A stretch of DNA of 64,000 bases, taken from NCBI GenBank assembly GCA_001563335.1, contig LRSL01000069.1, forward strand, positions 96,001 to 160,000. Direction: 5' to 3'. Below the pieces are notes generated by a model. It worked only from the letters and a program-made list of their open reading frames with translations. It was not told the origin of the DNA and did no database searches. This document shows, one piece after another, positions 1 to 64,000 of the stretch. The stretch is from Candidatus Thorarchaeota archaeon SMTZ1-45 (GTDB taxonomy: Archaea; Asgardarchaeota; Thorarchaeia; Thorarchaeales; Thorarchaeaceae). A program made the translations under genes and the position numbers. Each line of letters starts with the position of its first letter. The stretch's first letter is position 1.

Positions 1-421
1 AACCTGTCACGGTGAGTCTGCTTCAGGTCTTGTTTCTAGATGGAAACTCGGGCATGAAGTCCAAAATGATAATCTTGCGTTAATGGATATAATAGTCACA
101 CTTGAAAGGCCAACACCGGGTAAGTCAAAACGTAGAGTAAGTGAAATTGTAGAAATAAAAAGAAGAGTAGTAAATGGCATATTGGAATTTTCTGGTTTGA
201 ATAAAGTATATGATTATAATCAAGGAGTCAAAGATAACTGGTTTCATGATGGAGCATTTATGACCCGTGCAAGGGATCTCGGATTTGAGAGTCATATTCC
301 AGCCTTGAATACGTTGATTGATATAATTCGTGATAATGAGTACCCTTCTAATCTTGAGATGCTGAGTGAAGAAATGTGGTCCTATGGACATCCCATGAGA
401 TTTGCTGAACGTGAAATATGA
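1..421 (+). CDS. Type II/IV secretion (TadA/VirB11-like) ATPase, C-terminal part (5' truncated by window edge)
   Basis: Frame open from position 2: TCHGESASGLVSRW matches the His-box (TxHAxS) of secretion ATPases, followed by DIIVTL and RRVSEIVEI; pilin-like gene directly downstream. Confidence 0.75.
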   Translation, partial: TCHGESASGLVSRWKLGHEVQNDNLALMDIIVTLERPTPGKSKRRVSEIVEIKRRVVNGILEFSGLNKVYDYNQGVKDNWFHDGAFMTRARDLGFESHIPALNTLIDIIRDNEYPSNLEMLSEEMWSYGHPMRFAEREI

Positions 422-424
422 GAG

Positions 425-700
425 ATGAATGTGGCTCTTTTTGAGGACCTTATAAGGAATAGACTATACTTGAGTTTAAGGTGGAATTCTTTGGTAAAGG
501 ATGATAGTCTTCTTCGTAATGAGAAGGGAGGACCATTGGTTGAGGAGAGTCTACTTCTTGGTCTTGCAGTCGTTACGGTTTCCATTGTAATAGCAGTCAT
601 CCTTCAGGCTACAGGTTGGGCACAAGATGTTGTTGAAGGATTATTGCAGCTTTTACAGGATAGCTGGAGTAGTCTGACTCAATTATTTGGTACACCATAG
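425..700 (+). CDS. Flp/class III signal-peptide pilin-like protein
   Basis: LLRNEKG|GPLVEESLLLGLAVV: basic leader, Gly cleavage site, Glu at +5, hydrophobic helix, short amphipathic tail; true start may be later. Confidence 0.65.
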   Translation: MNVALFEDLIRNRLYLSLRWNSLVKDDSLLRNEKGGPLVEESLLLGLAVVTVSIVIAVILQATGWAQDVVEGLLQLLQDSWSSLTQLFGTP

Positions 701-785
701 TGGCTGATCTGTCTTTGTGGGGAAAGGCTTATTTGTGGAGTTCAAAACGAGCCCCATCGCGCTCCGGACTGGCAGTTCATTAATG

Positions 786-894
786 GCTCCGGTAGAACAT
801 TGTAGACTACCTACAATGATACCGATTGTAGTCCGGCCCAGCATGGGGGACTCTCGATCCCCCGACCCGGGTTCAAATCCCGGCCGGAGCACCA
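786..894 (+). tRNA. tRNA-Glu(CTC) with 31-nt intron at position 10/11 (796..826)
   Basis: Acceptor GCTCCGG/CCGGAGC-A-CCA, anticodon arm GGGGA-CT-CTC-GA-TCCCC, T arm CCGGG-TTCAAAT-CCCGG; BHB helix CGGT/ACCG. Confidence 0.92.
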
Positions 895-904
895 TGTTTC
901 AATT

Positions 905-2881
905 TTAACCTAGGAGATATCTTCGTCGAATAATCGGTATGGATGAAACTCCAACAGAAACAATGATTGCAATTACTAAACCAATCATGCCAATACCTTC
1001 TAGCGATTCTATATCAGCTATGGTTATTTCAATTAAGAATGATCCGTTTGTCGAGAGAACTGATTTTGAAGTTTCAGATTCATAGAATAAATTATAGTGA
1101 CCACTTATGAATGGAACCCTAAGATGAAGTATAAACATACCTCCTTCAGTGCTCACAGAAGAGAAACTAAGGTCTAACCATATGAAGTTCATCTGGACAC
1201 CTTGAATTAGTGATCCATTGAAACCTCTTAGTGTGAGCTGTATAGATAATTCATGAAGAGGAGCAATAATCTCATAGAAGTTAAGCTCAAGTCGTATGGG
1301 CATTACTTTAGTAACTTGAAAACTATAATCGTATTGAGCTAATGATTCGAATAGAGTATTGTTTCCATTGTATAATATAGAAGCAATGTATTGGTCTTCA
1401 ATATACGGAACCGAAAAAGAAAACGTAGCTTGACCATTAGAATCAGTGATTACAGAGAATTGGATTTCATTATTAATCAGAAGCTGTAGATGTTTGAATG
1501 AGGCATTTCCAGTCCAGTCATTCATCTGGATCTCGAGATAAATCTCCTGTCCTGGAGACGCATAATGTTCGATATTGGAGTTGATAACTGATATGATTGA
1601 AACTGACCAAGCTATGAAATTACATTTTGAGCTGGTATTCATGATGAATGAGTTGTTTGTGATTTCTATGTTTAGAGTATGAATACCTGGAGGTCCTTGG
1701 AGTTCATATCGAAAGATTGTGGTTATTTCAATGGAGTTTGAAGTTAGTATGAATCTCTGATTAGATGTAGAGTCATATATTGAAATTAGTGATTTTGGAA
1801 TAGCTCGTTTGAATAAATCAAAAACAGTGATTTCAATTTGGATATTTGACCCAATATCAACTGAATCAGGTATGTTGGTCATGATTTGTACAGGGCTTAA
1901 CACAGAAAAAGGGATTTCAAAGGTAGACTCAAAAAACCGTTCTGTACCATTATACTCTATCTTCAATGTATGGAGTCCTAGTATGAAACTTTCGTCAATG
2001 TTCATTTGAATGTGAGCAATTCCTGAGTTGTTGGTTGCAGTAAGAAGTAAGAATGTTTCATCGAAGAATACTTTTAGAAACTCATTTGCAAGTGAACCGT
2101 TTTCTTGAGATAGCTCAATATACAAGTCTATGGATTCATTGAGAACAACTTCATTTGGAATTGGAGTTTGAGGTGTAAGTGAAGTAGGTATTTTTGCTAT
2201 CTCGATTATGAATGTGATTTCTGATGAGTCTAAGAAATTGTGAAAGTCTTGATCATAGACAACACGGATTTCATTATCTCCTAGTGTGATCCATGAACTA
2301 TTACATATTATTTCGAAGTGAATACTTCCTGAAGTGTTGGTTGTATTCACTGCAAGTGGCATACTATCCTTGAAAACTGTTATAGTTGCATTTGATATTG
2401 GGTTATTTGCATCATCAATCATGTGGATTAAAAAAGAAAGAGTATCTCCTGGAGCTAGCAAACTGGGGACTTGATTGATTTCAATATTTGTGGAAGATAA
2501 TATTGTTAATACTATCCATTGACAGGATGATAATAGTGAAAGGGACTCATTACCATAGAATGTTGCATTGATAATTGTTGGTCCAAGAGTGTGATTTGAA
2601 GGAATATTCCACTCAATGAATGCAATACCACTACTATTTGTCTTGTCTGAACCTAAGTAGGTATCATATGTCTGGTCAAAAAAGAATATTTTCTGATTTG
2701 GTATGGGATTGCCATATGTACCATTCTGAAGAAGCATTGCAGTTATTGTAATTGTTTCCCCTCTAATTACTACTATTTCGCCCTCTGCTACAGCAGACTC
2801 AGTATTGAATGTAGCTAACGAGAGCAATATTAAGACTATGAGTATGATTGGGAAACAGTATGATTTTTTGATAATGTACAC
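905..2881 (-). CDS. Secreted, C-terminally anchored surface protein with repeated Ig-like beta-sandwich domains
   Basis: N-terminal signal peptide, repeated T(D/N)xxG(I/Q)A and YxGN motifs, many NxS/T sequons, C-terminal TM helix followed by RRR. Confidence 0.7.
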   Translation of the reverse strand: MYIIKKSYCFPIILIVLILLSLATFNTESAVAEGEIVVIRGETITITAMLLQNGTYGNPIPNQKIFFFDQTYDTYLGSDKTNSSGIAFIEWNIPSNHTLGPTIINATFYGNESLSLLSSCQWIVLTILSSTNIEINQVPSLLAPGDTLSFLIHMIDDANNPISNATITVFKDSMPLAVNTTNTSGSIHFEIICNSSWITLGDNEIRVVYDQDFHNFLDSSEITFIIEIAKIPTSLTPQTPIPNEVVLNESIDLYIELSQENGSLANEFLKVFFDETFLLLTATNNSGIAHIQMNIDESFILGLHTLKIEYNGTERFFESTFEIPFSVLSPVQIMTNIPDSVDIGSNIQIEITVFDLFKRAIPKSLISIYDSTSNQRFILTSNSIEITTIFRYELQGPPGIHTLNIEITNNSFIMNTSSKCNFIAWSVSIISVINSNIEHYASPGQEIYLEIQMNDWTGNASFKHLQLLINNEIQFSVITDSNGQATFSFSVPYIEDQYIASILYNGNNTLFESLAQYDYSFQVTKVMPIRLELNFYEIIAPLHELSIQLTLRGFNGSLIQGVQMNFIWLDLSFSSVSTEGGMFILHLRVPFISGHYNLFYESETSKSVLSTNGSFLIEITIADIESLEGIGMIGLVIAIIVSVGVSSIPIIRRRYLLG

Positions 2882-3151
2882 CCCCTCAGGGATGGTATTA
2901 GTTTCGTTCTTGTAATAGAATAATAATTGGGAGTAGAGAGAACAGATATTGTGTTCAAATATGGATCATATGGGATTGTTCCTCTAATGCTGCATCACCA
3001 TTTCATCAGTCTGTTTCTAGGTTTTTATTCTCCTATATAGTGACAATCGCTATGTGATTGATTTGGGGGTGTTCTTATGCCTAGTAGATGTACGATGATT
3101 CGGTTCCTCAAACAGCTATTCATAGACTAAGATGAAGATGAGGATGAATAG

Positions 3152-6100
3152 ATGCCATTTCAAACAACCCAACTAGAAGAAACAGGACTAGTTCCTCATG
3201 ATTTATTCAGAAAACAAAAATCATGGTTGAGCATAATTTGGATCATTGGAACCTTTTTTTCTGGAATCTATTTGTTTTTTGTTTATATCCTACCATTGAG
3301 TGGACTGATTAATACTCCTTTTATTCCATTCAAGACATTGGTTGAAATGGCTATCTGCTTAATTCCTATTTTTTTTGGATTATCACTTGCTATGAGAAAG
3401 ATTCGTATTCAGATTCCTTTGGTTTATGTTGAGAATAATACATTACTAGTTCACCTGGATACCTATATGATTGGAACATGTTGTCTTGATGTTGTATCAG
3501 TATCTGGTTCAGTTTATCTTGATGATAATGGAAAACCGAGGTACATTGATAGTATGCTATTGGCTATGCGCGCAGGAATGAGTAAATCAGTTACTATGGC
3601 TTTTGAGGTAGGAGTATCAAATGGTGAACCATTCTTACGATTTTTCGTAACTACATCTGGCTATAACTCAGGAGAAATTCATGATATTCTAAGAAGAGAA
3701 GCTACTAGGATAGAAGCGATTCTTTTGTCATCTCTAAAAAATGTGGAGCTGAAACTTCTAGAGGGGGAGTCATTACGAGATTGTGCTTTGGTTCATATTG
3801 AGGAAGTAAATATTGAATCTGAAAAGTTAGTTATCAAAGATAATATTGGATTAGTAGGTTTAATGGGATTACAAGGTTTACCTCGAGTATTTCCTACTCA
3901 GGAAGCTACTCAAGTAGGGACTTTTATTTCAACAGCACTTAGACAAGGATATTCAACAAGTATGACCTGCGTGTTTTCTGCTGCTAAACCTGGAAAAGAA
4001 AAACGTTTGCTTGAGAATCAATGGAAAAATATTCAGACAAAAGAGAAACGAAAAGAGGAATCGCTTCAGGAGTTTGCAACGAAGAAGAAATTACTGGTGC
4101 GTTATGAAGAAATTCAGGATAAAGCAGGTTGGTTTGATGTTACTGTGTATTTTAAAATTCGAGCACCATCTAGAAATCAGATTAATGCTTATTTGGATAT
4201 AATTAGCGGTCTTGTTCATTCAATATGGGGTGGCGATGATTCTATCAAGCTTACTCGTCAAAGAATATCAAAGCGGACTATATTTAGGATATTAACTCGA
4301 CGACATTTGAAACGTCAACGTTTACATATAGCTCGATTATCATCTTTTATTAACACACCAATTCAACAGTTACCTGTCATCACTCCAAAACAGACTCCAA
4401 TATTTTCAGTTCCTCCAAGGAGATTGATAGATAATGAGCTCGTTATTGGTGAGACAGTCTTTGGTGGTCGACATTTATCTAAAGTGGGATTAGAAGTTAA
4501 TTGGTTAAGAGATCATGTTGCAATCTTAGGGGCAACTGGAACTGGAAAAACAACAGTTGTCAAGCATCTTATGAGTCAATTGAGTATGAAAACAGATGTA
4601 TCTTGGTGGATTTTTGATCTCAAGGGTTCTGAATACCTTGATCTTGCTGGTTATGATGAGTCGAATATTCTTGTTCTTAGACCAGGCTTTGATACTTCTT
4701 TTGTGATTAATCTCATTGATGATGAAATGGCAAATGATGAGAATTATGCACATTCTACATTTGTGATATTACGAGAACTATTGAATGAAAGAGGTGATTC
4801 ATCTGAACTTTCTCCAGCAATGGAAAAATTACTTTGGGATTCTATAATGAGAATGGTGGATTCACTCAATCAAGGGAATTCAGTTCAGTTTTTAGTTGAG
4901 ATAGTATCAGAACTGGCAGGTAATGATCGTATAGGAAATATGACTAGAGATGCTTTACTCAATCGTCTTGAAATACTAATTCGTGAACCGCTAGGTACCA
5001 TACTTGGAGGTGGATCTGCAACAGTTCGATTTTCAGACCTGTTAAATAAACGTGTCATCTTTGATCTTTCATACGTTGCACGAATAGGAGGAATGGATTC
5101 TGCTCGGCTCCTCTACAATCTTGTCGCTAAGCGTATTTTTGATAGCGCAATGAAACGAGGTATCACAGAGGGATTGCATCATGTTGTTGTGTTAGAAGAA
5201 GCGAGTAATCTTGTACCAGAGAGCTATACAAGACACTCTGCTGCAGATGTGACAACTGGAGAATCTATGGTTATGTTGCAACGGGCTACTGGACAAGGTG
5301 TTATTGTGATATCAACCAGGCCGAATATATCCTCTAATATTCTAGCAAATACTTCAACAAAGATTGTATTTCGTTTACCATATGACAGCCAAATTGGTGG
5401 AAGATTTCTCTCTTTAAATGATGATCAGGAGCAGTATCTTAAGATGTTGAAACGGGGAAGAGCATTGATGAGTGTCCCTCACACTGAAACTTTTGAGATT
5501 GTCACAGAGCCATTTCATGGGTCTTTGATACAAAAGGATGAAACTATTCTATCTGAAAAAGAGCTGATTCATAGTATTGCAAAATCTACATCGAAAAAGA
5601 AAGAGGATTTGGGTGTACAAGATATATCTGAACCAGACAAAGATGTTAAGGAGCAGACACTTGTCTTTAATAGGCTCGATAGACTTGGGAGTCATGTCGT
5701 TGCATTTTTGGCCTCTGAAGAATGGGCAACCGAGGAGGAAATTCGTAATCTTCTTGCAGTTTTAGATTCCAATGTTGTAGATGATGATATATCAGAAGTA
5801 ATTCGCAATCTTGTATCATTAGGCAGTATAGAAAGAGAAGCCTTATCACTAGTCGATGGAGGATTTGTGTTTGCTCTTCCAGGAAAAGCCTTGAATGCTG
5901 TTAAACATGTGATTATTGAATATATATCTAAAAGACTTGGAATGGAATTCAATCCTTCTGCTATTTCTGAAAATCCGAATTGGCCAGATATTGTTCTTGA
6001 AGATAGAGCTTTGGTAATAATTCCTGAGCATCTGAGAGTATCATCATTGGAATTAACATTAGAAAAAATACGAAAACAAATGGGCAAGCTTCAGAATGGT

Positions 6101-6940
6101 GTAAGTGAGCTCATTGTTGTTGTCAGAGGAAGTGTAGCTGCTGCAAAGTTGAGAGAATTAATGGATTCATCAGAGGAGTTTAATGATGTTTGCGTTGTTT
6201 CAGCGTTTCCGAGGTCACTTGATTCTGTGATTGAAGGGTTAACTCATGAAGTTGATTTATCTAAAGAACCTTCGATTCAAACAAAACTAACTGATGATGC
6301 AGATTTGAATGGAGAAGTTGGTTTGATTGGTGCTATACATGATGTAGGATCCGCAACAAATCGAGCTATTCAGATTCGATTATGGTTTGGGCTTATTCAG
6401 GATTTAGTGGACATATCTAATGGTCAAGTTAGATGGGAGGAATTGTTGGAGTTCATTGAAACTACAGCTTTGCAATCATTAAAAGGTAGAACAGCTCCAT
6501 TGAGTATTGAAGAGGGTAAACGGGCTCTAACAGAACTTCTAGCTGATGAAGTTCTAATTGCATTACGTGTTAATGAAGAGTCTGAATTTGTAGAGCTTTC
6601 AAAAGGTCTCTGGTTGGTAAATTCGTCAGTTCTAAAAAGTTTGAAAGAAAAGGCAATTGTGAGTCTAGAGGAAGATCTGAAGAAATACCACTCTGAGGTG
6701 AAAAGAAATCATGGATATTATGATCTTTGTGTTAGTAATGCATCTTATGTCATATTTCCGAATCAACAACAATTGAATACGCTTTTGCATCTACATAGTG
6801 ATATCGCATGTAGGATGTGTAAATCGACAAAAGTTGTGTGTGTTTTAACTGCAGCAGAATATTTGGAGGAAAGTGTGACAACACCAAGTAATCTGATTAT
6901 CAAGACCATTGATGATAGAATATCAGCTTTTGCGACTTAA
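3152..6940 (+). CDS. Membrane-anchored HerA/VirB4-like (DUF87) ATPase with long C-terminal extension
   Basis: Two N-terminal TM helices; HVAILGATGTGKTT Walker A; IFDLKGSEY; VVVLEEA Walker B; ILANTSTKIVFRL. Confidence 0.8.
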   Translation: MPFQTTQLEETGLVPHDLFRKQKSWLSIIWIIGTFFSGIYLFFVYILPLSGLINTPFIPFKTLVEMAICLIPIFFGLSLAMRKIRIQIPLVYVENNTLLVHLDTYMIGTCCLDVVSVSGSVYLDDNGKPRYIDSMLLAMRAGMSKSVTMAFEVGVSNGEPFLRFFVTTSGYNSGEIHDILRREATRIEAILLSSLKNVELKLLEGESLRDCALVHIEEVNIESEKLVIKDNIGLVGLMGLQGLPRVFPTQEATQVGTFISTALRQGYSTSMTCVFSAAKPGKEKRLLENQWKNIQTKEKRKEESLQEFATKKKLLVRYEEIQDKAGWFDVTVYFKIRAPSRNQINAYLDIISGLVHSIWGGDDSIKLTRQRISKRTIFRILTRRHLKRQRLHIARLSSFINTPIQQLPVITPKQTPIFSVPPRRLIDNELVIGETVFGGRHLSKVGLEVNWLRDHVAILGATGTGKTTVVKHLMSQLSMKTDVSWWIFDLKGSEYLDLAGYDESNILVLRPGFDTSFVINLIDDEMANDENYAHSTFVILRELLNERGDSSELSPAMEKLLWDSIMRMVDSLNQGNSVQFLVEIVSELAGNDRIGNMTRDALLNRLEILIREPLGTILGGGSATVRFSDLLNKRVIFDLSYVARIGGMDSARLLYNLVAKRIFDSAMKRGITEGLHHVVVLEEASNLVPESYTRHSAADVTTGESMVMLQRATGQGVIVISTRPNISSNILANTSTKIVFRLPYDSQIGGRFLSLNDDQEQYLKMLKRGRALMSVPHTETFEIVTEPFHGSLIQKDETILSEKELIHSIAKSTSKKKEDLGVQDISEPDKDVKEQTLVFNRLDRLGSHVVAFLASEEWATEEEIRNLLAVLDSNVVDDDISEVIRNLVSLGSIEREALSLVDGGFVFALPGKALNAVKHVIIEYISKRLGMEFNPSAISENPNWPDIVLEDRALVIIPEHLRVSSLELTLEKIRKQMGKLQNGVSELIVVVRGSVAAAKLRELMDSSEEFNDVCVVSAFPRSLDSVIEGLTHEVDLSKEPSIQTKLTDDADLNGEVGLIGAIHDVGSATNRAIQIRLWFGLIQDLVDISNGQVRWEELLEFIETTALQSLKGRTAPLSIEEGKRALTELLADEVLIALRVNEESEFVELSKGLWLVNSSVLKSLKEKAIVSLEEDLKKYHSEVKRNHGYYDLCVSNASYVIFPNQQQLNTLLHLHSDIACRMCKSTKVVCVLTAAEYLEESVTTPSNLIIKTIDDRISAFAT

Positions 6941-6941
6941 A

Positions 6942-7736
6942 TTATGATTGGATTCTTGTGCAAGTAATTGGTTCACTTTGTAGTAATAGCTTCAAATGAT
7001 CAGGTATTGTCAAATTAAAAATGATGATCTCTCTATCTATTCCTGCAATCTCAAGAAGTTCATTTACTTTTTTCATCATGCCACCAGTAACGTCTGTATT
7101 AGTTGAAGGTCCTGTTTTGGAAAGAATGATTTCCTTGTTTTCTCGATTTATTATGGGAATATGTTTAGCTGCAGGATTCAATTTTGGATTATCGTCTAAG
7201 ACTCCATCAACATCAGTTCCAATGAATATTGATTTTGCATTCATCTGTTTAGCAAGAAACACTGCTATTGTATCGCCACTAAGAATAGATGCTGTTCTTT
7301 CTTCATCAAAACAAACATCACCATGTGTTATTACAACTAATCCATTATCCAATGACCTCTTAATCGTGTCAGTTGGAAAATCTTGTATTATACCATTTTT
7401 CAAAGTAACAAAACAGAAAGGAGGAATTACTATAGCAGGTATTCCTATTTTATTTAGGCTGGTTTCTACAGATAATGCAAGTTTTGACATATTATGGCGT
7501 ATGGGTGGAATGCCTCTCAAGAGAAGTTCTTTGGGACTATTTGAATCTGCATATCCATACAACTGAGCAGCTTGATGGCCATGAGCTCCACCACCAAGAA
7601 CGATAATAAGTTCACCTCTATATGTTTGTAGTTCTTTAGTAATTCGATTCAAGTTTGCTATATTGATTCTTGGAGGTGATGATTCTTTGTGTGTTATCAC
7701 TGATCCACCTAATTTTACGATTGTGAGGTGTGTCAA
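6942..7736 (-). CDS. ipk: Isopentenyl phosphate kinase (amino-acid kinase family)
   Basis: IVKLGGSVITHK, GGGAHGH, HGDV, SGD, TDVDGV, DVTGGM motifs; TTG start at 7736 preferred. Confidence 0.85.
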   Translation of the reverse strand: MTHLTIVKLGGSVITHKESSPPRINIANLNRITKELQTYRGELIIVLGGGAHGHQAAQLYGYADSNSPKELLLRGIPPIRHNMSKLALSVETSLNKIGIPAIVIPPFCFVTLKNGIIQDFPTDTIKRSLDNGLVVITHGDVCFDEERTASILSGDTIAVFLAKQMNAKSIFIGTDVDGVLDDNPKLNPAAKHIPIINRENKEIILSKTGPSTNTDVTGGMMKKVNELLEIAGIDREIIIFNLTIPDHLKLLLQSEPITCTRIQS

Positions 7737-7878
7737 TTGTATCACATATATCAAGACGTGAGGCATGCTTATGGACGTTACTTTCTCAAGGTTATAGTGT
7801 GTCACACACAAGACAAGCTTTTTATCCAGTTCAGATTTGGAGGCATTTGACACCTCGCTAGCATTGAGGGATTCTTAA

Positions 7879-8190
7879 ATGACACAAAGAGCAAGAATCA
7901 GACTATCAAGCACAAGTACAGAACATCTTGATGGTGTTTGTAATCAAATTAAGAGGATTACTCGCAAGACAGGTGTCCGGATGGCTGGTCCTATCCCTCT
8001 ACCTACTCGTAGAATGGTTATACCTACAAGAAAAACTCCTTGTGGTCAAGGGTCTGAATCTTGGGACAAGTGGGAAATGAGAGTTCATAAACGATTGATT
8101 GATATTGATGCGGATGAAAGAGCTATCCGTCAAATAATGCGTGTAAGAATTCCGGACTCTGTATATATTGAGATTGAATTGACTGGATAA
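7879..8190 (+). CDS. rps10: 30S ribosomal protein S10 (uS10)
   Basis: GPIPLPT...[25 protein letters not shown] archaeal S10 signature. Confidence 0.98.
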
Positions 8191-8259
8191 TCTTCACTGA
8201 CACAAACTCTTTTTGCATAATATCACAAGAATTTCTACTGCTCATGAGGTATCTCGGAG

Positions 8260-10083
8260 ATGTGTGGAATAATTGCTGTAATTCAGGAACGTGGTGTTGT
8301 TGCTCCATTCCTTCATCAAGCCCTAAAACGACTTGAATATCGTGGTTATGATTCAGTTGGGGTGACTACCATTGCAAATAATACATTATACACCAAGAAA
8401 GACAAAGGAAAGATTGAGGAAGTTCACAAACGGCTCAATCTTGACGAGATGCCAGGACTAATCGGGATTGGACATACTCGATGGGCAACTCATGGAGCAC
8501 CATCTATGCTAAACGCACATCCACATTTTGATTGTGAAGATAAGATTGCAGTTGTTCATAATGGAGTAATTGATAATTTTATAGAATTGAGAAAAGAGCT
8601 AAGTGAAAAAGGACACAAGTTCAATTCTGAAACTGATACTGAGGTTATACCTCATATGATTGAGGATTTTGTAAAAGATGGGCTCGGTTTGATTGAAGCT
8701 ATCAAAGAAGTTACCAAGCGTATTGAAGGCACATATGCAATAGTAGCTATGTCAACTGAAGAAAGTGATAAAATTGTATGTACACGTGATGGTAATCCTT
8801 TAGTCATTGGAACAAAATCTGGAGCCTCATACGTTTCTTCAGATATTCCTGCTTTTTTACCTATGACTAATGATATGATTCTGCTTCTAGATGGAGAGAT
8901 TGCAAGTCTCACAACTGAAGGTATTCATATTGAGAAATTGTCAAATGGCGCAATAGTCGATCGAGAAACTATCAAGATTAGTTGGACTGCTGATCAAGCA
9001 AAGAAAAGTGGATATCCTCACTTTATGTTAAAAGAGATACATGAGCAACCTGATGCTATTAAAGAAACACTTAGGCTCCGACCAGAAATCGTAAAAGAAG
9101 CGGCAAGTATAATCAAAGAATCTGAAAATGTGTATATGATAGCAATGGGCACATCAGGACATGCAGCGCAAGCAGGACGCCATATGTTTGCATCATTGGC
9201 AGGTATACTTCCATCATTTGAATTGGCGAGTGATTTTCCAGATACAGTTTATGGATCATTATCGGAGAAGGACTGTATTATAGCTATTACACAATCGGGT
9301 GAAACCACAGATACGATTACTGCTGTTAAATATGCAAAACAACATGGTTCGAAGATTATAGCAATCACTAATGTTGTTGGAAGCTCGATAACGCGTCTTG
9401 CTAATCATACTATTATAACTCAAGCTGGACCCGAGATAGGTGTAGCTGCAACAAAGACTTTCATGGTTCAGCTTACTTCTCTTGCTTTAATTGCACTAGA
9501 ATTGGGAGAAATGACAGGTTTTAGGAATTCCAAGGAGATTGTAAAGAAACGGAATTCTTTAGAGAAATTACCTGAGCTTGTTTCAGAAGTCATATCAAGA
9601 AATGAAGAAAAAGCTAGAAGATTAGCTTCAATTCTTCATGAGAAACCGAGCCTTCTTTTCTTAGGAAGAGGTATTTCCATAGCAACTGCTGAAGAGGGGG
9701 CATTAAAACTCAAAGAAATTTCTTATAATCATGCAGAGGCATACTCTGCTGGTGAATCAAAACATGGACCTATTGCACTTGTTCAGAATGATTATCCTGT
9801 CATATTCATAGCTCCTTCTGATGATACTAGGAATCGAATTGTTGGTAATATAATGGAAATGAAAGCAAGAGGTGCAAAAATCATATCTGTAATCCAAAAA
9901 GATGATGATGAGATTAGGGATTTATCGGATTATGTGTTTACAATTCCTGAGATTGTAGAATCGGAATATTCTGTGATGCCATACATTGTTCCTTTGCAGT
10001 TGTTCAGCTATTATATGGCTTTGAGAAAAGGCTATGATCCTGATAAACCACGGAATCTAGCAAAATCAGTCACTGTTCTTTAG
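8260..10083 (+). CDS. glmS: Glutamine--fructose-6-phosphate aminotransferase
   Basis: MCGI N-terminus, GHTRWATHG, TQSGET, PRNLAKSVTV C-terminus. Confidence 0.98.
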   Translation: MCGIIAVIQERGVVAPFLHQALKRLEYRGYDSVGVTTIANNTLYTKKDKGKIEEVHKRLNLDEMPGLIGIGHTRWATHGAPSMLNAHPHFDCEDKIAVVHNGVIDNFIELRKELSEKGHKFNSETDTEVIPHMIEDFVKDGLGLIEAIKEVTKRIEGTYAIVAMSTEESDKIVCTRDGNPLVIGTKSGASYVSSDIPAFLPMTNDMILLLDGEIASLTTEGIHIEKLSNGAIVDRETIKISWTADQAKKSGYPHFMLKEIHEQPDAIKETLRLRPEIVKEAASIIKESENVYMIAMGTSGHAAQAGRHMFASLAGILPSFELASDFPDTVYGSLSEKDCIIAITQSGETTDTITAVKYAKQHGSKIIAITNVVGSSITRLANHTIITQAGPEIGVAATKTFMVQLTSLALIALELGEMTGFRNSKEIVKKRNSLEKLPELVSEVISRNEEKARRLASILHEKPSLLFLGRGISIATAEEGALKLKEISYNHAEAYSAGESKHGPIALVQNDYPVIFIAPSDDTRNRIVGNIMEMKARGAKIISVIQKDDDEIRDLSDYVFTIPEIVESEYSVMPYIVPLQLFSYYMALRKGYDPDKPRNLAKSVTVL

Positions 10084-10116
10084 GTCTTTAAATTATATGA
10101 ATCATTAGAGTATATT

Positions 10117-10374
10117 GTGAAACCAATGTGGCTGTTTTCGATTCTTAGTCCATTAACTGATTTCGCGAATTTGATAACGGATTATTTTATTGAAATCTGG
10201 GACTTCCTCATTTTCATAGGGAACATTTCAGCATTCATAGTTGTTTTAGTAGGTGCGATTCTGTGGTTTACAGGTATTAATGATAAGAGAGGAAAGGGAT
10301 TGATTTTTAGTGGTATTCTTCTAGCGATTATTATTCAATACTTTATGTTTTACCCACCTTCATTTGTGTTATAG
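10117..10374 (+). CDS. Small two-TM membrane protein, possibly VirB2/TrbC-like pilin
   Basis: Hydrophobic hairpin IVVLVGAILW...KRGKGLIFSGILLAIII. Confidence 0.5.
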   Translation: MKPMWLFSILSPLTDFANLITDYFIEIWDFLIFIGNISAFIVVLVGAILWFTGINDKRGKGLIFSGILLAIIIQYFMFYPPSFVL

Positions 10375-11583
10375 AAACTCTTTCGCAATAATTGTAATTG
10401 TTTCCACAAGACGATCTATGTCTTCTATCGAGTTATACGCATGAATTGATGCTTGAATCATTCCATCAGCTGATATTGATTGAATAAGAGAATGTGCACA
10501 GAGTACACCACTCCTTACAGCTATATGTGACTCATCAAGAAACAGTGCAACGTCATGGCAGTTAATTCCATCTTCAGATATGAGATTAAACCCGAAAATA
10601 GTATTATTCTCATCGGGTTCACCATAAATGATTAGACCATCTACCTCTGCAAGTCTTTTAACAAGATATTTCGATAGTTTGTTAATATGTTTTGTAAGTC
10701 CAATTGATTGAAGATTTGTAAGATATTCAAGAGACGCATCTAATCCAGCAATCGCAGGTATGTTAAGATAACCCGATTCAAATTTGTCTGGTTGCAATGC
10801 AATATCAAAAGATTTGTCTTCGACATTTGTGACAGAAGAGCTACCCAATATCCCTGGCTTGTGTGCTTCACCAATTGATTTGTCAATCCATTGAATTGCT
10901 AAACCTGGTGGTCCCATTAGGCCAATGTTAGCTGATAGAATTAAAATGTCGGATCCAAGCGTTGTTAGTGTTTCACTACTAAGCCCTGCTGAACGTGTAA
11001 CATCGGTCAATAAAAGTGCATTAGATTGATGAACGATTTTTGCAGCTTCATGAATTGGATTACGTGTTCCAGGACCAGGTGATACATGACCGACTGCCAC
11101 TAGACCTGTGTTATCATCTACCTTTCTTTCCAATTCATCAATACGCAGGTTTCCTTTGTTATCAGTTGGAACTATTTCTATATCCAGTCCTAATATCTTG
11201 GCCGATTGTAGAAGTGAAATGAAAATAGAATTTTCTTCTCCTTGTCCAATCACTATCTTGTTTTTTCTGTTAGTCTTCCAGTCATATCCATACACAAATG
11301 ATGCAACTGCAGTAGGAATTGATTGTTGAAAAGAAATCTGAGATTTATCGGTTTCAAAAAACATGCCTAATGATTTTCTTGTGTCTTCAACAATTGTACT
11401 ACCTTTCACTGCTAATCGATAAGCACCACGACGTGAAGAAGATATTACGGAATCAAGAAAACTGTTTACAGCAGTCACAGCCTTTCTTGGAACAAGAGTT
11501 GTACTTGCAGAATCAAAATATGCTAAATCTGGAATATGATCATAAACACCAAAATCAGACTTTATGTGAAATTCAGCAGACAT
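10369..11583 (-). CDS. Class V aminotransferase / SufS-like protein with degenerate active site
   Basis: YFDSASTT, KFESGYLNIPAIAGL, RSGVLCA; the SxHK PLP-lysine motif reads SANI. Confidence 0.8.
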   Translation of the reverse strand: MSAEFHIKSDFGVYDHIPDLAYFDSASTTLVPRKAVTAVNSFLDSVISSSRRGAYRLAVKGSTIVEDTRKSLGMFFETDKSQISFQQSIPTAVASFVYGYDWKTNRKNKIVIGQGEENSIFISLLQSAKILGLDIEIVPTDNKGNLRIDELERKVDDNTGLVAVGHVSPGPGTRNPIHEAAKIVHQSNALLLTDVTRSAGLSSETLTTLGSDILILSANIGLMGPPGLAIQWIDKSIGEAHKPGILGSSSVTNVEDKSFDIALQPDKFESGYLNIPAIAGLDASLEYLTNLQSIGLTKHINKLSKYLVKRLAEVDGLIIYGEPDENNTIFGFNLISEDGINCHDVALFLDESHIAVRSGVLCAHSLIQSISADGMIQASIHAYNSIEDIDRLVETITIIAKEFL

Positions 11584-11660
11584 GATTAGTATTTTTGAAA
11601 GAAGCGACTTTAATACAATGCTATACATTGACCAATTTGATTATAGTGAACAGGAATATT

Positions 11661-12644
11661 ATGGAAGGTTATTTCATTATTACCACAGAGAATCTTATCT
11701 TTGAAGTAAAGGGTGTAGTTCATCCCAGAAACCGTGTTATTGCATATCTTCGATATGTTCCGAGTGACAATGAGAGTTCTGAGTTAGTTACTAATTACAG
11801 GAAAATATATGCATTACATGAGAGAGAGAAGTATCTTCAGACTAATTATCCATCTTATCTCTGGTTCAGTAAATCACATGGAAGAGTAGTGCAATCAGTG
11901 CCTAATGATAGGATAAAATCTATTCTTAATCCCATGGATTGTTTGATAAATCTCAGGAGTCATATTGATGATGTGTCTAATTTGGGACAGGCATCTGTGA
12001 ATTTGTCTGAGAGATTGGTGGAATCTACAGGCATTGAACTGTCTAATATAGGAATTACGGGATCGCAACTTATTGGGATTTCCAGAGAAGATTCAGATAT
12101 TGACCTAGTAGTGTATGGTTCAGATGTCTGCCGAAGTTTCTATTCTAATATGTCTAAGAATATAGATTTGATTACAGGTATCAAGCGGTATACAGGAATT
12201 TTACTTGATGAGCATGTTTCTTTTAGATGGGGAGCTCATGAAAGTATGAGATTGATACTTCGAAAGATTGAGCAATCGAAGATATTGCAAGGTTTATTTG
12301 AAGAGTATCATTTCTTTGTGAGATTAGTCAAGATTCCGGATGATCTCAATTATGTCTATGGTGATATTTCATTCCAGATGAAAGGTCAACAGCTAGTCAC
12401 AGGAAAAATATTGAATGATAGTGATGCTATATTCACACCTTGTGAATATCTTGTGGAATGTTATGAGATACCAAATCTCAAGAAACTTGTTAGCTATAGA
12501 GGTCGGTTTACTGAACAGATTATACGCGATGAATTTTTTGAAGCACAAGGAAGACTCGAGATAGTTACTAATCATAAAAAGGAGGAGCAATATATGCAGC
12601 TTGTCTTAGGTGAGCTTCCTACTGATTATTTAATTCCAAAGTAG
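11661..12644 (+). CDS. Predicted archaeal nucleotidyltransferase (Pol-beta superfamily)
   Basis: IGITGSQLIG...DSDIDLVVYG motif; HP..RVIAYLRYVP N-terminus. Confidence 0.8.
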   Translation: MEGYFIITTENLIFEVKGVVHPRNRVIAYLRYVPSDNESSELVTNYRKIYALHEREKYLQTNYPSYLWFSKSHGRVVQSVPNDRIKSILNPMDCLINLRSHIDDVSNLGQASVNLSERLVESTGIELSNIGITGSQLIGISREDSDIDLVVYGSDVCRSFYSNMSKNIDLITGIKRYTGILLDEHVSFRWGAHESMRLILRKIEQSKILQGLFEEYHFFVRLVKIPDDLNYVYGDISFQMKGQQLVTGKILNDSDAIFTPCEYLVECYEIPNLKKLVSYRGRFTEQIIRDEFFEAQGRLEIVTNHKKEEQYMQLVLGELPTDYLIPK

Positions 12645-13118
12645 TCGAGATTGTCTTTCACAGATTGTTCATATTTACATTAATTCACACATCAATTGTG
12701 TGAATGGCGCCTTTATTGTGAATGGTCTGGGAGAAACAGACTTCTTATTGCTCTGATGAGGAAAAATAGATATTATATGTTTCATGATACCTGTGAATAG
12801 ACACACCCCTTCGTTTCCTGTGGAAATGGGTAAATAGACATATGGAATCCTTACATGTTCATTCACAAATAGGATAAATTAGTGAATGATAAAATGGCTG
12901 GAAAATATCTTTTATTTAATGAAAAAAGGGCTCATATTGCTTTTTTATGACAAAAAAGACTTTGAAGGACGTCAGCACAACAAAAACGAAACGGACGAAC
13001 TCTATATGTGTACAGACACACTATGTAGCTCTTATCTTGGTATACATAATTCACATACTCACACTTATTTGGGGTTGTAGTTATTTTGATTGTGAATACT
13101 AAAGAGGAGTAAATTTGT

Positions 13119-13748
13119 TTGAGCGGTGATGATAGAACTAACTATGTGTATGAATTCACATACAGTTCAGCACCGGGTCTTCGTGAGATATTCCAATGTA
13201 AGTATGTCAAACCAAATGAAGCACTTAACAGGTTTAGAAAGATCTTGGCATTAACAGAGTCACCTTTTGATTTCAAGATAGTTGTATCTGATGAAACAAT
13301 GGGAGAAGAGTCTAGTTTTCAAGTGAAGGGTGGTAGTGTAGAAGAAATGTTTGTCAAATTCAAGGTCTTTCTCGAAACAAGCACTGGGTTCGTCTTTGAA
13401 CCAGTTAGTGAGGAAATTACAGAAGTTGGACTAGAGGATACTCGATTTGAATCAATGAGTAATTATGATAAAATGCAAGTGATAATATATGCATCGTTTA
13501 AACATGGCAAATTTTCTTCACTTGATGTTACTGAGATATATCAGGATTCATTCAATGAAGATCTTCCAAAAAGCACAGCATCTACATATCTTGCAAGAAT
13601 GTGGAATAATGGCAAGGGACATTTAGAGCGGTATGGAAATCGTTCAGGTTATACATATAGACTACGAACTGAAATTGCAGAGGTTCAAAAAGAAACTGAA
13701 AGAGCAGAGGAGCTTCTTGCTGCTATACAAATGCGTGTTCGTGATTAA
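13119..13748 (+). CDS. Hypothetical protein with C-terminal winged-helix-like domain
   Basis: FSSLDVTEIY...PKSTASTYLARM...LERYGNRSGYTYRL resembles HTH plus wing; GAGGAG SD before TTG. Confidence 0.55.
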   Translation: MSGDDRTNYVYEFTYSSAPGLREIFQCKYVKPNEALNRFRKILALTESPFDFKIVVSDETMGEESSFQVKGGSVEEMFVKFKVFLETSTGFVFEPVSEEITEVGLEDTRFESMSNYDKMQVIIYASFKHGKFSSLDVTEIYQDSFNEDLPKSTASTYLARMWNNGKGHLERYGNRSGYTYRLRTEIAEVQKETERAEELLAAIQMRVRD

Positions 13749-13781
13749 GTTAAAACCATTGTAAGAATTTAATCTTCATCA

Positions 13782-15098
13782 TCACAAATCAAATGTTTTT
13801 TCATCCATTGTAATATTGAGTGTTTCCAATTCCTTGAGTATTGGTTCATAGATTTCTGGAATTATTGGTCTATGAACACCAGTTAGAGTAATCTTTTCAT
13901 TGAGAATCATTTTGCTTGCTATAGCAACTGGAAGAGCTACAGTTCTTGACATTGAGCTATCTCCATTTGGAATGCCATAGTCAATGAGTGTAGAAGTAAT
14001 TCTTTGTTGTTTGTCTGGGTATTGTACTAGAAATTCATGATGCATAACAATCATATCACGCTCTCCAGGTGAATATTGTAGTTTTTCTTCAAATAAATTA
14101 CAGAGAGCATCTAGAATTGTGTTAGTACCTGAAGGAATTTTTTCCTCTTTAAACAGTCCTAGCCATTCCAAGCGTCTAATAATTGGATCATTGGGTGCAA
14201 TGTTACAAATCTTTGCAATTGTAGATTTTATGTTGGAATCACTTGATGATGTTAATTCTTTCAAAAGGTCAGCATAAGTTAATCCTTCAAGAGACCGTTC
14301 TTCTAAATTTAGAAGACCCAAATCTGCTATTTTGTCTAATGTACTGCACCAACCAACGTTCCTAAATGTTCCACGAAGCATTGTTTTTGTTTCAGGAATA
14401 TTATAGATATCTATGTATGAAAGACTATCACGATTAGGATATCCTTCAAAAGTACCTATTCCAGGAACTTCCATAAGTTCACAATTTTCGAAAAGCTCAG
14501 GACCAGGAATGTTAATCTCTTTTCCATCACGCAGAAATTTTGCATCATTTCGTCCAGCGAGAAGCACTCCGCGTGGACTCCAAGACAATTTGTATCCATA
14601 AGGATTATTATTTGAATCTGGAGCTGGAAGTCCTCCAGTAAAAGAAGTAAAACTTACAATCTTTCCATTATTGTTATGAACTTCATCAATAATTTTCATA
14701 GCACTCATATGATCGATACCTGGGTCAACTCCACATTCGTTTAGAAGAAGAATTCCAGCTTTCCTTGCATTATCATCAAGAGCTTTCATCTCATTTGAAA
14801 TATATGATGTAGTACAGAAGTGTGTCTTGTGTCTTATCGCAACTTTAGCAGCCTTAACATGATATGTATATGGTAATAGAGAACAAACAAGGTCAGCTTT
14901 TTTGGTGAGCTCTTCTAAGAGATTGTCATCCTTTGCTATATTGAAAGTCACAGCCTCGGTATTTTTGCAACCTTCAATCAAATGTTCAGCTTTACTTATT
15001 GTACGACTTGCAACAATTATATTGAAGCCATTATCAGACAGATATTGTATATATGGTCGAGCTACTAATCCGGCACCCAAGCACACTATTTTCTTCAT
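13782..15098 (-). CDS. Saccharopine dehydrogenase (glutamate-forming; Lys9/AASS SDH-like)
   Basis: LGAGLV, ECGVDPGIDHM, YKLSWSPRGVL, EGYPNRDS, SMSRTV. Confidence 0.92.
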   Translation of the reverse strand: MKKIVCLGAGLVARPYIQYLSDNGFNIIVASRTISKAEHLIEGCKNTEAVTFNIAKDDNLLEELTKKADLVCSLLPYTYHVKAAKVAIRHKTHFCTTSYISNEMKALDDNARKAGILLLNECGVDPGIDHMSAMKIIDEVHNNNGKIVSFTSFTGGLPAPDSNNNPYGYKLSWSPRGVLLAGRNDAKFLRDGKEINIPGPELFENCELMEVPGIGTFEGYPNRDSLSYIDIYNIPETKTMLRGTFRNVGWCSTLDKIADLGLLNLEERSLEGLTYADLLKELTSSSDSNIKSTIAKICNIAPNDPIIRRLEWLGLFKEEKIPSGTNTILDALCNLFEEKLQYSPGERDMIVMHHEFLVQYPDKQQRITSTLIDYGIPNGDSSMSRTVALPVAIASKMILNEKITLTGVHRPIIPEIYEPILKELETLNITMDEKTFDL

Positions 15099-15100
15099 TC

Positions 15101-16405
15101 TTAATTATCCTCCTTTGAAAGATATTGTTCAAGATATTGAAATTCTCTAGTTAGTTGTCCTCGATAGACTATCACAGCATCTTTGAGTTCACGAGGTAAA
15201 TCAAGTTTTGAATATGGTACTGTGAAATCTGTACTTGCTAGAGCTGGAATAAAATCAAGAAGTGTTTCGCTAAAGGATGTAGATGATTCACGTGGAAGTT
15301 CACATGGCAGATTGTCTACAGCCATGATTACAGGTCCTTCACCTTCTATACCTAGCTCTGCTCGATCTTCATCAATAATGTATGTGAATGCTGGTTTATC
15401 TGGACTTGTGCATTGAACAGTGAATTCTATTGCCCCTCTTATATCACAAGAAATGTCGCCTATTATTTGGAGCTTTCGATTATCATTGTGCCAATGATTA
15501 CGAATAAAATCAAGAGTCAATAATCTTGGATATTTGTCTGACCAGTATATGCAGTTCATCAATACTGTGAGATAAGGGACGTGTTTATGGAAAACACCGA
15601 TATACTTTGTTTTTCCATATTTGTAATAGTCTTGGAGATCAAACTTTGTTGATGGATCCTTGGGTTCAACCATGTGCTCTTCTTTGAATATGCATTTATA
15701 GATTAGATTTGGTTCAGGTGTTAGATGAGGTAATTCTTCTGGATTGATAGTCTTGTGAGGAAGAATATCAAAGATTTCTTGAGCACCTCTAGAAACATTT
15801 CCATAACCTGCAAATCCTATCACAAAGGGCATTAATTTGTCAGGAAGTCCTTGTTCCTTGATTCGGTTACCGAGAAGTCTAAACTCTTCTTTTAGTTCAT
15901 TAAGCTCTCTTATCTCAAGTGTTGGCTTCATTTTAGAAAATGGATTAGGCCTTATCCCCATTATTTCAAGACGCTTACCAAGTATACGAAATGTATTTGA
16001 AATCCCGGCCATACCAGCCCAGTTGCCAAAGAAAATGAGTCTTCGACCTTTTTCATTGACCACTTTTTCATAATCAATCAGTGTTGCTCCAACATCCATT
16101 ATTTTTTTGAGCATGGGCATATTTTTTGGTTGGCCCTTGACAGTATGACTAAAGAATATGTATACGACATCTTTCTCAAAGATATCAAGAGGCATCTCTT
16201 TTATTCCCATTACAATAGATACACCACTGCCTCTTAATGATTGAACATCAATATCATACTCGTCCTCTGAAAATGCACGTTGATCACTTGGTTCTAACAC
16301 AAAGTCAATATCATATTTACTCTGTAATAATTTAACATGGTCAGGCACCACTGGAACTCGAGTTTCAAATGCTTTCTCTTCTTTCCTAAGTCCAATTCGA
16401 TTCAT
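15101..16405 (-). CDS. Lysine-ketoglutarate reductase (AASS LKR-like)
   Basis: FFSHTVKGQ, LIDYE, GYGNVSRGAQEI, NCIYW, DISCD, AVDNLPCELPRESS. Confidence 0.88.
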   Translation of the reverse strand: MNRIGLRKEEKAFETRVPVVPDHVKLLQSKYDIDFVLEPSDQRAFSEDEYDIDVQSLRGSGVSIVMGIKEMPLDIFEKDVVYIFFSHTVKGQPKNMPMLKKIMDVGATLIDYEKVVNEKGRRLIFFGNWAGMAGISNTFRILGKRLEIMGIRPNPFSKMKPTLEIRELNELKEEFRLLGNRIKEQGLPDKLMPFVIGFAGYGNVSRGAQEIFDILPHKTINPEELPHLTPEPNLIYKCIFKEEHMVEPKDPSTKFDLQDYYKYGKTKYIGVFHKHVPYLTVLMNCIYWSDKYPRLLTLDFIRNHWHNDNRKLQIIGDISCDIRGAIEFTVQCTSPDKPAFTYIIDEDRAELGIEGEGPVIMAVDNLPCELPRESSTSFSETLLDFIPALASTDFTVPYSKLDLPRELKDAVIVYRGQLTREFQYLEQYLSKEDN

Positions 16406-16552
16406 TGTTTGTCCTCTATATTCCAGCTCAATGTGGAGGTGGTGTTAATGCCGTGGGCCAAGTTACTTACGCTTTAACTTTTCCTTGCCGGCCAACTATT
16501 ATATTACTAGAATTAAAAATCAGAACACGTGTTCTCTAATTGGTTGTTTTAG

Positions 16553-16840
16553 ATGGCTTTGTATTTGTACTTGTATGACTGTCAGCATGCAAGAAGAACT
16601 AATGCTAGACGTGTTGCTTTCACTAAGGAGCTTTATGGATATTTTTACTCTTGGAAAACAAAATCAGGAATCAGGCAAAAAAGAAAACCAGGTCTTTTAG
16701 AAGAATGTCCTGGTGCAGAGGCTGTTGCAGATTCAGCTATTCTTGTTCCTTCTGAATATCGTTCTATTTTTGATATACTCTTTAAAATGTATGAGGATAT
16801 TCTCAAATTGAGGATCTATGAAGTTGTTCAAGAATTATAG
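16553..16840 (+). CDS. Small hypothetical protein, possible Cas2/VapD-like ferredoxin fold
   Basis: YLYLYD beta strand, basic helix RRVAFTKELYG, DSAILVP. Confidence 0.55.
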   Translation: MALYLYLYDCQHARRTNARRVAFTKELYGYFYSWKTKSGIRQKRKPGLLEECPGAEAVADSAILVPSEYRSIFDILFKMYEDILKLRIYEVVQEL

Positions 16841-16961
16841 GAATAAATATTTAGAACATGTGTTCTAATTTTATTACTTGTATTACAACACAGATAATAC
16901 AAATTCAATGTAAATTTGATCTATCATTTCTTATGGAACATGTGTTCTAAAATCAATTGGA

Positions 16962-17125
16962 CCCCCTTGTTTCCACTAGAGATTATTACTAGCTATCTAA
17001 TCGTTTAAATATCAAAAAATATATATAATCGTTTTAGAAGCTGTTTTTATCTCCATTTTTTTAACATAAAATAATACCCGCTGAAACCATTCTCCATAAG
17101 ATCTTTCTAGTGGAAATGAAGGGGT
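16962..17125. other. Putative replication origin (oriC): inverted ORB pair flanking an AT-rich DUE
   Basis: TCTAGTGGAAACAAGGGGG on minus strand (16962-16980) and TCTAGTGGAAATGAAGGGGT on plus strand (17106-17125); AT-rich spacer of about 125 bp. Confidence 0.8.
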
Positions 17126-17265
17126 CTTATCCAGATACATTACCAGATATTATTTACATAATCCGTGAATAATACATGCTAGAACACGTGTTCTAACCTT
17201 CAAAATTCCTGTTCAATACCACAAAACTGATACAGTACTCACAATTTTCACCGAATAACTCATAC

Positions 17266-19182
17266 ATGGAGGATCAGCTAATGACAAAATCCAAGGAACT
17301 TCTTGAAGATCAACCAGGAAAAGAAATTCTTCTCCTAGCAAATGAAGCAATTGCACGAGGTGTTTTAGAAGCTGGTGTTAGAATAGTAGCTCTTTATCCT
17401 GGTACACCAAGTAGTGAAATTGGAAATAACCTTACATTTATGGCACCGCATATTCCAAATTTCTATTTTGAATTCAGTACAAATGAAAAAGTTGCATTAG
17501 AAGTAGCTGGTGCAGCTGCTGTTGCTGGCGTAAGATCTATGATGGTATGCAAAGGTCCTGGTCTCAATGTAGCTGCTGATCCATTCTTTTCTTTATCATA
17601 TGTTGGTGTTCGAGGAGGATTGGTAGTTGTCGTAGCAGATGACCCAAGTATGTGGAGCTCACAAAATGAGAATGACAGTAGATACTATGCACTAATGGGA
17701 AACATGCCAATGATGGAACCTGCTGATCCAATAGAAGCAAAATCTATGTTGCTTGAGGCTTACAAGCTTTCTGAAAAATTAGAGCTCCCAGTACTCTTCC
17801 GAACAACAACAAGAGTGAATCATACTCGAGCTCCAGTGAAATTTGGGAAAATTCTTCAACGTCCGAATAAAATTGAATTTGAAAAAGAACCATTTCGATT
17901 TGTTCCCATTCCTTCTGTTGCTCGAAAAAGACATCCATGGCTTCTTGGACAAATAGATATTGCACGTGAATTATCAGAAAAAAGCAAACTAAACTTTACA
18001 GAGGGTAAAGGTGATCTTGGGATAATCACTTCTGGAGTTTCATATAACTATGTCATTGAAGCACTATTAATCATGAAAATAAAAGCAGAAGTCTTGAAAC
18101 TTGGAATCACACATCCAGTCCCTGAAAAAATGATTATAGATTTTCTTAGTCGTCATAAACAGGTTATGATTGTTGAAGAGTTGGAACCATTTTTAGAAAC
18201 ACATGCAAGACGTCTAGCACAACTGAACAAAGTCAATGTAGAAATCATCGGAAAGGAACAAGGAATATTCTCACGCACTTACGAGTATAGTCCTCGAATT
18301 GTCATGAATGCTTTAAATAAAATTACTACACGTAATACACCTATTAATTGGGAAGAAATCGATAAGAAAACCCAAGAATTACCAGAGCTACCTCCAAGAC
18401 CTCCACTTCTATGCGCTGGGTGTCCACATAGAGCAACTTACTATGCGATTAGAACTGCCACAAGAGGAAAAGCTATCTATCCTTCTGATATTGGCTGTTA
18501 CACATTAAGCATTTCTTCTCCACTAGAAACTGCAGACATACTATTTGACATGGGATCTTCAATAACTACTGCTTGTGGTCTTGCAGAGGTTACAGATCAA
18601 GATATAGTTGCTTCAATCGGTGATAGTACATTCTTTGCTTCTGGTCTACCAGGTATTACAAATGCAGTTTATAATCAGCATCGAATCTGTGTTGTTGTAC
18701 TTGATAACCGTACTACTGCAATGACTGGTCATCAACCTCACCCTGGTACTGGAGTGACTGGTATGCAAAAGGAAGTTCCACCATTGGATATCGAAGAAGT
18801 ATGTAAGGGGCTTGGTGTTAAGTATGTCAAGACAGTTGAACCATTTGAGTCAATGGCAAGTTTGGTTGCAGAGGTACGTGAGATGGTCAAATGGACCAGA
18901 GAGAATCATAGTCCTGCAGTCTTAATATCAAAAGAACCGTGTGCTCTTCTTACTGCTGCTGAACGCCAACGTGCAGGTGAATTTCCACCCAAGTACTATG
19001 TCGACTCAGAGATCTGTAATGCATGCAAGCGCTGCCTTAATCGCCTATCTTGTCCTGCTATGTATATGGATTCTGAAACAGAACAAGCAATAATTGATGA
19101 CACATTATGTAATCTTTGTGGAACTTGTGTTTCAGTATGTCCACAGGGAGCTATAAAACGGGAGGAAACCGTAAATGAATAG
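17266..19182 (+). CDS. iorA: Indolepyruvate:ferredoxin oxidoreductase alpha subunit
   Basis: YPGTPSSEI, NEKVALE, GLNVAAD, LCAGCPHR, SDIGCY, GDSTF, C-terminal ferredoxin. Confidence 0.96.
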   Translation: MEDQLMTKSKELLEDQPGKEILLLANEAIARGVLEAGVRIVALYPGTPSSEIGNNLTFMAPHIPNFYFEFSTNEKVALEVAGAAAVAGVRSMMVCKGPGLNVAADPFFSLSYVGVRGGLVVVVADDPSMWSSQNENDSRYYALMGNMPMMEPADPIEAKSMLLEAYKLSEKLELPVLFRTTTRVNHTRAPVKFGKILQRPNKIEFEKEPFRFVPIPSVARKRHPWLLGQIDIARELSEKSKLNFTEGKGDLGIITSGVSYNYVIEALLIMKIKAEVLKLGITHPVPEKMIIDFLSRHKQVMIVEELEPFLETHARRLAQLNKVNVEIIGKEQGIFSRTYEYSPRIVMNALNKITTRNTPINWEEIDKKTQELPELPPRPPLLCAGCPHRATYYAIRTATRGKAIYPSDIGCYTLSISSPLETADILFDMGSSITTACGLAEVTDQDIVASIGDSTFFASGLPGITNAVYNQHRICVVVLDNRTTAMTGHQPHPGTGVTGMQKEVPPLDIEEVCKGLGVKYVKTVEPFESMASLVAEVREMVKWTRENHSPAVLISKEPCALLTAAERQRAGEFPPKYYVDSEICNACKRCLNRLSCPAMYMDSETEQAIIDDTLCNLCGTCVSVCPQGAIKREETVNE

Positions 19183-19792
19183 TATTACTAGTAATACAGT
19201 GAATATTGCAATTACTGGAGTAGGAGGTCAAGGAGTTCTAACTCTTTCCGAGATTTTAGCAAGGGCTGCATTAGAATGTGGTTTCAATGTTCGTGTAGGA
19301 GAAATCCATGGAATGGCTCAGAGGGGGGGTCATGTCGTTTGTACAGTTCGAATAGGTAAGAATGCTAGAGGTCCAATTATTGATCCAGGTTTTGCTCATC
19401 TTCTTGTTGGATTCGAACCCCTTGAAACTCTAAGGGAAATTAATCTTGTCAAACAAGGCGGATGCATTCTCATGAGTTCTCATGTACAATACCCTGTTGC
19501 AGTTTCAATGGGTCACTCTAAATATCCTAGCCATGAAGAAATAATCAAGAACATGAAAAAATATACTGACAGAATAATCGAATTTGACGCTTTAGAGCTT
19601 GCAGTAAAAGCAGGAAGCACTCAAGCACTCAATATGGTTATGTTAGGAGCAATCATTGGTACTAACTTAGTACCAATCACAAAAGAAGTGGCACTCAATG
19701 TTGTTCGTACAGCATTCCCAAAGAAATTTGAGAAAATCAATGTTAATGCAACAAAATTGGGTTTTGAAATGGCACAAGCTTGCAAGAAGTAA
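19175..19792 (+). CDS. iorB: Indolepyruvate:ferredoxin oxidoreductase beta subunit
   Basis: GVGGQG, EIHGMAQRGG, NMVMLGA. Confidence 0.95.
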   Translation: MNSITSNTVNIAITGVGGQGVLTLSEILARAALECGFNVRVGEIHGMAQRGGHVVCTVRIGKNARGPIIDPGFAHLLVGFEPLETLREINLVKQGGCILMSSHVQYPVAVSMGHSKYPSHEEIIKNMKKYTDRIIEFDALELAVKAGSTQALNMVMLGAIIGTNLVPITKEVALNVVRTAFPKKFEKINVNATKLGFEMAQACKK

Positions 19793-19817
19793 CTCTCTAA
19801 TACTAGTATTACAATTA

Positions 19818-22175
19818 TTAACTAATTAATTTTGCACCTGCAACGACAACTTGTCCAATTGAAATTCCACCGTCACCTGGTGGTACATTGAGATGTATCA
19901 GTGGTTTAAGATTCTCTTTCTTTATTTGATCAATAACTGCCTTTGTGATAATCCGATTAAGAGCAACACCTCCAGAAAAACCAACATACTTTAGACTCTT
20001 CTCTTTAGCTACAGAACAAGCAATATCAGCCAATGAGTTCCCAAGATACCACTGTGCAGCATAAGCAATCTCTTCCTTATTGATACCTTTCTTTCTTAAT
20101 TCAAGAATTTTTATCAAGCCATCTACAATATCTAAATCCAATCCATTTTTCATCGATTTAAATTCAGGAGGGATTCGTAAGTCTGTTTTTCTTGCTACAG
20201 ATTCAAGTTTCATTGGACATTCACCATCGTATGAGTTTTTAGAACAAATACCAAGTATCATTGCCACTGCATCAAGGAATCTTCCAGCACTTGTACTATT
20301 TATTGTGTTTATTCGACGACTAATTGTGTCAAGGATAATATCCAGTGAATCTGTGTCCATATCAATTTCAGGTCCAATTGGTGCTGAACCAACAATTTTT
20401 AGAATCTCGTTTTTCTCTAAAGACTCACTTAGAATTCCTGTAACGGACCTTGCTGCATAAATTGCTGAGAGATCTCCACCAGGATAGTTCACATTTCTGA
20501 GACCGCCTGCTCTTTTGAATTCTCTAAGGTCACCTAGTAATATTTCTCCTCCCCACCCAGTATTATCCATGCTCAAACCATAGCCATCTGCTGTAATACA
20601 AACAATACTTGTATCAATTCCCAAATTATGATCTGCAATCATAGATGCAAGGTGCGCATGATGATGCTGTACTCGAAAGAGTGGAATATCTTGATCAATA
20701 CTCATTTGCTCTGCAAATTCAGTAGTCAAAAAATCAGGATGGTAATCACATGCAATCCCATCGAGCTCGTTTACATCAAGAAGATGAAGAAGATGCTTTA
20801 TAGCATCAGACAGAAATTCCAAACTTTCAACTCGATTAATATCACCAATATGCTGAGTTGGATAAATTCTTCCTGATTTCAAAACAGAAGCTGTTACCTT
20901 TTCCTCAGGACCAACACCAACTATTTCAATAGATTTCCAGAAATCCGTTAATTGAAGTGGATCTGGAACATATCCTCTTGCTCGTCGTAAAAAGACTGGT
21001 TTGTTGTTGTCCACAAATTTGACAACAGAATCATCAGCTCTTTGGTAAATTCTACGATTATGAATCAGAGAATAATCAACTATGTCCTTGAGCTCAGAAA
21101 CAATAACCTCAGGTTCAATATACATTGGTACACCCGTAGGGTTTGCACTTGTCATTATCAAAGCAGGCTCATTTGTATATTGAAATAAAAGATGATGAAT
21201 AGGTGCATAAGGTAGCATAACCCCAATAGTATCAAGACCTGGTGCGATAACATCTTGCACATCATCTGGAACCACCTCTGATTCTGTTTTCTTTTGTAAA
21301 AGGACTATAGGTCTTCGCCAAGATTCCAAGAGTTCTCGTTGCATATCAGTAAAATATACAAACTGTTCTAGGACTGAAAGATTTCTTACCATTATTGCAA
21401 AAGGGCGCTGGGATCTTTTTTTCCTTTGTCTTAAAGTTTCAATTGCTCTAGAACTGGATGTCTTTGTTGCAATATGAGTTCCTCCAATACCCTGTATCGC
21501 AATTACTCTATTCTTGTCAAGCATTTGCATAATATATTGTACAGGATTATCTGTTTCAATCTGAATTCCGTTTGCATTAACTACCCTATAGAGAGGTCCA
21601 CAATTTTTACAAGCAGTTGTTTGAGCATGATAACGTCTATCGATAGGATTTGTATAACCTGTATTACAAGTATCACAAAGAGGGAAATCAATCATAGTTG
21701 TGTTTGGTCGGTCATATGGAAGATTTGTTATAGTCGAGAATCTTGGTCCACAAGCTGCACATGATGTAAATGGATATCTATACCATCGAGATTCCTGAGA
21801 TAACAAATCTTCAATACAATTATCACATATCGCAATATCTGGCGGCAAAATAGGGATAGATCCTTCTGTTCGTGTTTCTAAGGATTTTCTTATTTCAAAT
21901 GATGTAAATGAATCAGTGCTATTAGTCCAATTAACAGAAATCGAATCAATACGCGAAATAGATGGAGGACTTTTCTTAATAGTATCAATCAATTTTTTGA
22001 TATCAGATTTTTGTCCTTCTACAACAATCTTTACTCCCGCATCACCCAAATTAAGAACAAATCCTGTGAGCAAGAGAGACTCAGCAATATTATACACAAA
22101 TGGTCTAAAGCCAACTCCCTGAACTATTCCTGTCACATGAATATCAGCTCTTTTCTTCACAGATGAAGACACCAT
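19818..22175 (-). CDS. hypF: [NiFe]-hydrogenase maturation carbamoyltransferase
   Basis: GIVQGVGFRPF acylphosphatase domain, CxxC zinc fingers, QHHHAH, PPGDGGISIGQ. Confidence 0.97.
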   Translation of the reverse strand: MVSSSVKKRADIHVTGIVQGVGFRPFVYNIAESLLLTGFVLNLGDAGVKIVVEGQKSDIKKLIDTIKKSPPSISRIDSISVNWTNSTDSFTSFEIRKSLETRTEGSIPILPPDIAICDNCIEDLLSQESRWYRYPFTSCAACGPRFSTITNLPYDRPNTTMIDFPLCDTCNTGYTNPIDRRYHAQTTACKNCGPLYRVVNANGIQIETDNPVQYIMQMLDKNRVIAIQGIGGTHIATKTSSSRAIETLRQRKKRSQRPFAIMVRNLSVLEQFVYFTDMQRELLESWRRPIVLLQKKTESEVVPDDVQDVIAPGLDTIGVMLPYAPIHHLLFQYTNEPALIMTSANPTGVPMYIEPEVIVSELKDIVDYSLIHNRRIYQRADDSVVKFVDNNKPVFLRRARGYVPDPLQLTDFWKSIEIVGVGPEEKVTASVLKSGRIYPTQHIGDINRVESLEFLSDAIKHLLHLLDVNELDGIACDYHPDFLTTEFAEQMSIDQDIPLFRVQHHHAHLASMIADHNLGIDTSIVCITADGYGLSMDNTGWGGEILLGDLREFKRAGGLRNVNYPGGDLSAIYAARSVTGILSESLEKNEILKIVGSAPIGPEIDMDTDSLDIILDTISRRINTINSTSAGRFLDAVAMILGICSKNSYDGECPMKLESVARKTDLRIPPEFKSMKNGLDLDIVDGLIKILELRKKGINKEEIAYAAQWYLGNSLADIACSVAKEKSLKYVGFSGGVALNRIITKAVIDQIKKENLKPLIHLNVPPGDGGISIGQVVVAGAKLIS

Positions 22176-22309
22176 GATGTTTCGTAACCAATCTCGATAT
22201 TAATCCAATGAAGTGACAAAATCAATATTGTATTACAAGAAATACCAATTCTGTGTTAACTCTTTATAGGTCCTCTTAAGGTTCCTGTAGGAAAAAAGAT
22301 TGAGCTGCC

Positions 22310-22726
22310 TTGACAATCCGAACAGACCAATCCCGATCTCTGATGCAAGAACCTGATGTTACTCCTTCAATATTGGCATCTGTACCCGAGTGTCTGAGAG
22401 ATGTTCTCAAAGAATCAATTAGTCAAAAAGGAAGAGGAAGAAAATCTGTCTTAATCTCCAGTAATAATCTCACTAACAGATTCATCTTTTCAAGATGGGG
22501 CATACGACCTTCGCAACGAAGACGATACAAGAATCTCTTCGCTTCTGTAAGAAAACAAAGCCGAGTGGTATTTCAACATTTTCTCTTACGTGGTCGAATT
22601 GAGTGGATCGATGATTCTGGGAAAAATGTCTTTGGGATTTACAAATTTGATGAGATTAGAGGGAATTTGATTCTAGGATTTGTTATGATTACGCCTGAAT
22701 CAGAATGGACTCTCTCAAACAGATAG
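22310..22726 (+). CDS. Hypothetical basic protein
   Basis: 138-aa ORF filling the gap; no motif recognised. Confidence 0.6.
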   Translation: MTIRTDQSRSLMQEPDVTPSILASVPECLRDVLKESISQKGRGRKSVLISSNNLTNRFIFSRWGIRPSQRRRYKNLFASVRKQSRVVFQHFLLRGRIEWIDDSGKNVFGIYKFDEIRGNLILGFVMITPESEWTLSNR

Positions 22727-22959
22727 TCATCATTTTTTCCACTTTGTAATACAAATATTCCATTATTGACTGACTGAAAATTACTTAAGACTCTAGATAC
22801 TCTATTGTATACAAAATTGTATCCACCCATTGGGACTTGTGAACTGTTCTAGAAAAAGACATTATAATGCTCTATTTGTAATTTAAAGAGCTCTAATGAC
22901 TGATACCAGACACATCTCTAACAAGCTCCAAACATGGATATCCAAAGTGGTAGTTAGAC

Positions 22960-23508
22960 TTGCAATTCAAAAATACTCGACAAACTTCTGATAAGAAAGT
23001 AATGAAACAATTGGCAATTGGAACACGACACGTACTAAAAGAGCCAATTCTAAAGAAGCTTCAAGAAGGATCTGTGCTAAGTGAAGTTCAATTAGAAACT
23101 CTCCTTATCGATTTGGTTTTAGAAGACAGTCTGGGATCACATATCACATATGAAGATAAAGCAACAATCCGAACAAAATATGGGACCAGGTCTCGTGGCG
23201 TTTCAAGAGGGGCATTCAATAGAACTTTGAATCAGGCTCGTCGAAACTTATCCCGTTGTTTTTACACTATGTTGTTACTAGCATACTTAGGTCTCTTTGA
23301 ATTAACAATATTTCGTCCTTTCGAAGAAGTTGCTGCTCGTATAGGTGATTACAGAAGAATCCGCGATATTCTCGCTGGAAAAGTTGAGCTAACAACAGAA
23401 GAACTCGAAAGCATTAGAGCTACTGAAAGAACAATCATGGCTGCACTTGACGAGCTTTCATCCTCACTAGCGCTTAAATCAGAGATATCCAAAAAGAAGT
23501 CTGATTAA
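22960..23508 (+). CDS. Hypothetical protein with HTH-like segment
   Basis: LSEVQLETL...RGVSRGAFNRTLNQARRN resembles sigma-4/Tfx-type HTH. Confidence 0.6.
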   Translation: MQFKNTRQTSDKKVMKQLAIGTRHVLKEPILKKLQEGSVLSEVQLETLLIDLVLEDSLGSHITYEDKATIRTKYGTRSRGVSRGAFNRTLNQARRNLSRCFYTMLLLAYLGLFELTIFRPFEEVAARIGDYRRIRDILAGKVELTTEELESIRATERTIMAALDELSSSLALKSEISKKKSD

Positions 23509-23531
23509 TCAACAAAGAAAGAAAGCGGCTC

Positions 23532-23715
23532 GAGCGTGTCGCACCAAGGAGCAATCCAACGTATTTGAGCACAGTCCTTCTCCAGCACTCAAGCAACCAT
23601 TTAGGTCATCCTGGAGGTTTGTTTGAGGAGATAGAGATGACAATGACGAGTGCCTGAAACGTCGGAAAGGTGTGTCCTATCCACGTCGGCTTACTTGCCA
23701 TTGCACGACACACTC
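23532..23715 (-). ncRNA. Candidate structured non-coding RNA (~184 nt)
   Basis: GC-rich intergenic island closed by GAGTGTGTCG/CGACACGCTC stem; internal hairpins with G-U pairs favour the minus strand; TATA-like element upstream and T-rich tract downstream. Confidence 0.55.
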
Positions 23716-23914
23716 ATATTATACATGGTAACAATTATACATAGTTCTATTCTTAGAACGGGAATTTTCGTCATATTTTCATGTTCTATTTGGCGCTTAA
23801 TCAAACAAATTGATACATGTATTACAATTTATACAATTTTGAATACCCGAAGAAACCTTAATCGTAATCTCATGGTGACAATAGATTGTACACCATACCA
23901 GTAGTGATGACAAC

Positions 23915-25165
23915 TTGGTTGATGATAATAGTCGTGATAGAATCTTCAAAGCAGTCAGGCAACGTATCAAAGAAACTGACGAAATAGAAAGAATACAGGT
24001 CATGGCAAATGCAATTGGAGATCGTCGTTACAGAGACCTAGTAGATATAGTTTCTAGAATTGAAAGTGAAGAAGGCTGGTCCACAGCGCTTGAATACCTA
24101 CTGAAAGCACAACATCAAAAGTATTCATCACCATTTATCATTGGTCAAGACAAAACAAACCTGGAAGAGTTGAAGTATCGAGAGATGGTATTCGAACTAT
24201 TATCATGTAAAGGACTAGAACCAATCACCCCAGGAACAACTGATCTTCTGAAGAATCTGGACCAAGAATCCTCACTTATTGATGCTTCCCGTGTTTTTAT
24301 AGACATTGTAGAAAAGTTAGCTATTGAACAAATACATACTGATGACACACTATTCTTTGACTTCTCTTATAATATTTCAATCTCTAAAGAAACTGTGAAA
24401 ATCTTAGATCAAGTCAGAAACAAGAATATTCATACCATCTCTCTTGAAAGGAAGGAAGAACAATTCAATATCGAACCTCTATGGTACACTGAGTATGGTC
24501 GACTTGCCTTGTCAACACTCGGAATCAAAGGTTTTGTAGTGAACACTGACACATTTGATAGTATACTATCAATAATACAAGTGCCTAGTCTTATTAGAAC
24601 AAAGAATGTCAATAAATTCTCTTTCAAGAGTAAAAAGAGAGATTCGTGGACTCGCCCCACAAATCAAACATACAAAAATCTACTGGATTATCTTATTCAT
24701 CATGATGTGAATAACTTAGGCTTACTAGGAAGTAGACACTCTATACCACTACTAAATATTCTGCTTGATGGAGCTTCTTCCACATATGAAAATTTACAGT
24801 CTTCAAGTGGTTACAGAGAGATACTCAATTGTATGAATGCACATCTCTCTGTTCGTGATATTGAATCAATTCTTGTTTTAGAAAAATCATCACAAATGAA
24901 GAACACACGGATTGCGACAATGGCAATTCTAGCTATTGGTAGCTTTTATCATGAATCATCTGCTACGACACTTGTAGATTTGTTGTGTAAAAGTAAAAAC
25001 AATGAGATAGAGGAAGCTGCTACAAAGGCACTTGAAAGTGTCTACAAAAGATGTCCTGAGGCTGATTATATTATTACTACTTCATTAAACAATGAATGCA
25101 AAAATCGCAGAAAACTAACCAACCTATATCGGCGTCTAAGCAAAGAAAAACCATTGTATTATTAG
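23915..25165 (+). CDS. Hypothetical protein with C-terminal HEAT-like repeats
   Basis: IATMAILAIGSF...LVDLL...IEEAATKALESV. Confidence 0.65.
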   Translation: MVDDNSRDRIFKAVRQRIKETDEIERIQVMANAIGDRRYRDLVDIVSRIESEEGWSTALEYLLKAQHQKYSSPFIIGQDKTNLEELKYREMVFELLSCKGLEPITPGTTDLLKNLDQESSLIDASRVFIDIVEKLAIEQIHTDDTLFFDFSYNISISKETVKILDQVRNKNIHTISLERKEEQFNIEPLWYTEYGRLALSTLGIKGFVVNTDTFDSILSIIQVPSLIRTKNVNKFSFKSKKRDSWTRPTNQTYKNLLDYLIHHDVNNLGLLGSRHSIPLLNILLDGASSTYENLQSSSGYREILNCMNAHLSVRDIESILVLEKSSQMKNTRIATMAILAIGSFYHESSATTLVDLLCKSKNNEIEEAATKALESVYKRCPEADYIITTSLNNECKNRRKLTNLYRRLSKEKPLYY

Positions 25166-25227
25166 TAATACATAAAATACTAACTCTGACGACAAACATA
25201 AATCACACTCAACTCTGGCGTGCAAGT

Positions 25228-26613
25228 ATGAAAAGTTTTGAAACTGAGCTATTCAAGAACATAGATCTATTCTTCAATCCAAAGAGAGTCGCTCTTGTTG
25301 GCGCGTCCACAGATTACAGAAAGCTTGGTAATTCAATACTTATGAATCTATTAACATCTGAAATTGAAGTCTTCCCAATAACACGTAATACAGAACGAGT
25401 CTTAGGTGTACAAGCCTACAAGAGTCTTAGTGATTTACCAAAACCTGTTGATTTAGTTATAGTCGCAGTTGCTGCTAAATACTGTTCATCACTTATGCCT
25501 GAAATAAGAAAAGCTGGTGCAAGAAACGCAGTAATAATTTCAGGTGGTTTCAGTGAAGCAGGTCCTGAAGGCGCAGAATTAGAAAAGAATCTTGTAAAAG
25601 CTGCTCGAGAAGCAGGAGTTCGTATACTTGGTCCAAATTGTGTTGGTATTTCTAATACTCGTTTGTTCAATGGTACATTCACGATGATGCCAGAACGTGG
25701 CAATATTGCATTTGTTTCTCAAAGCGGAGCTCTTGGAGGAATGATTATCTATACTACTAGAGCGAAGAGAATTGGGATGAGCAAGTTTGCCAGCATTGGT
25801 AATTCTGCAGATATTGGATTTGTTGAAATTCTTAATTACTTCAGAGAAGATTCAAAATCGTCAGTCATTGCCGCTTATATTGAGGGCATTAATGAAGGTC
25901 GAACTCTTTTCGAGTCACTGCAAAAAGCAGCCAAAGTAAAACCCGTAGTCATATTAAAAGGTGGGCGAAGTGAAGAAGGTGGTCGTGCCACTCAATCACA
26001 TACTGGATCCTTAGCTGGTTCTACCAAACTATTTGATGCAATGATACGCCAAGCTGGTTGTGTTACTGCACCAACATTGGATACCTTATTTGAAATTTGC
26101 AAACTCTTTGATTATCAACCCAAACCAAAAGGAAATCGTATTGGCATTATTAGTAATACAGGAGGTGCAGGAGTTCTTGCCACTGATGCCGCATCAAACT
26201 TAAACCTTCAAATTGCTCGTCTTGACGAAGAAACAAGAGAAGAGCTTAAACAAGTTCTTCCACCAATGGCTTCTACCAATAATCCAATTGATGTTGTGGC
26301 TAGTGGAGGTAGAAGAGAATATAGGATAGCTACTGAACTCCTGTTGAAAGACTCTAATGTCGACATACTACTTGTTATATGCGCAGTTCCAACTTTTGCA
26401 GGAATGACACAGACAGAACATGCAGCAGGAACTCTAGAAGGTGTCCGCTCTGTTTCAATAGATAAACCAATTATAGGAGTATGGTTAGCCGGAGATGTTG
26501 GCAAACCAGGAAAAGATCTTTTAGAAATGAATAAGATACCTTGCTACGATGACCCTGCGCAAGCCGCACTTTGTATTGCAAGAGTAGCTGAATATGCAAT
26601 CATGCATCGTTAA
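25228..26613 (+). CDS. acdA: ADP-forming acyl-CoA synthetase alpha subunit
   Basis: FFNPKRVALVGAS, GPNCVG, SQSGALG, SHTGSLAG phospho-His motif, NPIDV. Confidence 0.92.
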   Translation: MKSFETELFKNIDLFFNPKRVALVGASTDYRKLGNSILMNLLTSEIEVFPITRNTERVLGVQAYKSLSDLPKPVDLVIVAVAAKYCSSLMPEIRKAGARNAVIISGGFSEAGPEGAELEKNLVKAAREAGVRILGPNCVGISNTRLFNGTFTMMPERGNIAFVSQSGALGGMIIYTTRAKRIGMSKFASIGNSADIGFVEILNYFREDSKSSVIAAYIEGINEGRTLFESLQKAAKVKPVVILKGGRSEEGGRATQSHTGSLAGSTKLFDAMIRQAGCVTAPTLDTLFEICKLFDYQPKPKGNRIGIISNTGGAGVLATDAASNLNLQIARLDEETREELKQVLPPMASTNNPIDVVASGGRREYRIATELLLKDSNVDILLVICAVPTFAGMTQTEHAAGTLEGVRSVSIDKPIIGVWLAGDVGKPGKDLLEMNKIPCYDDPAQAALCIARVAEYAIMHR

Positions 26614-26668
26614 CTCTTGAACTATCTATTCTTGAATCCTAATATCAATATTACAATTGATTTACTTT

Positions 26669-26971
26669 CTATGACTCAAGATATTCTTCAGCAATCTGTG
26701 GGAACTCCTGCACAACCGCTTCTCGGAGCTGTTTCTCTACCCACATACTCAAGTTAATTGCCTTTGATTTTCTGATCGCTTTCAAACAAGCTCTGAGATC
26801 AGTTGGAATAGAGAAAGAAACGATTGGACTTTTACGTTCTCTATTTGGAACAGAAGATATGAACTCACTCTGTTCTGCTACTGCTCTAGTTTCTCGAGCT
26901 ATCACCCTTGTTGGTTTTTCCTCTCCCTCTTCTTTTTCCGCTTCTTTTCTATACTTTCCAAGTAAACTCAT
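26669..26971 (-). CDS. Ribbon-helix-helix DNA-binding protein
   Basis: Charged flexible N-terminus, then IVSFSIPTDLRACLKAI...NLSMWVEKQLREAV beta-alpha-alpha pattern; GGAGG SD. Confidence 0.7.
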   Translation of the reverse strand: MSLLGKYRKEAEKEEGEEKPTRVIARETRAVAEQSEFISSVPNRERKSPIVSFSIPTDLRACLKAIRKSKAINLSMWVEKQLREAVVQEFPQIAEEYLES

Positions 26972-26972
26972 T

Positions 26973-27947
26973 CTATTGTACCTCCTTGAGTAATGTTGCA
27001 TATGCTTCAGAAACAAGCTCAGCAATTTCCCTAGTTACCCCTGGATTTCCAGAATTTCTAAAATTCTCAGCAGCTACTTGTTGACATCCACGTGCAAGCA
27101 TCCGTATATCACGTGGATTCCCCTTTGCTGCTACATTAATGACCTTCACTGCGTCTTCAGTGAAGGGATAAACACTGAAATTCTCTGAATCAAAGCTATC
27201 AATTTGTCCTTGTGCATAAGCAATTCGACGACCTATGAATTCCCTTGCTTTCGCATCATTGAGTGGGGGAACATCAAGAGGTTCTGTACGATCCGCGATT
27301 TGCGGCAAGAATGAAAGCATTGCATTCCAATATATCATAGTCCCAGACATAACCAAAGTAAAAATAGGTTCATCAAGAGCTCCTGCATATACATCAATCA
27401 TTTCTTCAGTAGGTAGGTCTGCAAGAAATCTCAGTTTATGAAATGCAGCTTCTTGATTGTCTGCAACATCCTCAATGAATAATGCTGTACGACTTTGTTC
27501 CTCAATATATCTTCGAAGACTTTCTTTCGCAACTGCATCAATAATTTGACTAGACTCCCATGATCTTCGATATTTTATTCTAAGAGAATCAGCTATTGCT
27601 GATGCCATCTGCTTCTCATAAAGACCAGTCATACCAACATAACCTGTTATGAATTTGTTACCCTTACGATCAGCCAATGTTGGTAAATCTCTCAATGCTA
27701 AAAGCATCAGTGTACTCTTACCTGAGCCTACAGGTCCACGAATGAAAACATGACGTTCATTTGTAATAATTAAATCAACAATGGAGTCCAAAAAGTCACT
27801 ATCTTCTATGTACAGACGACTGTCTGGCATTTTGAATCCACGAAATGGTGAGAATCTGGCACCAATCTTTTCCTCCCATGCACGAAGAACCTCTTTGCGT
27901 GTATTGAAGTGACGAATTAGCGCACTCTCATGAATTGCAATTGTCAT
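26973..27947 (-). CDS. ExeA/Cdc6-like AAA+ ATPase
   Basis: GPVGSGKST Walker A, LFIEDV variant Walker B, PFTEDAV...KGNPRDI sensor II; GGAGG SD before ATG at 27947. Confidence 0.8.
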   Translation of the reverse strand: MTIAIHESALIRHFNTRKEVLRAWEEKIGARFSPFRGFKMPDSRLYIEDSDFLDSIVDLIITNERHVFIRGPVGSGKSTLMLLALRDLPTLADRKGNKFITGYVGMTGLYEKQMASAIADSLRIKYRRSWESSQIIDAVAKESLRRYIEEQSRTALFIEDVADNQEAAFHKLRFLADLPTEEMIDVYAGALDEPIFTLVMSGTMIYWNAMLSFLPQIADRTEPLDVPPLNDAKAREFIGRRIAYAQGQIDSFDSENFSVYPFTEDAVKVINVAAKGNPRDIRMLARGCQQVAAENFRNSGNPGVTREIAELVSEAYATLLKEVQ

Positions 27948-28128
27948 TTTGTGGACCTCCAAAGATATGGTATCACAAGTACTTCATGTAATACAATTTT
28001 GAAACAATAGTTTCAGATATAAAATGTATGGTAAACTGCGCCATTCAGACACAACCTTTTTGAAGAGAATGAATAGGCTGGAAGTTCAACTCAAGATTAA
28101 ATATCACAAGTTATAGGAGTAACTTAGT

Positions 28129-28407
28129 ATGGATGTAGATCGGATAAAGCACATCATGAACTCACTAATGATTCTCTCTTTCATGATTTTTGGAGTCTTA
28201 TCAGGAATAATTCTGATAACAGATGTTCCACTGACCAACACATCCGTTTCTTTACCTTTTGCATTTTTATATATCTCCACAGCTACCTTTGTGATTACAG
28301 CTCAAATTAATGAGCGTCCAAAATTAATTCAGAAATATCTTCGAGACTGGTTGATAATCTGTTTCATTGGAATTATCATCAGTGCATTAGCTTTCACATT
28401 TTATTGA
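28129..28407 (+). CDS. Small three-TM membrane protein
   Basis: Three hydrophobic segments; GGAG SD. Confidence 0.65.
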   Translation: MDVDRIKHIMNSLMILSFMIFGVLSGIILITDVPLTNTSVSLPFAFLYISTATFVITAQINERPKLIQKYLRDWLIICFIGIIISALAFTFY

Positions 28408-28473
28408 TACAAACACAAGAGTTTAGAACCACTATGATACACACCCTGCTACCGTACTCTCATAAAAGTGATA

Positions 28474-29112
28474 ATGATGAGTAAGATCCTGCCTGGCACA
28501 AAAACTACTCGCATGGAACTCCTTGCTCTAAAAAATAGAATGAGGTTGGCTGAAAGAGGGCACGATCTTCTCCGAGAGAAACGTGATTCGCTCATAATGG
28601 AATTCTTTAATGCCATAGCAGAGATTAAGGAAGCGAGAGTGAAAGTTGATGTTGCACTTTCAGAAGCTTTCTCAGCCCTTACTCAAGCAAAAATGGTAAT
28701 GGGTCCTGCAAGAGTTGTAGAATTCGCATATGCTAGTAAATTTGAAGCAAACCTTAGTATCTCAACAAGATCAATGATGGGGGTCAGAGTTCCAATCCTA
28801 TCAGTAGAACAACATACTCCTGATCTTCCATATTCTCTCTCAGATTCAAGTGCCAAATTTGATGTTATGAGTGAAAAATTCAAGGAAGCTCTAACCGCAA
28901 TTGTTCGGCTAGCTGAGATTGAATCAACAGTGAAACGACTTGCGCTTGAAATTGAGCGCACAAAACGACGAGTGTCAGCTCTTGAAACTGTTGTAATACC
29001 TCGTCTTGATGCAACAGCACGGTTCGTAAAACTCGCACTTGAAGAACGAGAACGTGAAGACTTTGTAAGGTTAAAGATGGTTCGTGATTGGATTACTCAA
29101 GAGGAAGAATAA
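28474..29112 (+). CDS. atpD: A/V-type ATP synthase subunit D
   Basis: TRMELLALK...GHDLLREKRD, EIERTKRRVSALE...IP, LEEREREDFVRLK. Confidence 0.95.
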   Translation: MMSKILPGTKTTRMELLALKNRMRLAERGHDLLREKRDSLIMEFFNAIAEIKEARVKVDVALSEAFSALTQAKMVMGPARVVEFAYASKFEANLSISTRSMMGVRVPILSVEQHTPDLPYSLSDSSAKFDVMSEKFKEALTAIVRLAEIESTVKRLALEIERTKRRVSALETVVIPRLDATARFVKLALEEREREDFVRLKMVRDWITQEEE

Positions 29113-29141
29113 ATAGAATGTATTATCTGTAATACAATATC

Positions 29142-29534
29142 CTAATGTCTTAACTTTAGAATAGCTGCCGCTAAATCTCCATCAGTTTCTTCCAAAGCCT
29201 GCTTTGCCACTTGAATGTCCACACCTGTTTGACTAGCTACCAATGCCGCATCCTCTATTGGTATCTCAACTTTCTTTTCAACAACATCTTCTGAAGTTGT
29301 TTCAATTTTACTTTCAATCTTTCCAGATATTTGTCTTTCATTTCTTGTACCTGTTACTTGAAAAGATTCACTACCAGCTTGCTTAATCATGGATAGTTGA
29401 ACATTAGAAATGACCCACTCCTTATCATCAAAACGAATTATTACTTCTTTTACACCGTCTATCTCCTTTTGTTCAATACCCATCTTCTTCATCATTCGCG
29501 CCATTTGTTTTGGTGACAGACCTCTAAATCCCAT
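29142..29534 (-). CDS. nac: Nascent polypeptide-associated complex protein
   Basis: MMKKMGI...EVII; C-terminal UBA LVASQTGV...ALEETDGDLAAAI. Confidence 0.95.
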   Translation of the reverse strand: MGFRGLSPKQMARMMKKMGIEQKEIDGVKEVIIRFDDKEWVISNVQLSMIKQAGSESFQVTGTRNERQISGKIESKIETTSEDVVEKKVEIPIEDAALVASQTGVDIQVAKQALEETDGDLAAAILKLRH

Positions 29535-29622
29535 AGGATCATCTCCAATTCTTGATTGAAAGGTGCAGACAATAACCTGTACTTTCTCTCTGTAAATGCT
29601 GGTTTATGAGTCGATAAAACGA

Positions 29623-30453
29623 TTACGCTTCGGATGAGGTAGTTATATCAAATACATAGTGCCCTATTCTAGGTGAATAGTCCTTGACATAATGTGCGTT
29701 AATAGAAGAAGAATATCCATGTATTCTACACATTTGTTCAATCTTCATCATGATATCCTTAACCTCAGACTCAGGCATACTCATATGCATATGAATAAAG
29801 CCTCCATCTTCCACTAAAGTTTCAAGAGCAAATGGAAGATACTCTATAGTATTATGTAGATATCCCATCACTATTCGATTGGCTGTTCCTTTTGGATGCA
29901 CTTTGCGACAATCACCTAGTACTGCAACTACTCTATTACCTAACCCATTCAGCTTTATATTCTCAAGCAAAAACTGGAATGCATTTTCGTTAATCTCTAT
30001 TGCAATTACTTCGACGTCAGCTGACTTGGCAATATGAAGAGCAAATTGTCCAACACAAGAAAACATATCCACAATTTTTTCTTCGTTTTTAACAAGTTTC
30101 GATAATCGCATACGCTCCCTTCTATTACCTCCAGAGAATGTAATATGAAGTGGGTCTAATCGAAATTTTATTCCATCTTCAATATGTGTAGTAATTGTAT
30201 TACTATCTCCAGCAATTAATTCATATGATGGTATTCTCTTGATGCTTTTTGTGGGTCCGATTTTCGTGGCAACCGACAATATTCGTTGATCATATTCGAG
30301 TGTCTTTTCACCAATAAATGAAGCATACTTCATTAGACTAGAATCCAAATTCAGTAGGGCAACATTTCCTACGAGATGATAACCTGAAGGTAAAACAATA
30401 CTCCTTGGAATTATCCCACTTAATTTGTTTCTGAGGAAATCTCTGTACCTCAT
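29623..30453 (-). CDS. Trm5/Taw2-family tRNA-modifying SAM-dependent transferase
   Basis: VDMFSCVGQF, AIEIN, NRIVMGY, VKDYSP. Confidence 0.85.
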   Translation of the reverse strand: MRYRDFLRNKLSGIIPRSIVLPSGYHLVGNVALLNLDSSLMKYASFIGEKTLEYDQRILSVATKIGPTKSIKRIPSYELIAGDSNTITTHIEDGIKFRLDPLHITFSGGNRRERMRLSKLVKNEEKIVDMFSCVGQFALHIAKSADVEVIAIEINENAFQFLLENIKLNGLGNRVVAVLGDCRKVHPKGTANRIVMGYLHNTIEYLPFALETLVEDGGFIHMHMSMPESEVKDIMMKIEQMCRIHGYSSSINAHYVKDYSPRIGHYVFDITTSSEA

Positions 30454-30479
30454 TGTTGTTCACAAATCACTAGACTTGC

Positions 30480-31682
30480 TTAGCAATACATACTACCAGG
30501 AGCACGATCGCCTGTTCCTCGTTCTTGAACCTTCGAGATAGCTTTTCGAAAATCATCTTGAATGACGCAAGTTCTATTGTCCCGAATCGCGAACATACCT
30601 GCCTCTGTGCATATTGTTTTGATATCTGCACCAGTTCTACCCTGAGTTGCAGACAGCAATAGATTGAAATCAACAGCAGTGTGTATCTTCATTCCACGGA
30701 TGTGAATCTTGAAAATCTCTTTTCTACTCACGTCATCAGGCAATGGGAACTCAATAATTCTGTCAAAACGACCTGGTCTTAGAAGTGCTGGATCTAATAT
30801 ATCAGGGCGATTTGTTGCACCTAAAACAGCCACTTGACCGCGACTCTCAAAACCATCAAGTTCACTCAATAGCTGCATTAATGTACGTTGTACTTCTCTA
30901 TCTCCTGAAGTGGCAATATCAAGTCTATGAGAACCAACAGCATCAAGTTCATCTACGAAAATAATTGCTGGTGCTTTTTCCTTAGCAAGCATGAATATTT
31001 CTCTAACGAGTCGAGCTCCTTCACCTATAAACTTCTGAACAAGCTCGGAGCCAATAACCCGGATAAAAGTCGCATTCGTTTCATGAGCTACAGCTCGAGC
31101 ACATAGAGTCTTACCTGTTCCTGGTTTACCTGTGAGTAGTACGCCTTTTGGAGGTTCTATACCAACCTCTTCAAATAATTCAGGTCTTAGAAGGGGAAGT
31201 TCTACAGTTTCTCGAATTTCTCTAAGCTGGTCTTGAAGTCCTCCAATATCCTGATATGATACATTAGGTGCTTCCTCGATTTCCATAGCTCGTATTATGG
31301 GGTCACGAGATGGTGGAAGTTCTTGAGTAATCGCAAATGATCTTTGATTAAGTGCTACTAGAGCTCCAGGTTGCAGTTTGTCTTTTGGAATTGACGAGGC
31401 AACATGAACTACAAAATTCGGTCCAGTGGAACTCTTGACAATTGCTCTACCATCCTCCAGCATCTCAGTTATTGTAGCAGTAATTAGAGGTGATTGTCTC
31501 AATTTCTCTAGTTCTGTCCTCAAAGTTTGAGTTTCTTTCTCAAGCCGACTACGTTCAGCTTGAAGTATTTGCTTTTCTGTTTCCAATGCTCTAAGTCTAC
31601 GTTCTAGATGTCTTGTATAGCTTTGCGAGTATGCCGACTCATCAACGTTGCCTTCGTCTTTTGTGTCTGTAGTCCCTGGCAT
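30480..31682 (-). CDS. pan: Proteasome-activating nucleotidase
   Basis: Coiled coil, [36 protein letters not shown]; start uncertain. Confidence 0.96.
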
Positions 31683-31855
31683 TGGATGGCACCTCAGGAG
31701 TTCATCCACTGTAGATGTTTTAAGCATTGCTTTGAGGGAGAAATGACATCATTACATATCAAGGTAAACAATATACAAATATCACTTACAAATTTGTTTA
31801 GTCGGCAATCTTTATCAACACACCCCGACTCATTATCACCTAGAGGGAATCTGCT

Positions 31856-32440
31856 TTGCCTAGTTGTGAATTATGTGGCAGAAACATGAAGGGTCGCGGC
31901 AGAAACGTAACAATTGAAGGAGCTTCAATGTTAGTTTGTCCTCAATGTGCCACTAAATTTGGTGGTCAGTCTATATCATCTGAATCTCGATCATCATTTG
32001 CTCCTCAAGTACGTCCATCTTGGATTGGAAGTTCTCAGAAAGCACCACCTATTCAAACTAGACGAGTTTCTAAACCCAAACCAAAACCCAAGGCTAGATC
32101 TGGTGTCCTGATTGATGACTTGGAGTTGATAGAGGACTATGCAAAAGTGATTCGTGTTGCTAGACAAAAGAAGAATCTATCCCAAGAAGAGCTTGCCCAG
32201 AAGATTGGAGAAAGGATTTCAACGTTACAATCAATTGAGTCTGGACGATTGAAACCAACAGGGAAAGCTATTCGAGGTCTTGAACGAGAACTTGAAATCT
32301 CTCTTCTAGAAGCTGTTGGTTCTGTCCCACTTAAGCCAACCACTGATAAACCGGGTTCTGGTCCTACCCTTGGTGATAGGGTAGTTGTGAAAAGGAAAAT
32401 GTCGCAAAAAGCGCGTCAGGATGATACCCAAGCGAAGTGA
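31856..32440 (+). CDS. mbf1: Archaeal multiprotein bridging factor aMBF1
   Basis: CELCG...VCPQC zinc ribbon, HTH ARQKKNLSQEELA, PTLGD. Confidence 0.92.
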   Translation: MPSCELCGRNMKGRGRNVTIEGASMLVCPQCATKFGGQSISSESRSSFAPQVRPSWIGSSQKAPPIQTRRVSKPKPKPKARSGVLIDDLELIEDYAKVIRVARQKKNLSQEELAQKIGERISTLQSIESGRLKPTGKAIRGLERELEISLLEAVGSVPLKPTTDKPGSGPTLGDRVVVKRKMSQKARQDDTQAK

Positions 32441-32552
32441 ATATATAGTATTTGGACGTATAATACTATAGGTGTAAATTTCCACTACGGATGTTTTCGC
32501 TGTTAATTGGGTCAGTCGACTAGCCATATTACACACTTGGGTGATTACGTCA

Positions 32553-33074
32553 ATGGTTCACACGAATTTCAATCACGACCTCTTCCGACTTGTTGTTGAG
32601 GAAATTGCTGGTAAGGAAGGGGTGGATGTATCGACTGTATTAGTTAATGCAGAAGAAACCACTGACGAAGAAATCGCAACTAAAACAGATCTCAAATTAA
32701 ACATTGTTAGAAGAATCCTCTACAAGCTTCATGATAATCATTTAGCATCATACCGAAGAATCAGAGATGCAAATACAGGTTGGTTTCTATATTACTGGCG
32801 CATCGACCCCAAAAAGGCACAAGCTCTTGTTAATAGAAAGAAACGAATGGTACTCAATCTTCTTGAACAGAGATTAGAACATGAAACAAACAATGACCTC
32901 TACGTATGCATTAATCGTGATTCATCCCCAGTACCATTTGAAGAGGCAATGAATCTCTCCTTCCGATGTCCCACATGTAATGGTCAGCTAGAGTTTGTAG
33001 ATAATGCAAGAGCAATCTCATTTCTGAGAAAACGTGTTGAAGAACTCAAAGCTGATTTAGAAGCATCCTCCTAA
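32553..33074 (+). CDS. tfe: Transcription factor E alpha
   Basis: TDEEIA...VRRILYKL, TGWFLYYW, FRCPTCNGQL. Confidence 0.95.
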   Translation: MVHTNFNHDLFRLVVEEIAGKEGVDVSTVLVNAEETTDEEIATKTDLKLNIVRRILYKLHDNHLASYRRIRDANTGWFLYYWRIDPKKAQALVNRKKRMVLNLLEQRLEHETNNDLYVCINRDSSPVPFEEAMNLSFRCPTCNGQLEFVDNARAISFLRKRVEELKADLEASS

Positions 33075-33151
33075 TGTTTTTACTTTTTATGAACTGATTT
33101 TTTACAAAAGGTACTTAGCAAAACTCAAGAAAATAAGCCCGAGGTTATTAT

Positions 33152-33922
33152 TTGAAAACTGTTGTTCTGCTTCCAAAGGCGTATGGAGTAAATAGAGGCC
33201 GATTACTTGAAATTATTAGATCAGAAGTATCAGAAATGGTGGTAGAACTTGATGCAGAAATCATAAGTCTGGGTACTGACAAAAGGAATCACATTATCAT
33301 AAACATAAATGGTGAAGATGAGGAATTTGTAGTCAATGTCCTCGCTAAGGAGTATGGTAAATCACTTCAATCAGACAATCTAATTCCAAACAAGACATAT
33401 CTTGGTCAGCTCATAGATGTTGGAAAAGTAGGTTATGGACTATATTCGGATATTGGGGTAACTGATTCAAAACGATTGGATGTACTAATTCCACTTCACA
33501 GGCTACGTGAACAATTTGATTTACAAGGTCCCTTGAAGATGATCGTAGATGCATTTGTTCTTGTAGAACATCTTCCTGTTACGGTGAACCTTACAAGTAT
33601 TGATTTGTATAACAATCGAATTGAAGGAGAACTCAATCAATCGACACTGACACGTATTACAGAGTGGATGCAAGACGATCATGAACGACTTCTAGTGTTT
33701 GGCGCCAATTTATATCAAATAGAAATCTCATTGAAAAAAGCGAACCATAGAGAAGACATCTATGAGATAGAGCAGCTAGGCAAGTTTGAGTTTTCACTTA
33801 GATGCAAAAGAAGTACACGCGCCTCTGGGATTCTTGCATCAATTGGCCCTAGACTAAGAGGTGTTCCAATACACCTCTTCATACCAAAAGAACTTGAGGC
33901 AAAGAAACATGCCAAGACTTGA
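33152..33922 (+). CDS. DUF2110-family protein
   Basis: DVGKVGYGLYSDIG; usual archaeal position after tfe. Confidence 0.75.
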   Translation: MKTVVLLPKAYGVNRGRLLEIIRSEVSEMVVELDAEIISLGTDKRNHIIININGEDEEFVVNVLAKEYGKSLQSDNLIPNKTYLGQLIDVGKVGYGLYSDIGVTDSKRLDVLIPLHRLREQFDLQGPLKMIVDAFVLVEHLPVTVNLTSIDLYNNRIEGELNQSTLTRITEWMQDDHERLLVFGANLYQIEISLKKANHREDIYEIEQLGKFEFSLRCKRSTRASGILASIGPRLRGVPIHLFIPKELEAKKHAKT

Positions 33923-34586
33923 TGTATGGCTTGTAGAAACAGGCCGATTCTCTTCTCGTCAAGCGGCAAAAAGAGCAATCAAAGATGGTTTAGTCACAGT
34001 AAATGGATTAGGATGTAAGCCATCAACTCAAGTTTCTGAGAAAGACAAAATCGAATTACATAGTACTGAAGCTGATGTCCCACAAGGTTTTCAAAAATTA
34101 AAAGAACTTGATAAATACCTACAAGGCAAACTTGTCTGTAGTGATTGCAAAGCTCTGGACATTGGTAGTTCTGCAGGTGGTTTTCTAATCTATTTAGCTG
34201 AAAAAGGAGCAAAAGTGGTAGGTATTGAGGTTTCTGAGAGATTTGTAAAAGAGCTGTATGCTATTGTTGAAAAATATCAAAACATATCGGTACTTTTTAC
34301 TGATGCTTTTGATATGGATCCAAATATTATCGCTAGCGATGACCAGCTTGATCTACTTCTTGTTGATGTTACAACAGAACCTGAGGGCACATTGATACTA
34401 ATCAAGAAATTTACATCTCTACTAAAAAGAAAGGGTCGTCTGCTTGCAGCATTCAAATCAAATCACAAATCTGACATATTATCATATCTAAAAGATGGTA
34501 TTGCCCAGCTTGGATATATACAGATTCAAGAGATAATTCTAGACAAATCGCGTCAAGAAGTTCACATCACTGCAATTCGCATGTAA
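33909..34586 (+). CDS. TlyA/FtsJ-like RNA methyltransferase with S4 domain
   Basis: RLDVWLV...SRQAAKRAIKDGLVTVNG S4 domain; LDIGSSAGGF SAM motif. Confidence 0.85.
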   Translation: MPRLDVWLVETGRFSSRQAAKRAIKDGLVTVNGLGCKPSTQVSEKDKIELHSTEADVPQGFQKLKELDKYLQGKLVCSDCKALDIGSSAGGFLIYLAEKGAKVVGIEVSERFVKELYAIVEKYQNISVLFTDAFDMDPNIIASDDQLDLLLVDVTTEPEGTLILIKKFTSLLKRKGRLLAAFKSNHKSDILSYLKDGIAQLGYIQIQEIILDKSRQEVHITAIRM

Positions 34587-34623
34587 GCAACTTTTTATTT
34601 GATTAACAAACCCAACTTTCTCA

Positions 34624-34733
34624 GGGGCGGTAGTCTAGCCCGGCTATGATGTCTCGCTTACACCGAGAAACCATTGAAGCTCTTTGCTCTTTGGACTCGA
34701 GGGTCGCTGGTTCAAATCCGGCCCGCCCCACCA
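34624..34733 (+). tRNA. tRNA-Val(TAC) with 32-nt intron at 44/45 (34670..34701)
   Basis: GGGGCGG/CCGCCCC-A-CCA; TCTCG-CT-TAC-AC-CGAGA; BHB helix CGAG/CTCG. Confidence 0.92.
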
Positions 34734-34850
34734 TTTCTTATAGCTTGTCAATTCCGCACCAAAGAGTTGAAGAGTATGTATGCCGCAAAGAAGCAATGCG
34801 GTAAGCTCCTACATTTAGAGAATAGCTTGTCGCTTGTCTGACTGAGTCTT

Positions 34851-34953
34851 GCGGGAGTAGCCAAGCCCGGTCAAAGGCGGCGGACTTAAGATCGCATGAA
34901 ATCAAGGGGTCATGTGAATAAGCTATCCGCTCTCGTAGGAGTTCGTGGGTTCG
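34851..34953 (+). pseudogene. 5' part of a tRNA-Leu(TAA) gene, interrupted in the T-loop
   Basis: Near-identical (5 differences) to the first 103 nt of the tRNA at 38844, including the intron; stops at GTGGGTTCG. Confidence 0.85.
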
Positions 34954-35127
34954 GTGAATAAGTATCTGCCTTACAGGTGGCCTTTTGGTGCATATCTTAT
35001 TTCGAAATTGGGTCTATAATTCATCATCGCTAAAGCAGAGCTTTCGAATGGTTGGATGTCTTTTCCTCGATAGATTTGTCCTGCTGCCAGCCAGTTAAAA
35101 AAAACATTATTGAAGTGGATAAGAGGA

Positions 35128-35445
35128 CTATGCAGCTATCTCTCTAATCTTCTTATCCACTTCTTGTTCAAGCTCTATAATTATCTGAGCAACTCTTTTT
35201 CCAAAATGGTTCAATTCATAGTAGGAATATGATCCCTCTTCAGTTCTTTCGAATACATTTACTAACAATCCAATCGTGTCAAAGAATTTCAAATCTCTAA
35301 CGAGTGTAGTACTACTTTTGATATTACTTTTCTTTTTCAGTTTATTAAATGGTATTCTATTCTCGTAAAGATCCATCAGTATTTTACGTTGTCTTTTGTT
35401 CTCTAAGAGATGCAGTATTACTTCTTTTGTATCCCAATCTGCCAT
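35128..35445 (-). CDS. Winged-helix (ArsR/HxlR-like) transcriptional regulator
   Basis: RRKILMDL...FNKLKK...STTLVRDLKFF...YYELNHFGKRV pattern. Confidence 0.75.
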   Translation of the reverse strand: MADWDTKEVILHLLENKRQRKILMDLYENRIPFNKLKKKSNIKSSTTLVRDLKFFDTIGLLVNVFERTEEGSYSYYELNHFGKRVAQIIIELEQEVDKKIREIAA

Positions 35446-35624
35446 TGATTTCTTTCTCCTCTCTGGTTCCTCTTACACGCAAGTGTCATACTTTTTATGT
35501 TATAGAGACACTTAAAGGTTACTAGGATGGCAATTAGTAACTATTAAAAGACTTAGTATCATATATGTAACTTGATAATTCCTGTTGAGATAATAGTAAT
35601 TAAAATGCCGGGAGGACATAAATA

Positions 35625-36236
35625 GTGGAAGAACGGCGACTCAAACCACTCAAAGTTCGTGGTAGAGTTGAAATGCCGAAAGACGCATGGAACACAAGGG
35701 CAACTACATTTGAGAAGAATGTAGAAAAACACATAGGTAATGTAAAAGTCCTTCTCCTTGGTCCGGGTTATCCTGAAGGTCAGTTAGAAATCCGGACTCA
35801 AATTGCAGATAGACTTGAGAAAGATGGTTGCGATATCTATATCATGGAAACGATGAGCCCAATTAGCTCCTTTAATATCGATGAGAAATTCCGTGACATT
35901 TTGAATGAAATACGCCCAGAACTGATTATTTGTGTCTTCACTAAAGAAGGAGCACCTCATGGTGTGATTTATGAGGTTGGTTTTATCTGTGGGCATTATG
36001 GGATTGATCAAGCATTGAGCTGTCTTCGTTTCTGTTTTCACAATGAACTAGAGAAAATTAAGAACATTCCTGCTTATCTTTACTTTTTACTATCAAGAAC
36101 ACAATACTGGGAATTCTATGATGAAGGAAAAGGTCCTACTCTCTATACACGTATTATACAGTTAATCAGAGATGAAGTTGTTCGACAATATTGCCCCACT
36201 GATTTATCTGATAAAACCAAAACTCCTCGTGAATGA
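35625..36236 (+). CDS. Hypothetical protein, nucleoside-deoxyribosyltransferase/TIR-like fold
   Basis: KVLLLGPG...IRTQIADRL...LIICVF...HGVIYEVGF; GGAGG SD. Confidence 0.55.
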   Translation: MEERRLKPLKVRGRVEMPKDAWNTRATTFEKNVEKHIGNVKVLLLGPGYPEGQLEIRTQIADRLEKDGCDIYIMETMSPISSFNIDEKFRDILNEIRPELIICVFTKEGAPHGVIYEVGFICGHYGIDQALSCLRFCFHNELEKIKNIPAYLYFLLSRTQYWEFYDEGKGPTLYTRIIQLIRDEVVRQYCPTDLSDKTKTPRE

Positions 36237-36352
36237 TCACAAAAAGACTCAGGAGTATTTTCTATATCAGTCCAGTACATCTTACTTTTTATCATAACAT
36301 ATTAGTTAAATACAATACCGAAGAGTTGAAGAGTGATTTTGGAGATGTTTTA

Positions 36353-37786
36353 CTAATCTTCGTACTCTACGATTGGTACGTTTCTAGTTACCCATTTTGT
36401 AAGTTTTTTCATGAACAACTCTGTATTCAGAATTGAGTAATGGCTTAAATCACCCTCTGACAAACTTACATCAACTGTTTCAATTATTGTGTCAGGTGCT
36501 TCTTTACCAGTGGTTTCTATAGTAAACCTAGCTAGAGGTTCAATATGTATACCCTCCACAAGGAAAACTCCAAAGATGAATACAGTCTTTGTCGACTTGA
36601 TAACACGGAGTTCACACAATGGACTTGACCTAGAATACTCACGAAGTCTGAGTCCTGACAAAATTATATCTTTAAGCTCTATATAGTTTGCAATTCGTTC
36701 TCTATGAATCTTCGAGGTGATTATTTCTGAAATTCGTTCATATTCACTTTTTGCCCCGCGGCCATGGGTAAGTTTAATGATATATTCTTCACCACTGAAG
36801 AAAAGTCCTGAAACTGTGGACTGTGCCTTCCATCTGAGATGTGTTTCATCATCCCAAGAAATATCAACCATCCATTTTTGTCCTGCAACATTCAGATAGG
36901 TTCCAGGTTCGAGTCGCTTCAAGTTCAATCCCTTGCCACGAAGCAACATACGAATGTACCTCTCCTCATGGAACACAATGCTTTCATCCTTCTCCGAAAC
37001 TGCTGGTAATAGCACTTCTAACTGGTATAACCTCCCAGCATACAGTTTTTCGGGTGCAAGCAGCCCGTTAATCTCTTCTCCCGTCATTGTTCTTCCAAGT
37101 TGTCGTCTTACTTGTTTTGGACAGTCTAATGGTAAGGTGATTCTCCAACATGCTCCATGATCAACAGCATTATCAATAGCTATTGGGCATCTGGACTTGT
37201 CGTGTTCAATGCCTACAGAAATTGATTTAGCCTCTTCAAAGAATTGAGCTATTCGTTTTGGTAGTTCTTCTGGGGTTGACCTTGCAGCCTTATATGAAAC
37301 ATATGGTTTCAAGAAGTCCAAATCTCCAAACTGGATGTCTTCAAAGACACTCCAAGTCACATAAGTGCCAGAGTCTGTGAACATAGGTCCACTTTGTATC
37401 ATAGGCCATCGAAGAAGTGATATGAGATCCGTGGTGTTCTCAAGAGTAACTATTTGAAGCACTTCTTCTCTTTCATCAATGAATTTGACTTGACATTCCC
37501 CTTTTGCCATCTCTAAGTATATAGTGACTGGAGAAGGTCTGGACACGGATTCGATATACCTTCTTAAGGCATCCACCACCCGTTTGGAAAAGGTTTCTGT
37601 AAGTCGATTCGCTGACATGGGTCGAGTTCGATAGATCTCAGGGAAAGTCTGACGGACTGCCCGAAGATGGCTAACAAATGAACGCCCTTCGCCAATCAAC
37701 TCCAAGAGTCCTGAGTCCACTGCTTGATCATCACCCGGTCTTGAACTCCAGACCTCCACACCCGATTCAGTCTTTGAACCTGTCAT
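36353..37786 (-). CDS. Hypothetical protein, probably the C-terminal fragment of a larger gene
   Basis: 477-aa ORF starting directly at the junction with the truncated tnpB; no recognised motif. Confidence 0.55.
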   Translation of the reverse strand: MTGSKTESGVEVWSSRPGDDQAVDSGLLELIGEGRSFVSHLRAVRQTFPEIYRTRPMSANRLTETFSKRVVDALRRYIESVSRPSPVTIYLEMAKGECQVKFIDEREEVLQIVTLENTTDLISLLRWPMIQSGPMFTDSGTYVTWSVFEDIQFGDLDFLKPYVSYKAARSTPEELPKRIAQFFEEAKSISVGIEHDKSRCPIAIDNAVDHGACWRITLPLDCPKQVRRQLGRTMTGEEINGLLAPEKLYAGRLYQLEVLLPAVSEKDESIVFHEERYIRMLLRGKGLNLKRLEPGTYLNVAGQKWMVDISWDDETHLRWKAQSTVSGLFFSGEEYIIKLTHGRGAKSEYERISEIITSKIHRERIANYIELKDIILSGLRLREYSRSSPLCELRVIKSTKTVFIFGVFLVEGIHIEPLARFTIETTGKEAPDTIIETVDVSLSEGDLSHYSILNTELFMKKLTKWVTRNVPIVEYED

Positions 37787-37801
37787 GAGGATTTGAGGTA
37801 G

Positions 37802-38683
37802 TCTGATAATATCATCAAGACTCTGGTTTGTAAGTATCTCTTGACTGGTTTCAGCCCAGAGAAAACCATCTCTGCTCCGCCAATCATTAGCATTGTAGGA
37901 AAAAAGGCAACACTATTCCTCCCTTTCATGTCTCCCAATGAACAGCTATTGAAAACCTCGCTTTCATCACTACCCACCCGGAAAAAACAGGCTGGAGTTG
38001 ATAGAGGACTTAGATATGCTATGGTCGTGTCGATACAAAATGAAGATGATTCCTATCAAGAGGTTATGATTGGAAGACAAGAACTCTTTGAGAAAAGAGA
38101 AAGACTCAGACAACGTACTAGAGTATTGATGTCTCAGATTGCTCTTAAAAAGAGCAACTGGGAAAGAAAACATCCTAATCAGCAATTTCCAGCTATTGTT
38201 CTGAAGAAAGAACAGGAGCTGGAATCAGTATGGCAAAAAGTCCGTCGATTAGATAAGGAAATTTCTCATCAGATAGCATCTGAAACCGTGTGGTTCTGTG
38301 AGTATCAAGGCGTGAAGACTATCTACTTTGAGGATCTTCGTTCTTTCCAAGGAAGGGGTGGTATGAAAAGACATAGCTGGAACCTCTCTACTAACCTCTG
38401 GGGAATGATGATAGATGGTGTACGATACCGCCGAGAATCCATGGGACACAAGAATGGAGGAATCTGGCTGGTGAATCCAGCTTGGACTTCTCAAACATGT
38501 CATGTGTGTGGAACACACGGTAGGCGCGTGGACACTGAAGATTCCATTATCGAAGTGAAAGGGGGCGAGTATTTTCACTGTTTAAAATGTAATCAACATT
38601 ACCACGCTGATGTGAACGCAGCAAGGAACATAATGCAAATCAAACAATCAAAACCCAGTGTCGTTCCTGGGCGGACTTCTTGA
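37802..38683 (+). mobile_element. tnpB: TnpB-like RuvC nuclease (IS200/IS605/IS607-type), N-terminally truncated
   Basis: GVDRG (RuvC-I), IYFEDL (RuvC-II), TSQTCHVCG...CLKC zinc finger, ADVNAARNI (RuvC-III); in-frame stop at 37799 limits the frame to about 290 codons. Confidence 0.85.
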
Positions 38684-38714
38684 AACCTAGTTTGTCCAAC
38701 TAACAATGAACGAA

Positions 38715-38735
38715 TCGAAGCCCACCTCCCAACCA
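38715..38735 (+). pseudogene. 3' remnant of the interrupted tRNA-Leu
   Basis: TCGAAG-CCCAC-CTCCC-AACCA; CCCAC complements the GTGGG T-stem of the 34851 fragment. Confidence 0.6.
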
Positions 38736-38843
38736 AGAATCAACAATTGATTTGATGAAGTTTCGAAGTACCAAAGAATTCAAGAGTACTTCTTATATCA
38801 AAGCGCAAAGCCGACTAGTCATAGAGACCGGACAAATTTCCGT

Positions 38844-38962
38844 GCGGGAGTTGCCAAGCCCGGTCAAAGGCGGCGGACTTAAGATCGCATGAAATAAAGG
38901 GGTCATGTGAATAGGCTATCCGCTCTCGTAGGAGTCCGCGGGTTCGAATCCCGCCTCCCGCA
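38844..38962 (+). tRNA. tRNA-Leu(TAA) with canonical 37/38 intron (38884..38917)
   Basis: GCGGGAG/CTCCCGC-A; GCGGA-CT-TAA-G|intron|A-TCCGC; long variable arm; GCGGG-TTCGAAT-CCCGC. Confidence 0.93.
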
Positions 38963-39108
38963 CTCTATCAAATTGTATGATTGAAACTTTGTCTTGGCGC
39001 TTATCACGAATGATAAGACCATGTTCGATGAGAATGTGTTCTGCACCAACCATGTGTTTGAGTCCACATGCCAATTTCTAAAAGGACATCGAACTTGTCG
39101 TCCTCAGT

Positions 39109-39672
39109 ATGCCTATTCAAGCCTTACTCACATCTGCAGGACTAGTCCTACTGATGGAGTTAGGCGACAAGACAATGCTCACTACAATGTGTCTCAGCGC
39201 ACAATATAGAAGACCAGGGCTGGTGCTTCTTGCCACAATGACCGCATTGGCAACATCATCAATCATCGCGGTAATTCTGGGATATGTTCTCTCCACTACT
39301 CTTCCCCTTGAAATCATTACATATGTGTCTGGATTATTGTTTGTTGGTCTTGGTATCTATACACTCATTAAAGCCAACTCTGAGGTACCAGACACCTGTG
39401 ATAATCCTGGTACTTTGTTTGGAATGTTCTCACTAATCTTATTGTCTGAACTTGGTGACAAAAGTCAAATCACAATACTTGCTCTAGCTGCGCAATCTTC
39501 CTTTGCAATATTGGTATTCATAGGATCCATGATTGGCTTTCTGTTTGTAAACTCTCTTGCTGTTACAGCTGGAAACCATGTCGCTGAGCGCATTCCTCTT
39601 AAGATTGTGAGAAGAGCTGTTGGATTCATCTTCATATTATTTGGTTCTCTCGTAGTACTAGGCATTCTCTAA
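39109..39672 (+). CDS. TMEM165/GDT1 (UPF0016) Ca/Mn transporter
   Basis: Two ELGDK(T/S) motifs, six TM segments. Confidence 0.92.
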   Translation: MPIQALLTSAGLVLLMELGDKTMLTTMCLSAQYRRPGLVLLATMTALATSSIIAVILGYVLSTTLPLEIITYVSGLLFVGLGIYTLIKANSEVPDTCDNPGTLFGMFSLILLSELGDKSQITILALAAQSSFAILVFIGSMIGFLFVNSLAVTAGNHVAERIPLKIVRRAVGFIFILFGSLVVLGIL

Positions 39673-39749
39673 TCTTCACATTCTCTGATAACGAAGCCTT
39701 TTATGACTCATCTCACCTCATTGAGTTCGAACTTGAGGTGAGAACATAG

Positions 39750-41099
39750 GTGAGTCTTGATGATTCGGGCTACAGTGGTCTGGTTCTTGATAAGCTCTCT
39801 ACTTCCAATATCAAATTTGGAGATACGATTCTTGTTAAGATAAATGAAGAGGAGTATATCGGAGTACTCATGCCTCGAAGTCAAGTTGGCAGTGATCAAT
39901 TCCATCTTGTTCTCAAGCTTGAAAGCGGCTATAATATTGGCATAAAACTAAATCAAGATACTCAAGTACGCAAAATTAAGACTGGTAAGAAGAAACAAAC
40001 AGTTTCTACAGAAAAGAGACCTGTTACAAAGGACTTGCCCATAGCTTCAATCCTAAGTACAGGAGGCACAATTGCTAGCAAAGTGGACTATCAGACCGGT
40101 GCAGTTAACCCAGCATTGTCAGCACAAGACCTCTATGATACTGTGCCAGAACTTGGCAATTATGCTATAGTTCGTGCAAAAGTTATCATGAGTATACTCT
40201 CTGAGAATATCCGACCAAATGATTGGACCAAGATTGCTCGAAGTGTAGCTGCTGAAATCAAAGCTGGATCAGATGGGGTTGTGATTGCACACGGAACAGA
40301 CACACTTGGATTCACTGCAGCAGCACTGTCATTTGCACTTCAAGATCTTCCAGTTCCAGTTGTTTTAGTCGGGTCACAAAGATCCTCTGATCGTCCATCT
40401 TCAGATGCTGCTATGAATCTGATTGGTGCTATTAACTTGGCCACAAGAGCTGATGCTGCAGATGTCTTTGTGTTGATGCATGCAGAAACAAGTGATAGCT
40501 ATCTTCATGCTCATCTAGGAACACGGACTAGAAAACTCCACACAAGTCGTCGTGATGCCTTTCAGTCAGTCAATAGCTATCCCTTCTATCGTGTGAGCGG
40601 AGAAAATGTTCTGGAACTCTGTTCTCCTTTACGACGAAGAAACACTGAAAGAAAACTCAACCTGAAACCCAAATTCGAGGAAAAAGTAGCTCTTGTAAAG
40701 ACCAATCCAAGCATTGAAGCCTCACTAATCGATTTGTTTGTAGAAATAGGATACAAAGGAATATTGATTGAGGGTACTGGTTTAGGACATGCTCCAGACC
40801 GTCTTCAACCATCAATCAAGAAGGCAATTGATGCAGGAATCATTATCGCGATGTCAAGCCAGTGTCTATTCGGACGTATAAACATGAATGTCTATCGATC
40901 AGGAGTTGAACTTCTTGACATCGGAGTTATCCCCTGCGAAGACATGTTCCCAGAAACTGCACTGGTGAAGCTCATGTGGGTCTTGGCAAACAGCAAAGAC
41001 CAAGACTCTGCAAAACACCTCTTCTCGAAGCCTCTTGCAGGAGAGATTGACATGCGCAGTGAGGAATCTGAGTACGTCAAAAGTCTTGGAGGGCATTGA
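39750..41099 (+). CDS. gatD: Glutamyl-tRNA(Gln) amidotransferase subunit D
   Basis: STGGTIASKVDYQTG, HGTDT, GSQRSSDRPSSD, HTSRRDAF. Confidence 0.97.
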   Translation: MSLDDSGYSGLVLDKLSTSNIKFGDTILVKINEEEYIGVLMPRSQVGSDQFHLVLKLESGYNIGIKLNQDTQVRKIKTGKKKQTVSTEKRPVTKDLPIASILSTGGTIASKVDYQTGAVNPALSAQDLYDTVPELGNYAIVRAKVIMSILSENIRPNDWTKIARSVAAEIKAGSDGVVIAHGTDTLGFTAAALSFALQDLPVPVVLVGSQRSSDRPSSDAAMNLIGAINLATRADAADVFVLMHAETSDSYLHAHLGTRTRKLHTSRRDAFQSVNSYPFYRVSGENVLELCSPLRRRNTERKLNLKPKFEEKVALVKTNPSIEASLIDLFVEIGYKGILIEGTGLGHAPDRLQPSIKKAIDAGIIIAMSSQCLFGRINMNVYRSGVELLDIGVIPCEDMFPETALVKLMWVLANSKDQDSAKHLFSKPLAGEIDMRSEESEYVKSLGGH

Positions 41100-41100
41100 G

Positions 41101-43017
41101 TTGTCTGAAGAGAACAAGTTTAGAAAACTGGGACTAATGGTGGGTCTCGAACTTCATCAACAATTGAACACCCAACGCAAGCTGTTTTGTCATTGCCCCA
41201 CAATAGTCCGTGATGAGGAGCCAGATGGGAAATTTATACGAAGATTACGCCCGACCCAAAGTGAGATGGGCGAGATTGATCCCGCTGCGCTCTTCGAATT
41301 TCAAAGACAAAAACGATTTTGTTACGAGTATTACAATGATACCACTTGTCTAGTAGAAACTGATGAAGAGCCTCCTCATGATCTCTGTGAAGAGGCTGTC
41401 GATATTTGTTTGACAATAGCTGAATTTCTAAAGTCGAAACCTGTGGATGAAATACATCCCATGAGAAAGATCGTAATAGACGGGTCCAATACAACTGGTT
41501 TTCAACGTACAACAATCATTGCAAACGGAGGACAAGTTATTGTTGGGGAGAAAACAATTGGAATTCAGACAATCTGTCTTGAAGAGGACGCAGCAAGAAA
41601 GATAGCTGATGATGAAGATAACAACATGAGAGTATACAGGCTTGATCGTCTTGGTATTCCACTAATTGAGGTCGCCACTGATCCTGACATTCAAACTCCC
41701 GAAGAAGCACAAGAGGTCGCTCTTGCATTGGGTCTTCTCCTAAGGTCCACAGGGAATGTCAAACGAGGACTCGGTACAATTCGTCAAGATGTTAACGTAT
41801 CAATCAAAGATGGAGCTATCATAGAAATCAAGGGATTTCAACAGATTGACATGCTCGCAAAACTTGTTGAGTTTGAAGCTCAAAGACAAGAGAAACTGAT
41901 TGAAATTAGGGATATTTTGAAGACTCGGGGTGTTTCTGTAAATGATATCAAACCAAAATTAGTCGACATAACCACAGTTTTCGAAAAAAGTGAATCAAAA
42001 GTCATCAAAAACGCCCGAAAGTCAGGTGGTGCTGTATACGCTGTAAAACTGCCTGGTTTTGCCAACATCATTGGGATTGAAATTCAACCAAATCGACGAC
42101 TCGGAACTGAACTATCTGACTATGCCAAGTTCTGGGGTGGAGTTGGAGGGATATTCCATACAGATGAACTTCCCAAGTATGGAATCACTGAATCAGATGT
42201 TTCAAAACTACGAAAAACAGTCAATGCCAGCGAAAAAGATGCGGTTGTACTTGTTGCATCATCTAAAGAACAATGCAATGATGCTCTAGAAGCAGTGGTC
42301 AAAAGAGCTAAAGAGGCAGTCATAGGAGTTCCAGCGGAAACAAGAACTCCACTCCCTGATGCCACATCAAAATATGCAAGACCCCGGCCTGGATCATCTC
42401 GCATGTATCCTGAAACAGACGTAAGACCAGTAAAAATCACTGAATCCCGCTTGAGAAAAGTCCGGAGGGACATGCCTGAAACTATTGAGAATCGCGAGAA
42501 ACGATTCATCAAAGAATATGAATTAAGCCCAGATCTTGCACACCAAATTACCCGTTCTCAAAATCTTGATCTCTTTGAACAGATAATAAAAGAAACTGAA
42601 GTTTCTCCAACATTGATTGCAGCGACCTTAGAAAATACAGTAATTAGTCTTCATAGAGACCAAGTTCCTACCGAGAATCTTGATGACACCCACTTTCTTG
42701 AGATGTTCAAATCAATCTCAAAGAAAGCGATATCATCCGAGGCTATTCCCTTGATACTTACATTCTTTGCTAATCACCCAAGATTGAGCATTGAGATGGC
42801 AATAGAATCAACTGGCTTAGGTATGGCGACTAGTAATGAAGTTGAAGATATTGTTAAGAAAATAGTAGCTGAGCGAAAAGATTTCATTCGAGAGCAAGGA
42901 GAACGATCAATAGGTGGACTCATGGGCATAGCTATGCAAGAACTGCGTGGCAAGGCTGACGGTAAGAAGGTCAAAGAGTTGCTTACAATAGAAATTCAAA
43001 AACTACTCAAATTATAG
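41101..43017 (+). CDS. gatE: Glutamyl-tRNA(Gln) amidotransferase subunit E
   Basis: GLELHQQL, DEEPPH, DGSNTTGFQRT, LDRLGIPLIE, RMYPETD. Confidence 0.97.
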   Translation: MSEENKFRKLGLMVGLELHQQLNTQRKLFCHCPTIVRDEEPDGKFIRRLRPTQSEMGEIDPAALFEFQRQKRFCYEYYNDTTCLVETDEEPPHDLCEEAVDICLTIAEFLKSKPVDEIHPMRKIVIDGSNTTGFQRTTIIANGGQVIVGEKTIGIQTICLEEDAARKIADDEDNNMRVYRLDRLGIPLIEVATDPDIQTPEEAQEVALALGLLLRSTGNVKRGLGTIRQDVNVSIKDGAIIEIKGFQQIDMLAKLVEFEAQRQEKLIEIRDILKTRGVSVNDIKPKLVDITTVFEKSESKVIKNARKSGGAVYAVKLPGFANIIGIEIQPNRRLGTELSDYAKFWGGVGGIFHTDELPKYGITESDVSKLRKTVNASEKDAVVLVASSKEQCNDALEAVVKRAKEAVIGVPAETRTPLPDATSKYARPRPGSSRMYPETDVRPVKITESRLRKVRRDMPETIENREKRFIKEYELSPDLAHQITRSQNLDLFEQIIKETEVSPTLIAATLENTVISLHRDQVPTENLDDTHFLEMFKSISKKAISSEAIPLILTFFANHPRLSIEMAIESTGLGMATSNEVEDIVKKIVAERKDFIREQGERSIGGLMGIAMQELRGKADGKKVKELLTIEIQKLLKL

Positions 43018-43121
43018 ATATTCAGTGAAAGCAGCTTGCATATTTCAGGAAACTCAAGGATAAGGTTAATTAGAGGAATCCAGAGTGCTCCTTTACCAGA
43101 CTTCGTTACTAGTGCAAAAGT

Positions 43122-43286
43122 GCCGCAGTGGCCTAGCCTGGTTAGGGCGCGAGACTCATAATCTTCTTGGGTTTACCAAGATATGATCGGGGTCATTGAG
43201 ACCGCGCCTGATGAGGCATCTCGAAGTCGTGGGCTCGAAACTCTGTCACACTTCGTGATAGAGAGATCATCCCACCTGCGGCACCA
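43122..43286 (+). tRNA. tRNA-Met(CAT) with 37/38 intron (43161..43217, containing a nested intron) and T-loop intron (~43239..43268)
   Basis: GCCGCAG/CTGCGGC-A-CCA; CGAGA-CT-CAT-A|...|A-TCTCG; T-stem GTGGG/CCCAC interrupted by a hairpin. Confidence 0.9.
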
Positions 43287-43313
43287 GCTCATTGTTAGTT
43301 GCTCAATATATTA

Positions 43314-44099
43314 CTATAAAGTCCATGCTAATTCTACAATTGTGAAGCTATAAAGAATCATAGATATTGTGACCCAATATAGTACAAACCACACGATATA
43401 CCTGAGTGGTTTTCCTTTCGATAGTATTCTATATTTGTCCATAAAATTGAAAATGGACACTCTTGGTAGAAGAAATGGAGTTCGTTTACAATAGTCGATG
43501 TATTCAACTCCAAACTTATTCGTAAGCCCAATCTCTTCAAAATCAGCAACGACAATAAGTATGAATGATACAAGTGACCATGAAAGAATATCTCCGGGTC
43601 TTACTCCACTCCATTGTGCTGAATAACTAATATTGAACAGAGCAAGGGGAAGAAGAAACATGATGATACCAAGATGCTGTGGATGTCTCACCCAACGATA
43701 AGGACCCGAAGTAATGAATTGAACACCATTTGAAATTCTTCGAGTCATCTCAACAAAGGAACGAATCAAAAGTGCTAGTCCCAGAAAAAAGACTATTCCT
43801 TGAACAGTGTATATTATTACTGCAACCAATGGGTCAATATCCGGTATCCAAATACCTCCCCATTCTGAATAGTAGGGAAAGATGAATCCTATGAAAAACC
43901 AAGCAGTATACCATGCTGGTAATAACCATAACATGGGTGTTAGAATCCCAGCAACTACAGGAAGATATGTGAACACAGAAGCAATAGCAACTAATAGACG
44001 ACCAATCAGTCTGTTCCTTTGACTGCTTGTCAACGCACTTCCAACCTCCAGAATCATTACTTTTCTACTGCAGAATAAATGTAGCTGGAAGTACCTCAT
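43314..44099 (-). CDS. Isoprenylcysteine carboxyl methyltransferase/PEMT-family membrane protein
   Basis: ITSGPYRWVRHPQHLG, EEIGLTNKFGVEYIDYCKRTP; start uncertain. Confidence 0.8.
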   Translation of the reverse strand: MRYFQLHLFCSRKVMILEVGSALTSSQRNRLIGRLLVAIASVFTYLPVVAGILTPMLWLLPAWYTAWFFIGFIFPYYSEWGGIWIPDIDPLVAVIIYTVQGIVFFLGLALLIRSFVEMTRRISNGVQFITSGPYRWVRHPQHLGIIMFLLPLALFNISYSAQWSGVRPGDILSWSLVSFILIVVADFEEIGLTNKFGVEYIDYCKRTPFLLPRVSIFNFMDKYRILSKGKPLRYIVWFVLYWVTISMILYSFTIVELAWTL

Positions 44100-44151
44100 C
44101 TGTTGTTTCTCTCATGACGGGGTTATTAGGAATTAATCTACACTTAACATT

Positions 44152-44364
44152 ATGAAGAAAGAAAAGTGGAAATTGGTAGGCGGACGTGTCTATAGACTTG
44201 TGGAAGTCTTTGACAACATACTTGATGCAACATTACAAGCTAGAGAGTTGAAAGAGAATAATCACGTGTTTCTCTCAAAGCTAGAAAAAAATCAATGGGC
44301 TGTTTATCATAGACCTAAGGATCTTAATATTGAATGCACTCCCAAACACTTCAATATAGTATAG
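44152..44364 (+). CDS. Small hypothetical protein (paralog of 48352..48555)
   Basis: WKLVGGRVYRL...WAVYHRPK versus WQLVDGQIYHL...WALYWRPK. Confidence 0.7.
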   Translation: MKKEKWKLVGGRVYRLVEVFDNILDATLQARELKENNHVFLSKLEKNQWAVYHRPKDLNIECTPKHFNIV

Positions 44365-44415
44365 ACTACTTTCATTTCCATTGGGACTTAATAGATTCTA
44401 AAAGAACATAGAACC

Positions 44416-44727
44416 ATGACAATCGACCCAATGGTAACGGAAAATGGCATTGAGAATAGAAGAATCAGGATTGAATCATTGGGTAGAATTATCAAACAGC
44501 TTCAACGCCCACACTTTGAAAAACTCATACGAGAATCTATCATTTCAGGAATCATTGATATCACAGACTGGACAATTGAGGCTGTGAGAGCATTGCTAAA
44601 GGTCTGTGCAGAAAAGAACCTCAAAATCACTCTGAAAGATGGCACAAGATACATCATGCTGGTCAAATATCCAAAAGACCAAATGCTAGAATCACTTGCA
44701 AATGCTATCAAGTCTGGCGAGTGGTAA
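44416..44727 (+). CDS. Hypothetical protein
   Basis: 103-aa ORF co-oriented with neighbours. Confidence 0.6.
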   Translation: MTIDPMVTENGIENRRIRIESLGRIIKQLQRPHFEKLIRESIISGIIDITDWTIEAVRALLKVCAEKNLKITLKDGTRYIMLVKYPKDQMLESLANAIKSGEW

Positions 44728-44793
44728 ACCCACCTCAAAACCCTTGAAAATCTCTTTATTGCCGCATAGCTTGAAACAAAGCAGGTGATAACA

Positions 44794-46005
44794 ATGAAAT
44801 TCGCTTTCAAAACACTTGACGATATTGACTATGTCGGAAAACGAGTGCTAATTCGTGTTGACATGAATTGCTCTGTAGATCCTGAAACTAAGCAAATTAC
44901 TGATATATCACGGATTGAAGCTATCCGAGAAACATTAGAAGAACTCTCTAAAAGTAAGGTTGTTCTTATGGCTCATCAAGGAAGCCCTGGTAGTGATGAT
45001 TTCATATCACTGGAACAACATACTGAAATTTTGAAGAGTTTCGGATTAAAAGCGAGCTTCATTGATGATATTTTTGGAGAAAAGGCAAAGAAAGCCATAC
45101 CACAGGTCAAAGAGGGCGAGATTCTGGTTCTCCAAAACGTTCGTTACTTCGAAGGTGAATTGAAGAAAGCACCACCTCCGGAAGTCGCTAAAGAGAAGAT
45201 TGTACAGGAACTTTACCCACTCTTTGATATCTTTGTGAACGATGCTTTTGGGGCTTCACATCGTTCTCAAGCATCTATCGTTGGTTTCACCACTGTTTTG
45301 CCATCAGTTGCTGGAAGACTTGTAGAGAAAGAGATTCGTACACTCACTGCTGCAACAGCTACTGATCAACATCCATGGACTCTAGTATTAGGGGGAAGTA
45401 AAGTAGAAGATAAAGTTGACATACTTAATAGGCTCCTATCGACCGATAGAGTTGATAACGCGCTTCTAGGTGGACTCATCGGAACGCTATTTCTTATAGC
45501 TGATGAAAAAATTCCAGAAAGCTACTCGAAACCAATCAAGGGCTTCGAAACAGCAGTAGAAACAGCACGAAGTCTTCTGAGAAACTATCCTGATTTAATT
45601 ACACTTCCTGAAGATGCTGCAGTAGAGAGAGATGATCACAGATTCAATTGCAACTTGAATCAAATAGAAAATCACCCATTCCTTGATATTGGCCCCAAAA
45701 CAACCAAAAGGTATGTACAAATCGTTAAAGACTCTGCAGTAGTTTTTGCCAATGGCCCAATGGGATACTTTGAGAAAGAGGCTTTTGCACAAGGTACAAC
45801 TGAAATTCTTAATGCAATTGCAGAATGCAAAGGGGTAACTGTTGTGGGTGGAGGTCATATGGGTGCTATGGCAAGGAAAATGAGTCTTGAAAATCGTATT
45901 ACACATATCAGCACAGGTGGTGGAGCAACCATCAACTTCCTAACTGGTAAAAAACTGGACCTTATAGCCGCACTAGAAGCTTCAGCTAAGAGAATGGATG
46001 GATAG
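44794..46005 (+). CDS. pgk: Phosphoglycerate kinase
   Basis: RVLIRVDMN, FVNDAFGASHR, LGGSKV, NGPMG, HISTGGGA. Confidence 0.97.
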   Translation: MKFAFKTLDDIDYVGKRVLIRVDMNCSVDPETKQITDISRIEAIRETLEELSKSKVVLMAHQGSPGSDDFISLEQHTEILKSFGLKASFIDDIFGEKAKKAIPQVKEGEILVLQNVRYFEGELKKAPPPEVAKEKIVQELYPLFDIFVNDAFGASHRSQASIVGFTTVLPSVAGRLVEKEIRTLTAATATDQHPWTLVLGGSKVEDKVDILNRLLSTDRVDNALLGGLIGTLFLIADEKIPESYSKPIKGFETAVETARSLLRNYPDLITLPEDAAVERDDHRFNCNLNQIENHPFLDIGPKTTKRYVQIVKDSAVVFANGPMGYFEKEAFAQGTTEILNAIAECKGVTVVGGGHMGAMARKMSLENRITHISTGGGATINFLTGKKLDLIAALEASAKRMDG

Positions 46006-46038
46006 ACCCATACAAATCAATCAAGACATTATCATTTA

Positions 46039-46347
46039 GCTAAGTCAAGAACTAAGACTGTGGATATTGTTATTCTATCTGGTCTTCATTAATGTCTTAG
46101 CTGTCTTGACTATGTAGTGAGATAAAAGAAGAGCAAGGAAAGATGAGCGGCGAGTCAGCGAAGCTACTCTGCTCTTCATGAGTTTCATCGGTGGTGGGAT
46201 TAGCATATTCATAGGGATGTTTGGTTTCCGCGCTTCAAGACCAGAAAGAGGTTGTTCCAAGCTATTACCATACTCGGATTGATTACATCATTCATAATAT
46301 ACTGGTTCCAATGGAGAGCAATTATGTGGCTTCTCTACTTCATGTAA
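46039..46347 (+). pseudogene. DUF1294-family membrane protein pseudogene
   Basis: Reads INVLAVLTM**DKRRARKDERRVSEATLLFMSFIGGG...GMFGFR, then a frameshift to KTRK; two in-frame stops at 46115-46120. Confidence 0.7.
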
Positions 46348-46371
46348 TATATCACTCAAAATACGTATAGA

Positions 46372-46447
46372 TGGAGCCCCAGGCGAGATTTGAACTCGCG
46401 ACCTGCTGATTACAAGTCAGCCGCTATAGCCTCTAAGCCACTGGGGC
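46372..46447 (-). tRNA. tRNA-Thr(TGT)
   Basis: GCCCCAG/CTGGGGC-T-CCA; GCTGA-CT-TGT-AA-TCAGC; no intron. Confidence 0.95.
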
Positions 46448-46498
46448 ACAACCTGCAGGTCAATCTGAACATATTATAGAGTTTTCGTAGCAGCACAT

Positions 46499-47041
46499 CT
46501 ACTTGTCATGATACACATTGTCTATGATAATGGCGTAAGCGAGCAACATCATTCTAGGTGCCATAGGGTCGACAATGTGAATCACATATCTGTCTTTGAA
46601 GTTGAAAGCTGGAGCAAAGATATCTCTCCACTTGTCACCTTTCCTAATCTCAGCGTACACTCTGTTTTTATCTTGAGCATCTGTAATTGTGAAGTTCCAC
46701 TTCATTACTCCGCCCTGCGCTTTGTATATCATTCTGTCTTCAGAATCATACATATCAACAGAACCTCTGAAAGCAATCATAGGTCGTTTCCCTCGACCAA
46801 TTAATTCTCCAGTAGGAGCCTTGACGTCATAAATTGGGCGAGCACTTACTAGTTTCTTATTGATAATACAGACAACAGAATCATCAGGGTTTCTTAGTTC
46901 GATCTCGGCACGCATCGAGATGAGTTTCCTCTTCATCGATCCGACCTTTTCACCTTGTGGGTTGTAGATATCACCACCGCCAAACTTCCAAGCTTTCTCG
47001 TGAAGTACATAATACTCAATTGATGGATCAAAAAGTTCCAT
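46499..47041 (-). CDS. LURP-one/scramblase (Tubby C-terminal-like) family protein
   Basis: Repeated beta hairpins (DIYNPQGEKVG, WNFTITD, DRYVIHI) and a C-terminal hydrophobic helix LLAYAIIID. Confidence 0.75.
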   Translation of the reverse strand: MELFDPSIEYYVLHEKAWKFGGGDIYNPQGEKVGSMKRKLISMRAEIELRNPDDSVVCIINKKLVSARPIYDVKAPTGELIGRGKRPMIAFRGSVDMYDSEDRMIYKAQGGVMKWNFTITDAQDKNRVYAEIRKGDKWRDIFAPAFNFKDRYVIHIVDPMAPRMMLLAYAIIIDNVYHDK

Positions 47042-47301
47042 ATTTCACCACCTTAGAATAGGTACCTTTACACTACAAACCCAATTAAGAAAAACTGGGT
47101 TGCATATCAACCATATAATTCATGTTAGTCAAAGACATGTTTATGAGCCCCCGTGCCTTGGTAACTGGTAAGGACCGTATCTTTTAGACATGAATCCTTA
47201 TCACATGGGTGTCTTACAAACCCTAATCCTTACGAGAAAAGTAAAATAGCAAACAGGATTGCCTAGGAAAGCAAAGGACGAAATACCAGTAGGTGAAATA
47301 A

Positions 47302-48249
47302 TTGCAAACTCCCTATTCAGAATTCGCACAATCGATAGTTAATCTATTCATACCAATATCAGACTTCTTCCAATCCATTGGCATACCATTTGGCCCGATG
47401 GCGTGGATGTTTATCATAACTGTAACACCATTATTTCTAATAATAGTCCTACTGGCGGTCCGAGGACGACGTGGTTCTGGAAGTCCTGGTGTAGATGAAG
47501 CAATTAGGAAAGTCATTGCTTCAACTGGTGACGTTTCAGGTGGTCTCTCAGGTGCAAAGAAACTCAAGTTCCTAAAGACACCTGCACAAGCATTAGTATT
47601 TTTGAAAATTGAAGAAAATGCTATCCAACAAGCCTTGTCTGCTGTCGATTACTATAACCAACAGGGCGATATTGACGAAGCCATAAAGGATAAGCTCACT
47701 ACAGTTTACCAAGATCGTCTCACATCTGTAAAAGACGCTCTTGCAAAAGATGAGCAACTCAAGGAAATTGTAGACACATCCTCTGCAGTTGACAGAGCAC
47801 GTTCTGATTATCTGGCCAAGCTAGCTGCAATGTCTGGAACTGCTGTTGAAGATGACACAGTTGAAGCTGGTCCCTCAAGTGTCGGAATGCCTACTACCCC
47901 AAGTACTGGTCCCCCAAGTGACGCAGTTCCAAGTGGCGGTCCCCCGGGTGGTGGTCCTCCAGGTGGCGGTCCTCCAAGCGGTGGCCCGCCAAGTGGCGGT
48001 CCCCCGGGTGGTGGTCCTCCAAGCGCTGGACCTCCAGGAGACTCTCCAACCGAAGCAGCTCCAAGTGCAGGTCCCCCAAGTGGCGTGACGCCAAGTGCAG
48101 GTCCTCCAAGTGGTGTAGCTCCAAGTGCAGGTCCTCCAGGAGGTGCGGTAATTGATGATACTCCTAAACCTGCAAGCGGAAAAAGCTCTCTTCAGTCAGA
48201 AATGCTAGCAGAAATGGAGCGTCTGAAAGCACTCATGGGCGGCGATTAA
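47302..48249 (+). CDS. Single-TM protein with helical domain, Gly/Pro-rich repeat linker and C-terminal amphipathic helix
   Basis: TM followed by RGRRG; (GGPPS/G)n and (PSAGPPSGV)n repeats; SSLQSEMLAEMERLK tail; AGGTGA SD. Confidence 0.8.
   Translation: MQTPYSEFAQSIVNLFIPISDFFQSIGIPFGPMAWMFIITVTPLFLIIVLLAVRGRRGSGSPGVDEAIRKVIASTGDVSGGLSGAKKLKFLKTPAQALVFLKIEENAIQQALSAVDYYNQQGDIDEAIKDKLTTVYQDRLTSVKDALAKDEQLKEIVDTSSAVDRARSDYLAKLAAMSGTAVEDDTVEAGPSSVGMPTTPSTGPPSDAVPSGGPPGGGPPGGGPPSGGPPSGGPPGGGPPSAGPPGDSPTEAAPSAGPPSGVTPSAGPPSGVAPSAGPPGGAVIDDTPKPASGKSSLQSEMLAEMERLKALMGGD
47905..48142 (+). repeat. Coding tandem repeats (15-nt GGPP(S/G) units and 30-nt PSAGPPSGV(T/A) units)
   Basis: Repeated ggtggtcctcca / ggcggtcccccg and ccaagtgcaggtcc units. 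Confidence 0.85.
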
Positions 48250-48351
48250 ACAGCAAAATCATATCAAATGCCAGTATTTTGCACTCGTAAGTGAAATTAT
48301 CGATAAATTTTGCTATTCTACCATTATTAGGACACATAGCAACATTAGCAT

Positions 48352-48555
48352 ATGATTAAACCCCCAAGATGGCAATTGGTAGATGGTCAAATATACCATC
48401 TAGCGGATATACTTCATAGCAAAAAGAATGCAGAAATCCTTGCAAAATCTCTTGAGGATAACTGTTTTGTTACCATCATATCCACAGAAGATGGTAGATG
48501 GGCTTTGTATTGGCGACCCAAGACTGGAACACTCTGTCCATATGGTGTTGTCTGA
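48352..48555 (+). CDS. Small hypothetical protein (paralog of 44152..44364)
   Basis: Shared W-x-LV-x-G-x-x-Y and WA-x-Y-x-RPK motifs. Confidence 0.7.
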   Translation: MIKPPRWQLVDGQIYHLADILHSKKNAEILAKSLEDNCFVTIISTEDGRWALYWRPKTGTLCPYGVV

Positions 48556-48624
48556 CTTCATCTCTCGGAAGGCTTTTGGGAAGCTTAGTGTACAAGTCAG
48601 TCACTGTGTAGCGGAGACCGTATC

Positions 48625-49308
48625 ATGTCACGAATGAAGCTGAATGCTGCAAAAAGTGCTCTAAAGAATATTCCCAAAACTGGTCCAATTGGTCTTGGTA
48701 GTGGATCCACAGTAGCTATTTTTGCCAAAGAACTTGGACAACTAGTCTCGGATGGTAAGAATGATATCTCTGTAGTTCCTAGCTCATATCAAGCATACCA
48801 GCTTGCAATAGAACATGGTATTCCTCTAACTAATCTCGATATCAATCCAGAATTAATCATAACAGTTGACGGTGCTGACGAAGTTGACAAAAATCTTAAT
48901 CTTACCAAAGGTGGTGGAGGTGCTCTTTTCCAAGAGAAAGTAGTGGCTTCAGCCTCCAAGAGATTGATTATAATCGTAGATGAATCAAAACTTGTGGATA
49001 AACTAGCCTCTAGATTCTTGATTCCGATTGAAGTATTCCCATTTTCTTTAAGTGTAGTTCAAAGAAAAATTAGAACCATGGGAATTGAACCATTTGTACG
49101 ACAGGCTGAGAAAAAGATAGGTCCAGTTGTGACTGATAATGGTAACTTTATCATTGATCTCAAGTTCTCCAAACCAATCGATGACCCTAGAAAAGTTGCA
49201 ACTGACCTAAAAATGATCCCGGGTGTTGTAGAAACTGGATTGTTTATAGACATGACAGATGAGGTTCATGTTGGTCTGAAAGACGGTGTCAGAGTTCTCA
49301 AGAAATAA
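48625..49308 (+). CDS. rpiA: Ribose-5-phosphate isomerase A
   Basis: GLGSGST, DGADEVD, KGGGGALFQEK, TDNGNFIID, GVVETGLF. Confidence 0.97.
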   Translation: MSRMKLNAAKSALKNIPKTGPIGLGSGSTVAIFAKELGQLVSDGKNDISVVPSSYQAYQLAIEHGIPLTNLDINPELIITVDGADEVDKNLNLTKGGGGALFQEKVVASASKRLIIIVDESKLVDKLASRFLIPIEVFPFSLSVVQRKIRTMGIEPFVRQAEKKIGPVVTDNGNFIIDLKFSKPIDDPRKVATDLKMIPGVVETGLFIDMTDEVHVGLKDGVRVLKK

Positions 49309-49318
49309 TAAAGAAAGA

Positions 49319-49426
49319 TGGCGGGCCCGCCCGGATTTGAACCGGGGATTACTAACTTAGGAGGCTAGTGCCCTATATACCTCCAATGGGATGAAATCCT
49401 ATAGGTCCAGGCTAGGCCACGGGCCC
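49319..49426 (-). tRNA. tRNA-Arg(CCT) with ~28-30-nt D-loop intron
   Basis: GGGCCCG/CGGGCCC-G-CCA; CTAGC-CT-CCT-AA-GTTAG; insertion between TGGA and TAGGGC, exact splice sites uncertain. Confidence 0.88.
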
Positions 49427-49480
49427 TTGAACTTGAGCGTGTAGGAAGTCTGTTGTTAAAGCTTTTGCAGTGTTAATATG

Positions 49481-50752
49481 CTACTCAGTGATCTTAGCTG
49501 TGATGTTAGCTCCCTCTTCCATAGCATCAACAAGGATACTACCTTGACGGGTCTTTATTCGTATGGAACTTTCTCCATTTCTCCCAACAACAGTCGTGAA
49601 GAGATACAAATCATCTGCAAATATCTCTATTCTCTGTTTGGAATATTTCCTACCAGTATATATTGTGACCTTTTTCTTACTATAGCTTACAGAAACAGGG
49701 ACTGTTTCACCTGGCACACCTTTTCCAACATGTTTTCTTTCACCCTTTATAGAAGGTGCAAATGTACCTCTAACTGGAACCACAACTTTTTCTCCACCAA
49801 ATGAAAACATCTCAAACTCTAAGATTCCTCGTTCAAAATCTCGGACTTCAACGACCGGTCTTGCTAGGTCTCTCTGTGTACCTCCCATCCCAGTAGGTAA
49901 TTTCACTTTCAATGAGAGAGAAGACACTTTGGACACACGTCCATCCTCAATATGAACTACAGTATCCACCGTACTAGGGACCTGTCCTAACTCGACTCTT
50001 CCTCCAAGAATCAGTCTTTGAAGCGCATCAATAGCTGAACCTGCATGTACAACTCCCACCATTCCCACACCTGCTGAACGAAGATCCGAATAAGCCTGAA
50101 AATCTGAATTCTTTCGGAGTTCATCATAAATGACAAAATCTGGACGAACTAGAAGCAATATGTCTGCGGCTTTTTCCATGCTTCCATCAAGAGGTGAGTA
50201 TTGAACGATAGCCTCTTCTACTTGTAGGTCTCTAGGCTGTTCTAGTGTCTTTACGACATTACCCTTGCTGCCATAAAACTCAGCGAGGGCTGCTGCAAAG
50301 GTACTCTTACCAGATCCTGGCGACCCTGAAACAAGTATACCCTCAGCTCGTGATTCAAGTCTAGTCATCAGCTTTGGACTGAGCTCATAATCAGCAAGAC
50401 TCAGTTTCACAATTGGGCGAATTGCAGAAATCTCCATCTTATCAGCAAAAGGTCTTCTGGCAATGGCGATTCTAAGATTCCTTAATTGGACTACAGCAGC
50501 TCCTTCTTCTTCTATCTCAATGAATGAATTATTATCGTTCTCTGCTGTTTCAAGAATTGCTTCTGCAAGAACATCAAGTTCCTCATAGGTGAGTATTCTA
50601 TCAGATAACTCTACCAACTCCCAATTTCCAGGTTCACCTCTCTTAGCACGAGGGGGGTTATTCTCTATAAGATGTACACTCATTGTATGATCATCAAAGA
50701 ATGCCTTGAGAGTCAGAATCTCTTCACTGTCTTCATTGTTCTTCACTATCAT
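49481..50752 (-). CDS. PINA-like (PilT-family) ATPase lacking the N-terminal PIN domain
   Basis: FFDDHTMSVHL...AKRGEPG, GSPGSGKST, LLVRPD..IYDELR, GVVHA, DLARPVVEVRDF. Confidence 0.85.
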   Translation of the reverse strand: MIVKNNEDSEEILTLKAFFDDHTMSVHLIENNPPRAKRGEPGNWELVELSDRILTYEELDVLAEAILETAENDNNSFIEIEEEGAAVVQLRNLRIAIARRPFADKMEISAIRPIVKLSLADYELSPKLMTRLESRAEGILVSGSPGSGKSTFAAALAEFYGSKGNVVKTLEQPRDLQVEEAIVQYSPLDGSMEKAADILLLVRPDFVIYDELRKNSDFQAYSDLRSAGVGMVGVVHAGSAIDALQRLILGGRVELGQVPSTVDTVVHIEDGRVSKVSSLSLKVKLPTGMGGTQRDLARPVVEVRDFERGILEFEMFSFGGEKVVVPVRGTFAPSIKGERKHVGKGVPGETVPVSVSYSKKKVTIYTGRKYSKQRIEIFADDLYLFTTVVGRNGESSIRIKTRQGSILVDAMEEGANITAKITE

Positions 50753-51368
50753 CACTTCCACGATTTCGAAGAGTGGCCTGAGCAACTCGATAGAAGTTCA
50801 CCTCTCCATTTTGATCCACAAGAGCAAAAACAAGCTTCTTTCGAGAGCCAGCAGCTGTTTTTGTAACCATATCTAAATCACTTAGAGATATTGGTACGCC
50901 CTCTTTTAACACGTAGACTAACTGACTGGCACTCGCTACCCCTGGTTTCTCACCTCGAGCATATATACGAAATCCAATACCACCGCCAAACCCCTGACGT
51001 ACAGCATATCCTCTACTTCTCAGGTCTCTAAACACAAGATATCTGGTCCATAGATCTGGGTCTTCATCGAGTAGTTCATTCACGATAGAATCTGGTCCTA
51101 TGGTTTCACCATTAGGTCTTCTGACAATTAGTCGTTTTCGTTCAAGAAGGTGTAATAATTCCACAGAGTCTAATTCAAGCCTATTACCATCAATACGATT
51201 TCCATAGAATCCCTGCTGTGAGATTCGGTCAGCATCCTCACTACCAACATACCCCTTTCCATTTTCGAAAATTGCCTCTGCAGGTTCCTCTACTATATCA
51301 TCATCCAACTCATATTCTTCAAGATCTTCAGAAGATTCCTGCTCGAGATATTCTTCATCGTCTTTCAA
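50733..51368 (-). CDS. endA: tRNA-splicing endonuclease subunit
   Basis: LELDSVELLHLLE, YLVFRDLRSRGY, FRIYARG, RKKLVFALVD. Confidence 0.9.
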   Translation of the reverse strand: MKDDEEYLEQESSEDLEEYELDDDIVEEPAEAIFENGKGYVGSEDADRISQQGFYGNRIDGNRLELDSVELLHLLERKRLIVRRPNGETIGPDSIVNELLDEDPDLWTRYLVFRDLRSRGYAVRQGFGGGIGFRIYARGEKPGVASASQLVYVLKEGVPISLSDLDMVTKTAAGSRKKLVFALVDQNGEVNFYRVAQATLRNRGSDDSEEQ

Positions 51369-51463
51369 CTACATTTCGCCTGCTTGGTCTAGCCAAGACG
51401 ATAATGTGAAAAACCCTTCGGCACGCCACAAGAACTATAGCCAATTCCGAAAGAAATCCTGTT

Positions 51464-51961
51464 GTGTCAACCAGCAGATTTGATGAAGAACTAAGGAACT
51501 TTATCCTTGGTGCTAAAAAGATTGCAATCCTCGGTCTTGGAAACGACCTACGTTCGGATGATGGACTTGGACTGTATTTCATAGAAAAACTCAGCATAGA
51601 TGATCCTCGAGTGATGATTGAGAATGTTGGATCAGTTCCTGAAGGGTTTACACAACCATTGGCTGAGTTTGGTGCTGACAGAATAATCATGATTGACGCT
51701 GCTGACATGAGAAAGTCTCCTGGACATACTGAGCTTATCACTAAGGACCGTATAGGTGGAATCAGCATTAGCACTCACAGCATGCCGCTTTCATTTCTAA
51801 TGATGTATCTAGAGCAGGCAACAGGCGGCAAAACAGTACTGATTGGTATTCAGCCGAAAAATATACAGTTTGGTGAGGGTTTGACACCAGAGATTCAAGA
51901 AGTTGTTGATAGAGTTGTCAACACTTTAGAACGTATATTGATAGAATACTTGAGAGGATAA
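51464..51961 (+). CDS. Hydrogenase maturation protease (HycI-like)
   Basis: LGLGNDLRSDDGLG, VPE, IDAAD, STHSMP, IGIQP. Confidence 0.92.
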   Translation: MSTSRFDEELRNFILGAKKIAILGLGNDLRSDDGLGLYFIEKLSIDDPRVMIENVGSVPEGFTQPLAEFGADRIIMIDAADMRKSPGHTELITKDRIGGISISTHSMPLSFLMMYLEQATGGKTVLIGIQPKNIQFGEGLTPEIQEVVDRVVNTLERILIEYLRG

Positions 51962-51965
51962 AGAG

Positions 51966-53000
51966 ATGTTTCGAACAATTGAATGGCTTGATGACACTGC
52001 AAAGGTACGTCTCGTAGACCAGACTAAACTTCCACTCACTCTAGAGCATATTGTAACTGACAGCCACGAACGTATTGCTAAATCAATCAAGACAATGGAG
52101 ATTCGTGGCGCTCCTGCTATTGGGGCAGCTGCAGGGATGGGTATGGCACTGGCTGCAATTGAGAGTAAAGCCAGAACGTTTGGAGACCTGATGGAGTATC
52201 TTGAGAATGCCGCAGTCACACTAAATACACGACCCACCGCAGTAAATCTGACTTGGGCAACGAATAGAATGCTGGAGGTTGCAAAGACCACAGAGGGAAG
52301 TATTGACGATATTATTCAAAGATTGATTGAAGAGGCAAAAGAGATTGCTGAGGAAGATGTCCGTATGAGCAGGAATATGGGTGAACAAGCGCTTGCTCTA
52401 ATAAAACCAGGTTACACGATTCAAACTATATGCAATGCAGGATCTTTGGCTACAGTTCACCTTGGTACTGTAGGGGCTGTTGTCCGAGTAGCTCATGAGA
52501 AATATGATGGTAACATCAAGGTGTATGCTGTAGAAACCAGACCTCGACAACAGGGAGCACGTCTCACAGTATTCGAGTTCATGGAAGATGGTATCGATAC
52601 GACTCTAATAACTGATGGTATGATTGGTACAGTATTTCGTGAGGGAAGAGTTGATTGTTGTGTTGTGGGTGCTGACAGAATTCTAAGAACAGGCCATGTA
52701 ATCAATAAGATTGGAACCTATACCATGGCAATCGCAGCAAAATACCATAACATACCGTTCTATTCAGTAGTTCCAATATCAACAATCGATATGGTCACTG
52801 ACCCTGAGGATGTGATCATTGAGGAACGTGATCCTGATGAGATCCGTATCATCAATGATGAATACATCACAGTTCCTGATGCAAAAGTGTACAACCCTGC
52901 ATTTGACATGACTCCTCCTGAGCTAGTAGACGCAATAATTACAGACAGAGGTATTGTTAGGAATCCAACAGAAGAGAAGATGCGGAAGCTCTTCGAGTAG
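51966..53000 (+). CDS. mtnA: S-methyl-5-thioribose-1-phosphate isomerase (eIF2B family)
   Basis: DQTKLP, IRGAPAIG, RPTAVNL, CNAGSLAT, ETRP, NKIGTY, NPAFD. Confidence 0.92.
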   Translation: MFRTIEWLDDTAKVRLVDQTKLPLTLEHIVTDSHERIAKSIKTMEIRGAPAIGAAAGMGMALAAIESKARTFGDLMEYLENAAVTLNTRPTAVNLTWATNRMLEVAKTTEGSIDDIIQRLIEEAKEIAEEDVRMSRNMGEQALALIKPGYTIQTICNAGSLATVHLGTVGAVVRVAHEKYDGNIKVYAVETRPRQQGARLTVFEFMEDGIDTTLITDGMIGTVFREGRVDCCVVGADRILRTGHVINKIGTYTMAIAAKYHNIPFYSVVPISTIDMVTDPEDVIIEERDPDEIRIINDEYITVPDAKVYNPAFDMTPPELVDAIITDRGIVRNPTEEKMRKLFE

Positions 53001-53062
53001 AACAGCCACTTTCAAAAATACTATAGAAGTCCTTAAGAGTCAAACAAATCAGACTTTCTTTG

Positions 53063-53140
53063 GGGCGCGTAGTCTAGTTTGGATAAGGCACCAGCCTTCG
53101 GAGCTGGGTATCCCAGGTTCAAATCCTGGCGCGCCCGCCA
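53063..53140 (+). tRNA. tRNA-Arg(TCG)
   Basis: GGGCGCG/CGCGCCC-G-CCA; CCAGC-CT-TCG-GA-GCTGG; no intron. Confidence 0.95.
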
Positions 53141-53247
53141 TCTGTTAATTATCATTATAGCATATCATCAAAGGCTGATACTGCTTAGAACAAGCAATCC
53201 CAGAGATACCAATAGCAGGTACTGTTCTAAATAAATTACAAAAAGAA

Positions 53248-53466
53248 CTACTTCTTCCCAAGCTTCTTATTCCATACATCTAAAAAATACTCCAAAGACC
53301 TATCATAGGTTCTCTCTGCCTCTGGAGGAAACAGACAACCCGGAAGTTCGCGGTGTTTCCAGTGGTAATCAAGGCAATCACAACAATACCCCTTCCTTGA
53401 ACATCCGGGGTATGTACAATCACATCGCTCCTTGTTTCTATCTGTGGGACAAGTTCTGCCAGTCAT
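53248..53466 (-). CDS. Small Cys-rich protein (DUF6485-like)
   Basis: CDCTYPGCSRKGYCCDCLDYH...LPGCLF...ERTYDRS. Confidence 0.8.
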   Translation of the reverse strand: MTGRTCPTDRNKERCDCTYPGCSRKGYCCDCLDYHWKHRELPGCLFPPEAERTYDRSLEYFLDVWNKKLGKK

Positions 53467-53557
53467 CGAAGCTCAATACTCTTTTCTTCTAATACGTTAA
53501 AACCTGATTGGTTAGTACAGTAGGCTAATAGCAATGAAGTACTGAAGTAGAAATAGC

Positions 53558-54343
53558 ATGGACCTATCAAAGTGGTTTCCAACAATCCCAACTGGTGTTG
53601 ATGGAACTATCCTCAATCCTGAAAGAATCATCACATTAGAAGAGATTCTGGCTGAAACCTATGGTCGTAAGGCCTCTCTCTTGTCATTAGAACGACTGAA
53701 GAGTAGGAAGAACATCGTTATTCATCTTGAGATAGCGAAAGAAGAACAGATTATACCTAGCAATGTTGTTGCAAAGATGTTCGTGGTTGATAAATTTGAC
53801 ATTGAACTTCGAATATTAAAATCCAGTTGGGAGAAGTCGCTTGCTGTTCCTGAAGTTATTGAGGCAAGAGATGGTGTAATCCTCATGGATTACATAAATG
53901 GAGAACCCCTTGTTGATGTCTTAAATCGAACGTTCGAACAATCACTTATTGACATGCTAGCTGAATGGTATTACAATTATCATAATGCTCATGATATGAT
54001 CAAAGGTGACCCAAGACTTCGAAATTTCATCTACAATAACAGTAGAATCTATGGGGTTGACTATGAAGAAACTTGTCCTGGTCCATGGGTTTTGGACATT
54101 GGAGGTGCCGCTGCAAGTATATTAGACACAGATCCTATCTTTGATGTCAGAAAACAAAAGCTATGTTGGGCACTTCTTGAAACCTACTTGGACCTTATTG
54201 GTGAAGAAAGGACCTCTGAGATTGAGAGTAAGTTCAACGAAACTGTGGCTGATACACTAAAAAAGACCGCAATTTGGCGAAATAATGCTGAAATCATGTC
54301 AATTTCAGAAACTGTTCGACAAAATGGCATCCCTTTCGAATAA
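53558..54343 (+). CDS. Protein-kinase-like (RIO/Bud32/APH-type) kinase
   Basis: VVAK, LAVPEV, ILMDYING, KGDPRLRNF, GVDYEE. Confidence 0.8.
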   Translation: MDLSKWFPTIPTGVDGTILNPERIITLEEILAETYGRKASLLSLERLKSRKNIVIHLEIAKEEQIIPSNVVAKMFVVDKFDIELRILKSSWEKSLAVPEVIEARDGVILMDYINGEPLVDVLNRTFEQSLIDMLAEWYYNYHNAHDMIKGDPRLRNFIYNNSRIYGVDYEETCPGPWVLDIGGAAASILDTDPIFDVRKQKLCWALLETYLDLIGEERTSEIESKFNETVADTLKKTAIWRNNAEIMSISETVRQNGIPFE

Positions 54344-54428
54344 GTGACTAAATTACTTAACTCCCCAAGGTTCTTAACACTGTTATGCAGAATATCGAAG
54401 TATACAGTCAAACATATCGGGTGCTGTT

Positions 54429-55706
54429 ATGGAACAAAAACAGAACGCACTAGTCATTATTACAATACTTATCATGACTAGTGTGTCATTTATTGGTCTA
54501 TACCAACTCATAGAACCCGATGCTAATCCCATACTTAATTTCTATGTCTTTGGTGATTCACAAGGTTATCAAGAAGGAATCATAGAGATTGCTGAAATTG
54601 CTAATCAAGAAACCCCAGATTTTGTATTCCATTGCGGAGACCTTACGCCATTCGGACAACCTAATCAGTATGACGAGGTTATTTCTGCTTTAGAACTCTT
54701 CACAGTCCCAGTCTATACCACAATAGGTAATCATGATATTCGTGAAGGTGGTGCAGAGAGATACATTCAACACTTTGGCTCTTCCACCTATTCCTTCGAT
54801 TTAGGTCCTGCTCATTTTACAGTTTTCAACACTTCAACAGGAGATGTTTCTGAAGCTGAAATGACCTGGCTTGAGAATGACCTTTCACAATCAAGTTCTG
54901 AAACTAAGTTTGTGTTCACGCACATTCCACCTTTTGATCCAAGAATAAACCAAGATCATGGAATATTGAATATTACAACAGCAGAGCGGTTGACATTACT
55001 TTTCGAAACCCATGGTGTTAACACGGTTTTCACAGGACACATCCACATGTATAATCAGAGCATGAAGAATGGTGTGCGATATGTGATAACTGGGGGTGCA
55101 GGAGCGAGTCTCTATGCTAGTGAAGAGGAAGGAGGTATCTATCACTTCGTGAATGTCACGCTTGCAGAAACAGGAGTGGAAATTTCCTCAGTCTTACTCA
55201 GTCCTCCAACATTGGAACGCGACAGAGTAGTTATTCGCGGATCTGATGAGGATGTTACCCTTTCTCTCTCTGATTTGACTGATATGGAAACAATCGAAGG
55301 GTGGAGTTCTTTTCAAAACCAATTGGGCAACTGGCGTGGATATGGTCTTTATCGAGGTGTTAGGGTGTCAGACCTTCTAGAACTTGTAGGCGGCATGGGG
55401 AATTCTGATATTGTTCGTGTTATCTCCTTTGATGGCTACTCACAAAATTTCTCGTATGACAATGTGTACCCCAACAGTTCCTGGTATGACATTCAAGGCG
55501 ATATGATTCTGGCATTCAAAATGAATGAAACTGATGTCCTCGAATGGACTGATGGTATGCGGTTGGTAATGTTGCCTGCTGATGAAGCATATAGCAATGA
55601 GGATTGTCTTACCACATCAGCTCTCGGAATGGGTTGCCAAACCTATCTCTCTGCAGGCGCAAGGTGGGTCAGATTTGTATCATTCATCGAGGTGATTTCA
55701 GGATGA
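54429..55706 (+). CDS. Membrane-anchored calcineurin-like phosphoesterase fused to a sulfite-oxidase-type Moco-binding-like domain
   Basis: GDSQ, GDLT, GNHD, THIPP, GHIH; C-terminal YRGVRVSDLL...SFDGY...MILAF...RWVRFVSFIEV. Confidence 0.8.
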   Translation: MEQKQNALVIITILIMTSVSFIGLYQLIEPDANPILNFYVFGDSQGYQEGIIEIAEIANQETPDFVFHCGDLTPFGQPNQYDEVISALELFTVPVYTTIGNHDIREGGAERYIQHFGSSTYSFDLGPAHFTVFNTSTGDVSEAEMTWLENDLSQSSSETKFVFTHIPPFDPRINQDHGILNITTAERLTLLFETHGVNTVFTGHIHMYNQSMKNGVRYVITGGAGASLYASEEEGGIYHFVNVTLAETGVEISSVLLSPPTLERDRVVIRGSDEDVTLSLSDLTDMETIEGWSSFQNQLGNWRGYGLYRGVRVSDLLELVGGMGNSDIVRVISFDGYSQNFSYDNVYPNSSWYDIQGDMILAFKMNETDVLEWTDGMRLVMLPADEAYSNEDCLTTSALGMGCQTYLSAGARWVRFVSFIEVISG

Positions 55707-56773
55707 GCGAATCTTCCGGTTTTACTTTCACACGAGAAGTAGTTATAATTGCCGTACTCAGTGCTTTAGGGGGGTCTCTAAGCACATTTATTGGCTATTT
55801 GGGTAATCTTGTTAATATCACTCTTGGCGTTCCTTTTGGAGCTGGTCAGTTCATGGCTGGTCTTCATGTATTCTGGATTGTTTTAATGAGAGTCCTAGTC
55901 CCGAAAAATGGCGTTGGGACCATGGGAGGTCTCTTGAAGGGCACAGTTGAGATGTTCACTGGAAGTACCCATGGGATAGTAGTTGTGATAGTTTCGGTTG
56001 TTCAGGGCGTCTTTGTCGACATTGCTGGATTAATCACACGTAATAATCAAAACATAACTGAAAATTCTCGTGTGATTTGGTGGTTCTTTGCAGGCATTTC
56101 ATCAGCTTCCAATGTTATAATTTTTCAACTGTTCTATTTTGCAGGCGTTCCTGATATCTATATAGTGATAATCTCGCTCCTTGCATTCTGCTCGGGAGTC
56201 ATCTTTGCAGGATTCTTTGCTTGGGAAACATTAGAGTTCCTTAATGATGCTGGCTTAATACTTAGAAGATTTCCCAGCATACGTACAGAACTCCAGGAAA
56301 GGAGTAACAAATCAGTTCTCTATAGGCGAAATGTACCAGCTGTTGCATTCATTCTTCTCATGGTAATAGGTGTGACATACTATGTTGGATTTGTCAGACC
56401 TTTGATTGTGGATCCTTACTCCTGTGACATAGTTGGCCTTGTAGAGAGTCCTTACACCTTCAATATTGCGTCCTATTCTGAAACCACAGTGACAATCGAA
56501 GCTGAGCTGATTGGTGCATATACTCATCTCCCAGCTGCGAACTATACCGGTGTTCTTCTTAATATAATATTACAGCAAGCTAGTCCACTTCCCGAGGCAA
56601 CAGGTCTCAGAGTGATAGCTCGAGATGGATATCAGGTAGAGTTCAATCTCAATAATGTGATGAATGATGGTCGTCTACTATTAACAAATAATCATGATGG
56701 TTTGTGGTTAATTGCTGCTGAGTACGACGGTTCATTCTGGGTGCGACAAGTCTTCACACTTCAAGTAATCTAG
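55703..56773 (+). CDS. ECF transporter S-component fused to a Moco-binding-like domain
   Basis: About 6-7 TM helices (PKNGVGTMGGLLKGTVE, VQGVFVD); C-terminal IVGLVESP...YTGVLL...ARDGY...FWVRQV. Confidence 0.75.
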   Translation: MSESSGFTFTREVVIIAVLSALGGSLSTFIGYLGNLVNITLGVPFGAGQFMAGLHVFWIVLMRVLVPKNGVGTMGGLLKGTVEMFTGSTHGIVVVIVSVVQGVFVDIAGLITRNNQNITENSRVIWWFFAGISSASNVIIFQLFYFAGVPDIYIVIISLLAFCSGVIFAGFFAWETLEFLNDAGLILRRFPSIRTELQERSNKSVLYRRNVPAVAFILLMVIGVTYYVGFVRPLIVDPYSCDIVGLVESPYTFNIASYSETTVTIEAELIGAYTHLPAANYTGVLLNIILQQASPLPEATGLRVIARDGYQVEFNLNNVMNDGRLLLTNNHDGLWLIAAEYDGSFWVRQVFTLQVI

Positions 56774-56782
56774 GCGGACAAA

Positions 56783-58234
56783 ATGCTCGAGGCTCGAAAC
56801 TTATCTTTCTCATACGATGGCATCACTCCAGTCCTAAATTCACTAGATTTCCAAGTACAGCGTGGGGAAATTGTTATCATAACAGGGTCTACAGGATCTG
56901 GCAAGTCCACACTAGCAAATTGCCTCTCTGGGTTTATTCCCCGTAGTATCAAAGGCAAGTTCTCAGGTTCTATCTTGATTGATGACTCTGATATCTCAGA
57001 TTTGCCAATAGCTGAGGTCGCTCGACATGTATCGCTGGTCCAACAAGATCCTGAAAGTCAAATATGCACACTTCAGGTTTCCGATGAGGTGGCCTTTGGT
57101 CCTGAAAACCATGCTTTTGAGGTTAAAGAGATTGCAATATTGGTTGATTCATCACTGAGGTCTATTGATGCAAAACATCTGTCTGGTCGAGCAACATTTG
57201 AGCTCTCAGGAGGAGAAAAACAGAGACTAATCATCGCAGCAATGATATCATGTAGACCGAGCTACTTGATTTTGGATGAGCCATCTTCAAGTCTTGATCC
57301 AAAGGGAGTTTTCCAATTAAGGCATATTTTGAGGGACTTGAAGAAACAAAATGTTGGAGTCATAGTTATTGAACACAATATTCTAGCTTTCCAACCCGTG
57401 GCTGATAGAATTCTAATCTTATCTGATGGCAAGACTTTACTCATTGATAAACACGAAAACCAAGAATCTATACAATCAACACAAAAAATACCCAATGATA
57501 CAATTTCTCCGCTTCTTAGCACCAGGAATCTTGAGTTTTCATACGGAGATCGAAAAATTATCACAAATGTAACATTTAGTGTATATGAAAAAGAGATCAT
57601 TGGTCTGATGGGCAACAATGGATCCGGAAAGACGACTCTTCTAAATCTACTAGGTGGTCTACTAGTTCCAGACAGCGGTACAATACATATCACAGAATAT
57701 CAGTTGAAAGACTTGAACGCAAAAGAGATAGCTCGTAGAGCTGCCACTGTTTTTCAAAATCCAAACCATCAAATTTTCGAAAAAACCGTTTGGAATGAAC
57801 AAATTTTGACGTTAGAATCTCTAAATCTTGTGACTCCTGAAACACTCCAAAAGTGTGAAGTTTCATTGGATCAGGCTGGTATTGCTGATTTGAAAGATAG
57901 AAATCCATTCTCTTTGAGTCATGGACAGAAGCGACGGTTAAACGTGAGTTCGATAGCAATACACATGCCAGAGGTATTACTGTTGGATGAACCATTTATA
58001 GGGCAAGATGTGGAAGGCCGTAAGTTCATCAAAGAAACTGTGTTTGAAACAATAAATCGTGGTGGAGCTGTTCTCATTATAACTCATGATTCAAACTTTG
58101 TGCGCAACCACTGTGACAGGGTAATATTCATGGAGAATGGTTCTATACTCCTCGATGGTTCCCCCACATCTGTTTTTGAGCGTCTTGTAACAATTGGCTA
58201 TAATGAATACATTGACTCAGGGGTGCAATCATAA
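56783..58234 (+). CDS. ECF transporter duplicated ATPase (EcfA-A')
   Basis: GSTGSGKST and GNNGSGKTT, LSGGEKQR and LSHGQKRR, two DEP motifs. Confidence 0.93.
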   Translation: MLEARNLSFSYDGITPVLNSLDFQVQRGEIVIITGSTGSGKSTLANCLSGFIPRSIKGKFSGSILIDDSDISDLPIAEVARHVSLVQQDPESQICTLQVSDEVAFGPENHAFEVKEIAILVDSSLRSIDAKHLSGRATFELSGGEKQRLIIAAMISCRPSYLILDEPSSSLDPKGVFQLRHILRDLKKQNVGVIVIEHNILAFQPVADRILILSDGKTLLIDKHENQESIQSTQKIPNDTISPLLSTRNLEFSYGDRKIITNVTFSVYEKEIIGLMGNNGSGKTTLLNLLGGLLVPDSGTIHITEYQLKDLNAKEIARRAATVFQNPNHQIFEKTVWNEQILTLESLNLVTPETLQKCEVSLDQAGIADLKDRNPFSLSHGQKRRLNVSSIAIHMPEVLLLDEPFIGQDVEGRKFIKETVFETINRGGAVLIITHDSNFVRNHCDRVIFMENGSILLDGSPTSVFERLVTIGYNEYIDSGVQS

Positions 58235-59053
58235 TTGACGTCACGATTTGGATTTGTTAGGAATGACACCCCTTTACACAGACTCAATCCAACTTTGAAG
58301 CTGTTCAGTCTGATTTTTTTGATGATAGGAATAATTGTCTATCCAAGTTGGCGGCTCAGCACTGTATTACTATTCATAGTCTTCATCGGATTCTATATAG
58401 CTAAAGTTCCTCTACGTTTGACAAAGGGACGTACAAAGTTCATCATTATATTCTCTGTTTTACTGCTACTTATACAGTTACTAGTCACATCTAATGGAAC
58501 TATTCTAGGTTTCATTATACCACAGATTGGAGAATTCGGCCCGCTATTTCCAGTCACTGATTTTGGAGTAGTTCGAGGTCTTGGGATATCAACCAGGTTT
58601 CTTCTGCTAGTGTTCTCAAGTATGCTTTTCGTTTCAGTGACAGATCCCACACTTCTAGCACACTCACTGACTAAACTCAGAATTCCTTACATGTATAGCT
58701 TCTCTCTTGTGATCGCGTTGAGATTTCTTCCATTGTTCGATCTAGAGAATCATACAGTTCGGATGGCTCAGAAATCCCGAGGAATCACTCCCGAAGTTAC
58801 AGGTATTAGGAAAATTATACGCACAATTCGGTACACCTTTTTTCCATTACTAGTTTCTGCCTTATCAAGAGTAGACGCGCTCTCAATGTCGATGGATGGG
58901 AGAGGTTTTGGCTATAGATCTGATCGTTCATATTTTCGAAAATCGTCATGGAGAATGATTGACACAATAGTGACTCTGCTCGTAGTCTGTTTTCTTGCAA
59001 TCTGTTTACTTCTGTCAGTTGGTTACTTTCCTGAACTCTCATCATTTATCTAA
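58235..59053 (+). CDS. ecfT: ECF transporter transmembrane component T
   Basis: LHRLNPTLKL, IALRFLP, AQKSRG, SMDGRGF. Confidence 0.92.
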   Translation: MTSRFGFVRNDTPLHRLNPTLKLFSLIFLMIGIIVYPSWRLSTVLLFIVFIGFYIAKVPLRLTKGRTKFIIIFSVLLLLIQLLVTSNGTILGFIIPQIGEFGPLFPVTDFGVVRGLGISTRFLLLVFSSMLFVSVTDPTLLAHSLTKLRIPYMYSFSLVIALRFLPLFDLENHTVRMAQKSRGITPEVTGIRKIIRTIRYTFFPLLVSALSRVDALSMSMDGRGFGYRSDRSYFRKSSWRMIDTIVTLLVVCFLAICLLLSVGYFPELSSFI

Positions 59054-59287
59054 TCTATGCAAATGAGAGCAAATCTGGTGGAAGTTTCACTGAACACTCT
59101 CCACTTCTTGGCTATTCTATCATCATCCATTACCATACATGTTTTTGAATCATAATATCGGTATTCAAAACATTAGAGGTTCGCATCAGGAGGATTTTGT
59201 ATAAGAATTTCTACGTAATCGCTTAGATTCTTGTTTCTAATGCAAAGTATGCACGTTTCTCTCATGCAATATTGTCCAATTGAAGCA

Positions 59288-61444
59288 CTATATACTACTC
59301 AATAACTCCTCTATCGATTCTATGACAGATTTCGGATCTACTACTCTATCACCATCCATCACCATAGGATAGTGTTTTGAATAAAGTTCTAGACATTTTC
59401 CTAGAACAATCACAAACATATCCGCAGAACTTGGTGCTTCTCCATTGTCTTGTAATTGAGTTATTGTCCTTGTGATAGAACGTTTGATCGATTTCTTGAT
59501 CGATTTCCATGATTTTGGCCCAGTTTCTTCATTTCTTTTTCTACAGACAAAAATCATGTCATATACTATATTCTCCAAATCATGGAGGTGCGTTGAAGTT
59601 TTCATTTCACTCCGTACTGGATACGTGGTCGTCACATAGAATCCAGAGTCCAATATTGTCCTAAATATTGCATCCCATGCTTCCTGTTTCTTATGATGAA
59701 AGGTGAAAACCAAAATTCCATCATTGGATAATACTCTCTTGGATTCTGTAAACACCTTGGTCAAACCCTGGATGAACTCATCTCTTCCTTTACCTTGATA
59801 CCGATTCTCTATCACCTCGTCATCTGTTGGTACAAGTGAATCATTGAAAATCTCATAGCGTTCCTTCAAAGCGAGTCTTAACCAGACATAGAAGAAGTTG
59901 GATAGTTCTGAATACATTACATTTCCATAATATGGGGGATCAGTTACAACAACATCCACAACTCCATCTGGAATCTCAAGTTGTTCAGATGAGCCACATC
60001 TCAATATGATATCCCCAGTCCTTACTAAATTATTGTAATTTTCAACCAATTTTGACGGATTTTTGGGTCCAAGCTGTATTTTTCTCATTGATTTTCCATC
60101 AAGAAATCTTTCAAAGGGGTTCCTACAGTATTCTTTCCCCTCAACTATAAGATTAACAAAAGCGGTGAACGCTCCTCTCCCCTTTGTGGTATCATAACAA
60201 TTCGCCTCAACAGGTGAAATTGAAGGAGAAAATGAATGAGTACGAAAGATATCTGTAATGAATCCCCTCGTTGCGTTATATTTTGCAAACATATTGTTGT
60301 ATTTCAAACTGTTAGAGAATGCTAGGACAAAGAACTCTTTTAGATTCCAATCCTCAATTTCTAGAATCCAACGGTAGATCTTTCCTAGGTTCAATAATTG
60401 CCTTGGACCAAACATGTCACGAAATTTTTTGTATCCATGATTCAATGCACGCTTTGTTTCCACACCACTTGGAATCAGTATGTCTGGAATTGGCAAATCT
60501 TGAGCAATAACTTTATACTCTCTACTTGCATTTGCTAGAATTTCTATATCTCTTTCATCTGGTGCTTTGTATCCTCTACCATTCATCAATTTCTTGTTTT
60601 CTGAATCATCACAGTGTTTGCAATAGAATTCAATAGCATACATTCTTTCCTCAAACTTGCCAAATTCTTTAGCGAATTCCACTATTTTCTCACTTTGACC
60701 ACAATCAGTGTCTGAACATTTGTATGAACGTCCCTTTGAGAACGAAGTCTTTGCTGGTATGAATATTTCATCACATTTTGTGCATTTGGTCATTTTTTTA
60801 GCATTTTTCGACTCAAAGATATTCCAACATGTCGGACAGATAGCGATATCACCTGTTCCAGCCGGGTTTTTAGCAAGGAAAAAATTACGCATCAAAGGAA
60901 TTTCTTTTGCGCATTTAGTACATGAGCTCACTTTGTAGTAGAAATAATAGATTGCCTCAGCTGTTTTCCCACACTCAGGACATATTGTCTGGTAGTATTG
61001 CCTGAGTTCTGATCCTAAATCGTCATCAAGTTTCTGAAGAGTTTGAATAAGGAGTTCTGGATTAATATCATCTACTTGTTTTTTCACTAGAAACCATGAT
61101 ACAGGATTGATATCTCCTGCAATCACCTTACAACCTAGTTTTAGAGCTTCAATAACAGTAGTCCCGCCCCCCATCATTGGGTCTAACACAATTTTACCGT
61201 CCAGATTTACATCTCTTCTGAAGAACTCCCAGAGACTACTCGGTCTTCCGTCCCACCCATCAAGACTTTCTCCTGCAAGAGAGTAGAGAAGAATTGTTCT
61301 AAATACTGAACCAAGTCGTCGTGCCCACCATTTATGCATTACATAGACTGGTCTGTAATGTCTTCTGCCAAAACCAGTTGATTCCTTCTCAGCAATTGCA
61401 TTGACCTTGGCTATTGGAAAGGTGAACTCAATCGGACGTTTCAG
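59288..61444 (-). CDS. DUF1156-type adenine-specific DNA methyltransferase with zinc-ribbon insert
   Basis: HKWWARRLG, DPMMGGG, TDPPYY, FTFHHK, multiple CxxC; frame extends to CTG at 61444 with a GGAGG SD. Confidence 0.88.
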   Translation of the reverse strand: MKRPIEFTFPIAKVNAIAEKESTGFGRRHYRPVYVMHKWWARRLGSVFRTILLYSLAGESLDGWDGRPSSLWEFFRRDVNLDGKIVLDPMMGGGTTVIEALKLGCKVIAGDINPVSWFLVKKQVDDINPELLIQTLQKLDDDLGSELRQYYQTICPECGKTAEAIYYFYYKVSSCTKCAKEIPLMRNFFLAKNPAGTGDIAICPTCWNIFESKNAKKMTKCTKCDEIFIPAKTSFSKGRSYKCSDTDCGQSEKIVEFAKEFGKFEERMYAIEFYCKHCDDSENKKLMNGRGYKAPDERDIEILANASREYKVIAQDLPIPDILIPSGVETKRALNHGYKKFRDMFGPRQLLNLGKIYRWILEIEDWNLKEFFVLAFSNSLKYNNMFAKYNATRGFITDIFRTHSFSPSISPVEANCYDTTKGRGAFTAFVNLIVEGKEYCRNPFERFLDGKSMRKIQLGPKNPSKLVENYNNLVRTGDIILRCGSSEQLEIPDGVVDVVVTDPPYYGNVMYSELSNFFYVWLRLALKERYEIFNDSLVPTDDEVIENRYQGKGRDEFIQGLTKVFTESKRVLSNDGILVFTFHHKKQEAWDAIFRTILDSGFYVTTTYPVRSEMKTSTHLHDLENIVYDMIFVCRKRNEETGPKSWKSIKKSIKRSITRTITQLQDNGEAPSSADMFVIVLGKCLELYSKHYPMVMDGDRVVDPKSVIESIEELLSSI

Positions 61445-61553
61445 TTAGTTTAGACCTCCACTTGTACAAAGAGTATCACACCCCTTTCAACATTGCTGAA
61501 TCTTGTTCGCGGAGTAATCCTTTTATTGCTATCAGCAATGCAATCGACCTACA

Positions 61554-61630
61554 CGGGACGTAGCTCAATTTGGCAGAGCAATGGACTGTAGATCCATCGG
61601 TTGCCGGTTCAAATCCGGCCGTCCCGACCA
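61554..61630 (+). tRNA. tRNA-Tyr(GTA)
   Basis: CGGGACG/CGTCCCG-A-CCA (archaeal C1-G72); ATGGA-CT-GTA-GA-TCCAT; no intron. Confidence 0.95.
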
Positions 61631-61699
61631 TCCCTTTTCTTATAATCTTGGACTACTAAATCTCAATTCCACGCAATTTTATACTAAAGTGTACTCCTA

Positions 61700-62650
61700 T
61701 TACGAGTTGACATTGATTGAGATTTCAAGAACACGAACAAGTTCTTTGTAACGATTACGAATTGTGACTTCTGTGACTCGCGAAACATTAGCTATCTCTC
61801 TCTGAGTTCGCTTATCTTCTTCTAATATTCCAGCTATATAGAGTGCGGCCCCTGCAATTCCGCCTGGGTCCTTACCTATTGTTACAAATCTTTCTTCAGC
61901 GTTTTTGATTATTTCAGTAGCTTTTTTCACCGTTCTTCCTTTAAGAAGAAGATCTGACGACAATCTTGGAATCAAGTCCTTTGCAGAAGCCAAGGGCACA
62001 TTAATATTGACTCGAGAAACAATTAGACGAACTGCGTAACCAATCTGTTTCCTACTAACATTAGTTTCAGCCACAACTTCATCAAGTCGTCTTGGAATCC
62101 TATGAATCCGACAAGCAAGGTAGACTGATGAAGCAACTACTGATTCAATACTTCTTCCTCTTACAAGTTTCCTTGCCAGAGCTTTTCTGTACATCAATGC
62201 TGCAGTTTCTCTAGCATCACGTGGAATCCCAAGTTGTGAGGAGAGTCTCTCCATCTCACTCATTGCAATACTAAGATTTCTGTGTTGAGAGCTATGGAGC
62301 CTACTTCTGATATGCCATTTTCGCATTCTGTAGATGGCTGCGCGTGTAGTACTTTTAAGTGCCCTACCACTTGCATCCTTATTTCGCCAATCAATTACTG
62401 TTGAAAGACCCCTGTCAGATATAGTGAGAGTCATTGGTGCTCCTGTTCTAGCTCTTGCATTCCTTTCCTCTGTGGTAAATGCTCTCCACTCTGGTCCATT
62501 ATCGGTAGCATGTTCTGACACAACAAGCCCACATGAAGTACAGATATTCTCTCCACGGACATTATCCTCTGTAAACGAAGTTTCTCCGCAGCTCATACAC
62601 ACATCTCGTTTGTTTGTACTCTTCTCTTTGGCTCTAACCATATTCGTCAT
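61700..62650 (-). CDS. tfb: Transcription initiation factor IIB
   Basis: Zinc ribbon CMSC...CTSCG, GPEWRAF, RGRSIES, GKDP, VTEVTIRNRYKEL. Confidence 0.97.
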   Translation of the reverse strand: MTNMVRAKEKSTNKRDVCMSCGETSFTEDNVRGENICTSCGLVVSEHATDNGPEWRAFTTEERNARARTGAPMTLTISDRGLSTVIDWRNKDASGRALKSTTRAAIYRMRKWHIRSRLHSSQHRNLSIAMSEMERLSSQLGIPRDARETAALMYRKALARKLVRGRSIESVVASSVYLACRIHRIPRRLDEVVAETNVSRKQIGYAVRLIVSRVNINVPLASAKDLIPRLSSDLLLKGRTVKKATEIIKNAEERFVTIGKDPGGIAGAALYIAGILEEDKRTQREIANVSRVTEVTIRNRYKELVRVLEISINVNS

Positions 62651-62947
62651 GCTTTTCTCCCCCTAACCTCATTTTTCCTATTTTCTCCGATTCCAATTCC
62701 ATTGTTTGATAATTTCTCTATCATTCTCATCAGCTCTGAATTGGGTTAAGTGACAAAGAGGGACATTTCGGTTTTTTAGCGAATAACCCTGTTGTGTTGC
62801 ATTACTAAACACAAAAGCAACCTATCTGGTCAGTACAAGAAACAACCATAGATGCTCTCTACTTAATCTCTCAATCATTTTCTTATACAAATCGCTCCTT
62901 ATAAAAGAGGGCTCGTATACCATTTTTGAAGGAAATTGGTTCCAGGT

Positions 62948-63487
62948 TCAAGTCTGACATACATGGCCATTTCTTTTTTTCTTTAGAAAATCTATGAACC
63001 CTTCAACCTCCTTTTGACCTCTAAGGATGAACACACTCTTTGTTGAATTTAGGTTTTCCAAGAACCTAAAAATCACTGGTTTTCGTGTGATTGGGAAATC
63101 CCAAATCCACCTAATGAAATCTAAATCGATTTTTTCTGGACAATCGCCACCAAGATCTGGTCTAGTATGCCCTCGAAATCTAAGAAACCTAGTGAATATG
63201 CGGAGATAAGAAAGTCTTCTAGGAATGTCAATATAGATGATTGTATCTGCTGCAGTTGCACGAAGCTTGAGGGTTGATGTGTAATTTCCATCCATGATCC
63301 AAGAACTAGAACTAATTAGAGTCTTGACTTTATCTCGCCACTCATCTTTGGGCGTTTCCACCCAGTTCTGTTTCCAGTAATGTTGGTCCAAGTGAATAAT
63401 AGGAATACCAAGTATAGTACCAAGCTTCTCTCCTAAAGTTGACTTTCCCGAGCCACTAGGTCCGAGAATCAGTACTCGTTTCATCAT
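62948..63487 (-). CDS. Adenylate-kinase-like P-loop protein (FlaR/topology-modulation family)
   Basis: ILGPSGSGKSTL, HLDQHYW, WIMDGNY, ADTII, CPEKID. Confidence 0.85.
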   Translation of the reverse strand: MMKRVLILGPSGSGKSTLGEKLGTILGIPIIHLDQHYWKQNWVETPKDEWRDKVKTLISSSSWIMDGNYTSTLKLRATAADTIIYIDIPRRLSYLRIFTRFLRFRGHTRPDLGGDCPEKIDLDFIRWIWDFPITRKPVIFRFLENLNSTKSVFILRGQKEVEGFIDFLKKKRNGHVCQT

Positions 63488-63581
63488 TCAGTTATGGGAA
63501 CCAAGCTCGAATTAAGTAGTAAGGTCAAACAATATGCGAATATCAATAAGCTCGTAAGTATTGTTAAAATAAGGTGAAATA

Positions 63582-64000
63582 ATGGAAGGGCATAAGGCAA
63601 AAGTGGGGCAACCACCTGGAACGTTACTTCATACTGGGGAAAAGCTTACCAAAGAACCAATAGTCACAATCATTGATTTCAACCAGCAAGAGTTCAAAGA
63701 ACATAAGCACGCTTCTTGTGAAGATTGCATTCCATCAGAGAGGACTGATGTCATACGATGGATCCATGTTCAAGGTGTTCACGATATAGACCTAATTCAG
63801 AGAATTGGCTCCAATTTTGGGATTCATCCTCTCATCCTTGAAGATATAGTACACACTCATCAAAGACCAAAAGCAGAATCGCTTCCTGAGTCAATCTACA
63901 TAATACTTAGAGCATTTGAATATAATACCGAAGACAAGATTTTAGATTCTGAACAATTGAGCTTCCTACTTGGTAACCATTACCTATTATCATTCCAAGA
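63582..64000 (+). CDS. corA: Magnesium/cobalt transporter CorA, N-terminal part (truncated by window edge)
   Basis: KVGQPPGTL, WIHVQGVHD, FGIHPLILEDIVHTHQRPKAE, EQLSF. Confidence 0.92.
   Translation, partial: MEGHKAKVGQPPGTLLHTGEKLTKEPIVTIIDFNQQEFKEHKHASCEDCIPSERTDVIRWIHVQGVHDIDLIQRIGSNFGIHPLILEDIVHTHQRPKAESLPESIYIILRAFEYNTEDKILDSEQLSFLLGNHYLLSFQ

Follow-up and report, generated by a model that had tools for sequence, protein, structure and literature searches.

Between two protein-coding genes of Candidatus Thorarchaeota archaeon SMTZ1-45 lies a short element whose sequence resembles that of a structured RNA. Is it an RNA gene, does it belong to a known class, and by what means might it act? 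The locus was examined within a 64,000-nucleotide stretch of contig LRSL01000069.1 (positions 96,001 to 160,000; hereafter the window), and unless stated otherwise coordinates refer to this window. A sequence-only reading had proposed a new stand-alone non-coding RNA (ncRNA) on the minus strand, and the core of that proposal holds: no Rfam family matches the element, it has a promoter and a terminator of its own, covariation is strong and no ORF is conserved. We consider it highly probable that this is a real ncRNA gene, and we infer its transcription from the flanking signals and from conservation. The predicted gene is a small, undescribed ncRNA gene confined to one family of Thorarchaeota (Asgard), and a full-text search of the literature found no paper describing such an RNA.

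Limits and strand of the RNA gene

The gene spans ~190 nt of the minus strand, from 23715 to about 23520, and is present in a single copy in its own genome. The RNA body and its flanking signals are as follows.

23744..23759, no strand assigned: 16-bp palindrome at -44..-29; family consensus GTTCTA-AGAT-TAGAAC, from which the copy here is one base off
23738..23743, minus strand: TATA-like box TATGTA at -28..-23; in 64/64 copies TANNTA comes immediately after the palindrome
23527..23715, minus strand: ncRNA body, made up of a 184-nt rod (23715-23532) and a conserved 3' tail, GAGCC; covariance models R1 and R2 both match it at full length, and its 5' end is placed by conservation
23513..23526, minus strand: T-rich run, likely an archaeal terminator

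The limits of the gene follow from conservation. Nearly all copies (64/65) start with GAG, and the preceding base is T in 62/65; the 3' tail reads GAGCC here and GUGCC or GUACC in other genera. Within the family the RNA is between 136 and 190 nt long, and the G+C content of the element is 0.44-0.49, as against 0.29-0.37 in the flanks. The strand is equally well defined. It had been claimed that mismatches resolve as G-U pairs on the minus strand, and this is borne out by the fitted family alignment, which in the minus-strand reading holds 376 GU/UG cells versus 106 AC/CA cells. Model R1 gives 202 bits for the minus strand as against 32 for the plus strand, and the fold z-score is -5.19 for the former versus -3.38 for the latter.

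Could the element be something other than an RNA, namely a conserved small ORF, a DNA regulatory region, or a 3' UTR or antisense of the convergent gene? The RNA gene does abut the stop codon of the convergent gene, and some closed ORF of 25-55 aa is found in 50/65 copies. However, these ORFs vary in frame and length. A small ORF was rejected since one of at least 25 aa is absent in 15/65 copies and the frame of the conserved loop motif is split 33/21/11; the coding test over the 65 copies also showed that the linker in the loop, 4-13 nt long, lacks a period of three. Moreover, substitutions compensate RNA pairing, G-U pairs appear on one strand only, and minus-strand promoter and terminator signals flank the element. 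We therefore regard a non-RNA element as extremely improbable.

The palindrome is present in 64/64 copies, and the distance from its end to the first G of the RNA is 28 nt in 57 of them, 29 nt in 6 and 27 nt in 1. With up to two mismatches allowed, it occurs once in its own genome, and its frequency in the family is about one per genome. It was considered as a part of the RNA and rejected, since the spacer that separates it from the RNA varies, and in three genera a protein gene is preceded by the same palindrome and box. It is better described as a putative DNA element close to the promoter, which would be a site for a transcription factor or a BRE pair. The spacer from the TATA-like box to the start is also variable. 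The TATAAT that had been noted about 25 nt upstream is part of this conserved box (TANNTA in 64/64 copies); because the genome is that of an Asgard archaeon, an archaeal TATA box is a better reading of it than a bacterial -10 element. A T-rich stretch had been seen downstream as well, and it recurs across the family, with a run of at least 4 T within 20 nt of the tail in 52/64 copies. A dedicated promoter (palindrome, TATA-like box and a start at T|G) and an oligo-T terminator would together delimit the gene. Among 20 listed runs, no RNA run was found to hold the stretch, which weighs neither for nor against transcription.

Comparison with known RNA classes

Rfam gave no match at gathering score in the window, nor any local match at E<=10, and at the position of the RNA in six other family members there was no match at E<=1. 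This agrees with the earlier statement that the element is not RNase P, SRP, 5S or tRNA, and the genome's RNase P and SRP RNAs map to other loci. RNase P RNA (RF00373) was rejected in the absence of a match at the locus, the genome's own copy lying at G000:C11:6966-7304 (168.5 bits). Archaeal SRP RNA (RF01857) was likewise rejected; it has no match at the locus, and a full-length candidate lies at G000:C24:47149-47457 (E 1.6e-19, 85.5 bits, below the gathering score of 96.5).

Y RNA and vault RNA were approached through their protein partners. The Y RNA partner TROVE was not found in the element's own genome (87.7% complete), and Rfam gave neither a Y RNA nor a vault RNA match to the element; the search for the vault RNA partner MVP was empty, its control likewise matching nowhere. 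C/D-box and H/ACA guide sRNAs were rejected as well: the sole hit near the locus, to sR20, lies beyond the element at 23900-23933 and is put down to chance (E 3.2), and the 3' tail, which is GAGCC or GUGCC/GUACC, is without ACA. A mobile-element guide RNA (IS110 bridge RNA or TnpB omega RNA) was rejected given the single copy and the neighbours of the RNA, which are HypF, a helix-turn-helix-like protein and a HEAT-like protein.

Two further classes share general properties with the Thorarchaeota RNA. 6S RNA is ~184 nt long and rod-like, with paired ends and, inside the rod, a large central bubble in imitation of an open promoter. Size and rod shape are alike, but the sole large single-stranded region of the Thorarchaeota RNA is its terminal loop, not a central bubble, and 6S RNA was rejected on this ground and for want of an Rfam match. 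To our knowledge, archaea have no sigma-70 holoenzyme. Hgc RNAs are orphan GC-rich ncRNAs of AT-rich archaea, and the RNA described here resembles them in standing out by its G+C content from an A+T-rich genome; however, it shows no model similarity to them and belongs to another lineage.

The RNA folds as one unbranched rod

The predicted fold is a single unbranched rod: the stems at its base (terminal) and tip (apical) are conserved, and between them two variable arms pair with one another. Its parts are as follows.

23703..23715, minus strand: terminal stem P1, 5' strand; pairing is 100% in the genus and 97.7% family-wide, with compensatory change at 10/13 pairs
23532..23544, minus strand: terminal stem P1, 3' strand; partner of 23715-23703 (13 bp)
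23647..23702, minus strand: variable 5' arm, paired with the 3' arm
23545..23604, minus strand: variable 3' arm, including a conserved AAUG that pairs with CAUU beneath the apical stem
23635..23641, minus strand: apical stem, 5' strand, GUCAUCU (from folding and alignment)
23605..23611, minus strand: apical stem, 3' strand, GGAUGAC (from folding and alignment)

The fold is more stable than expected by chance, in line with the structured RNA originally claimed. The minimum free energy is -70.7 kcal/mol (z -5.19), none of 200 shuffles is as stable, and the median z across 21 family representatives is -5.3. Covariation among homologues is strong at both the genus and the family level. The genus alignment (A2, 24 sequences) was not fitted to the model; 92.6% of its cells pair, versus 33-39% when the partners are slid, and compensatory change is seen at 16 pairs versus 4-10. 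The family alignment (A5) was fitted to the model and is the source of the strongest covariation figures: 84.5% of cells pair (31-46% slid), 53/59 pairs are compensatory (22-35 slid) and the covariation score is 0.436 (0.05-0.08 slid). A further alignment (A3), in which 15/80 rows are reverse-strand matches, was left out. When consensus folds were computed with RNAalifold for each cluster, the outcome in 10/10 multi-sequence clusters was rod-like, with the terminal stem closing the fold. Eight of the ten are strictly unbranched, and one small side hairpin is seen in clusters L031/L075 and L080/L091.

The fold first proposed was different: local hairpins inside the terminal stem, and a pseudoknot between CUCCAG of the apical loop and CUGGAG of a 3'-hairpin loop. 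Both of its conserved stems are retained here. The terminal stem is a 13-bp helix (23715-23703/23544-23532) that is fully paired in all 24 genus sequences, and the apical stem, given as GTCATC/GATGAC, closes a 23-nt C/U-rich loop as GUCAUCU/GGAUGAC. The multi-hairpin anatomy between them gives way to arms that pair with each other. Some support exists for the 5'-arm hairpin, which is 74.5-97.2% paired in the genus alignment with 6 compensatory pairs and is chosen in some single-sequence minimum-energy folds (L007, L013, L014 and L017); this hairpin may be an alternative fold. However, the 3'-arm hairpin (76.8% paired) and the small GGA/UCC hairpin (78.3% paired) have 0 compensatory pairs each in the genus alignment, and the pseudoknot (80.1% paired) has 1 and is broken in 9/24 sequences at each of two positions. 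Taken together, these elements break in 9-13/24 genus sequences at several positions. Family-wide, only 15/65 copies have GGAG in the 3' arm, and duplexes between loop and arm do not surpass those of shuffled loops (median z +0.4). The pseudoknot and the local 3' hairpins were rejected on this evidence, and given also the rod-like consensus folds, the original fold as a whole is very improbable.

Distribution

Model R1 detects one full-length copy in 66/86 genomes of the family, representing 15/16 genera, and the family-wide model R2 detects the RNA in 23/26 sampled family genomes. Beyond the family, model R2 found no copy in 124 genomes of 26 other families, and no RNA homologue was present beside the gene of the convergent 168-aa protein (described below) in 20 loci of 11 families. 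Taken as pattern matches, the pair of loop motifs was found in 17/314 genomes outside the family versus 19 for the reversed control, which is chance level.

The apical loop resembles the 16S rRNA tail

The tip of the rod exposes a loop with an invariant motif.

23612..23634, minus strand: apical loop of 23 nt, with the invariant UCUAUCUCCUC (23635-23625), a variable linker and a second anti-Shine-Dalgarno (anti-SD)-like motif, ACCUCCA (23618-23612)

The motif UCUAUCUCCUC is present in 65/65 copies, while the second motif is ACCUCC-like and varies between genera; the size of the loop ranges from 23 to 30 nt across the family. The loop is unpaired in single-sequence folds, and a family-wide search for an intramolecular partner, in which loop-arm duplexes were compared with shuffled loops over 65 copies, found none. 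In two family members the 16S rRNA tail ends GGAUCACCUCCU. Both loop motifs are near-copies of this family 16S 3' tail, that is, of the anti-SD sequence, although the likeness spans only 6-9 nt. The exposed loop carries UCUCCUC and ACCUCC, which is the kind of anti-SD-like sequence looked for in an sRNA that masks ribosome binding sites.

The host itself uses SD-led initiation. Among 2712 putative starts in the element's own genome, GGAGG is found at -18..-7 in 163 cases versus 27 in the control window, and GGTGA in 166 versus 22; SD motifs are enriched 4-7.5-fold before starts. A unique long target in trans is not supported: in the same genome the 13-nt complement of the loop has 3 hits (one being the gene itself) versus 3 for the reversed control, and a wobble-tolerant 11-mer is uninformative, since just 10 of its 44 genome hits lie within 14 nt of an ATG. 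The 16S rRNA and its flanks were rejected as a target, since the loop pairs with them no better than shuffled loops do. In the neighbouring genes, no SD complementary to the loop is evident.

Neighbouring genes

The RNA gene lies between a convergent and a divergent protein gene.

23002..23505, plus strand: convergent gene for a 168-aa protein, helical throughout, with a weak signal for a sigma-70 region 4/DUF134-like helix-turn-helix
23915..25165, plus strand: divergent gene for a protein of roughly 390-416 aa (likely ATG 24002), with an N-terminal alpha/beta domain and C-terminal HEAT-like repeats

The gene of the 168-aa protein adjoins the RNA in 40/40 family loci. Only 11/30 members of this protein match Pfam DUF134, with a best E of 3.8e-4, below the curated cut-off. 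The gene is found as a single copy in 120/400 Asgard genomes, RNA-less families included, and we treat it as context; any functional link to the RNA is putative. The HEAT-like gene is upstream of and divergent from the RNA in 36/40 loci, and its protein is found in 72/85 family genomes versus 1/314 outside. The AF2 model of the HEAT-like protein is confident (pLDDT 92.1) and gave only generic HEAT/alphaRep matches, the N-terminal alpha/beta domain being unmatched. For the folds of both neighbour proteins, only generic helical or HEAT-like matches were obtained, and PDB sequence and NCBIfam searches gave no useful match.

A proposed mode of action and its alternatives

The architecture suggests how such an RNA might work. 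In the rod transcript, the invariant terminal stem would close the molecule and protect its ends, the middle of the rod, variable in sequence and length, would be a spacer, and the conserved apical stem would display the 23-30-nt single-stranded loop as the working part. It is reasonably probable that the RNA acts through this exposed loop. We infer an action in trans, with a binding partner, and action through the loop appears most likely because both of its motifs nearly copy the anti-SD tail of 16S rRNA. The first choice for a partner would be the purine-rich SD regions of mRNAs. Pairing of the loop with SD sites is plausible and would mask ribosome binding sites, although SD masking specifically, which is suggested by the likeness between the loop and the 16S tail, is itself rather doubtful. 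Overall, a family-restricted, independently transcribed rod ncRNA that acts in trans via its loop, with SD masking as the first choice, is the best explanation, and we hold it tentatively.

One property of the loop points elsewhere. Masking of short SD sites alone would not explain 11-14 invariant nucleotides across 16 genera, and such invariance is better accounted for by a protein partner or by one fixed RNA. The RNA might accordingly be a protein-bound RNP or decoy, with the loop and/or the terminal stem as the binding site and the rod as a scaffold. The 11 invariant nucleotides and the sequence invariance of the terminal stem fit recognition by a protein, and the best circumstantial case can be made for the HEAT-like protein, which shares the phyletic range of the RNA and is encoded next to it with a promoter region in common. 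The helix-turn-helix-like protein comes second, its gene remaining adjacent even in two rearranged loci. However, the RNA is kept where the HEAT-like gene is not found (g5 and g34) and where stop codons break it (G102 and G103 of g36), and the 168-aa protein is present in many Asgard families that lack the RNA. Synteny within a single family counts for little, as more distant genes are kept in 21-24/40 loci too, and both neighbour proteins lack a recognisable RNA-binding fold. On balance, an RNP of this kind is unlikely, if still the strongest competitor of loop-mediated action on mRNAs.

A partner within the translation apparatus was also weighed, in which the RNA, as a mimic of the 16S 3' tail, would titrate, or be cut by, factors of small-subunit maturation or initiation (Nob1, Dim2/Pno1). 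The anti-SD core is a binding site of Dim2. There is a likeness between the loop motifs AUCUCCUC and ACCUCC and the family 16S end, but it is short and set in a pyrimidine-rich context, the second motif differs between genera, and the RNA is unlinked to genes of Nob1/Dim2-type factors. The artificial hairpin substrates cleaved by archaeal Nob1 (PMC3326319) have the architecture seen here; even so, such a mimic seems distinctly improbable. A broader version, a Thorarchaeaceae 16S-tail decoy in which a rod controlled by a specific palindrome-binding regulator would titrate either SD-led mRNAs or Nob1 and Dim2/Pno1, possibly with the HEAT-like protein, is improbable too, if a little less so. Were this true, translation or ribosome biogenesis would be subject to a novel type of global regulator, and this in the archaea most closely related to eukaryotes.

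Relation to described systems

RsaE/RoxS-type bacterial sRNAs use C-rich hairpin-loop motifs to pair with SD regions, and they are shorter, with several hairpins. The Thorarchaeota RNA shares with them C/U-rich unpaired loop motifs; in contrast, it is archaeal, longer and a single rod, and it has no Rfam match. Among archaeal RNAs, sRNA41 of Methanosarcina mazei is reported to mask ribosome binding sites (PMC5867862). The two are alike as stand-alone intergenic small RNAs, the one described here having an exposed, pyrimidine-rich anti-SD-like sequence that could pair with such sites and an SD-using host. They show no sequence or model similarity, however, and the Thorarchaeota RNA differs in being a long closed rod with paired ends, in having two anti-SD-like motifs in one large apical loop, and in its dedicated palindromic promoter and family-wide invariance. 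Archaeal Nob1 cleaves artificial hairpins in which a loop holds the D-site and a stable stem shields the ends (PMC3326319). The likeness is that of a stable, end-protected hairpin with a pyrimidine loop resembling the 16S tail; the sequence similarity extends over only 6-9 nt, and the RNA lies outside any rRNA operon.

The ncRNA repertoire of Asgard archaea is almost unexplored, and the RNA family described here is well delimited and supported by covariation. It combines a sharply defined functional site with an unusually rigid promoter across 15/16 genera of a family not yet routinely cultured, and the way its loop resembles the anti-SD tail points to a role, open to testing, in the control of translation or the maturation of the small subunit. 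An Rfam entry would improve the annotation of Thorarchaeota genomes. The 16-bp operator could be used to fish out its regulator, and the ~190-nt transcript could be sought in sediment metatranscriptomes. In metagenome contigs, 4 of the 80 listed loci hold the RNA, as found with a loose pattern and checked by model R2.

Identity and coding potential

The minus-strand element at 23715-23532 (184 nt) has a G+C content of 0.44-0.49, versus 0.29-0.37 in the surrounding region. Its minimum free energy is -70.7 kcal/mol (z = -5.19), a value equalled by 0 of 200 dinucleotide shuffles, and the plus strand folds more weakly (z = -3.38). It occurs once in the 3.54-Mb assembly.

The sequence-only reading had proposed a new non-coding RNA distinct from RNase P and SRP RNAs, and this proposal is borne out. 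A search with Rfam 15 at the gathering score returned only five tRNAs for the whole window, with no match at the element. At E ≤ 10 over 651 nt round the element there was a lone chance C/D-box match, outside the element itself, and at E ≤ 1 no match was seen at the RNA position in six other family members. Identity with RNase P RNA or SRP RNA is ruled out, as the genome's RNase P RNA (168.5 bits) and its full-length SRP RNA (E 1.6e-19) are each found on another contig. A conserved overlapping small ORF, named in the same reading as a possible refutation, is also ruled out, since frame, linker and length patterns are not coding-like: a closed ORF of at least 25 aa is absent from 15 of the 65 copies, the loop motif is spread over all three reading frames (33, 21 and 11 copies), and differences in linker and total RNA length show no period of three. 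A full-text literature search, with papers' supplements lying outside it, found no description of such an RNA for Asgard archaea or Thorarchaeota. The element is a new RNA family, and its likely mode of action would place it among the trans-acting small RNAs.

Two further observations concern annotation. The SRP RNA of this genome (G000:C24:47149-47457) aligns over its full length to the Rfam archaeal model at 85.5 bits, below the gathering score of 96.5, and would therefore be missed by standard annotation. Two tRNA genes found by Rfam, of 107 nt (34624-34730, plus strand) and 119 nt (38844-38962, plus strand), were missed by ARAGORN; their lengths and this omission fit intron-bearing tRNAs, and both genes probably contain introns.

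Distribution

Of 36 other genomes from the same family, blastn detected the stretch in 30; of 24 genomes from other families, in none. A covariance model built from 24 genus sequences (R1) gave a single full-length match in 66 of 86 family genomes, covering 15 of 16 genera. The loop-complement pattern also matched single places in several genomes without an R1 match, so the actual share probably exceeds the model's figure. A family-wide model (R2) detected the RNA in 23 of the 26 family genomes sampled; among 124 genomes representing 26 other families of the phylum it had no match. It was also present on 4 of 80 metagenome contigs retrieved by a loose pattern. In all, 65 copies were collected; upstream counts exclude the one situated at the end of a contig (n = 64). 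The window's own genome encodes true actin (441 bits) and yields 25 Ras-family matches, 14 of them at E < 1e-38. The Atlas cluster of the neighbour protein is most frequent in Candidatus Thorarchaeota. With the probable intron-bearing tRNAs, these features place the host among the Asgard archaea, in the Thor lineage.

Secondary structure

Folded singly, each homologue forms essentially one long hairpin, or rod, and this holds even for copies from other genera with arms of little sequence similarity to the copy in the window. The terminal stem leads through interrupted middle helices to an apical stem that is capped by a large loop. Among 21 representatives the median fold z was -5.3 (range -7.2 to -2.6). 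The RNA is 136-190 nt long, and length differences lie in mid-rod.

Covariation was assessed in a genus alignment of 24 sequences made with plain MAFFT and not fitted to a model (A2), and in a family alignment of 50 sequences fitted to R1 (A5). In both, the rod scores above controls in which pairing partners were slid.

Support for the rod and for slid controls (partners slid by 1-3 columns)
Measure; A2 rod; A2 slid; A5 rod; A5 slid
Cells paired; 92.6%; 33-39%; 84.5%; 31-46%
Pairs changed on both sides; 16; 4-10; 53/59; 22-35
Covariation score; 0.204; 0.03-0.09; 0.436; 0.05-0.08

Compensatory change affects 10 of the 13 terminal-stem pairs in A5. Because A5 leans towards the model, RNAalifold was repeated for each of 10 clusters of at least two members; all 10 consensus folds were rod-like and closed by the terminal stem, and eight were strictly unbranched, with one small side hairpin each in clusters L031/L075 and L080/L091. 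G-U cells exceed A-C cells (376 vs 106), which fixes the strand.

The fold first proposed, a terminal stem enclosing several hairpins with a pseudoknot between the apical loop and a 3'-arm hairpin loop, was scored on A2. Its terminal and apical stems are identical to those of the rod. Three other elements are not supported. In the 3'-arm hairpin 76.8% of cells pair, compensatory pairs are absent, and three positions are unpaired in 10-13 of 24 sequences; the small GGA/UCC hairpin is 78.3% paired, again with none. For the pseudoknot, 80.1% of cells pair and a single pair is compensatory; two of its positions are broken in 9 of 24 sequences. Across the family, just 15 of 65 copies contain GGAG at any place in the 3' arm, and duplexes between loop and arm are energetically equal to those of shuffled loops (median z +0.4). 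The 5'-arm hairpin is supported within the genus by six compensatory pairs and is chosen by some minimum-energy folds; the rod is favoured overall, and this hairpin may form as an alternative conformer.

Promoter and gene limits

One gene architecture is shared by 64 of 64 copies (contig-end copy excluded). In the window it consists of:

23759-23744, palindrome
23743-23738, TATA-like box
23715-23527, minus strand, the RNA
23526-23513, T-run

All 64 copies carry the 16-bp palindrome GTTCTA-N4-TAGAAC, in each case followed directly by TANNTA, mostly TATGTA. From the palindrome end to the first G of the RNA there are 28 nt in 57 copies, 29 nt in six and 27 nt in one, and the spacer between the TATA-like box and the RNA start is variable. 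GAG forms the first three bases of the RNA in 64 of 65 copies, and the base ahead of it is T in 62 of 65. Past the terminal stem lies a conserved tail (GAGCC in this genome), and in 52 of 64 copies the next 20 nt include a run of at least four T. With an upstream element that overlaps the position of the BRE, a TATA box whose centre is near -26 and a start at a pyrimidine-purine step, the layout agrees with established knowledge of archaeal promoters and is read from sequence as that of an archaeal promoter with an oligo-T terminator.

The palindrome is a DNA signal and occurs about once per family genome. The sequence data point to a regulator that would bind there sequence-specifically and control very few genes; as a guess, this could be the neighbouring helix-turn-helix-like protein. 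A second palindrome with a TATA-like box precedes the gene of a ~310-aa surface protein in three genera, g6, g8 and g2 (loci L241-L249: G032:C3:40271; G099:C13:54562; G034:C54:7831; G028:C25:2277). Its features are a signal peptide, numerous N-x-S/T (N-glycosylation) sites, a linker rich in Thr and a membrane helix at the C-terminus, and Pfam gives no match; its homologue in the window's own genome (G000:C109, about 97228, minus strand) is without the palindrome.

Neighbouring genes

Neighbourhoods were examined at 40 family loci. Two protein genes flank the RNA in the window:

23002-23505, plus strand, convergent protein of ~180 aa (168 aa from the ATG at 23002)
23915-25165, plus strand, divergent protein of ~400 aa

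The convergent protein adjoins the RNA at all 40 loci, in 38 lying convergently just past the RNA terminator and in two (genus g5) upstream on the same strand. Its AF2 model (pLDDT 70.7) is all-helical, without an informative structural match, and its family is without a name in Pfam and NCBIfam. A weak sigma-70 region 4/DUF134-like signal was noted, with sub-threshold matches to DUF134 in 11 of 30 members and to Sigma70_r4_2 in two of 30. The gene is single-copy in 120 of 400 Asgard genomes from at least 11 families, with none in the largest family, f9 (135 genomes). At 20 of its loci in other families there is neither room nor motif for the RNA beside it.

The divergent protein lies upstream of the RNA at 36 of 40 loci, and its distribution matches that of the RNA (72 of 85 other family genomes, 1 of 314 outside). 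Its model is confident (AF2 pLDDT 92.1); only the C-terminal 160 residues match, to generic HEAT/alphaRep repeats, and the N-terminal alpha/beta domain is without a match. The RNA is kept where the divergent gene was not found (g5, g34), and it is intact beside a gene broken by several stop codons in G102 and G103 (g36). Thus, the RNA is not strictly dependent on this protein. The sole outside match is a 202-aa fragment of 50% identity on a small contig in a genome of another family (G174:C249:2748-3350), and this contig may be mis-binned. The genes further out are unremarkable: a complete HypF carbamoyltransferase (19818-22175, minus strand) and an ADP-forming acyl-CoA synthetase-like protein (25096-26613, plus strand).

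Apical loop and possible targets

All 65 copies carry UCUAUCUCCUC, whose first bases close the apical stem and whose remainder forms the loop. After a linker of 4-13 nt comes a second loop motif, ACCUCCA in most copies and ACUUCCA, AUCUCCA, ACCUCAA or ACCUCUA in some. The 16S rRNA 3' end is GGAUCACCUCCU in two family members; both loop motifs thus copy 6-8 nt of the anti-Shine-Dalgarno (anti-SD) tail. SD-led starts are used by this genome: among 2712 putative starts, GGAGG begins at -18 to -7 in 163 cases vs 27 in the control window, and GGTGA lies there in 166 vs 22.

No target emerged from the searches. The exact 13-nt loop complement has three matches in this genome including the gene itself, as many as its reversed control, and across the family extra matches and control matches both number 0-3 per genome. 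A wobble-tolerant 11-mer matches 44 places in the genome, 10 with an ATG within the following 14 nt. Pairing of 16S rRNA and its flanks with the loop is no better than with shuffled loops, and the RNase P and SRP RNAs contain no loop complement.

The data show a protected rod presenting an invariant pyrimidine loop without an intramolecular partner. Such an RNA would most likely act in trans through its exposed apical loop. Our first choice is that the loop would pair with SD regions and mask ribosome binding, as has been reported for the archaeal sRNA41 (PMC5867862). The loop might instead be recognised by a protein partner or by one fixed RNA partner, making the RNA part of an RNP or a decoy; because invariance over 11-14 nt fits a protein or a single RNA partner better than diverse SD sites, this explanation comes close behind SD masking. 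As a special case of it, Nob1 or Dim2 may meet the loop as a mimic of the 16S 3' tail; archaeal Nob1 is reported to cut hairpins carrying its site in the loop (PMC3326319).

The 16S rRNA genes of two other genomes stand out. In G062 (L233, G062:C2:61808-63345), a ~100-nt insertion with three similar small hairpins precedes the last helix and the anti-SD tail, and the match in G035 (L234, G035:C2:589938-592348) spans 2411 nt vs ~1500. These features look like rRNA insertions or expansion segments, a kind reportedly found in Asgard archaea.
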